Source: Mycobacterium heidelbergense
Lineage (GTDB): Bacteria; Actinomycetota; Actinomycetes; Mycobacteriales; Mycobacteriaceae
Length of the DNA: 32,000 nt
NCBI RefSeq assembly: GCF_010730745.1
Contig: NZ_AP022615.1
Coordinates: 3,353,512-3,385,511 of the forward strand
Direction of reading: 5' to 3'
The notes below the pieces were generated by a model. The model had not been told where the DNA came from, did not search any database, and saw nothing but the letters and a program-made list of their open reading frames with translations. Numbering within the stretch: the first letter of the stretch is position 1; the number at the start of each line of letters is the position of its first letter. A program made the translations under genes and the position numbers. Shown here in pieces: positions 1-32,000 of the stretch.

Positions 1-1
1 G

Positions 2-790
2 TGGGCCCAGGACGTGGCAGCGATGTACGGCTATGCCGGCTCCTCGGCGACCGCCGCGCGGGTAGCGCCCTTCGTCTCCCCGCCGCAGGCCGCCAACCCC
101 GTTGGGACGGCGGGGCAGGCCGCCGCGGTCGCCCAGGCCGTCGGCGCCGCGGCCGACGGACAGGCGCAGACGTTGCCACAGCTGACGTCCGTGGTGCCCG
201 CCCTGCTGCAAAGCCTGGCGGCGCCGACGGCCTCGGCCGATCCGTCGGCCCCCGCGTCGCTGGCGTCGTCGCTGAACACGATCCTCGGCTTTTCGACCGG
301 GCCGGTATCCCCGTTGTCGTATTTCACCGTCGCCGGCGTGCCGCAGTTGCTGGGTGTCCAGTGCTACTTGCTGCCGCAGGCCGGGGCGAACCTGGCCGCC
401 GCGGCCGGCAAGGCGACGGCGTTATCGGCCGGTGGAGGGGCTTTGGTTGCGGCGGGTTCGCAAGGGGTCCAACTGGGTTCGGCGGTATCGGCAAGCATCG
501 GTCGCGCGGGCCTCGTCGGGGGTTTGACGGTGCCGCAGGGCTGGGCGATGGCCGCTCCAGCGGTCAAGCCGGTGGCCGCGGTATGGGCGGAAAGCGGCCC
601 ATCCGCCGCTGCGGCAGCGGCCGCCACGCAAGGCGAAGGACCGTTGCTCGGCGGCATGGCCTTGTCGAGTCTGGCTGGGCGGGCGATGGCCGGTACCGGC
701 GGCGGTGCCGCCCGATCGGCAGGTGCTGGCGCGGCCGGCGAGGCCAGCGGTCCGGTCAACATCTTTATCGTGCCCGGCGGCGCGCAATGA
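2..790 (+). CDS. PPE family protein, C-terminal part (5' end lies upstream of the window)
   Basis: Frame 2 is open from the window edge to TGA 788-790. It begins [19 protein letters not shown], the end of the conserved PPE N-domain; the same WAQDA.AMY.YA motif occurs in the three complete PPE genes here. The tail is Ala/Gly/Ser-rich and contains [10 protein letters not shown] (SVP-type motif). Confidence 0.8.
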
Positions 791-1188
791 CCGCAATTGC
801 CCCAGACCTCCCGGCCGGTGTCGTTGTTGCGTTATTTGCTGATATTCCAGCAACTTTGCGCGGCAGAGATCGCGACAGAGATGAGGAGCGCATGCCTTTG
901 GAACCGCAGCCGGAAACGTTGCCGGATGCCAATGATGATCCGGCGGATGCCGGCTCGGCCCCGGCCGCCAAGGGCCCGGTAACGGCTCGTCCGCCAACGG
1001 TGTTGGATCCGGCGGCGACCGATGCGGTCTCGATATTGATCGCGATGCAGTTCGGCGCCTATGCCGCGATGTATCACACGGTCAGCGCCCAATTCGCGGC
1101 CGCCCACGAGACGTTTGTGAAAAGCCTTGCCATGGACGCAACCTCGGACGCGACCGGCGAGTCCGGCGACGCGTCGGCGGCCACCTGA
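787..1188 (+). CDS. PE-like protein with a divergent N-terminus (possibly degenerate PE partner of the downstream PPE)
   Basis: ATG 787 overlaps the upstream stop (ATGA), and the ORF ends 12 nt before PPE start 1201, the usual PE-PPE pair geometry. The C-terminal part ([41 protein letters not shown]) matches by eye the second helix of PE domains. The first ~70 aa lack the PE helix-1 signature and use many A/T-ending codons. An alternative start is ATG 892. Confidence 0.5.
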
Positions 1189-1200
1189 GAGGACGATCGG

Positions 1201-2577
1201 ATGTATTTCGGATTACTGCCGCCCGAGGTCAACTCCGGCCGGATGTACTCCGGTCCGGGCTCGGCGCCGCTGCTGGCTGCGGCGGAGGCCTGGGACGCGT
1301 CGGCGGCCCAGCTGCACGCGGCGCAGGCGGCGTACTCCTCGGTGATCTCCGGGCTGACGACGACGTGGCTGGGTCCGTCATCGGCGTCGATGGCGGCCGC
1401 GGCCGTGCCCTACATGGCATGGATGAGGGCCACGGCCGCCCAAGCGGAGCAGACCGCCGCACAGGCCCGGGCCGCCGCGGTGGCCTATGAGACGGCATTC
1501 GCGACGACGGTGCCGCCGCCGGTGATCGACGCCAATCGCAGCGAGCTGGCAATGTTGGTGGCCACCAACATCTTCGGACAGAACACCCCGGCGATCGCGG
1601 CAGTCGAGGCTCGGTACGGACAGATGTGGGCCCAAGACGCCACCGCGATGTCCACCTATGCCAGCCAGTCGACAGCCGCCACGACGATAACGCCGTTTGC
1701 CCCACCGCCGTCGACCACCGACCCGGGCGGGTTGCTCGGTCAGCTGCCGGCCACGTCGGTCGGTTCGAGCACGGAGACGCAGTTCTCCCAGCTGTTCGCC
1801 GCGGTACCCGCCGCGCTGCAAAGCTTCGGAACGATCATTGCCGGGCCCAATCCGGTTTCGGGCCTGCTGACCACCTTGCAGGACTTCGCCGGATTGCAGA
1901 GCTTGAGCTCGATCAGCGCCGACGTCGAAGTGATCCCCAAGGCGATCCTGCCGGCGAACGACGTCCTGATCAACACCATCATGGGGTTGGTTTTGGGGAC
2001 CAGGTGGCTTGACGGAGTGGCATCCGGGGCCGCGGCCGGCGGGGCCAACTCGGTCTTGGCGACGGGGCTCGGCTCCGGCGCGCACCTGGCGAGTTCGGCG
2101 GGCGGTGTGGTGGCGGCGAACGTCGGCCGCGCCGGCGTGGTCGGGGCGATGTCGGTTCCGCCGAGTTGGGCCACGGCCACCCCGGCAATCAGGACGGTCG
2201 CCGCGGTGCTCTCGGGCGCCGGCGAAAACGCCGTCCCGGCTGCGGCGGTGAGCGAGGGGACGCTGCTGAGTGGGATGGCGGTGGCGGGCATGGCCGGAAG
2301 CGCTCTGGGCGCGGCCGCGCCCCGGGCCCTCGCCGGTGCCGGCGCGCGATTGCATCGCACCCCACTCAAAGACGGCTCGACCAACGACGGCGAGTCGCCA
2401 GAAAACCTGCAACGTCTCGTCGCCGAAATGGCGGAGAAGCCAGACAACGTGCAGCACTGGCACACCGACTCGACACAGTTGGAGGGCCTCATCGCCAAAT
2501 TGAAGAAGAAACCCGGCATCCACGCGGTGCACCTGTCCGACGGCGAACCGAACATGACGCTACCCCGCGTCACCTAG
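1201..2577 (+). CDS. PPE family protein (SVP subtype) with a distinct charged C-terminal tail
   Basis: The N-terminus [21 protein letters not shown] is the canonical PPE motif. [12 protein letters not shown] and [10 protein letters not shown] (SVP motif) are present. The last 74 aa are non-Ala/Gly-rich and charged. Confidence 0.9.
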
Positions 2578-2663
2578 AAGCTGCCCGGGCCGGCGACTAC
2601 GGACAAGACCGTTCAGAACGCGACCGTAAAAGTACATATCCCCCGCGAAACGAGGTTATGACA

Positions 2664-3929
2664 ATGGATTATAGAGGTCACAACGGGAAACCGATTGTGG
2701 AACGTGTGTCCACCGAGAACGCTGCCGTCGAGATAAAAGGCATGCCGCGCGTTCCCATATCCAAGGCGATGGCGCATGAGGTCATCAGCCTTTCCTACGG
2801 ATTTCTCACGCCGCTGACGGGCTTCATGGGTCGGCAAGAGGTCGACGGGACGCTGGACAAGATGCAGCTTCCCGACGGGACGCTGTGGAGCATACCGATA
2901 GTCTTCGATATGTCCGCGGAGAGCATCGAGGACCTTGGGCTGGAGGAGGGGAGCGGCGCCGTCCTCGAATACCTGGGCGTGCCCATGGCGATCCTCGACG
3001 TTGCCGAGATATACGAGTACGACCTCGAGCGGATGGCCGAGAAAACGTATGGCACGGCCGATCCCCGACACCCCGGGGTGAAGAAGACGCTCGGCTATCA
3101 GAACAGGTTCGTCGGCGGTGACATCACGCTGATCAACGAGCCGGTCTTCAACGAACCGTTCAAGAGTTTTTGGCTGACTCCGAGGCAACATATGGACGCG
3201 TTGCTGGCGAAGGGCTGGAAGCACGTCGTCGCCCACCAGACACGCAACGTGCCGCACACCGGCCACGAGGCGCTGATGAAGCAGGCGTGGTTTGCCGCGA
3301 ACGAGGATATGCCCGTCGACAACCTGAATACGGGCGTGCTGGTGAATGCGATCATCGGCCAGAAGCGAGTCGGGGACTACATCGATGAGGCAATACTTTT
3401 GGCGCAGAACGCGCTGAGGACCAGCGGGTACTTCCGGGAACGCGTCCACATGGTGTCCTTCACGCTGTGGGACATGCGGTATGCGGGACCCAGGGAGGCG
3501 ATCTTCCACGCCATCCTGAGGACAAATCTTGGATGCACCCACCATATGTTCGGCCGCGATCACGCCGGCGTGGGTGACTTCTACGACCCGTACGATTCCC
3601 AGAATCTCCTCAATCAATACAGATCCGAGTTGGGCATCAAACCGGTGTTTCTCCGCGAAAACTGGTACTGCGCGGAATGTTTGGAAGTCACAAACTCTGC
3701 TCTGTGCGGCCATGACGCGAAGGCCGAAAGCTTTAGCGGCAGCCTGATCAGAAGCATTCTGACCGACGAAGTGAAACCGACGCAGAAGGTGATGCGGCAC
3801 GAGGTCTTCGACGTCGTGATGGAGTGTGCCGCCAAGCATGGCCAGGGTTCGCCCTTTGTGACCGAAGAATATCTGAAGGACCGGAGACCGATCTTTACGC
3901 TGGGGCACTTGGAGGGACTCGATTCATGA
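2664..3929 (+). CDS. sat: Sulfate adenylyltransferase, homo-oligomeric Sat type (no APS-kinase domain)
   Basis: HxxH nucleotidyltransferase motif in AHQTRNVPHTGHEALM and the FGRDHAGVG motif, both diagnostic of Sat-type ATP sulfurylases. An N-terminal PUA-like region precedes them, and there is a CAECLEVTNSALCGH Cys/His cluster. Start taken at ATG 2664 (GAGG at 2652-2655); ATG 2658 is also possible. Codons are visibly more A/T-ending than in the flanking genes. Confidence 0.85.
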   Translation: MDYRGHNGKPIVERVSTENAAVEIKGMPRVPISKAMAHEVISLSYGFLTPLTGFMGRQEVDGTLDKMQLPDGTLWSIPIVFDMSAESIEDLGLEEGSGAVLEYLGVPMAILDVAEIYEYDLERMAEKTYGTADPRHPGVKKTLGYQNRFVGGDITLINEPVFNEPFKSFWLTPRQHMDALLAKGWKHVVAHQTRNVPHTGHEALMKQAWFAANEDMPVDNLNTGVLVNAIIGQKRVGDYIDEAILLAQNALRTSGYFRERVHMVSFTLWDMRYAGPREAIFHAILRTNLGCTHHMFGRDHAGVGDFYDPYDSQNLLNQYRSELGIKPVFLRENWYCAECLEVTNSALCGHDAKAESFSGSLIRSILTDEVKPTQKVMRHEVFDVVMECAAKHGQGSPFVTEEYLKDRRPIFTLGHLEGLDS

Positions 3930-4234
3930 GTAAGAACGCCGACATCAAGATCAATGTATGGATCAACGACGAACGGCTGAAAGCGCTGGAAGACGCCGGG
4001 ATGGCGCAACTGGCAAAGGAGGTTTTCGCCGGAATGAAGCTGCTCCCGATTTCCGTGACCGGCGACCAGAAGGATCTCATTCTGCAGCGCTACCCTTCGG
4101 CGAAGTACGACTCCTCCACCACGGGCTCCATCGAGTTGCTGCCGAAGCGGGCCAAAGACAAGTTGCTGGAGTTCTCCATCAACATGCATTCGACGGGCCC
4201 GGAGGTGACGGATCGCTTCGTCAACGACGGCTGA
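3926..4234 (+). CDS. Hypothetical 102-aa protein translationally coupled to sat
   Basis: ATG 3926-3928 overlaps the sat stop TGA 3927-3929 (ATGA). It has the same lower-G+C codon style as sat. The protein is hydrophilic and Lys/Asp-rich (MSKNADIKINVWINDERLKALEDAG...) with no motif I recognise. Confidence 0.6.
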   Translation: MSKNADIKINVWINDERLKALEDAGMAQLAKEVFAGMKLLPISVTGDQKDLILQRYPSAKYDSSTTGSIELLPKRAKDKLLEFSINMHSTGPEVTDRFVNDG

Positions 4235-5004
4235 CCACACGTGATTAGGCCTCAGCGGCGGAGCAAGGGTTTGGAACCCAGCCGCCTTAACGGTCGTTGC
4301 GCGATCCCTGTTCGCGCCGTACGGGTATGGCGTCCACGCGGGGACGAAGTCACGCGGCTAGCTGGACGTACTGGTGAAGTCTGCTGGAAATCTCCTGTGT
4401 ATCAGCGATATTGAGTTGTCGAATGGTTTCAATTCGGATTGACTGGCAAGTAATAGAGTCAAGGAAGTTTTACAGGTGCGTTGCCGGCTTGGCAGCGCAC
4501 GATGGTGGTGGGGCTCGCCATAACCGCGCGTCGCGCACTGACGGCCAACGGTCCCTGCGGAACGGGTAAGTACGTGGCTGGCCAACCGTGCAGCCACATG
4601 TGACGCGGAGGAAGACCAAGTGGCCGTTCAATTTTCATTGAGCCCGGCGAGATTCGCCAGTTGGGTTCGCGGGGCCGGTTTCATCGGCTCCGGATGCTGG
4701 GAGCCGACTGATCGCACGAGCGCACCCGGGCGACATAAGAGGCCAGGGCGCCGCGGGCGCAAGCCTTCTCGAGCTGCCTTACTCGATGATGGGTGACTAG
4801 TCGGGCCCTCGTCCACGGGTCTACAGCGTGGGGTTGTTGGTGTACGCACTTTAGAACAAAGGTGCGTATTCATGTGAAGTGTAATGGAAATCGTTGCTAA
4901 TCGGAGGCCCAGAGGGCGTTGCCGGTTGGGCACGTGATCGGACTCGCTCAGCGGGCTCACCGCCGCGGATCGCCGTGTGGGGCCGGCCGCTGAAGGGAAC
5001 ACTG

Positions 5005-6150
5005 ATGCTGGATTACGGGACGCTGCCACCAGAAATCAACTCGGCCAGGATATATTCGGGTCCAGGCTCGGCGCCGATGATGGCTGCGGCGGCGGCCTGG
5101 GACATACTCGCCAACGGGTTGGATTCGGTCTCGCGGGGCTATTCCTCGGTGATCGCGCGGTTGCAGGGCGAAAGTTGGTCCGGGCCTGCGTCAGTCGCGA
5201 TGGCCAGTGCGGCCGCGCCGTATGTGGCATGGATGACGACCGTGGGAGCCCAGGCCGAGGAGGCCGCCAGTCAGGCTCGCGCCGCCGCGGCGGCCTACGA
5301 GGCGGCATTCGCCGCCACGGTGCCTCCCGCGCTTGTCACATCCAACCGCATCCAGTTGGCGAACTTGGTGGCCACCAACATCTTCGGACAGAACACCATG
5401 ATGATCGGGGAGACCGAGGCAGCCTACGAGGAGATGTGGGCTCAGGATGCCACCGCCATGTACACCTACGCGGCGTCGTCGTCGGCGGCCACGTCGCTGA
5501 GGGAATTCGGCGAGCCGCCACAGACGACCACCGCCGCCGGTCCGCCTGCCCAATCCGCCGGACAATCCCGGGCGACCCTGTCGCAGCTGATATCGGCTGT
5601 GCCGCAACAGCTACAGGCCCTCGCGGCAGCGGGATCTTCGGGCTCTTCCACATCGGCGGCGCCCACCTCGTTGGTGCCGTCGTCCTTGCTCACGGCCTTC
5701 AGCAGCTTCAATACCCTCACCGCGCCAATAAATCTCGGCGACGGCATCAGCCGCACGTACACGTCGGCGGGAAGCTTCGGGACCGGGCTGTTCCGATCCA
5801 ACGTCCAGGCGGCCGGCGATGCCGCCAAGGCGGCCAGCACCGCCGCGGGGCCCGGTCCGGTGTTTGCCAGCGCGGGCAACGCGACGACGGTCGGGAAACT
5901 GTCCGTCCCGCAGAGCTGGGCGGCGACAAATCCCGCGGCCGCCGCCATTGCCGAGCCGAATTGGTTGCCGGACTCCGAACTCGACGGTGGCCCGTCGTGG
6001 CAGGAAGTCCCGGCAACCAACATGTGGAACGGCGTCCCACCGGCGGGCGGCGGGAGCACGTCAGGGCTGTTGTCGCGTCCCTCGGTCAACAACGTGCTGC
6101 GCGTGGCGCCACGCCAATTCAAGATGCCCCGCCCTTCCCTTGGCGGCTAG
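5005..6150 (+). CDS. PPE family protein (SVP subtype)
   Basis: [45 protein letters not shown] and [10 protein letters not shown] are present. The C-terminus is [12 protein letters not shown]. Start is ATG 5005 within ORF 4894-6150. Confidence 0.9.
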
Positions 6151-6238
6151 TTGGTAACCGCGCGCGTCGCGCGGGCAGGACGGCCGCGACTGGTTGGTCG
6201 CGGGCGACGGTTGAGAGACGGTTGAGGAAGGAACGCCG

Positions 6239-7423
6239 ATGCTTGATTTCGGGGCGCTGCCGCCCGAGATCAATTCGGCCAGAATGTATTCAGGTCCGGG
6301 ATCGGGACCGATGATGGCGGCCGCGGCGGCGTGGGACGCGCTGGCCGCACAGCTGGAGTTGTATGCGGCCGGTTACTCTTCGACCCTCTCGGAGCTCCAG
6401 GGTCAGACGTGGTCGGGCGGAGCATCGATCGCGATGGCGACCGCGGCCGCACCGTATGTGGCGTGGGCGGCGACGACGGCGGCGCAGGCCGAGCAAGCCG
6501 CCGGCCAGGCCCGAACGGCGGCCGCCGCCTATGAGGCGGCATTCGCCGCGACGGTGCCCCCGCCGGTGGTCGCGGCCAACCGCATGCAGTTGGCGATACT
6601 GGTTGCCACCAACTTCTTTGGGCAGAACACACCGGCGATCGCGGCCACCGAGGCCGACTACGCCGAGATGTGGGCCCAGGATGCCGCCGCCATGTACGGC
6701 TATGCCGCGTCCTCGTCGGCCGCGACCGCGCTGACGCCGTTTCCCGAACCGCCGCGGACCACGAATGCCGGCGGCCAATCCGCCCAGGCGACCGCTGTGG
6801 CCCAAGCCGTGGGCACCTCCACGGGGCAGAGTCACGTAACGCTGCCGGAGCTGATGTCCGTCCTGCCGCACGAGCTGCAAACCCTGGCGTCAGGTGGGTC
6901 GGTGAACGGTTCCGCGGCGGACCCCACGCCGGCGGGCGCCTTCTCGTCGATCCTCACGGCCTTCAGCAATTTCGACATTCTTGTCGTCAGCCCGGCGCAA
7001 CCGTTTTGGTCGACGACCTACGCCGTATTCTCAACGGGGCAATTCGGGACGGGGCTTCGCTTGTCTCAGCTCCAGGCGGCCAAGGCCGCCGCCAAGGAGG
7101 CTACGTCTGAGGCCGACGTCCTGGGTTCGCGGGCCGCTCGCGGTGGCCCAGTGCTTGCGAGCGTGGGCAATGCGGCTCCGGTGGGGAAATTGTCCGTCCC
7201 GCAGAGCTGGGTGGCGCCGGATCAGGTCGCCAGTGCCGTCGGTGGGCCAACACCGTTGTCGGGAACGGATTTCCGGGCGGCCCCGGCCGCGAACGCAAAT
7301 CCACCGACGAGCGCGTGGGGCGCGTTGCCGACGGCGGCGACGGAGACGCGGCCCACGGGCGGCGTCGTATTGCGCAACGGACGTCGCCGCTTCACGATGC
7401 CCCGCCCCGCTATCGGCGGATAA
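6239..7423 (+). CDS. PPE family protein (SVP subtype), tandem paralogue of 5005-6150
   Basis: [45 protein letters not shown] and [10 protein letters not shown] are present. The C-terminus is [23 protein letters not shown] Shine-Dalgarno-like run lies upstream of ATG 6239. Confidence 0.9.
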
Positions 7424-8093
7424 CGCATCACGCTCAGCCCACCCGTCGTCAGTCGAAAGATCTTGCCGCCCTTGATGTTCACGACCGTAGACCTCACGGC
7501 GAAATGGCACGCTGCGTTTGCGAACCAACACACCTCCGGGAAATACGCGAATCCCGTTGCGCCGGAGGTCCCGAGGCCTGGCCAGAACCATAATGACGCG
7601 CGGCCGCCGATTGGACGTTCAGCGCTAACGCGTGCGGGACGAACAGGAAACGCTCAAGCAGCATACAGCCTGTCGTCAGTTTGACCGACCATGATCGCAA
7701 AAGAATCATGATGAGTAAAAATTCCCCAAAGAGGCAATTTGTAACATCGCAAGGACGGCAAGCGGCGGTGTGTGGATCGGCATCGCTAAAAGATGCGCAG
7801 TTCGTAGACGCCGATCGCATGGACCTGCTCGCAGTAGCATATACAGACGCTAATCGTCAACAATCGTCGGCGCCGCCGACCGCGTGGAACCGAACGAGCG
7901 CGAGCGGCTTCCCCTGTGGACGCCCGGGACAAGTGTCACGCCCACCTCCCGCAATCCTCTTTGGGCTTCTTCGGACGGACTTTCTTCCATCACATGGGTA
8001 TTCGCACGCGCGATATTTAGAGAAGGGCGGTTTTTGTGCGCCCACTGGCTCGAAACCGGCGAAAGCCTCTGAGCCGGAGCGAAGTTCGGCTGC

Positions 8094-9101
8094 GTGACGC
8101 CAAGGGTGCCAGAGTTTATGGCTGACCGAGGTTTGGCACTCCGCGATCGCCTCCTCGCGGAGACCGTCGCGCTGGCCTATATCGTGGTGGCAGCCCAGTG
8201 CGACGGCTGGCATTACCTGTTGTTCCCCGGGCTTGCGGCGCTTTCGCACGACGTATTGACCCGGCCGTGGGGAAGGTGGGCGAGTCAACCGGGGCGGCTC
8301 ATCGCTACGCCGGCCCTCGCGGCGGTCGTCGGGACGTCGATCACCCGGGAGCTTCGCTTCGGTGTGCCGGCCATTCTGGTCGTGGTCTGCGTGTGTGTGC
8401 TCCTGCTTGCCCTGCTCAACTCGGATATCGCCCCGGCTATCGCAGCCGGCGTGCTGCCACTCTTCCTAGGCATCAAGAGCTGGCTCTATCCCGCTTCCGT
8501 AGCGCTGAGCCTGGCGGTGCTGGTGCTCATTTTGGTGTCCTGGCAAAGGCATTGCCGGCGAAAGTACGCGCATGCCGGTGGGGCTTCGGCCCCGAACATC
8601 GACGATGTTCTCGAGACTGTTCCCACCGGAAATGCCTGGGTCCTGCCCTATTTCGCGTTTTTGACCGCGATGGCGTTCGGTGCGACGGCCTCGGGGCTGC
8701 GGCTGATCCTGTTCCCCCCGCTGATCGTCATCGCCTACGAGATGTTCGCCCACCCCACGACATGCCCCTGGGCGGGGAAGCCGCTGGCCCTTCCCGCCGC
8801 GTGCTTTCTGACGTCGGTCGCGGGATGGGTCGCGGTGAGCCTCTTCGGAAGCGGCGGTATCGCGGCCGCCTGCGCAATGGTCGCCGGCGTCGTCGTGCTG
8901 CGCCTCCTGAAACTTCATCTGCCGCCCGCGTTGGCGATCGGGCTGCTTCCGCTCGTCATCGGTTCGCCCAGCATCCAATACCCCCTTTCCGTTGCCATCG
9001 GGGCAGGAGCACTGACGCTCGCCCACCAGCTGTACCAACGATGGGTCCTCGGCCATGGCGGCGCCGGCCGGAACGCCCCCGATACATTGAGGAGTGTCTA
9101 G
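8094..9101 (+). CDS. Polytopic membrane protein, HPP-family-like with internal duplication
   Basis: About 8 hydrophobic segments. Two related halves each carry an (A/P)P-A-x-A-x-G-x-LPL element (SDIAPAIAAGVLPLFLG and LHLPPALAIGLLPLVIG), resembling the His-Pro-Pro region of HPP-family proteins. The start is uncertain (GTG 8094 or ATG 8118). Confidence 0.55.
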   Translation: MTPRVPEFMADRGLALRDRLLAETVALAYIVVAAQCDGWHYLLFPGLAALSHDVLTRPWGRWASQPGRLIATPALAAVVGTSITRELRFGVPAILVVVCVCVLLLALLNSDIAPAIAAGVLPLFLGIKSWLYPASVALSLAVLVLILVSWQRHCRRKYAHAGGASAPNIDDVLETVPTGNAWVLPYFAFLTAMAFGATASGLRLILFPPLIVIAYEMFAHPTTCPWAGKPLALPAACFLTSVAGWVAVSLFGSGGIAAACAMVAGVVVLRLLKLHLPPALAIGLLPLVIGSPSIQYPLSVAIGAGALTLAHQLYQRWVLGHGGAGRNAPDTLRSV

Positions 9102-10411
9102 TGTCGAACGCTCAATTGACTGCGGTCATATTTGTGCTTTTTGTGCTGGTCGGTCTGGCCCAATTGCTGGGATATCTATTCGTAAAGCTCGGTCAGCCGA
9201 AGGTCGTGGGGGAGATCCTGGCCGGCATCACACTCGGTCCGGCGCTGCTGGGCCGGTTGCCGTTCGTCGAGCACCTCATGAGCACCGCCAGGCACGATAG
9301 CCAGATCCTCAGTTTCGTCTACTGGCTCGGGCTCCTGTTGCTGATGTTCGTCTCCGGCGCCGAGGTGCAGCAGCTGTTCGGCCGGGGCGAGCGCCGGACC
9401 GTGAGTTGGCTCGTCGTCGTCGGGACCGGCGTACCGTTCCTGCTCGGGCTGACCTTCGGGTCCCATCTCATTCGTCCGAGCCTGGCCGGACCGCACGGCA
9501 ACCGCGTGTCCCTGATCATCATTCTGGCGGTGGGCGTCGCCGTCACTTCGGTGCCGGTGGTGTCGAAAATCTTTGCCGACCTGAAGATCCTGGACACACG
9601 TTTCGCGCGCCTCATCCTCGGCGTCGCCGTGCTCGAGGACATCGTGCTGTGGCTGGCGCTGGCGATCGCGACCTCCATCGCGGCGAAGTCGCATCTGAAT
9701 CCGTGGCTGATGTCGTTGCATCTGCTGGTGACGGTGGCTTATTTCGTTCTCGGGCTTACGCTTGTCCCCCGCGCCGTCAAGCGCATCAACAAGGCTCGCT
9801 GGAACGCGTTGGCGCGGTATTCGCCCACCGGCTACGCGATCGCGGTGTTGCTCGCTTACTGCGCGGTCGCCGGAGCGCTCGACGTCAACCTGGTGTTCGC
9901 CGCGTTCCTCGCCGGCTTTGCCCTCGTCGACAACGAACGCGGAATCTTCGAGGACTCCATCGGGGCGATCAGCAAGGTGTCCTTCGCCTTCTTCATTCCG
10001 GTCTACTTCGCGATCGTCGGCCTGAAGCTGGACCTCATCCGGGGCGTGTCGTTGCCGATGATGGCCATCTTCATCGTCGGCACCTGCGTGGTCAAAATGC
10101 TGTCGGTCGCGCTCGCCGGGCGGCTCGCCGGTTTCTGGGGCCTCGATCTGATCAACCTCGGGATCACCACCAACGCCCGCGGCGGCCCGGGCATCGTGCT
10201 GGCCAGCGTCGCGTTCGACGCCGGCATCATCAGCTCGAAGTTCTACACCACGCTGGTGGTCGCGGCCGTGCTCACCTCGCAGTTCGCCGGCGCCTGGATC
10301 GACTACGTGCTGCGTAAAGGCTGGCCGCTGTTGGGATCCGACGCGCCGCGGGACGCCGCGCGCGTGCCGCGCGCAAACGGCGATCGCGCCGTCGGCCGGG
10401 GGGCGGGATGA
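9101..10411 (+). CDS. Cation:proton antiporter (CPA2 / Na+/H+ exchanger family)
   Basis: GTG 9101 overlaps the upstream stop TAG 9099-9101, with GAGGAG at 9089-9094. The N-terminal GQPKVVGEILAGITLGPALLG is typical of Kef/NapA-type CPA2 transporters. There are about 12 hydrophobic segments and no C-terminal KTN/TrkA domain. The 8198-9100 part of the tracked ORF is a spurious extension. Confidence 0.85.
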   Translation: MSNAQLTAVIFVLFVLVGLAQLLGYLFVKLGQPKVVGEILAGITLGPALLGRLPFVEHLMSTARHDSQILSFVYWLGLLLLMFVSGAEVQQLFGRGERRTVSWLVVVGTGVPFLLGLTFGSHLIRPSLAGPHGNRVSLIIILAVGVAVTSVPVVSKIFADLKILDTRFARLILGVAVLEDIVLWLALAIATSIAAKSHLNPWLMSLHLLVTVAYFVLGLTLVPRAVKRINKARWNALARYSPTGYAIAVLLAYCAVAGALDVNLVFAAFLAGFALVDNERGIFEDSIGAISKVSFAFFIPVYFAIVGLKLDLIRGVSLPMMAIFIVGTCVVKMLSVALAGRLAGFWGLDLINLGITTNARGGPGIVLASVAFDAGIISSKFYTTLVVAAVLTSQFAGAWIDYVLRKGWPLLGSDAPRDAARVPRANGDRAVGRGAG

Positions 10412-10423
10412 TCGCGCGAGTCG

Positions 10424-11065
10424 TCACAGAGCGGTCAAGCCCACCGTGAGCAGGACGCAGCCGACCCCGGCCAGCAGGGCGGCCACCTCGATGCGGCGAC
10501 GCGACCGGATCCAGTTGTGCAAGGCCGTCATCCACGTGCGCGTGGTCCGGGGCGCCAGCAGGTACGCGAGCAGTGGGATCTCCACCAGCGCGAAGGCCAC
10601 GACGTTGAACACCAGCAGCGCGCCGACCTGTGTCATGGCCGCGGCGCCGGAGGCCAGAATGACGGCCAGCGCGGCCAGATAATCCACGGACGGCAGCGCG
10701 ATTCCCAGCCCGGCCACCCCCGCGACCCACAACGAAGGCCCGTGCAGCAGCCGTCGGGTCCACGTCGTGAGCTTCCCCGGCCCGTCGCCGCGTTTCATGA
10801 CGAGCAGCACGGCGGCGACCAACAGCGCCAGCACGCCGATGAAGATCTGGACCCTGGGCAACGTGAAGTACGTCGACCCCAGCAGCCGGCGTCGCAAGAC
10901 GAACAGGACGACCAGGCCGACGGTCGTTCCCATCGCGAAGCCGCCGCACAGCAATGCGAGCAGTTGCAGCAGCGGCCGGGGCCTGCTCAGCATCAGCACC
11001 GTCATGCCGATCCGGAACGGTTCGAGGCTCACGGCGAGGGCCATCACCAGGACGGTGATCCACAT
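10424..11065 (-). CDS. GAP-family (DUF2910-like) integral membrane protein
   Basis: 213 aa with about 6 TM segments. The N-terminus MWITVLVMALAVSLEPFRIGMTVLMLSRPRP resembles mycobacterial proteins annotated as GAP family. Starts at ATG 11065. It is convergent with the antiporter, 12 bp between stops. Confidence 0.55.
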   Translation of the reverse strand: MWITVLVMALAVSLEPFRIGMTVLMLSRPRPLLQLLALLCGGFAMGTTVGLVVLFVLRRRLLGSTYFTLPRVQIFIGVLALLVAAVLLVMKRGDGPGKLTTWTRRLLHGPSLWVAGVAGLGIALPSVDYLAALAVILASGAAAMTQVGALLVFNVVAFALVEIPLLAYLLAPRTTRTWMTALHNWIRSRRRIEVAALLAGVGCVLLTVGLTAL

Positions 11066-11080
11066 ACGGTCTGACGCCGC

Positions 11081-11233
11081 TCAGGCGTCGAACCGGCGCT
11101 GCCGGCACCGCTCCACGCACGCGGCCCGCCGGATCTTGCCGCTCGTCGTGCGTTCGCGCGGCAGGGTGACGACGGACGAATTCTGCATGGGCGCCAGGTT
11201 ACCGTCTTGACGCGCGACGGCCTCGCCGGCGGT
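11081..11233 (-). pseudogene. C-terminal remnant of a FadD/FAAL-type adenylate-forming enzyme
   Basis: My own translation of the minus strand gives TAGEAVARQDGNLAPMQNSSVVTLPRERTTSGKIRRAACVERCRQRRFDA, ending at TGA (11081-11083). (L)PRT.SGKIRR followed by A-C-V-E-x-x-R is the invariant C-terminal signature of acyl-AMP/CoA ligases, FAAL-like in particular. No upstream body of the gene exists. The fragment begins directly after the stop TAG (11234-11236) of the YeiH-like gene, in the same frame. Confidence 0.6.
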
Positions 11234-12361
11234 CTACGCGCTTACGCCCCAATGGAACACGCGCGAGGTGAGCAGGACAATGCCCAGCGAAACCGACGCG
11301 ACCACGGTGAGCCCTATCACCGCGACGACGAGCGGGCGCCACCCCGTGCGCGCGATCTGGCGAATGTCGGTGTTCAGGCCGACACCGGCAAAGGTCAGCA
11401 GGAACGCCCACTTCGACACGTTGGCCAGGTTGGCGGTCTGGCCCTTGGTCAGCCAGCCCGCGGTCGCGATCGCCGAGACCGCCAAGAAACCGAGCACGAA
11501 TTTCGGGAACTTCTTCCAGATGAACGCCGCCTTGGCCGTCGCGCCCGGGGCGATCTCGTCGGCCTGCCCGCGCGCGGCCCAATACAGCGCGAAGCCCAGG
11601 ACAACGAACCCGATCAGCGAGTTGCGGGTCGACTTGACCAGCACGGCGATCTTGCCGGCGTGGTCGGAGAACAGATAACCCGTGGCGGTGGTTTCGGCGG
11701 TGTTGTCCACCGCGAGCCCCGCCCAGATGCCGAATTCGCGATCCGTCAGGCCGATCGCATGTCCCAACGGCGGCAACACGAACAGTGCCACCGCGCCCAG
11801 CGCCAGGATCGCCGCGATGGCATACCCGACATCGGAGTTGCGGGCCCGGATCGCGCCCTTGGCCGCGATGATGGCCGACACCCCGCAGATCGACGTGCCG
11901 ATCGCCAGCAACGAGCCCAGCTTGCCGGACAACCCGAACGCGCGCGCGGCGACGATGATGATGGTTCCCGCGACCGTCATGTCCACCAGGATCTGGATCA
12001 GGCTCAGCCCGCCAAGTTTCGCGATATCGCCGAGCACGAATCGGGCTCCCAGCACCACGATCCCGGCCTTGAGCCAAAACTCGTAGGTCTGCACGCCGGG
12101 TCGAAATATCCGATGCAGGCCGACGGTATTGGTGATGAGCAGCCCAATCACGATGGCCCACAACACGTATTCGATATCGGGCACGCGCCAGTGTTCGTGT
12201 TTGGCCAGCGCTTTCCACCAGATCTCCGCGTATTTGCCCAACAGGCCCACGCCGATCAGCAGCAGGATGCCCGGCACGTAGTCCAGCGCCCGCCTGCTGG
12301 TGAAGGCGGGCTCGTCCACCGTCTCTTCCGGCTCGATGGACTCGATGCGAGTGGTGCTCAT
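11234..12361 (-). CDS. YeiH/UPF0324 family transporter (annotated in databases as putative sulfate exporter family)
   Basis: 375 aa with about 10 TM segments. Recognised by overall resemblance to the YeiH family, including [15 protein letters not shown] and [16 protein letters not shown]. Starts at ATG 12361. Confidence 0.65.
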
Positions 12362-12365
12362 GCGA

Positions 12366-12533
12366 TCACCACGGGATCTTCGGGAGCACGTTGGCCACCG
12401 CCAACGCGGCGATCACACCGGCCACCAGGGTCGCCCACCAGTCCACCGATATCGAGCCGACTCGCTCGCCCCAATCGCTCCGCCGCGGCGCGCCGGTGTC
12501 CCCGCCGCCGTCCGTCGGGCCGTCTTCACTCAC
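12366..12533 (-). CDS. Unannotated 55-aa single-pass membrane microprotein
   Basis: Below the ORF-track length cutoff; translated by hand as [58 protein letters not shown] 12533 is preceded by AGGAG (12542-12546) with an 8-nt spacer. Third codon positions are strongly G/C. Stop TGA 12366-12368 lies 4 nt before the YeiH-like ATG. Confidence 0.5.
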
Positions 12534-12641
12534 GATGATTGCTCCTCACGCGCCCACAGCGGCCGTTACCCAGGCAAACTTTTGCCAGGGCAATAGTTGC
12601 CCGGACCGTCCCGCGGACCAAGTGATTAGCTCGGGCTGAAT

Positions 12642-14525
12642 TTAGCTCCGCGGGCGCGGGCTGACCTCGTCGAGCAGGACGATGACCCGCGCGGCCAGCT
12701 CGTCGATGTTGGCGCCTGTGGTATCGAGGACGAGGTCGGGGTTCTCGGGCGGCTCGTACGGCGCGTCGACCCCGGTGAGGCCCGTGAGCTCGCCGCGGCG
12801 GGCGCGCGCGTAGAGGCCCTTGGGGTCCCGCTTCTCGCATTCGGCCAGCGACGTGGCGACGTGCACCTCGATGAAGGGCAGCTTGGCGGCGTCGTTGAGG
12901 GCGCGGGCGGTGTCACGGTCGGACTTGAGCGGCGACACCAGCGACGCCAGCGCGACGACGCCCGCGTCGGCCAGCAGCCGGGTCAAATGGCCGACGCGCC
13001 TGATGTTTTCGGTGCGGTCGCCGGGGGAGAAGCCCAGGTCGTCGGACAGGCCGTGGCGCAGGTTGTCGCCGTCGAGCAGGTAGGCCACCCGCCCCGATTC
13101 GACGAGCGCGCGCTCCACCGCCACCGCGACCGTCGACTTGCCGGATGCGGGCAGCCCGGTGAACCAGATCGTCGCGCCCGCCTGTCCGGTGGCCCGCCAG
13201 CGGTGGCGACGGTCCAGCGCCGAAGGGTGCCAGCGGATGTCGGTGCGCGGGTGGGTGCCCGGCTTGACCTCCCGCGCCTCGATGACGGTGCCGGCGCCGA
13301 CGGTGTCGTTGGTGGCCTCGTCGATCAGGATGAACGCGCCGCTGTCGCGGTTGTCGGCGTAGCTGTCGGCGATGACGACGGAGCTGGTTCGCAGCGTCAC
13401 GGTGCCGATGTCGTTGAGCGCCAACTCGACTGGCCCGTCGAGCTCGTCGAGCGTTTCGGGGTCCAGCCGCGTGTGCAGCTCCTGCACGGTCGCGCGGACC
13501 GTCGTGGTGGTTTGCTTGAGCGCCAGCCGGTCGCCGGCCCGCAGCGGCGAGTCCACGAACCAGCACACGGTCGCGTCGAGCTCTCGGGCGAGCACCGGCC
13601 AAGTCGCGTCGTCGGCGCCGCTGACCAGCACGTCGCCGCGTCCCACGTCGATGTCGTCGGCCAGCTCGATCGAAATCGACAGCGGCGCAACGGCTGTGGC
13701 GCGGTCGTCGTCGAGGGTGTCCAGCGCGGTCACCGTCGAGCGGGTGCCGGCGGGCAGCGAGACCACCGGATCGCCGACGCGCAGCGTGCCCGCCGCGAGC
13801 CGCCCCGTGTAGCGGCGGCGGGCGTTGGCGGTCGGCCGCGACACCCACTGCACCGGCAACCGCAGCCGCGACGCTTCGGCCTGCGGCGCGGCCAGTTCCA
13901 CGCTTTCCAGGTACTCCAGCAGCGTGGGGCCGGTGTACCACGGGGTGCGGTCGGAGCGGTGCACGACGTTGTCCCCGTGCTTGGCCGCGATCGGGATCAC
14001 CGTGACGTCGATGTCGCCGAGGCGTGCCGCCAACTGGCGCAGCTGGTCTTGCACCCCGGCGAACGTGGCCGGGTCGAAGTCGATGAGGTCGATCTTGTTC
14101 ACCGTCGCGACAAAGTGCTTGATGCCCAACAGCTTTGCGATCCGCGCGTGCCTGCGGGTCTGCCGTAGCACCCCGGCGCGCGCGTCGACCAGCAGGATGG
14201 CCACATGCGCGTTGGAGGCGCCGGTGAACATGTTGCGGGTGTAGCGCTCGTGGCCGGGCGTGTCGGCCAGGATGTAGCTGCGGGTCTCGGTGGAAAAGAA
14301 GCGGTAGGCGACGTCGATGGTGATGCCCTGCTCGCGTTCGGCGCGCAGACCGTCCGACAGCGCCGCCAGGTCGGCGACGCCCTCGTCGTCGGTGACGGCC
14401 TCCAGGTGGTCGAGCGGCAGGCTGTCGGTGTCGTGCAGCAGCCGCCCGATCAGGGTGCTCTTGCCGTCGTCCACCGAACCCGCGGTGGCGATGCGCAGCA
14501 GCTGACGGGTGACGGTCGCGGTCAT
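12642..14525 (-). CDS. cysNC: Bifunctional sulfate adenylyltransferase subunit 1 (GTPase) / adenylylsulfate kinase
   Basis: GTPase motifs are GSVDDGKST, DTPGHERY and NKID. The C-terminal APS kinase domain has the P-loop FTGLPASGKST and LDGDNLRHGL. ATG 14525 overlaps the cysD stop by 1 nt (TGATG). The tracked ORF extension to 14711 is upstream read-through. Confidence 0.95.
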   Translation of the reverse strand: MTATVTRQLLRIATAGSVDDGKSTLIGRLLHDTDSLPLDHLEAVTDDEGVADLAALSDGLRAEREQGITIDVAYRFFSTETRSYILADTPGHERYTRNMFTGASNAHVAILLVDARAGVLRQTRRHARIAKLLGIKHFVATVNKIDLIDFDPATFAGVQDQLRQLAARLGDIDVTVIPIAAKHGDNVVHRSDRTPWYTGPTLLEYLESVELAAPQAEASRLRLPVQWVSRPTANARRRYTGRLAAGTLRVGDPVVSLPAGTRSTVTALDTLDDDRATAVAPLSISIELADDIDVGRGDVLVSGADDATWPVLARELDATVCWFVDSPLRAGDRLALKQTTTTVRATVQELHTRLDPETLDELDGPVELALNDIGTVTLRTSSVVIADSYADNRDSGAFILIDEATNDTVGAGTVIEAREVKPGTHPRTDIRWHPSALDRRHRWRATGQAGATIWFTGLPASGKSTVAVAVERALVESGRVAYLLDGDNLRHGLSDDLGFSPGDRTENIRRVGHLTRLLADAGVVALASLVSPLKSDRDTARALNDAAKLPFIEVHVATSLAECEKRDPKGLYARARRGELTGLTGVDAPYEPPENPDLVLDTTGANIDELAARVIVLLDEVSPRPRS

Positions 14526-15448
14526 CAAAAGTAGCCCTCTCGCTTGCGGTCCTCCATCGCGGCGGCCGAGGTGCGGTCGTCGGCGCGCGTCTCGCCGCGC
14601 TCGGAGACCGTGGCCGCGGAGATCTCGGCGATGACACCGGAGATCTCGGTGGCCCTGGAACGCACCGCCCCGGTGATGGTCAGGTCGCCGACGGTGCGGT
14701 ACCGCACCCACTCCACGGCGGAGGTTTCGCCATGCCGCGGCGCGGCATGCTCCGACACCGCGAGCAGGATGCCGTCGCGCTCGAACACCTCCCGCTCGTG
14801 CGCGTAGTAAATCGACGGTATCTCAAGGTTTTCCAGCTCGATGTAGCGCCACACGTCGAGCTCGGTCCAGTTGCTCAGCGGGAACACCCGCACCTGCTCG
14901 CCCCTCTTGATCCGGCCGTTGTAGAGCGACCACGGCTCGGGGCGCTGCGCGCGCGGGTCCCACTGGCCGAACTCGTCGCGGAAGCTCAGGATGCGTTCCT
15001 TGGCGCGGGCGCGTTCCTCGTCGCGGCGGGCGCCGCCGAAGGCCGCGTCGAAGCCGCCGGCCTCCAGCGCGTCGAGCAGCGTGCGGGTCTGCGCCCGGTT
15101 GCGTGAGGCCCTGGGCCCGGGGTCGGGGACGCGGCCGTTGTCGATGGATTCCTGGACCGAGGCGACGATCAGCTTGTGCCCCCGGCCGGTGACCCTGCGG
15201 TCGCGGAATTCGATCACCTCGGGAAAGTTGTGGCCGGTGTCGACGTGCATCACCGGGAATGGCAGGGGCAGCGGCCGAAAAGCCTTTTCCGCCAGGCGAA
15301 GCAGCACGATCGAGTCCTTGCCCGCCGAAAACAGCAGGACGGGCCGCTCCAGCTCGGCGACGACCTCGCGGATGATGTGCACCGCCTCGGCTTCCAGCAG
15401 CCGCAGTTCGTCGACTTGCCGCGTTTCTGTCGGCGCGGTCGCGGTCAC
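14525..15448 (-). CDS. cysD: Sulfate adenylyltransferase subunit 2
   Basis: PAPS-reductase-fold motif LLFSAGKDS, plus [10 protein letters not shown] and [23 protein letters not shown] 15448 overlaps the stf0 stop (GTGA, 15445-15448). Confidence 0.9.
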
Positions 15449-16248
15449 GTCGGTAGCCCCTCTCTCTCGGCGTCGGCCCGGTAGCGGTCCACCCACTCGT
15501 CGGAACGCTGGTCGGCCTGTCGCTCCAGCACCGGGTGGGGCGCCAGCCGCGGGTCGAGGCCAAGCTCCCCGAGAATGGTGCCCACCACCTGAGTCAGATT
15601 GCGCCACAACACCGGATAGGAGATCTCCATGGGTTTGATGTCCTCTTCGGCGAACCAGTTTCGCCAACCCTGTTCCTGGGCGCGCAGCATGGTGACGACG
15701 TGGGCGATCGCCCCGGGGTGATAGGTGGCGCGCGCATCGCGGACCGGATCGGGCCTGCCCCGCCACACCCGCGTCTGCACCGCCCGCCAGAACGACACGG
15801 CCTGCGACACCACGTCGGGCCGATAGACATAGACCAGGAGCGGTTCCTCGCCGATCACGTCGCGGATCGCGGCCAGCAGGCCGTCGCCGGAGCGGTCCGG
15901 CAGTTCGCGGGCGCGATTCAACAGCAGCGGCGTCTGGTTCCACATCAGCTTGCCGCCCCACACGCCGTTCGGTGTCCTCCCCACGGTGCGGATGTAGTCG
16001 CGCCAGGTCGTCGCCGGCGCGAGGTCGGGCTTACCCTCGTCGAGCGGATCGAGCAGGCTCAGGATCGACTCGTCGTCCACGCCGGCGAACCATTCCCGCG
16101 GCTGCGGGGCCTGGCTGGTGGCCGGCAGATATTGGAAGAACTCCTGGGGTTCGCCGGCCACGCCGGTCGCGCGCAGCGATTCCACCAGCAGCGTGCTGCC
16201 GCTGCGCTGGGAAGCCAGCACCAGGTACGACGACGGGCCTTCGGTCAC
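15445..16248 (-). CDS. stf0: Stf0-type sulfotransferase (trehalose 2-sulfotransferase family)
   Basis: 267 aa. [31 protein letters not shown] (PAPS-binding 5'-PSB-like loop), [10 protein letters not shown] and [14 protein letters not shown] match my recollection of M. tuberculosis Stf0 (Rv0295c). The start is GTG 16248. Confidence 0.85.
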
Positions 16249-16761
16249 CAGGGAAGCCTAACCGGACGCAAATCCGCTGCAACACTTTGACTTAGCCTCA
16301 CGCTGAGCATAACTATTCCGTGGGGCGCGAAGGTTCACGGCCCGCTCATAGGGCGGGCGGGTGGTTGCGTTCGGTGTCGTCCGGGCATCATGATGTCGCG
16401 GTCATCGGGTGGTGGTCGATATTCTTTTGGGGTAGAAGGTATTTCGCCGGTAGGCAGATGCGGGGCGGGCCGCGGGGTGAGGTCCAGATGGTGGCGCCGT
16501 CGGGCAGCGGTCGGTCGCACAGGCCCCGTGCGGACCGCAGTCGATGGTCCCCGGCCTATGTGGAGATTCCCCGTTCCGACCACCTCGTCTTTTTTGGGGA
16601 GGCGCTACCCGTGACCATGCGCCACATCGACGACTGGGTTGCAAGGAATCGCGTGCTCGCCAGTGCCTAGCGACCCCAACGACAAGCAGCGCCCCGGGTG
16701 GAACGGGCTGCTTGCCGACCCGTTGTCACATCCGTAACTCGCTGGGAGGCATAGGCGATGT

Positions 16762-16810
16762 GCCCGCCTCACAGCGACAGGCTGACCACGCGTGTCGCTA
16801 TGAGGCGGGC
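16762..16810 (-). terminator. Long near-perfect hairpin downstream of the PucR-type regulator gene (candidate factor-independent terminator or insulator)
   Basis: Arms 16762-16779 (GCCCGCCTCACAGCGACA) and 16793-16810 (TGTCGCTATGAGGCGGGC) pair at 17 of 18 positions, with a 13-nt loop. It lies 95 bp after the stop at 16905. No U-tract follows on the minus strand. Confidence 0.35.
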
Positions 16811-16904
16811 AGCGAAGTAGGTGCCTCCGAAGCCGAGACGCGAGTGACACATGTGACCACCACGGCGTGCCCGACCCGGCCGGGTGTTCACGTCCGCTCC
16901 GCCA

Positions 16905-18494
16905 CTAGGCCGGGCGTTCGGTCACCCGCAGCCCCAGCGAAAACACCAGCCGCACTTCGGGGTCGGACAGCGAGGCCGATAACAGCTTCTCGATCCGCCG
17001 CACCCGGTAGCGCACGGTGTTGGGATGCACTCGCAGCGACTGCGCGGCGGCGCCGATGTCACCGAAGCTGTCCAGATAGGTCCGCAGCGTCTCGGCCAGC
17101 ACAGGGTTCCGCTCGCGCAGGTCGCGGATTCGCGGATCAACCAGTCGCTCGTCGGCGCCGACCACGGTGACGATCTCGTCGAGCAAAACGGTGGTGCGCG
17201 CCTCGGCCAGCGACGTGACCTGCCCAATCGAAACCGGGTGTCGCTCGGCGCTATCGAGCACGCGGTCGACCTCGGCGCGCGCCGCGGCAACCTCCGCCAC
17301 TCCGGCGACCGGCGCGGCGATGGCGGCCCGCAGTTCGACGCCCATTTCGGTGCGCAGGGCGCCGATCGTGCCGCGGACCCACGAGGCGACCGACCGCGTC
17401 GTCGCGGCCTGGGGTAGCAGCGCATAGATTCGCGACCCGCGCGACGCCACCTGGGCATCGCGGCGAAAAGCGCTGGCGCTTAACGCTAAGACGTCGGACA
17501 GCCGGGGATGACGGGCCCCGGCGTCGGCGGTGTCCCAGCCGATCAGGGCGGCGGCGCCGTCGGCGGTGAGGCCAAGCTCGCGGGCGATGGCCGCCACGTC
17601 GGCGGGCTCGCCGTCCGTCAGGCCCAGAAGTTGCTGAACCCGCCGCGCGTGCGTGGACGGCCGGGCCGCCAGCCGAAACATGATGCGGGCGGCCAGAATC
17701 GCCGCGCCGCGCAACATCTCCTCGGCGTCGTCGGCCAGGGGTTGCGACCCCTGCTGCACCCAGATGGTGCCGGTGAACACCGGCGGTCGGCGCGCGCCGG
17801 CGGGCGGCTGATGAATCCCGATCGCCAGCCGCGGGCGCAGGCCCAACTCCGGACGCTCGGCGACGCGCACCACCTCGCCGCCGGCCCGTAGCGCATCGAA
17901 GATGCCCCACTGGCCGATCCACTCCAAATGCTCGGGCGGCCCGGCGCGGCCAAGGATGGAAAGGCGGCGCAGCTCGTCGGCCTCGTCGTTGGAGGCCGAA
18001 TAGGCCAGCACATGCGACTGGGCGTCCTCGATGCTGACCATGCCGTGGATGCGCTCGGCCAGCGACTGTGCCAGACCGAACAGGTCGGTGCCCGAGTCGT
18101 CCACCGGGTCCCCGTGGTGCTCCAGCACGCGGTTGACCAACTGGTAGAGCCGCTCCCACCGGGCCCTTGGCTCGACGGCCACCACCGCCGACCCGGCGGC
18201 GACCGCCGCGGCCACCAGCGCGGCCGACGGCTTCTTGGCGAAGATCGCCGCCGGCACGCGCTCCCGCGCCTGCTTGACCATCCACTGCAGCGCCTCGTCG
18301 TCGGTGACCCCCAGCAGGAAGAAGACGTCGGCGGAGCCTGCCGCCGCCGCCAGGCCCAGCCGCACGTCGTCGGAATCGATCAGCGCCGCCGAGCCCACCG
18401 GAAGGTCCAGGCCCCTCGGCGCGTCCACCAGGCTGACCAGGGTCGCGTCCAGCGCGAGCACCAGTTGACCCAACCCGACGCCGGCCACTCCCAT
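16905..18494 (-). CDS. pruC: PucR/CdaR-family transcriptional regulator, divergent from pruA (PruC-like proline-utilisation activator)
   Basis: C-terminal PucR-type HTH (AAQSLRVHPNTVRYRVRRIEKLL). 529 aa. It is divergently arranged 83 bp from pruA, as described for the mycobacterial pruC-pruAB locus (Rv1186c-Rv1188 arrangement). Confidence 0.7.
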   Translation of the reverse strand: MGVAGVGLGQLVLALDATLVSLVDAPRGLDLPVGSAALIDSDDVRLGLAAAAGSADVFFLLGVTDDEALQWMVKQARERVPAAIFAKKPSAALVAAAVAAGSAVVAVEPRARWERLYQLVNRVLEHHGDPVDDSGTDLFGLAQSLAERIHGMVSIEDAQSHVLAYSASNDEADELRRLSILGRAGPPEHLEWIGQWGIFDALRAGGEVVRVAERPELGLRPRLAIGIHQPPAGARRPPVFTGTIWVQQGSQPLADDAEEMLRGAAILAARIMFRLAARPSTHARRVQQLLGLTDGEPADVAAIARELGLTADGAAALIGWDTADAGARHPRLSDVLALSASAFRRDAQVASRGSRIYALLPQAATTRSVASWVRGTIGALRTEMGVELRAAIAAPVAGVAEVAAARAEVDRVLDSAERHPVSIGQVTSLAEARTTVLLDEIVTVVGADERLVDPRIRDLRERNPVLAETLRTYLDSFGDIGAAAQSLRVHPNTVRYRVRRIEKLLSASLSDPEVRLVFSLGLRVTERPA

Positions 18495-18577
18495 ATTGTT
18501 TGATCGTACTACTTAGCCCAGTAGATCTTGTCTGAACAGCTAATACGACGCGCCGCCGCGCCGGGGATCCTGGCAGC

Positions 18578-20209
18578 ATGGACGCGATCACCCAGGTGCC
18601 GATACCGGCCAACGAGCCGGCCCATGACTACGCGCCGCGTTCCCCGGAACGCGCCCGGCTGCTCGACGAACTCGCCGCGCAGGCCGACCACCCGATCGAC
18701 CTTCCGCACGTCATCGGCGGCAAACACCGGATGAGCGACGGCGAGCGGATCGACGTCGTCCAGCCGCACCGGCACGCCGCGAGGCTGGGCACGCTGACCA
18801 ACGCCGTGCACGCCGACGCGGCGGCGGCCATCGAGGCCGCGACGGCCGCCAAGAACTCCTGGTCCGCAATGCCTTTCGACGAGCGCGCCGCGGTGTTCCT
18901 GCGTGCGGCCGACCTGCTGGCCGGGCCGTGGCGGGAGAGGATCGCGGCCGCCACGATGCTCGGTCAATCCAAATCCGCCTACCAGGCCGAGATCGACGCG
19001 CCGTGCGAGCTCATCGACTTCTGGCGGTTCAACGTCGCATTCGCCCGCCAGATCCTGGCGCAGCAGCCGATCAGCGGACCCGGCGAGTGGAACCGCAGCG
19101 ACTACCGCCCGCTGGACGGCTTCGTCTACGCGATCACGCCGTTCAACTTCACCTCGATCGCCGGGAACCTGCCGACCGCGCCGGCGCTGATGGGCAACAC
19201 CGTGGTGTGGAAGCCGTCGATCACCCAGACGCGGTCGGCCTATCTGCTCATGCAGCTGCTCGAGGCGGCGGGGCTGCCGCCCGGCGTCCTCAACCTGGTC
19301 ACCGGCGACGGCTTCGCGGTTTCCGATGTGGCACTGGCCGATCCGCGGCTGGCCGGCATTCACTTCACCGGGTCGACGGCTACCTTCCAGCAGCTCTGGC
19401 AGCGGGTGGGCGCCAATATCGGCCGCTACCACAGCTATCCGCGGCTGGTCGGCGAGACCGGCGGCAAGGACTTCGTCGTCGCGCACGCCTCGGCGCGGCC
19501 GGATGTGTTGTGCACGGCGCTGATTCGCGGGGCGTTCGACTACCAGGGCCAGAAGTGCTCGGCGGCGTCGCGGGCGTTTATCCCGCATTCGCTGTGGCGG
19601 CGCATGGGCGACGACTTCCTGGGCGCGACCGCCGCGCTGCGCTACGGCGACGTCACCGACCTGACCAACTTCGGCGGTGCGCTGATCGACCGGCATGCCT
19701 TCGTCAAGAACGTCAACGCCATCGAGCGGGCGAAGGGCGCGCCCGGCGTCACCATCGCGGTGGGAGGCGAATACGACGACAGGATCGGGTATTTCGTGCG
19801 ACCGACCGTGTTGCTGTCCGACGACCCGGCCGACGAATCGTTTGCGACCGAGTACTTCGGCCCGCTGCTGTCGGTGCACGTCTACCCCGACGACCAGTAC
19901 GGACGAATCCTCGACGTCATCGACACCGGATCCCGTTACGCGCTGACCGGCGCGGTCATCGCCGACGACCGCGCCGCCGTGCTGACCGCGCAGGACCGGC
20001 TGCGGTTCGCCGCCGGGAATTTCTACGTCAACGACAAGCCGACCGGCGCGGTGGTCGGGCGCCAGCCGTTCGGCGGCTCGCGCGGCTCGGGCACCAACGA
20101 CAAGGCCGGATCGGTGCTGAACCTGTTGCGCTGGACGTCGGCCCGCACCATCAAGGAGACGTTCGTCCCGGCCACCGACCACACCTACCCGCACATGGCG
20201 GCGAAGTGA
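18578..20209 (+). CDS. pruA: L-glutamate gamma-semialdehyde (1-pyrroline-5-carboxylate) dehydrogenase
   Basis: 543 aa in the aldehyde dehydrogenase superfamily. It has VGETGGKDF (catalytic Glu region), YQGQKCSAASR (catalytic Cys) and the C-terminal PFGGSRGSGTNDKAG typical of P5C dehydrogenases. Confidence 0.9.
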   Translation: MDAITQVPIPANEPAHDYAPRSPERARLLDELAAQADHPIDLPHVIGGKHRMSDGERIDVVQPHRHAARLGTLTNAVHADAAAAIEAATAAKNSWSAMPFDERAAVFLRAADLLAGPWRERIAAATMLGQSKSAYQAEIDAPCELIDFWRFNVAFARQILAQQPISGPGEWNRSDYRPLDGFVYAITPFNFTSIAGNLPTAPALMGNTVVWKPSITQTRSAYLLMQLLEAAGLPPGVLNLVTGDGFAVSDVALADPRLAGIHFTGSTATFQQLWQRVGANIGRYHSYPRLVGETGGKDFVVAHASARPDVLCTALIRGAFDYQGQKCSAASRAFIPHSLWRRMGDDFLGATAALRYGDVTDLTNFGGALIDRHAFVKNVNAIERAKGAPGVTIAVGGEYDDRIGYFVRPTVLLSDDPADESFATEYFGPLLSVHVYPDDQYGRILDVIDTGSRYALTGAVIADDRAAVLTAQDRLRFAAGNFYVNDKPTGAVVGRQPFGGSRGSGTNDKAGSVLNLLRWTSARTIKETFVPATDHTYPHMAAK

Positions 20210-21168
20210 TGGCCGGGGCGTTCGCCAACACCCTTCGGCCGGCGATCATGGCCGCCGGCCGGCGGGAGGGATTGCGCCGGACCGCCGAACGGCTGCCGGT
20301 CACCCGCAAGGTCGTGCACCGGTTCGTGCCGGGGGAGACGATCGCGTCCGCGATGGATGTCGTTGCCGCCCTGCGTGAGTCGGGACGTTACGTCAGCGTC
20401 GACTATCTGGGCGAGGGCGTCTCCGACGTCGACGACGCCGACGCGGCGGTGCGCGTCTACCTGGATCTCATCGAAAAACTGCGCCGCCCCGACGATTTCG
20501 CGGCCATCCGACCGCTGGAGGTCTCGGTCAAGTTGTCCGCGCTCGGGCAGTCGCTGCAGCGCGACGGAGACAAGATCGCCCGGGAGAACGCCTGGTCGAT
20601 CTGTGACGCCGCGCAGCGCGCCGGCCTCTGGGTCACCGTGGACGCCGAGGACCACACCACCACGGAGTCGACGCTGTCCATCGTCCGCGACCTGCGGGCC
20701 GACTTCCCTTGGCTGGGCACGGTTTTGCAGGCCTACCTGCGGCGCACCCTCGGCGACTGCCAGGAATTCGCCGTGTCCGGGGCCCGGATCCGACTCTGCA
20801 AGGGCGCCTACGACGAGCCGGCGTCGGTGGCCTACCGAGACCGCGCCGAGGCCACCGAGTCGTATCTGGCCTGCCTCCGGGTGCTGATGGCCGGGTCGGG
20901 CTATCCGATGGTGGCCTCCCACGACCCGGCGATCATCGCCGCGGTCCCCGGCATGGCCCGCGAATCGGGCCGCGGCGTTGCGGATTTCGAATACCAGATG
21001 CTGTACGGCATCCGCGACGGCGAACAGCGACGGCTGGCAGGCTCCGGCAACCAGGTCCGGGTGTATGTGCCGTTCGGCACCCAGTGGTATGGATACTTCA
21101 TGCGGCGGCTCGCCGAGCGGCCGGCCAACCTGACGTTCTTCCTGCGGGCGCTGGCGCGGCGACGGTAG
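20209..21168 (+). CDS. pruB: Proline dehydrogenase
   Basis: ATG 20209 overlaps the pruA stop TGA 20207-20209 (GTG 20206 is also possible). Motifs SVKLSALG, VTVDAEDH, RLCKGAY and VYVPFG..WYGYFMRRLAERPANL are typical of monofunctional PutA-like proline dehydrogenases. Confidence 0.85.
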   Translation: MAGAFANTLRPAIMAAGRREGLRRTAERLPVTRKVVHRFVPGETIASAMDVVAALRESGRYVSVDYLGEGVSDVDDADAAVRVYLDLIEKLRRPDDFAAIRPLEVSVKLSALGQSLQRDGDKIARENAWSICDAAQRAGLWVTVDAEDHTTTESTLSIVRDLRADFPWLGTVLQAYLRRTLGDCQEFAVSGARIRLCKGAYDEPASVAYRDRAEATESYLACLRVLMAGSGYPMVASHDPAIIAAVPGMARESGRGVADFEYQMLYGIRDGEQRRLAGSGNQVRVYVPFGTQWYGYFMRRLAERPANLTFFLRALARRR

Positions 21169-21322
21169 GGCCGGCTGGTCGACCCGTCGAGTGTGCGTTC
21201 AGGGATTCGCGCGTGAGCCCTGGGCGGAAAATCCGCCGGATCGACGCCCTAGCGTCACACCGAAAGCCCACGCTTCACACTCAACGCAAGGGGCGCTATG
21301 CGAACGCACGGGGCACTAAGCG

Positions 21323-22768
21323 TCATGCGTCGATGATGGTCATTCCCACGCCGCTGGGGCTGTTCGAAATGTAGACCGGGTCCAGCGAGAAGAGGTAATT
21401 CCCGGTATTGAACGGGTCACTCGAGGACACGACATAGGGTGCGTCGGCGCCGGTGACGGTTTCCGAGTACAGCTCCTGACCGCCGCTGGTGTAGACCGTC
21501 AAAGTCGTTCCGGTCGGAACCGTATTGCCGGCCGAAACACCCGATATCAGGTTCGACGGGATGGCTCCGGTCAAGCCACCGGAATCGATGAACGCGCCGT
21601 TAGCGGTTTGCAGAGAACCGCCATCGATCTGTATCTCCAGGTTGGTCATCGGCGATCCGGTAAGGGTGGTAACGGGGGTCAGCGGGTTGGAGCCGAACTC
21701 CAGCAGACCCTGGGGTTCGTTGATGAGCACACCCTCGTCGAGGGTGCCCGGCAACGCCGAGGTCACCGGGGTGGAGATCGGATACCCGTCATTGGGCCCG
21801 ACGCCCAAAATGGCTGGCACCGAAGAGAGCTGGACAGGGTTTGTCACGCCATTGATCGTCTGGGTCGCTGAGGTGGCGACGTCGACGCTGGTCGGCGTCG
21901 TGACGATGCCATTCCCAAGGTTCACCGTCGTTTGGTACGTCTCGTAGTGGATCGTTTCATAGTTGACGCTGTCGCCGTAAGTGACGGCGCCCGACCCGGT
22001 GGGGTTGCCGAGGCTGGCTATGTTGACGTCTTGGCGTGGGAGCAGAAGACCGGTGGATCCGGTGTCAACTATCGCGCCCACGCTCGGTCCGCCGCCGACG
22101 GAGATGTTTACTATCGCGTTGCCGTATTGATCCACAGAGATGATGGTCTCGTTGGCCGCCAGAGGCGTGCTCACGCCGGTGGCCCCGACGACGCCCGACA
22201 GCAAGCCGGCGGCTCCTCCCGCCCCGCCAACACCGCCGGGCCCGCTGGCCCCGCCCGCGCCGCCGTTGCCCAACAACCATCCGCCGGCGCCGCCGGCGCC
22301 CCCGGCCGCTCCGCCGTAGGTGCTGTTGCCGCCGCTGCCACCGTTGCCGTACAACCATCCGCCGGCGCCACCCGGCGTCCCCACCCCTTGAGAATTGGTG
22401 TATCCGTTGGCGCCGTTGCCGATCAGCGGGCGCCCGGTCAGCTCCCGGACGGGCCCGCTGACCACGCCCGACAGCAGCTGCTGGATGTTGGTGGCCTCGG
22501 CGGCCGCATACGAATTCGCGTTCGTGGCCAGGGTGCCCGTGAACCAACCATGAAAGGCCGCGACCTGCCCGGCAAGCGCCTGATACTGCTGCCCGTACCC
22601 CGCGAATACCGCAGCCACGGCCGTCGAGACCTCGTCGGCGCCGGCGGCCACAAGCTGGGTGGTCGGAGTGGCAACCGCCGCGTGGGCCGCATCCAGTGCC
22701 GAGCCTATGCTTTCCAAATTCGTTGCTGCCGAAGACAACAGCTCAGGGGCTGCAACCAGAAGTGACAC
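21323..22768 (-). CDS. PE-PGRS family protein with C-terminal pepsin-like aspartic protease domain (PecA / PE_PGRS35-like)
   Basis: The N-terminal PE domain reads MSLLVAAPELLSSAATNLESIGSALDAAHAAVATPTTQLVAAGADEVS...YAAAEATN. A short GGAGG/GNGG linker follows. The C-terminal domain has two active-site-like motifs, IVDTGSTGLLLP and FIDSGGLTG. Confidence 0.85.
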   Translation of the reverse strand: MSLLVAAPELLSSAATNLESIGSALDAAHAAVATPTTQLVAAGADEVSTAVAAVFAGYGQQYQALAGQVAAFHGWFTGTLATNANSYAAAEATNIQQLLSGVVSGPVRELTGRPLIGNGANGYTNSQGVGTPGGAGGWLYGNGGSGGNSTYGGAAGGAGGAGGWLLGNGGAGGASGPGGVGGAGGAAGLLSGVVGATGVSTPLAANETIISVDQYGNAIVNISVGGGPSVGAIVDTGSTGLLLPRQDVNIASLGNPTGSGAVTYGDSVNYETIHYETYQTTVNLGNGIVTTPTSVDVATSATQTINGVTNPVQLSSVPAILGVGPNDGYPISTPVTSALPGTLDEGVLINEPQGLLEFGSNPLTPVTTLTGSPMTNLEIQIDGGSLQTANGAFIDSGGLTGAIPSNLISGVSAGNTVPTGTTLTVYTSGGQELYSETVTGADAPYVVSSSDPFNTGNYLFSLDPVYISNSPSGVGMTIIDA

Positions 22769-22941
22769 GCCAGCCTCCGCGGTCGTCTCGGCCTCATCTA
22801 ATGCCCCAGGTGCAGGGGCGTCCGTGAGGTCTTACCAGGTCACTGGCTGTTTGTCTAGAAAGTCTTACGTAGGAACATGCTCGGCGCGGCCGCGTGAGCG
22901 ATCCCTCCGGTTATCCACGTGCCAATTGGCAGCGAGTCTTT

Positions 22942-23023
22942 GCGGCAGATCCACGCGCCTCCTTGCGGCAGATCCACGCGCTACCTTGCGGCAGATCCAC
23001 GGGTAAGATGGCGGCAGATCCAC
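22942..23023. repeat. Four direct repeats with identical 13-bp core GCGGCAGATCCAC on an exact 23-bp period
   Basis: Cores lie at 22942-22954, 22965-22977, 22988-23000 and 23011-23023. The 10-bp inter-core segments diverge (GCGCCTCCTT, GCGCTACCTT, GGGTAAGATG). An ATCCACG half-copy lies at 22913-22919. The array ends 33 bp before ATG 23056. Confidence 0.9.
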
Positions 23024-23055
23024 ACGCGACGGTGGACCAGACGGCGGGAGCGTGG

Positions 23056-24339
23056 ATGCGAACCATACTTGGCCCGGCCTTGCCTAGACACGCCGAGGCC
23101 GCTGTGAACGCGGCACTGGAGGACACCCGGGTGGTGCTCGTCAACGGTGCCCGGCAAAGCGGCAAGAGCACTCTGGTTCGCCTCGTTGCAAAGGGCCGCG
23201 ACGCCGAATGGCGTGATCTCGATACCGCCTTGACCCGCCAGGCTGCGCTTGAGGATCCGGACGGCTTCGTCGACCAGCCCGGCCCGATGGTCATCGACGA
23301 GGTCCAACGAGCACCCGATCTGCTGCTGTCGATCAAGGCGCAAGTGGATGCAGACCCCACACCCGGGCGCTTCCTGCTGACGGGATCGGCGCGCGTGCTC
23401 GGCTTGCGATCCCTGCCCGACACTCTCGTGGGCCGAATGGAGACTATTGAGCTCTGGCCCTTCTCCCAGGGCGAGATCGACAGCGCCCCTGACGGATTCG
23501 TCGACGCCGTGTTCACCCAGGGCGACCTGGAGGCACCCTCCGCTTACGGGGGACTGCGCCACAGCTCTACGGTTTCACGAGCGGAGTACGCCGACCGACT
23601 TGTTCGCGGAGGCTTTCCTGAGGCAGTTGCGCGAACCAACGAGCGCCGACGCCGCAACTTTTTCAATTCCTACGTCGGCGATCTCATCGCGCGCGACGTG
23701 CAGCAATTGTCGGAGATCGAGCGAACAACCGAGATGCGCGCGCTTGTCCAGATGCTGGCCGCTCGATCGGGGCAGCTGCTGTCCATCGCCACATTGAGCA
23801 ACGAACTCGGACTCGGCGCCGCGACGGTGAAGAAGTATGTCGCACTGCTCGAAGAGGTCTTTCTCGTCAAGCGGATACCGGCGTGGTCCCGAAACATCAG
23901 CAGCAGAGCAACCACAACCCCCAAGCTCGCGTTCGTCGACTCCGGCATCGCGGCACACCAGATCGGCGCGGACGCCCGCAGCATCCTGCGGCCTACCGGT
24001 CAGTTCGGGCCGCTCCTCGAGGGATTCGTTCTGATGGAACTGGCACGCCAGCTGACCTGGTGCGAGGAAGAAGTTGCGCTCTTCCACTACCGAACCAGGG
24101 ATCAAGTTGAGGTCGATGCCGTACTCGAAAATCGGCGGGGCGACGTCGTGGGCATCGAGGTCAAAGCAGCATCTACGGTCGGGCCCAACGACTTCCGCGG
24201 ACTACGCCACCTCGCCCAGCGGATCGGCGACGATTTTCGTGCCGGCATCGTCATGCATACCGGACCGCAAACCCTGTCCTTTGGGCCAAAGATGCTCGCC
24301 GTACCGGTGAGTGCCCTGTGGCTGACAGCCACGGCCTGA
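23056..24339 (+). CDS. AAA-type ATPase with DUF4143-like C-terminal region
   Basis: Walker A is VNGARQSGKST and Walker B is MVIDEVQRAPDLL. The length (427 aa) and organisation are typical of AAA_14/DUF4143 ATP-binding proteins. Start placed at ATG 23056, because the 22894-23055 extension would translate the repeat array. Confidence 0.75.
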   Translation: MRTILGPALPRHAEAAVNAALEDTRVVLVNGARQSGKSTLVRLVAKGRDAEWRDLDTALTRQAALEDPDGFVDQPGPMVIDEVQRAPDLLLSIKAQVDADPTPGRFLLTGSARVLGLRSLPDTLVGRMETIELWPFSQGEIDSAPDGFVDAVFTQGDLEAPSAYGGLRHSSTVSRAEYADRLVRGGFPEAVARTNERRRRNFFNSYVGDLIARDVQQLSEIERTTEMRALVQMLAARSGQLLSIATLSNELGLGAATVKKYVALLEEVFLVKRIPAWSRNISSRATTTPKLAFVDSGIAAHQIGADARSILRPTGQFGPLLEGFVLMELARQLTWCEEEVALFHYRTRDQVEVDAVLENRRGDVVGIEVKAASTVGPNDFRGLRHLAQRIGDDFRAGIVMHTGPQTLSFGPKMLAVPVSALWLTATA

Positions 24340-24354
24340 CGGTGTCAACCGGCT

Positions 24355-24969
24355 TTATGCCCGCCTGGGCCGCGGGCGATCGCCGGCGAAGCCACGCACC
24401 ACGTGCGCGCGCACGAACTCGGCGACGACCTCGGGATCGTCCATGTCCAATGTCGACGACGGCGTGCTGAAGAGCGAAAACAGTATGCGCGCAAACCATT
24501 CGCCGGCGGCCCGCACGTCGAGGTCCTTGCGGACCTCACCGGTGAGCTTGGCGGCGGAGAGGTGGGGCGCGAAGAAGTCGACGCATTCGCGCAGCAGCAC
24601 GCCGGCGTCCTTGGTCAGCAGCAGGCTGATCGCGTCTTCGTCGAAGTATTTCCCGGACGCGATGGCGCGCCGCGCCTGCGTCACGAATACCGCTGCGTGG
24701 CTGAGCTTTTCCTCCAAGGACCCGCCCCGGTCCATCGCTTGGGACATCTCGCGGTAGAACTGCTCGGACGCGTGCTCGGCGCAGGCCTCGAGAACGGCAC
24801 CCTTGTCGCTGAAGTACTCGTAGACCGTGCTCCGGGATACGTTGGCGGTCCTAGCGATATCGACGATCGTCGTCTTCTGCAGCCCTTCTCGGCGGAAGCA
24901 CGCGTACGCGGACTCGACGATCAGCTCGCGGGTATCGGTCGCCTGGGTCAACGCGGAAGCCTGGGTCAT
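24355..24969 (-). CDS. TetR family transcriptional regulator (last gene of the P450-hydratase-aldolase operon)
   Basis: N-terminal HTH is GLQKTTIVDIARTANVSRSTVYEYFSDKGAV. 204 aa. The start ATG 24969 lies 9 nt after the upstream stop (24979-24981). Confidence 0.9.
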   Translation of the reverse strand: MTQASALTQATDTRELIVESAYACFRREGLQKTTIVDIARTANVSRSTVYEYFSDKGAVLEACAEHASEQFYREMSQAMDRGGSLEEKLSHAAVFVTQARRAIASGKYFDEDAISLLLTKDAGVLLRECVDFFAPHLSAAKLTGEVRKDLDVRAAGEWFARILFSLFSTPSSTLDMDDPEVVAEFVRAHVVRGFAGDRPRPRRA

Positions 24970-24978
24970 TCCGCACCC

Positions 24979-26148
24979 TCAGTCGACCGGCGCGAGAATC
25001 AGACCGCTGGTGGGCACGCCGGTCCCCGAGGTGACCAGCACGTGCTCGACGTTGTCGACCTGGTTGTAGGAGGTGCCGCGCACCTGGCGCACGCCCTCGG
25101 TGATGCCGTTCATGCCGTGGATGTAGGCCTCGCCGAGCAGCCCGCCGTTGGTGTTGATCGGCAGCTCGCCGCCGAGTGACAGCCGTTCGATGGTAGCGAA
25201 GTCCTTGGCCTCACCGCGCCCGCAGAAACCGAGCTCCTCGAGCTGGGTGAACACGAACGGCGTGAAATGGTCGTAGATGAAGGCGGTTTGGATGTCCTGC
25301 GGCTTGAGGCCCGAATCGCGCCACAGCCGTTCGGCGACCACCCCCATCTCGGGCAGCCCGGTGATGTCCTCGCGGTAGTAGCTGGTCATCATCTCGCCCT
25401 CGTAGGCCGCGCCCTGGGCGGCCGCGGTGATGATCGCCGGCGGCTGGCGCAGGTCGCGGGCGCGTTCGGCGCTGGTCACCACGAGCGCGACCCCGCCGTC
25501 GCTTTCCTGGCAGCAATCCAGCAGGCGCAGCACGGGTTCGACGATCCAGCGGGAACTCTGGTGGTTCGCCAGCGTGATGGGGCGCTGATAGAACCAGGCG
25601 TCGGGGTTGGTGGCCGCGTGCGCGCGGTCGACGACGGCGATGCGGCCGAAGTCCTCGTTGGTCACCCCGTACGTCGACATGTAGCGCTGGGCGTGCAGCG
25701 CGACCCACGCCGCGGGCGTGAGCAACCCGAAGGGCGCGTAATGCGCCATGAACAGCGGGGTTTCGGCGCTGGTGCGTCCGCTGCCGCCGAAGCGAAACCC
25801 GGACCGCTCGTTGAACGCGCGCCAGCACACCACCACGTCGGCCACGCCGGTCGCGACGGCCATCGCCGCGTGCACCACGGTGCCCGCCGCCGCCCCGCCG
25901 CCGTGGTGCACGCGGGAAAAGAAGTTCAGGTCGCCGATGCCCACGTTGCGGGCGACGTCGATCTCGTCGCTGGAGTCCATGGTGAACGTGACCATGCCGT
26001 CGACGTCGCCGGGCGCCAGGCCGGCGTCGTCGAGCGCGGCACTGACTGCCTCACAGGCCAATTGCAGCTCGCTGCGCCCGGATTCCTTGGAGAACTCGGT
26101 CTGGCCGATGCCCGCGATGGCGCAGCTGCCGGGCAGCGAGCTTCTCAT
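24979..26148 (-). CDS. Thiolase-fold lipid-transfer protein (SCP-x/Ltp2-like, probable retro-aldolase)
   Basis: 389 aa. It has AIAGIGQTEFSKESGRS and INTNGGLLGEAYIHGMNGI, typical of Ltp/SCP-x thiolase-like proteins. The region where thiolases carry the nucleophilic Cys reads HHGGGAAAGT (no Cys), as expected for Ltp2-type aldolases. ATG 26148 overlaps the upstream stop (ATGA). Confidence 0.8.
   Translation of the reverse strand: MRSSLPGSCAIAGIGQTEFSKESGRSELQLACEAVSAALDDAGLAPGDVDGMVTFTMDSSDEIDVARNVGIGDLNFFSRVHHGGGAAAGTVVHAAMAVATGVADVVVCWRAFNERSGFRFGGSGRTSAETPLFMAHYAPFGLLTPAAWVALHAQRYMSTYGVTNEDFGRIAVVDRAHAATNPDAWFYQRPITLANHQSSRWIVEPVLRLLDCCQESDGGVALVVTSAERARDLRQPPAIITAAAQGAAYEGEMMTSYYREDITGLPEMGVVAERLWRDSGLKPQDIQTAFIYDHFTPFVFTQLEELGFCGRGEAKDFATIERLSLGGELPINTNGGLLGEAYIHGMNGITEGVRQVRGTSYNQVDNVEHVLVTSGTGVPTSGLILAPVD

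Positions 26149-32000: not shown

Follow-up and report, generated by a model that had tools for sequence, protein, structure and literature searches.

Sulfate activation in mycobacteria is, in textbook accounts, the task of CysD and CysNC. The CysD/CysNC complex of M. tuberculosis, which is heterodimeric, GTP-driven and unrelated in fold to Sat-type ATP sulfurylases, makes APS and then PAPS, the same products that we predict here for a cluster containing a Sat gene. The closest described relatives of this Sat are two enzymes of solved structure, the ATP sulfurylase of M. thermolithotrophicus (8A8D, the best solved match, E 7e-84) and the zinc-binding ATP sulfurylase of T. thermophilus (1V47, E 9e-55), both with the same three-domain layout; domain III of 8A8D holds zinc (PMC10322725). 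With respect to gene neighbourhood the nearest systems are the dissimilatory sat-(small ORF)-aprBA(-qmo) operons of sulfate reducers and Thermoplasmata, whose Sats belong to the same clade (57-74% identity) and which carry the same DUF6955 gene directly 3' of sat; a 'Sat-ORF2-AprAB' operon has been mentioned for Archaeoglobus fulgidus (PMC3949148). A PE/PPE pair of M. tuberculosis, PE22/PPE36, has been described as a sulfate conduit tied to sulfolipid levels (preprint 10.64898/2026.06.04.730267). The sat gene itself is not new, being already annotated in public genomes; a literature search found no prior description of sat in mycobacteria.

The locus compared here with these systems lies in a window of 32,000 nucleotides of Mycobacterium heidelbergense DNA. 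In our reading, to which we assign a probability of about 0.6, its sat-DUF6955 gene pair is an old, mostly vertically inherited module that supplies PAPS for sulfation. The features of the window discussed below are the following (strand after the coordinates, support in parentheses):

14..790, plus: 3' portion of a 404-aa PPE gene that starts left of the window (ORF; Pfam PPE on the M. heidelbergense contig L076)
787..1188, plus: PE gene, 133 aa (Pfam PE on the L076 gene 6862-7263, offset 6075 nt)
1201..2577, plus: PPE-SVP gene, 458 aa, directly 5' of sat (Pfam PPE, 219 bits, and PPE-SVP)
2664..3929, plus: sat, ATP sulfurylase, 421 aa, or 423 aa from 2658 (Pfam, NCBIfam, motifs)
3926..4234, plus: DUF6955 gene, 102 aa (Pfam PF22271, 113 bits)
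4353..4637, plus: conserved leader 5' of a PPE pair (BLAST copies, alignments, covariance model R1)
5005-6150 and 6239-7423, plus: PPE-SVP gene pair 3' of the leader and probably driven by it (Pfam)
8036..8076, plus: remnant of the 3' end of a sulfotransferase gene of ~330 aa (tblastn, blastn)
8118-9101, plus: membrane protein of unknown family
9101-10411, plus: Na+/H+ exchanger-family protein
10424-11065, minus: Sap, sulfolipid-1-addressing protein family (Pfam SfLAP, 206 bits)
11234-12361, minus: YeiH-family putative sulfate exporter (Pfam Cons_hypoth698, 301 bits)
12642-14525, minus: cysNC (Pfam GTP_EFTU and APS_kinase)
14525-15448, minus: cysD
15445-16248, minus: stf0 (Pfam Stf0, 353 bits)

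The first-pass annotation had correctly placed an intact ORF with Sat motifs between two PPE genes, and the CysD/CysNC set that it had reported in the same window is present on the minus strand. The DUF6955 gene (3926-4234) and the PE gene (787-1188) had been overlooked in it. The genes stf0, cysD and cysNC are linked by overlapping stop and start codons (junctions GTGA and TGATG). The TIGR00698 match of the YeiH-family protein was under its cut-off, and the membrane protein and Na+/H+ exchanger genes form a pair (8118..10411) that is kept 3' of the cluster.

Translation of sat is likely to start at 2664, with GAGG 8 nt upstream, the alternative being an ATG at 2658. The product contains a PUA_2 domain (PF14306, 143 bits) followed by an ATP-sulfurylase domain (PF01747, 242 bits), both near full length, and it matches the NCBIfam model NF003166 over its full length (481 bits, cut-off 387) as well as TIGR00339 (354 bits, cut-off 323). 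The motifs QTRNVPHTGH, GRDHAGVG and C-x2-C-x8-C-x-H, already picked out in the first-pass annotation, align residue for residue with 8A8D and 1V47, and QTRNVPH-GHE and GRDHAGVGD are identical in the mycobacterial and the solved Sats. Among the 120 nearest homologues GRDHAGVG is invariant (120/120), and Q[TS]RNxPHxGH occurs in 119 (QTRNVPHTGH in 105, one-residue variants in 14). The Cys3-His motif (CAECLEVTNSALCGH, domain III), found in 108 of the 120, aligns with the metal-site region of both solved enzymes, and its spacing is that of 8A8D. These alignments indicate that sat encodes an intact homo-oligomeric Sat-type ATP sulfurylase (EC 2.7.7.4) of predicted activity, which belongs to the zinc-binding subgroup of the T. 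thermophilus type, with metal binding likewise predicted; the earlier assignment to an enzyme unrelated to CysD/CysN and carrying a zinc-type Cys3-His site is thereby upheld. The mycobacterial protein differs from the two solved ones in having a mesophilic host and, perhaps, a DUF6955 partner gene. Since the host is a mesophile, a purely thermostabilising role of the zinc site is unlikely. An identical Sat was not present among the GTDB species representatives, the best match being 89%.

The start codon of the DUF6955 gene overlaps the sat stop codon (ATGA), and DUF6955 is therefore probably translationally coupled to sat. In every homologous locus examined, at least 65 of them mycobacterial, DUF6955 lies directly 3' of sat, often with overlapping codons. 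The same neighbourhood was observed in Thermoplasmata (aprB-aprA-sat-DUF6955), also in Thermoplasmatales, and in Desulfofundulus and one metagenome contig (sat-DUF6955-aprB-aprA-qmoA-qmoB); the family was found in Thermodesulfobium too. It is small, 1.84 billion proteins yielding only 53 representatives at the 50% identity level. It is also strongly conserved: mean column identity is 70% over the domains of life, and 20 columns are invariant across archaea and bacteria. The AF2 model of the protein (pLDDT 88.7) had no fold match in the PDB, and a literature search for DUF6955 returned no papers. A protein of 5459 aa (P0278) was discarded as a family member: it is rich in S/T repeats, and its seven matches, of 8 bits each, are spurious. 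DUF6955 stays with sat whether the consumer of APS is AprBA or CysC. Its most likely target or partner is Sat itself, and in dissimilatory sulfate reduction it may be a component so far missing from the first step.

All 68 of the related Mycobacteriaceae loci whose length sufficed to show it had the sat-DUF6955 pair, and in most of them it adjoins the same PucR and aldehyde-dehydrogenase genes. Pairwise distances of Sat and of the flanking genes were correlated (Mantel r = 0.60), a value reached by none of 2000 permutations. In the Sat trees, all built by neighbour-joining, the mycobacterial Sats form one clade (100/100 bootstraps) nested among proteins of Thermoplasmata, Micrarchaeia and Desulfofundulus, which have low-G+C genomes; a sister relationship to one particular Thermoplasmatota group was weak (36/100). 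The pair descends from the sat-DUF6955-aprBA modules that occur in Thermoplasmata archaea and in Gram-positive sulfate reducers. A single acquisition, from an archaeal or Gram-positive donor of low G+C, would have brought it into an ancestor of a large slow-growing group of Mycobacteriaceae; inheritance would since have been mostly vertical, the APS reductase partner having been lost or never present in mycobacteria. Besides CysD/CysNC, a large group of non-tuberculous species has thus retained a Sat that is independent of GTP and dissimilatory in descent. In contrast to the dissimilatory operons, the mycobacterial locus has no aprBA or qmo genes nearby, and the partners of sat are cysC, cysQ and a sulfotransferase gene.

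The gene order in M. heidelbergense is NarK-like MFS, CysQ, CysC, Sulfotransfer_1, PPE-PE-PPE, Sat and DUF6955. The CysQ, CysC and sulfotransferase genes lie just left of the window on the same contig as sat, with cysC 4.2 kb upstream; the statement in the first-pass annotation that Sat has no APS kinase of its own was thus an effect of the window edge. CysQ scored 239 against TIGR01331 (cut-off 229) and the stand-alone CysC 274 against NF003013 (cut-off 163); the CysC domain of CysNC shares only 46% identity with this CysC. A stand-alone cysC was found within 10 kb of sat in about 62 related loci, and directly 5' of it in about 52. Encoded together, CysQ, CysC, Sulfotransfer_1 and Sat are predicted to form a PAPS-dependent sulfation cluster with a putative sulfated product. 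In such a cluster the NarK-like MFS protein would be the anion transporter, Sat would convert ATP and sulfate to APS and PPi without GTP, CysC would phosphorylate APS to PAPS, the Sulfotransfer_1 enzyme would consume PAPS in sulfating a presumed acceptor, and CysQ would clear the by-product PAP; PE/PPE genes are recurrent members of it. That Sat is linked to a kinase, a PAP phosphatase and a sulfotransferase of its own points to a sulfated envelope product not yet described.

Some observations count against parts of this picture. A few deep-branching copies of sat (L051, L052, L060) lie more than 10 kb from any cysC. The CysD-CysNC set, coupled to stf0 and situated 9 kb from sat, could supply PAPS alone. 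The PPE-PE-PPE genes, 4.1 kb in length, separate sat from cysC and the sulfotransferase gene, and consensus scans for promoters and terminators between 2300 and 5100 gave nothing useful. Because of this gap and the lack of a predicted promoter or terminator, co-transcription of sat, cysC and the sulfotransferase gene can only be proposed. The stretch after DUF6955 (4232-4352) folded no better than its shuffles (z = -0.13).

The CysH enzyme of mycobacteria reduces APS, not PAPS, and an assimilatory route would therefore need no kinase. Sat could, then, provide a second assimilatory route, independent of sulfation, that makes APS for CysH (cysteine, mycothiol) when sulfate is plentiful or GTP scarce. 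Consistent with this, the deep-branching copies L051, L052 and L060 have no cysC within 10 kb, and the nearest Sat of solved structure has an assimilatory role in a methanogen. We regard an assimilatory role as unlikely, because sat is closely and recurrently linked to genes that an APS-reductase route could not use (cysC, cysQ, sulfotransferase) and neither cysH nor sulfite reductase was seen in any of the loci; it would be compatible with the sulfation module, since APS could feed both branches. The origin of the lineage in aprBA-linked modules, which in Thermoplasmata lie beside TauE-type sulfite exporters, would suit a Sat that works in reverse, as in sulfur oxidisers (APS + PPi to sulfate + ATP), for sulfite or APS detoxification or for energy conservation. 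This direction is improbable: tblastn with archaeal AprA and AprB detected neither gene in the window, nor within 10 kb of sat in any of 69 loci from Mycobacteriaceae, and without aprBA sulfate activation itself would be the only source of APS. It is very improbable that sat-DUF6955 is a decaying relic, redundant beside CysD-CysNC. M. ulcerans has kept only a 69-aa fragment of DUF6955, and the local sulfotransferase gene has been deleted in M. heidelbergense, as might be expected of a relic; against decay stand the intact ORFs, the full-length family-model match, the catalytic motifs kept in the nearest homologues and the invariant columns of DUF6955.

The first-pass annotation had interpreted the sat block as a horizontally acquired islet inside a PPE array, which we take to mean a recent, strain- or species-specific insertion. 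The block does have PPE genes on both sides and a lower G+C content (Sat 0.585, DUF6955 0.573) than 19 other genes of the window (0.64-0.74). The 'many A/T-ending codons' noted by eye were not borne out, as GC3 (0.778 for Sat, 0.825 for DUF6955; window range 0.73-0.94) and the per-codon likelihood of synonymous choice (-1.03 and -0.88; other window genes -0.76 to -1.21) are both typical of the window. The G+C deficit is confined to GC1 and GC2 (GC2 is 0.39 in Sat and 0.36 in DUF6955), it results from amino-acid composition, and low G+C is common to all sat orthologues. GC3 of mycobacterial Sat averages 0.83 against 0.37-0.63 in the archaeal and Firmicute homologues, whereas GC2 is still 0.38; the synonymous sites of mycobacterial sat are ameliorated. 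No tRNA, integrase or other mobility gene and no flanking direct repeats mark the sat segment, the sole repeats being due to PPE paralogy. Taking into account also that dozens of species have the pair at the same place in the chromosome, that the distances are congruent with those of the flanking genes, and that a sulfotransferase remnant (see below) points to the arrival of the PPE pair and not of sat, we reject the recent islet, which fails also under the refuting conditions that the first-pass annotation had named. What survives of the proposed horizontal acquisition is the foreign origin, as shown by the nesting of the clade; the event was not recent, and sat-DUF6955, as an old PAPS-supply module, is not an islet.

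The remnant (8036-8076, 41 bp) agreed in 9 of 10 residues with the sulfotransferase in tblastn, and in blastn it was 85-93% identical over 35-42 bp to the end of the sulfotransferase gene in L062, L068, L046, L048 and L004. At this site relatives have the order sat-DUF6955-sulfotransferase-membrane gene. The newcomer is accordingly the PPE pair and not sat. No remnant of cysC or of the MFS gene, nor of a complete sulfotransferase gene, was found within the window. The PPE genes look like later or mobile partners at the sat locus; a PPE-PE-PPE trio 3' of the sulfotransferase gene was seen also in L007, L039, L043 and L066. Like PE22/PPE36, the PE/PPE genes of this locus are tied to sulfate, in that they lie inside a sulfate-activation cluster and share a leader with it. 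The PPE proteins here are PPE-SVP types of 381-458 aa and not orthologues of PPE36. That PE/PPE genes recur in a sulfate cluster and have its leader agrees with the view, now gaining ground, that PE/PPE proteins are channels for solutes.

The AT-rich patch that had been pointed out at 4380-4470 belongs to the 5' part of a leader of ~285 bp that is conserved and occurs in repeated copies. This leader contains a promoter/operator-like block (4358-4470), in which a direct repeat AGCTGGAC / (A/T)GCTGGAA is followed by TTGACT. Then come a crcB-like core (4495-4564) with a predicted P1 (4504-4519) and a predicted pseudoknot of 4510-4515 with 4550-4555, a hairpin (4576-4595) and GGAGGA (4607-4612). 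A covariance model of the leader (R1) gave 56 hits, 54 in the relatives and the window and two in L076. All but one of the 54 are just 5' of an MFS gene (25), a PPE pair (about 22), cysC (5) or sat (1); the remaining hit was left without a downstream assignment by crude gene calls. The two L076 hits are 5' of the MFS gene and 5' of the PPE pair. In about 20 loci the same leader precedes an orthologous PPE pair, with N-terminal domains that are 74-84% identical. The leader being common to the MFS, cysC/sat and PPE units, these probably belong to one regulon.

The leader resembles a diverged fluoride-riboswitch fold placed before non-fluoride genes. Two independent leader copies align over the full length of the 64-nt crcB motif model (RF01734), with P1, the AACCGC/P3 segment and the pseudoknot of loop and tail apparently retained, and the pseudoknot would be kept despite changes on both strands relative to the RF01734 consensus. 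The proposed P1, pseudoknot and P3 are paired in 94% of cells, against 31-54% when the partners are slid; the pairs are mostly invariant, with compensatory changes at only two of them. In contrast to RF01734, the 3' linker (the fluoride/Mg site) is shorter and has CAAC instead of UGAUGA, and the genes that follow are NarK-like MFS, PPE and cysC/sat, not crcB or eriC. As a member of RF01734 the leader falls short: its scores (16.2 bits in the window, 22.3 in L026) are below the gathering score of 34, and the downstream genes are not those of fluoride toxicity (crcB, eriC-F); Rfam searches at permissive E-value thresholds brought no family to its gathering score. A literature search found no prior description of fluoride-riboswitch variants in mycobacteria. 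It is a tentative and rather doubtful suggestion that the leader represents a new class of crcB-fold cis-regulatory RNA with a rewired ligand pocket, controlling an anion/sulfur regulon, and that DUF6955 is an obligatory subunit of Sat. If this were true, the regulon would unite the sat operon, the NarK-like anion transporter and the PPE pairs, the PPE proteins would be outer-membrane conduits for sulfate or the sulfated product, and DUF6955 would be an unrecognised partner of dissimilatory-type Sats from sulfate reducers to mycobacteria. An ORF starting at GTG-4620, a candidate leader peptide or small protein, was discarded as a conserved protein: only its first ~7 codons are alike among the copies, and its length varies from 7 to 255 aa.

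The segment 2578-5004, bounded by two PPE genes, was found to contain two genes and one conserved non-coding element rather than a single gene; the second gene had been missed by the first-pass annotation. The features referred to in the following are:

787-1188: PE gene, between the two upstream PPE genes
2664-3929, + strand: sat, likely start at 2664 (GAGG 8 nt upstream), alternative ATG at 2658, stop at 3929
3926-4234, + strand: DUF6955 gene, 102 aa, ATG overlapping the sat stop codon (ATGA), Pfam score 113 bits
4353-4637: conserved leader of ~285 bp, which takes in the AT-rich patch noticed earlier; core covariance model at 4484-4626
8036-8076: 41-bp remnant of a sulfotransferase 3' end, just before the membrane gene; in relatives the full gene (~330 aa) lies 3' of DUF6955
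12642-16248, minus strand: stf0, cysD and cysNC, joined by overlapping stop/start codons (GTGA, TGATG)

The proposed Sat-type ATP sulfurylase is genuine, and public genome annotations already include the gene. The protein has the Pfam domains PUA_2 and ATP-sulfurylase, and scores above the curated NCBIfam cut-offs (NF003166, 481 vs 387; TIGR00339, 354 vs 323). The solved structures nearest to it are those of the ATP sulfurylases from Methanothermococcus thermolithotrophicus (8A8D, E 7e-84), whose domain III binds zinc (PMC10322725), and Thermus thermophilus (1V47). Both align with it position by position over the motifs QTRNVPHTGHE and GRDHAGVGD and over the C-x2-C-x8-C-x-H cluster. In the 120 nearest Sat homologues GRDHAGVG is present in all, Q-x-RN-x-PH-x-GH in 119 and the Cys3-His motif in 108.

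The view that sat is of foreign origin is borne out by neighbour-joining trees, in which the mycobacterial Sat proteins form one clade (100/100) nested among Thermoplasmata, Micrarchaeia and Desulfofundulus groups; support for the sister group is 36/100, which does not resolve a specific one. The nearest non-mycobacterial sequences come from a Thermoplasmataceae genome (74% identity, on a contig that is clearly archaeal judged by its other genes), other Thermoplasmata (66-67%), Micrarchaeia (61%), Thermoplasmatales (59%) and Desulfofundulus (57%). In Thermoplasmata the gene order is aprB-aprA-sat-DUF6955, beside TauE-type exporters, and in Desulfofundulus and one metagenome contig it is sat-DUF6955-aprB-aprA-qmoA-qmoB; Thermodesulfobium also has DUF6955. 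No aprB or aprA was found near sat in any mycobacterial locus. Taken together, the nested clade, the aprBA-linked orders elsewhere and the lack of aprBA near the mycobacterial genes show that the mycobacterial sat-DUF6955 pair stems from the initial step of the dissimilatory pathway and was recruited to act with an APS kinase.

The distinct coding style claimed for this segment stands as far as overall G+C is concerned (sat 0.585, DUF6955 0.573, vs 0.64-0.74 in 19 other window genes), but not for silent sites. The deficit lies in codon positions 1 and 2 (GC2 0.39 and 0.36) and reflects amino-acid content, whereas GC3 (0.778 and 0.825) and the synonymous-choice likelihood per codon, calculated from the usage of the other genes (-1.03 and -0.88), are within the window ranges of 0.73-0.94 and -0.76 to -1.21. 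The 65 mycobacterial orthologues have the same pattern (mean G+C 0.60, GC2 0.38, GC3 0.83); GC3 is 0.86-0.89 in the genes neighbouring them and 0.37-0.63 in archaeal and Firmicute homologues. Because low GC1 and GC2 are combined with typical GC3 and synonymous choice, here and in the orthologues, the pattern marks an old transfer with ameliorated silent sites rather than a recent island.

Synteny points the same way. Scanning one genome per species yielded 69 Mycobacteriaceae loci, in all of which, except one 2-kb fragment, sat is directly followed by DUF6955; in most the pair has the neighbours seen in the window, genes for a PucR-type regulator and an aldehyde dehydrogenase. Between pairs of loci, the distance in Sat is correlated with that in the adjoining aldehyde dehydrogenase (Mantel r = 0.60, 0/2000 permutations as high), the two flanking genes giving 0.78 against each other. 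The segment shows neither a tRNA nor an integrase gene, and no direct repeats flank it. Recent arrival is thus contradicted by ameliorated silent sites, by the lack of these marks, by clade-wide synteny and by distances congruent with the flank. Nor does a PPE array appear to have been the recipient. The sulfotransferase remnant left at 8036-8076 marks a deletion or rearrangement through which the PPE pair came in, and shows that this pair and the leader moved into an older sat-DUF6955-sulfotransferase arrangement; the PPE genes either accompany the cluster or joined it later. With the PE gene, the upstream part of the supposed array is a PPE-PE-PPE unit, which also occurs 3' of the sulfotransferase in four other loci (L007, L039, L043, L066).

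The window DUF6955 protein shows 100% identity to one of M. heidelbergense. On the corresponding contig of that species, which reaches left of the window, the order is NarK-like MFS, CysQ (TIGR01331 239, cut-off 229), CysC, Sulfotransfer_1, PPE, PE, PPE, Sat, DUF6955, followed by leader, PPE, PPE, membrane protein, Na+/H+ exchanger-family protein, Sap, YeiH, cysNC, cysD and stf0. Sat had been thought to lack an APS kinase of its own; a stand-alone CysC (NF003013, 274 vs 163) is encoded 4.2 kb upstream, just beyond the window edge. Of the 69 loci, about 62 have cysC within 10 kb of sat, including about 52 with it directly 5' and six with a divergent cysC, and none was found within that distance in L060, L051 and L052; only in the M. 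heidelbergense lineage and L007 is the gap filled by a sulfotransferase and PPE-PE-PPE. In many loci the MFS transporter and PPE pairs are present too, together with a sulfotransferase of ~330 aa encoded 3' of DUF6955. The overlapping codons suggest that stf0-cysD-cysNC is one operon. Related loci reaching stf0 (L002-L004, L016, L062) have no cysD-cysNC beside it, so the coupling of the trehalose sulfotransferase to the CysDNC set seems specific to the M. heidelbergense lineage. Genes for Sap (sulfolipid-1-addressing protein family) and a YeiH-family putative sulfate exporter (10424-12361, between the Na+/H+ exchanger and cysNC) carry the sulfur theme across the whole 25-kb region.

Sat would, as first suggested, give a second route to APS alongside cysD-cysNC. 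The best-supported function, to which we assign a probability of about 0.6, is to supply a dedicated PAPS and sulfation cluster with APS made independently of GTP. Supply of APS to the reductase CysH is compatible with this role, but appears rather unlikely. The original observation is therefore partly confirmed and its interpretation partly supported; worth following are the DUF6955 partnership, the dissimilatory ancestry and the shared leader.

DUF6955 is a tiny family (604 clusters among 5.8 billion; 53 representatives at 50% identity among 1.84 billion), strongly conserved between archaea and mycobacteria with a mean column identity of 70% and 20 invariant columns. We found no mention of it in the literature. 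Its AlphaFold model is confident (pLDDT 88.7, alpha/beta) and gave no significant match to solved structures. Because it is paired with sat whichever APS consumer is present, DUF6955 most likely acts on Sat or in concert with it. A member may be encoded in the 'Sat-ORF2-AprAB' operon of Archaeoglobus fulgidus (PMC3949148). In the reduced genome of Mycobacterium ulcerans only a 69-aa fragment (P0195), probably from a pseudogene, was found, on 381 contigs. A single Mycolicibacter icosiumassiliensis genome carries two sat-DUF6955 copies in differing contexts (L049 and L060, 81% and 72% identical to the window Sat); in L049 a leader lies directly 5' of sat.

Loci of relatives hold between one and four copies of the leader each. 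The covariance model of its core detected 56 copies, all in mycobacterial loci. In relatives and the window, 53 of 54 copies are oriented towards, and closely precede, a NarK-like MFS gene (25), a PPE pair (about 22), cysC (5) or sat (1), and one has no assigned downstream gene (gene calls were crude); the remaining two, on the M. heidelbergense contig, precede the MFS gene and the PPE pair. The 5' part holds a direct repeat (AGCTGGAC / AGCTGGAA) and a TTGACT box. In two independent copies the core (4495-4564) aligned to the whole length of the Rfam fluoride-riboswitch model, at sub-threshold scores (16.2 and 22.3 bits vs 34). P1, the loop-to-tail pseudoknot and P3 are 94% paired over 22 copies, vs 31-54% with slid partners; most pairs are invariant, with compensatory changes at two. 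The 3' linker, which forms the fluoride site in the family, departs from the consensus, and the genes that follow have no link to fluoride. We regard the element as a candidate cis-regulatory leader, which links the PPE pair (5005-7423) to the sulfate cluster. PE22/PPE36 of M. tuberculosis has been described as a sulfate conduit (preprint, 10.64898/2026.06.04.730267), whereas the window PPE proteins belong to a different subfamily.

A 17-nt near-repeat (GCGTTGCCGGCTTGGCA / GCGTTGCCGGTTGGGCA) at 4478-4494, just 5' of the leader core, and 4916-4932, ~75 nt before the PPE start, may be due to chance. A second AT-richer non-coding stretch lies at 7558-7755, 3' of the PPE pair and before the membrane gene; L026, L043 and L066 each match it at ~70% in one or two places.

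What the first reader, a model, noticed from the sequence alone, without database searches (positions are those of the whole stretch)
22913..23023. Iteron-like array: four identical 13-bp cores on an exact 23-bp period directly upstream of the DUF4143 ATPase
**Seen in sequence.** GCGGCAGATCCAC occurs four times at 22942, 22965, 22988 and 23011, so the spacing is exactly 23 bp each time. The 10-bp linkers are divergent, and an upstream half-copy ATCCACG lies at 22913. The array ends 33 bp before the ATPase ATG and 174 bp from the divergent PE-PGRS start.

**Inference.** Conserved cores with drifting linkers suggest selection on a binding site, not a recent slippage VNTR. Same-orientation sites roughly two helical turns apart are the pattern of iterons or cooperative transcription-factor or partition-protein arrays. 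I do not recognise this motif.
Basis: seen in the sequence. Interest (0 to 1): 0.65.

Follow-up and report, generated by a model that had tools for sequence, protein, structure and literature searches.

The report
Conserved operator-like repeat array of ATPase-nuclease gene
The four 23-bp-spaced repeats are real and are not a drifting VNTR: the same kind of array sits in front of nearly every relative of this uncharacterised ATPase-nuclease gene, a common candidate phage-defence gene, in many bacterial genera, so it is very probably the protein-binding control site of that gene.

Summary
Four exact GCGGCAGATCCAC cores lie 23 bp apart at 22942-23023 in Mycobacterium malmoense, directly upstream of an AAA_14/DUF4143 gene.

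The array is not a neutral VNTR.
- It travels with the ATPase gene through unrelated gene neighbourhoods.
- 79 of 80 orthologous loci, from Mycolicibacter and Nocardia to Streptosporangiales, have a 23-bp periodicity upstream. Control segments show it in 4 of 315 cases.
- 257 of 280 core-to-core spacings are exactly 23 bp.
- Cores stay 94% identical where linkers (54%) and synonymous codon positions (54%) have decayed.
- The core sequence differs between lineages, and between two paralogues in the same genome.
- More distant plasmid-borne relatives (31-46% identity) carry 22- or 23-bp arrays with other cores.

The array overlaps a conserved TANNNT -10-like element. The protein models confidently as AAA+ plus winged helix plus PD-(D/E)XK nuclease, and it matches the PADLOC candidate defence family PDC-S01.

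My best reading, which is inferred and not shown, is that the ATPase binds its own array cooperatively and autoregulates, probably by repression.

Copy number does change slowly: a second M. malmoense lineage has three units. That lineage also has an in-frame stop codon, which rules out translation of the repeats. I found no description of this element in the searchable literature.

The parts
22921..22941 (+). Left edge of the conserved module: about 20 nt upstream of the first unit that are still alignable with the closest foreign locus.
   Evidence: blastn of window against L010 aligns 22921-24340 only. The flanks are unrelated.
22942..22964 (+). Repeat unit 1: core GCGGCAGATCCAC plus linker GCGCCTCCTT. 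This unit is missing in the second M. malmoense lineage.
22965..22987 (+). Repeat unit 2: core plus linker GCGCTACCTT. The linker contains a TANNNT-like hexamer, TACCTT, at 22982-22987, and is conserved by position in Mycolicibacter and metagenome relatives.
22988..23010 (+). Repeat unit 3: core plus linker GGGTAAGATG.
23004..23009 (+). TAAGAT, the probable -10 promoter hexamer, in the penultimate linker.
   Evidence: A TANNNT hexamer is present in the penultimate linker of 10 of 11 Mycobacteriales-type arrays: TAAGAT, TATGAT, TATAGT, TAAGGT, TAGCAT, TAGGAT, TACGAT, TAGATT. The generic sigma-70 scan found nothing, so this is a sequence inference. No transcription start site has been mapped.
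23011..23033 (+). Repeat unit 4: core at 23011-23023, followed by leader sequence. It lies across the predicted transcription start.
23046..23050 (+). GGGAG, a Shine-Dalgarno-like sequence 5 nt before the ATG.
   Evidence: Read from the sequence. It is conserved in L010, L011, L020, L021 and L047.
23056..24339 (+). AAA_14/DUF4143 ATPase gene, 427 aa, with the domain order AAA+, lid, winged helix, PD-(D/E)XK. It matches PADLOC PDC-S01.
   Evidence: Pfam: AAA_14 E 2e-22, DUF4143 E 1e-43. PADLOC: PDC-S01 E 1.6e-176. AlphaFold2 model: pLDDT 91.6, pTM 0.92.
23725..23934 (+). Segment coding for the winged helix-turn-helix (residues 224-293), the candidate reader of the repeat cores.
   Evidence: The model shows H224-236, H244-251, H255-267 and a wing at E271-274/E290-293. 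Close homologues pass the Pfam HTH_IclR gathering score at the equivalent residues.
24004..24258 (+). Segment coding for the PD-(D/E)XK nuclease-like core (residues 317-401). D354 and K370 are invariant and E368 is nearly invariant.
   Evidence: DUF4143 is listed in the PD-(D/E)XK superfamily (PMC3424549).

Best explanation
**What it is.** The array is the cis-acting control region of a self-contained two-part module: the repeat array with its promoter, and the ATPase-nuclease gene. This module has been carried into many different chromosomal and plasmid contexts.

**Anatomy.** Each 23-bp unit carries a core of about 16 bp (GCGRC-N7-YCA; in M. malmoense GCGGCAGATCCACGCG) and a free linker of about 7 bp.

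**Proposed mechanism.**
- The AAA+/winged-helix/PD-(D/E)XK protein encoded immediately downstream binds one core per subunit through its winged helix.
- Subunits contact each other head to tail through the AAA+ domains, which explains why the 23-bp register is kept so strictly.
- In M. malmoense units 2-4 cover the -35 region, the spacer and the transcription start around the TAAGAT -10 hexamer. An occupied array would therefore shut off the gene's own promoter. This negative autoregulation would hold a potentially dangerous nuclease at a low, buffered level.

**Shown.** The array exists, it is linked to the gene, it is under purifying selection, its phase is strict, it overlaps a conserved -10-like element, the protein has a DNA-binding fold, and the cores are module-specific.

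**Inferred.** That the binder is the ATPase itself, that binding is cooperative, and that the effect is repression and not activation.
For: **Linkage to the gene.**
- ATPase orthologues lie in unrelated neighbourhoods, yet each has the array. Homology to the nearest foreign locus runs only from 22921 to the stop codon.
- In 79 of 80 orthologous loci from other species the best autocorrelation lag upstream is 23, against 4 of 315 control segments.
- All 4 members of a second subfamily that were not selected by their arrays also have lag 23.
- 9 of 11 plasmid-borne relatives at 31-46% identity have lag 22 or 23.
- Of 47 metagenomic arrays with at least 3 units, 34 have the ATPase directly downstream and 3 run off the contig. 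At least 4 of the 10 exceptions are deletion derivatives.

**Selection.**
- Pooled core identity is 0.944, against 0.536 for linkers and 0.539 for third codon positions at identical amino acids. Window against L028: cores 39/39 identical, linkers 0.20, third positions 0.42.
- Linkers remain position-specific between species.

**Geometry.** 257 of 280 spacings are exactly 23 bp.

**Promoter overlap.**
- A TANNNT hexamer sits in the penultimate linker in 10 of 11 Mycobacteriales-type arrays.
- In Streptosporangiales and in the second subfamily, the array abuts a TGn-CATNNT or TAGGAT hexamer that lies 6-7 nt before the start codon, a leaderless-type layout.

**The binder is module-specific.**
- Cores differ within one genus, Nocardia: GCGGCAGATCAACC, GCGACGAATCAACC, GCGACCAAATTGCC, GCGACGAATCCACC.
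- Two paralogues in one genome have different cores. Planomonospora corallina: GCGACCA.CATGCCAG against CGGCAGATCGCCC. Nonomuraea cypriaca: GCGACCAAACCACCACG against TCGGCAGATTCACGGGC.

**The protein can read DNA.** The model is confident and contains a canonical winged helix. Close homologues pass the HTH_IclR threshold. The fold resembles AAA+-plus-winged-helix proteins such as RuvB, the archaeal ATPases 2qen and 2fna, and ORC/Cdc6.
Against: - No binding, footprint, transcription start or expression datum exists for any member.
- Covariation between protein and core is inconclusive. Raw mutual information puts residue 259, in the predicted recognition helix, first (summed MI 7.62 against 5.61 for the next column). 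It is also the most variable column.
- A test on 38 phylogenetically independent pairs did not single out the winged helix. The top columns were 65, 59 and 305.
- The same half-core, GCGGCAGATC, occurs with several different recognition-helix sequences.
- In Streptosporangiales-type loci the last core lies at about -45 to -30. That position would suit an activator as well as a repressor.
- I could not scan a whole genome for further copies of the core, so a small regulon is not excluded.
Confidence: 0.5

Rival explanations
1. The array is a non-transcriptional assembly or storage platform for the ATPase-nuclease. On this reading it is an iteron- or ORB-like nucleation site on which an AAA+ filament or spiral forms. 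It could park the nuclease in an inactive state, act as a sensor that is titrated by invading DNA, or mark a site of DNA processing. Any effect on transcription would be secondary.
For: - The period is strict at 23 bp in Actinobacteria and 22 bp in Proteobacteria over 3 to 8 units in nearly all loci. That is about 2.2 helical turns per unit, so successive subunits would spiral round the DNA.
- The AAA+-plus-winged-helix architecture is shared with ORC/Cdc6 and RuvB.
- The nuclease motif is intact: D354 and K370 are invariant and E368 is nearly invariant.
- Three independent deletions in a freshwater population start within about 30 nt of the array end.
Against: - The array always sits at the promoter and start of the gene and never elsewhere in the module. 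That placement is what an operator needs and what a mere platform does not.
- The clustering of deletion breakpoints is subject to ascertainment, because the loci were found by searching for arrays. One junction shows only 1-3 nt of microhomology.
- There is no AT-rich unwinding element or any other origin feature in the 135-nt non-coding part of the module.
Confidence: 0.2
2. The array is an operator for a different, host-encoded regulator, such as a response regulator or a global factor. On this reading the ATPase gene is only one of that regulator's targets.
For: - Direct repeats abutting the -35 or -10 region are typical of OmpR-, SARP- and GlnR-type activators.
- I could not scan a complete genome for further sites.
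- The covariation tests did not tie the cores to the ATPase winged helix.
Against: - The only gene that always accompanies the array is the ATPase.
- Cores differ between species of one genus, and between two paralogues inside one genome. A single host factor with a regulon could not follow such changes.
- The period is 23 bp, not the 11 or 22 bp of OmpR- and SARP-type sites.
- No further copy with up to 2 mismatches lies in the 32-kb window.
Confidence: 0.13
3. The array is a neutral intergenic VNTR produced by replication slippage and has no function.
For: - Copy number differs by exactly one unit between two M. malmoense lineages, 4 against 3.
- Copy number ranges from 3 to 8 in nearly all loci across the family.
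- One array, in L221, has four units that are identical including their linkers, which indicates a recent amplification.
Against: - The array is conserved across orders with the same phase.
- Cores are far more conserved than linkers or synonymous sites.
- Linkers are orthologous by position between species.
- Within each M. malmoense lineage, every contig read shows the same copy number.
Confidence: 0.02
4. The repeats are expressed, either as an N-terminal extension of the ATPase (the ORF from GTG 22894) or as a structured leader RNA.
For: An ORF in frame with the ATPase runs from 22894 through the array.
Against: - A 23-nt unit is not a multiple of three.
- The other M. malmoense lineage has one unit fewer and a TAG six codons before the ATG, yet its ATPase is 99% identical.
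- Homologues are 413-437 aa long and align from window residues 1-11.
- In leaderless-type loci the whole array lies upstream of the -10 element.
- There is no Rfam match.
- The RNA fold is weaker than that of shuffled sequence, z = +1.45.
Confidence: 0.01

Closest known systems
Plasmid iterons with their Rep initiators (R6K pi, RK2 TrfA, pPS10 RepA, F RepE). This comparison rests on my own knowledge.
   Same: - Same-orientation repeats with a conserved core and a free spacer.
- A period of about 22-23 bp.
- 3 to 8 copies.
- Placement next to the gene of the presumed binding protein.
- Core sequences that differ between related elements.
   Different: - The protein is an AAA+/winged-helix/PD-(D/E)XK fusion, not a WH1-WH2 Rep.
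- The M. malmoense copy is chromosomal.
- There is no AT-rich unwinding element and no DnaA box.
- The array overlaps the promoter of the gene instead of forming an origin.
Archaeal Orc1/Cdc6 with ORB elements, and bacterial DnaA with DnaA-box clusters.
   Same: An AAA+ ATPase followed by a winged helix, with repeated recognition elements beside its own gene. Foldseek recovers ORC/Cdc6 chains, including the DNA-bound 2qby_B.
   Different: - TM-scores to ORC/Cdc6 are only 0.21-0.25. The best global matches are the archaeal ATPases 2qen and 2fna (0.40-0.41).
- The protein has an extra C-terminal nuclease domain.
- The core is not a DnaA box: AGATCCACG matches TTGTCCACA or TTATCCACA at 6 of 9 positions. 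In other lineages the core changes to sequences unrelated to DnaA boxes.
Self-repressing operators of toxin-antitoxin and defence genes, and direct-repeat operators of actinobacterial regulators (SARP, GlnR or PhoP boxes). This comparison rests on my own knowledge.
   Same: Repeated sites that overlap or abut the -35/-10 region of the regulated promoter. In the self-repressing cases the regulator is encoded by the regulated transcript.
   Different: - The period is 23 bp, not 11 or 22 bp.
- There are up to eight units in nearly all loci.
- The presumed regulator is itself the ATPase-nuclease effector and not a small dedicated repressor.
PADLOC PDC-S01, the AAA_14-DUF4143 single-gene candidate defence system.
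   Same: The protein matches the PDC-S01 profile over its full length, E 1.6e-176. It has the described architecture of an ATPase fused to a PD-(D/E)XK domain (PMC12988326).
   Different: - No cis element has been described for PDC-S01 in the papers I could search.
- Anti-phage activity of PDC-S01 has not been validated.
- The M. malmoense copy lies among metabolic genes, not in an obvious defence island.
Mycobacterial MIRU/VNTR loci.
   Same: An intergenic tandem repeat in a Mycobacterium, with a one-unit difference in copy number between lineages.
   Different: It is conserved across orders, its cores are under purifying selection, and its linkers are not homogenised.

Membership tests
Iteron-controlled replicon | Tandem same-orientation repeats of about 17-22 bp on a phase of about 22 bp. 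| tested here: met
   Four units at exactly 23 bp. Across relatives, 257 of 280 spacings are 23 bp.
Iteron-controlled replicon | An adjacent gene for a Rep-type (WH1-WH2) initiator. | tested here: not met
   The adjacent gene is AAA_14 plus DUF4143. The model shows AAA+, one winged helix and a PD-(D/E)XK domain.
Iteron-controlled replicon | An AT-rich unwinding element, DnaA boxes, and location on an autonomous replicon. | tested here: not met
   - The non-coding part of the conserved module is 135 nt (22921-23055) and is filled by the array and the leader.
- The locus lies on the 5.3-Mb chromosome CP060015.1.
- There is no close relative on viral contigs.
Neutral VNTR / MIRU | Copy number varies among strains. 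| tested here: met
   One M. malmoense lineage has 4 units and the other has 3. Copy number is constant within each lineage, in 3 and 14 contigs respectively.
Neutral VNTR / MIRU | No sequence constraint: units evolve like neutral DNA and are not conserved beyond close relatives. | tested here: not met
   Core identity is 0.944, against 0.536 for linkers and 0.539 for synonymous third positions. Arrays are present in 79 of 80 orthologous loci of other genera.
PADLOC PDC-S01 (AAA_14-DUF4143) | Full-length match to the family profile. | tested here: met
   PDLC04790: E 1.6e-176, residues 8-423 aligned to profile positions 11-419 of 422.
PADLOC PDC-S01 (AAA_14-DUF4143) | A P-loop ATPase fused to a PD-(D/E)XK domain with catalytic residues. 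| tested here: met
   G36, K37 and T39 are invariant and S38 nearly invariant. D81 is invariant and E82 nearly invariant. D354 and K370 are invariant and E368 nearly invariant, in 96 sequences. The fold is shown.
PADLOC PDC-S01 (AAA_14-DUF4143) | Protection against phage. | not testable with these tools
Initiator-clade AAA+ (DnaA / Orc1-Cdc6) with repeated recognition boxes | An AAA+ domain followed by a DNA-binding winged helix or HTH. | tested here: met
   Model elements H224-236, H244-251, H255-267 and wing E271-274/E290-293. Homologues pass HTH_IclR at 24.6 bits against a cut-off of 22.
Initiator-clade AAA+ (DnaA / Orc1-Cdc6) with repeated recognition boxes | Structural membership of the initiator clade, including the initiator-specific motif. 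| tested here: inconclusive
   - ORC/Cdc6 chains are recovered only with TM 0.21-0.25. The best matches are the archaeal ATPases 2qen and 2fna, and RuvB.
- A helix pair at residues 58-71 between beta2 and beta3 lies where such a motif would be. I did not test this further.
Initiator-clade AAA+ (DnaA / Orc1-Cdc6) with repeated recognition boxes | For DnaA: the boxes match TTGTCCACA or TTATCCACA. | tested here: not met
   The M. malmoense core matches at 6 of 9 positions. Cores of other lineages, such as GCGACCATCCTGTCAGC and GCGTCTAATCCTTCAGC, do not resemble DnaA boxes.
Autoregulatory operator (regulator binds sites at its own promoter) | The sites overlap or abut the core promoter of the gene. 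| tested here: met
   - A TANNNT hexamer sits in the penultimate linker in 10 of 11 Mycobacteriales-type arrays.
- A -10-like hexamer lies directly after the last unit and 6-7 nt before the start codon in other lineages.
- This is sequence evidence only. No transcription start site has been mapped.
Autoregulatory operator (regulator binds sites at its own promoter) | The product of the gene binds the sites. | not testable with these tools
   - Linkage and paralogue-specific cores support it.
- Covariation is inconclusive.

The most novel reading that the evidence does not exclude
**The reading.** The 22-23-bp arrays are a general hallmark of a large clade of DUF4143/PDC-S01 ATPase-nucleases in Actinobacteria and Proteobacteria, and they are more than an operator.

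- The protein would assemble on its own chromosomal 'iteron' as an ORC-like spiral, which holds the nuclease inactive.
- DNA entering the cell, or a change in nucleotide state, would redistribute the protein. That would both derepress the gene and release an active, sequence-guided nuclease.
- Each module would then be a self-addressed sensor-effector whose specificity co-evolves with its own array.
- The deletions that begin at the array edge would be scars of occasional self-cleavage.
Probability: 0.12. Interest if true: 0.85.

Novelty: new variant of a known kind. Interest (0 to 1): 0.7.

Why it matters
**The family is common but uncharacterised.** AAA_14-DUF4143 proteins (COG1373, PADLOC PDC-S01) are reported as the fourth most common candidate defence system in prokaryotes. 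No mechanism, ligand or validated activity is known for them (PMC12988326).

**What the array offers.** A conserved cognate DNA element with paralogue-specific cores gives this family its first concrete and testable molecular handle.
- It provides a defined DNA ligand for binding, structural and ATPase assays.
- It predicts a regulatory circuit.
- It yields natural specificity variants for swap experiments.

**Practical consequences.**
- Such arrays should not be read as VNTR markers or as CRISPR-like or iteron origins.
- They can be used to recognise the true start codon of these genes.

Tried and rejected
- **Rfam scan of the window.** No match.
- **Generic sigma-70 promoter and terminator scan of 22500-23400.** Nothing found. 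The promoter argument therefore rests on the conserved TANNNT hexamer.
- **RNA fold of the array.** Less stable than shuffled sequence, z = +1.45. A structured RNA is rejected.
- **Inverted copy CGTGGAT across the ATG (pairs I2 and I10).** It is not conserved in L010, L044 or L047, which have CGCGGAT. I treat it as chance.
- **Upstream half-copy at 22913.** It is out of phase and outside the shared module, so I did not include it.
- **DnaA-box idea.** Rejected because the cores diverge between lineages.
- **PDB sequence search.** No relative found.
- **First AlphaFold2 model, from 41 close homologues.** Too weak to use, pLDDT 61. It was replaced by a 96-sequence model.
- **Mutual-information covariation and independent-pair covariation.** Neither gives a clean link between the winged helix and the core sequence. 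I report both as inconclusive.
- **Scan for the locus-specific core elsewhere in each 7-kb locus at 12 of 16 matches.** The threshold was too loose to be informative: 156 chance-level hits.
- **Viral contigs.** No array and no relative of the ATPase. Phage records hold only 9 weak matches below 30% identity.
- **Metagenome hits with only two units.** 73 of 120 loci. Nearly all of them (70 of 73) have no ATPase downstream (53) or run off the contig (17), and those inspected were unrelated tandem duplications, so I set them aside.
- **Literature.** The 13-mer occurs in no paper. The search for 'AAA_14' returned only irrelevant papers.
Full report
**1. The observation**

- The window comes from Mycobacterium malmoense. 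The ATPase protein is identical to one encoded in assembly GCA_025821945.1 and 99% identical to a protein named M. malmoense.
- GCGGCAGATCCAC occurs four times, at 22942, 22965, 22988 and 23011. No other copy exists in 32 kb with up to two mismatches. With three mismatches the count is at chance level.
- TRF reports a period-23 array at 22940-23027 with the highest score in the window.
- Lag-23 identity of the segment is 0.83, against a window mean of 0.27.
- The cores are identical. The linkers are 47% identical pairwise.
- The stated distances to the ATPase ATG (23056) and to the divergent PE-PGRS start (22768) are correct.

**2. The array is not translated and not an RNA**

- An ORF from GTG 22894 runs through the repeats in frame with the ATPase.
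- A second M. malmoense lineage is represented by 14 contigs, including the complete chromosome CP060015.1. It has exactly one unit fewer, which shifts the frame. It also has a TAG six codons before the ATG. Its ATPase is nevertheless 99% identical.
- Homologues are 413-437 aa long and align from residues 1-11.
- Rfam finds nothing.
- The region folds less well than shuffled sequence.

**3. The array travels with the gene**

- ATPase orthologues lie in unrelated neighbourhoods. I examined a metagenome contig, Mycolicibacter, Nocardia uniformis, [Mycobacterium] fortunisiensis, Streptosporangium and Nonomuraea. Each has a 23-bp-period array directly before the start codon.
- Against the nearest foreign locus, homology runs from 22921 to the stop codon and no further. 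The unit of inheritance is therefore array plus leader plus ORF.
- An unbiased protein-based scan of one genome per species found 296 relatives. In the best 80 loci (68-91% identity), the strongest autocorrelation lag in the 200 nt upstream is 23 in 79 of them. These loci span Mycolicibacter, Nocardia, Aldersonia, nine genera of Streptosporangiales and several MAG lineages. In control segments of the same loci, lag 23 wins in 4 of 315 cases.
- Loci carry 3 to 8 units, most often 4 or 5; one locus has 2 and one has 11.
- 257 of 280 spacings between successive cores are exactly 23 bp.

**4. Anatomy of the unit**

- Within loci, unit positions 1-5 (GCGRC) and 13-15 ((C/T)CA) are conserved. Positions 17-23 are at random-level identity of 0.30-0.41.
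- Positions 1, 2, 3 and 5 were used to phase the units, so their conservation is partly circular. Positions 13-15 were not used.
- The two conserved blocks are about one helical turn apart. The unit is not palindromic. This fits one asymmetric protein subunit per unit.

**5. Selection, not homogenisation**

- Nine loci share the M. malmoense-type core. Among them, pooled core identity is 0.944, linker identity is 0.536, and identity of third codon positions at identical amino acids in the ATPase gene is 0.539.
- The extreme pair is the window against [M.] fortunisiensis: cores 39/39 identical, linkers 0.20, third positions 0.42.
- Linkers are orthologous by position. The second-to-last linker reads GCGCTACC(T/A)T and the penultimate reads GCGTA(A/T)GAT in M. 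malmoense, Mycolicibacter and a metagenome relative.
- Slippage or gene conversion would have homogenised the linkers as well. The identical cores are therefore maintained by purifying selection.
- Slippage does occur. M. malmoense lineage B has lost unit 1, while relatives have 4 or 5 units. One Nonomuraea array has four units that are identical including their linkers.

**6. Relation to the promoter**

- In 10 of 11 Mycobacteriales-type arrays, a TANNNT hexamer occupies the penultimate linker. In the window it is TAAGAT at 23004-23009. The last unit then lies across the expected transcription start and is followed by GGGAG and the ATG.
- In Streptosporangiales and in the second subfamily, the last unit is followed by a -10-like hexamer (TGn-CATNNT, TAGGAT or TATGAT), then 6-7 nt, then the start codon. 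This is the layout of leaderless transcripts.
- In that layout the whole array lies upstream of the transcript, which again excludes an RNA role.
- No transcription start site is mapped. This paragraph is sequence inference.

**7. The protein**

- Pfam finds AAA_14 and DUF4143.
- PADLOC assigns the protein to PDC-S01, E 1.6e-176. PDC-S01 is a candidate single-gene defence system. It is reported as very common but not validated, and is described as an ATPase fused to a PD-(D/E)XK domain (PMC12988326; PMC3424549).
- A first model from close homologues was poor. After I added a second subfamily to the alignment, AlphaFold2 gave pLDDT 91.6 and pTM 0.92.
- The model shows four parts:
  - an AAA+ core;
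  - a helical lid;
  - a canonical winged helix (H224-236, H244-251, H255-267, wing E271-274/E290-293);
  - a PD-(D/E)XK fold with invariant D354 and K370 and nearly invariant E368.
- Close homologues pass the HTH_IclR gathering score at the winged helix.
- Foldseek finds AAA+-plus-winged-helix proteins. The archaeal ATPases 2qen and 2fna score TM 0.40-0.41. RuvB, STAND NTPases and ORC/Cdc6 score lower. No solved structure is a close match.

**8. Who binds?**

The ATPase is the only constant neighbour of the array. Two further observations argue for a module-specific binder.
- Cores differ between species of one genus, with four Nocardia types.
- Two genomes carry paralogues from the two subfamilies, and each paralogue has an array of the same geometry with a different core:
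  - Planomonospora corallina has GCGACCA.CATGCCAG and CGGCAGATCGCCC;
  - Nonomuraea cypriaca has GCGACCAAACCACCACG and TCGGCAGATTCACGGGC.

A single host regulator could not serve both arrays.

Direct covariation evidence is weak.
- Residue 259, in the predicted recognition helix, has the highest mutual information with the core. It is also the most variable column.
- A test on 38 independent sister pairs did not single out the winged helix.

I therefore hold the identity of the binder as inferred.

**9. Breadth**

- 47 of these loci have at least three in-phase units. Of those, 34 have a DUF4143 ATPase directly downstream, at 54-93% identity in global alignment for the complete ones. Three run off the contig and 10 lack the ATPase.
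- At least four of the ten are deletion derivatives of a module that is seen intact in the same population.
- All four members of the second subfamily that were not chosen by their arrays have 23-bp arrays.
- 398 plasmid records carry homologues. Of 11 that I examined:
  - four from alpha-, beta- and gamma-Proteobacteria have TTGGACG cores on a 22-bp period;
  - two others have 22-bp repeats, one has lag 11, and one is weak;
  - a Sulfitobacter relative (34%) and a Mycobacterium riyadhense plasmid relative (31%) have 23-bp arrays;
  - the most distant, Thermus (28%) and Moraxella (26%), show none.
- The Sulfitobacter array lies just after repC, so it might belong to the plasmid's own maintenance region.
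- No relative or array was found on viral contigs.

**10. Verdict**

- The array is a selected, phase-locked protein-binding element that forms one module with the ATPase-nuclease gene.
- The most likely mechanism is cooperative binding by the ATPase itself with autoregulation, probably repression (confidence about 0.5).
- An additional or alternative role as an assembly platform for the ATPase is the main rival.
- I found no description of the element in the searchable literature.
- It is a new variant of a known kind, namely iteron-like or operator arrays. It is of more than local interest because it gives a handle on a very common uncharacterised family.

Noticed in passing
L112/L136 (intact) versus L139/L159, L110/L147 and L169 (freshwater metagenome contigs): 'Orphan' arrays. 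There are three independent deletions that keep the array and remove the ATPase.
- L139 lacks L112 1404-2640. The ORF is 1417-2676, so its last 36 nt survive.
- L110 lacks L112 1413-5303.
- L169 breaks inside unit 4.

All left breakpoints lie within about 30 nt of the array end. One junction has only 1-3 nt of microhomology. Ascertainment bias applies, because the loci were found by their arrays.
   Followed up: partly
L226, L228, L229, L230 (plasmids of Rhodoferax, Agrobacterium, Ensifer, Marinobacter): Proteobacterial relatives of the ATPase (42-46% identity) carry 3-4 direct repeats with core TTGGACG on a 22-bp period directly before the start codon. The period is 22 bp here, against 23 bp in Actinobacteria.
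   Followed up: partly
L221 1352-1490 (Nonomuraea cypriaca): Four consecutive units are identical over all 23 nt, including the linker (TCGGCAGATTCACGGGCAACCGT). This indicates a recent unit amplification. Arrays can therefore expand by slippage even though their cores are under selection.
   Followed up: no
L127 120-1501 (metagenome contig): A four-unit array starts 13 nt after the stop codon of a DUF4143 ATPase, and no ATPase follows it. It may be the remnant of a tandem second module.
   Followed up: no
L013/L014/L021 950-1412 (Nocardia uniformis): A fragment matching residues 131-190 of the ATPase lies about 2 kb upstream of the intact module. It looks like a decayed second copy.
   Followed up: no
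window 21323-22768 (- strand): The divergent neighbour is a PE-PGRS protein with a C-terminal aspartyl-peptidase-like domain (PF20729). It is 481 aa in this lineage and 491 aa in the other M. malmoense lineage, so the PGRS region is length-polymorphic.
   Followed up: no
window 21283-21322: A 20-bp unit, AACGCAAGGGGCACTAAGCG, is present twice in tandem (85% match). It lies between the proline dehydrogenase gene and the 3' end of the PE-PGRS gene.
   Followed up: no
window 23224-23268 (ATPase residues 57-71): Residues 57, 59, 65 and 66 appear near the top of both covariation lists. They lie in the helix pair between strands beta2 and beta3 of the AAA+ core, which is the position of the DNA-contacting initiator-specific motif in ORC/DnaA-type ATPases.
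   Followed up: no
window 24355-24969 (- strand) and L223/L224, L221: A TetR-family gene lies convergent just downstream of the ATPase in M. malmoense. The same is true in Streptomyces gardneri and Nonomuraea cypriaca, although the surrounding genes differ. This may be coincidence.
   Followed up: no
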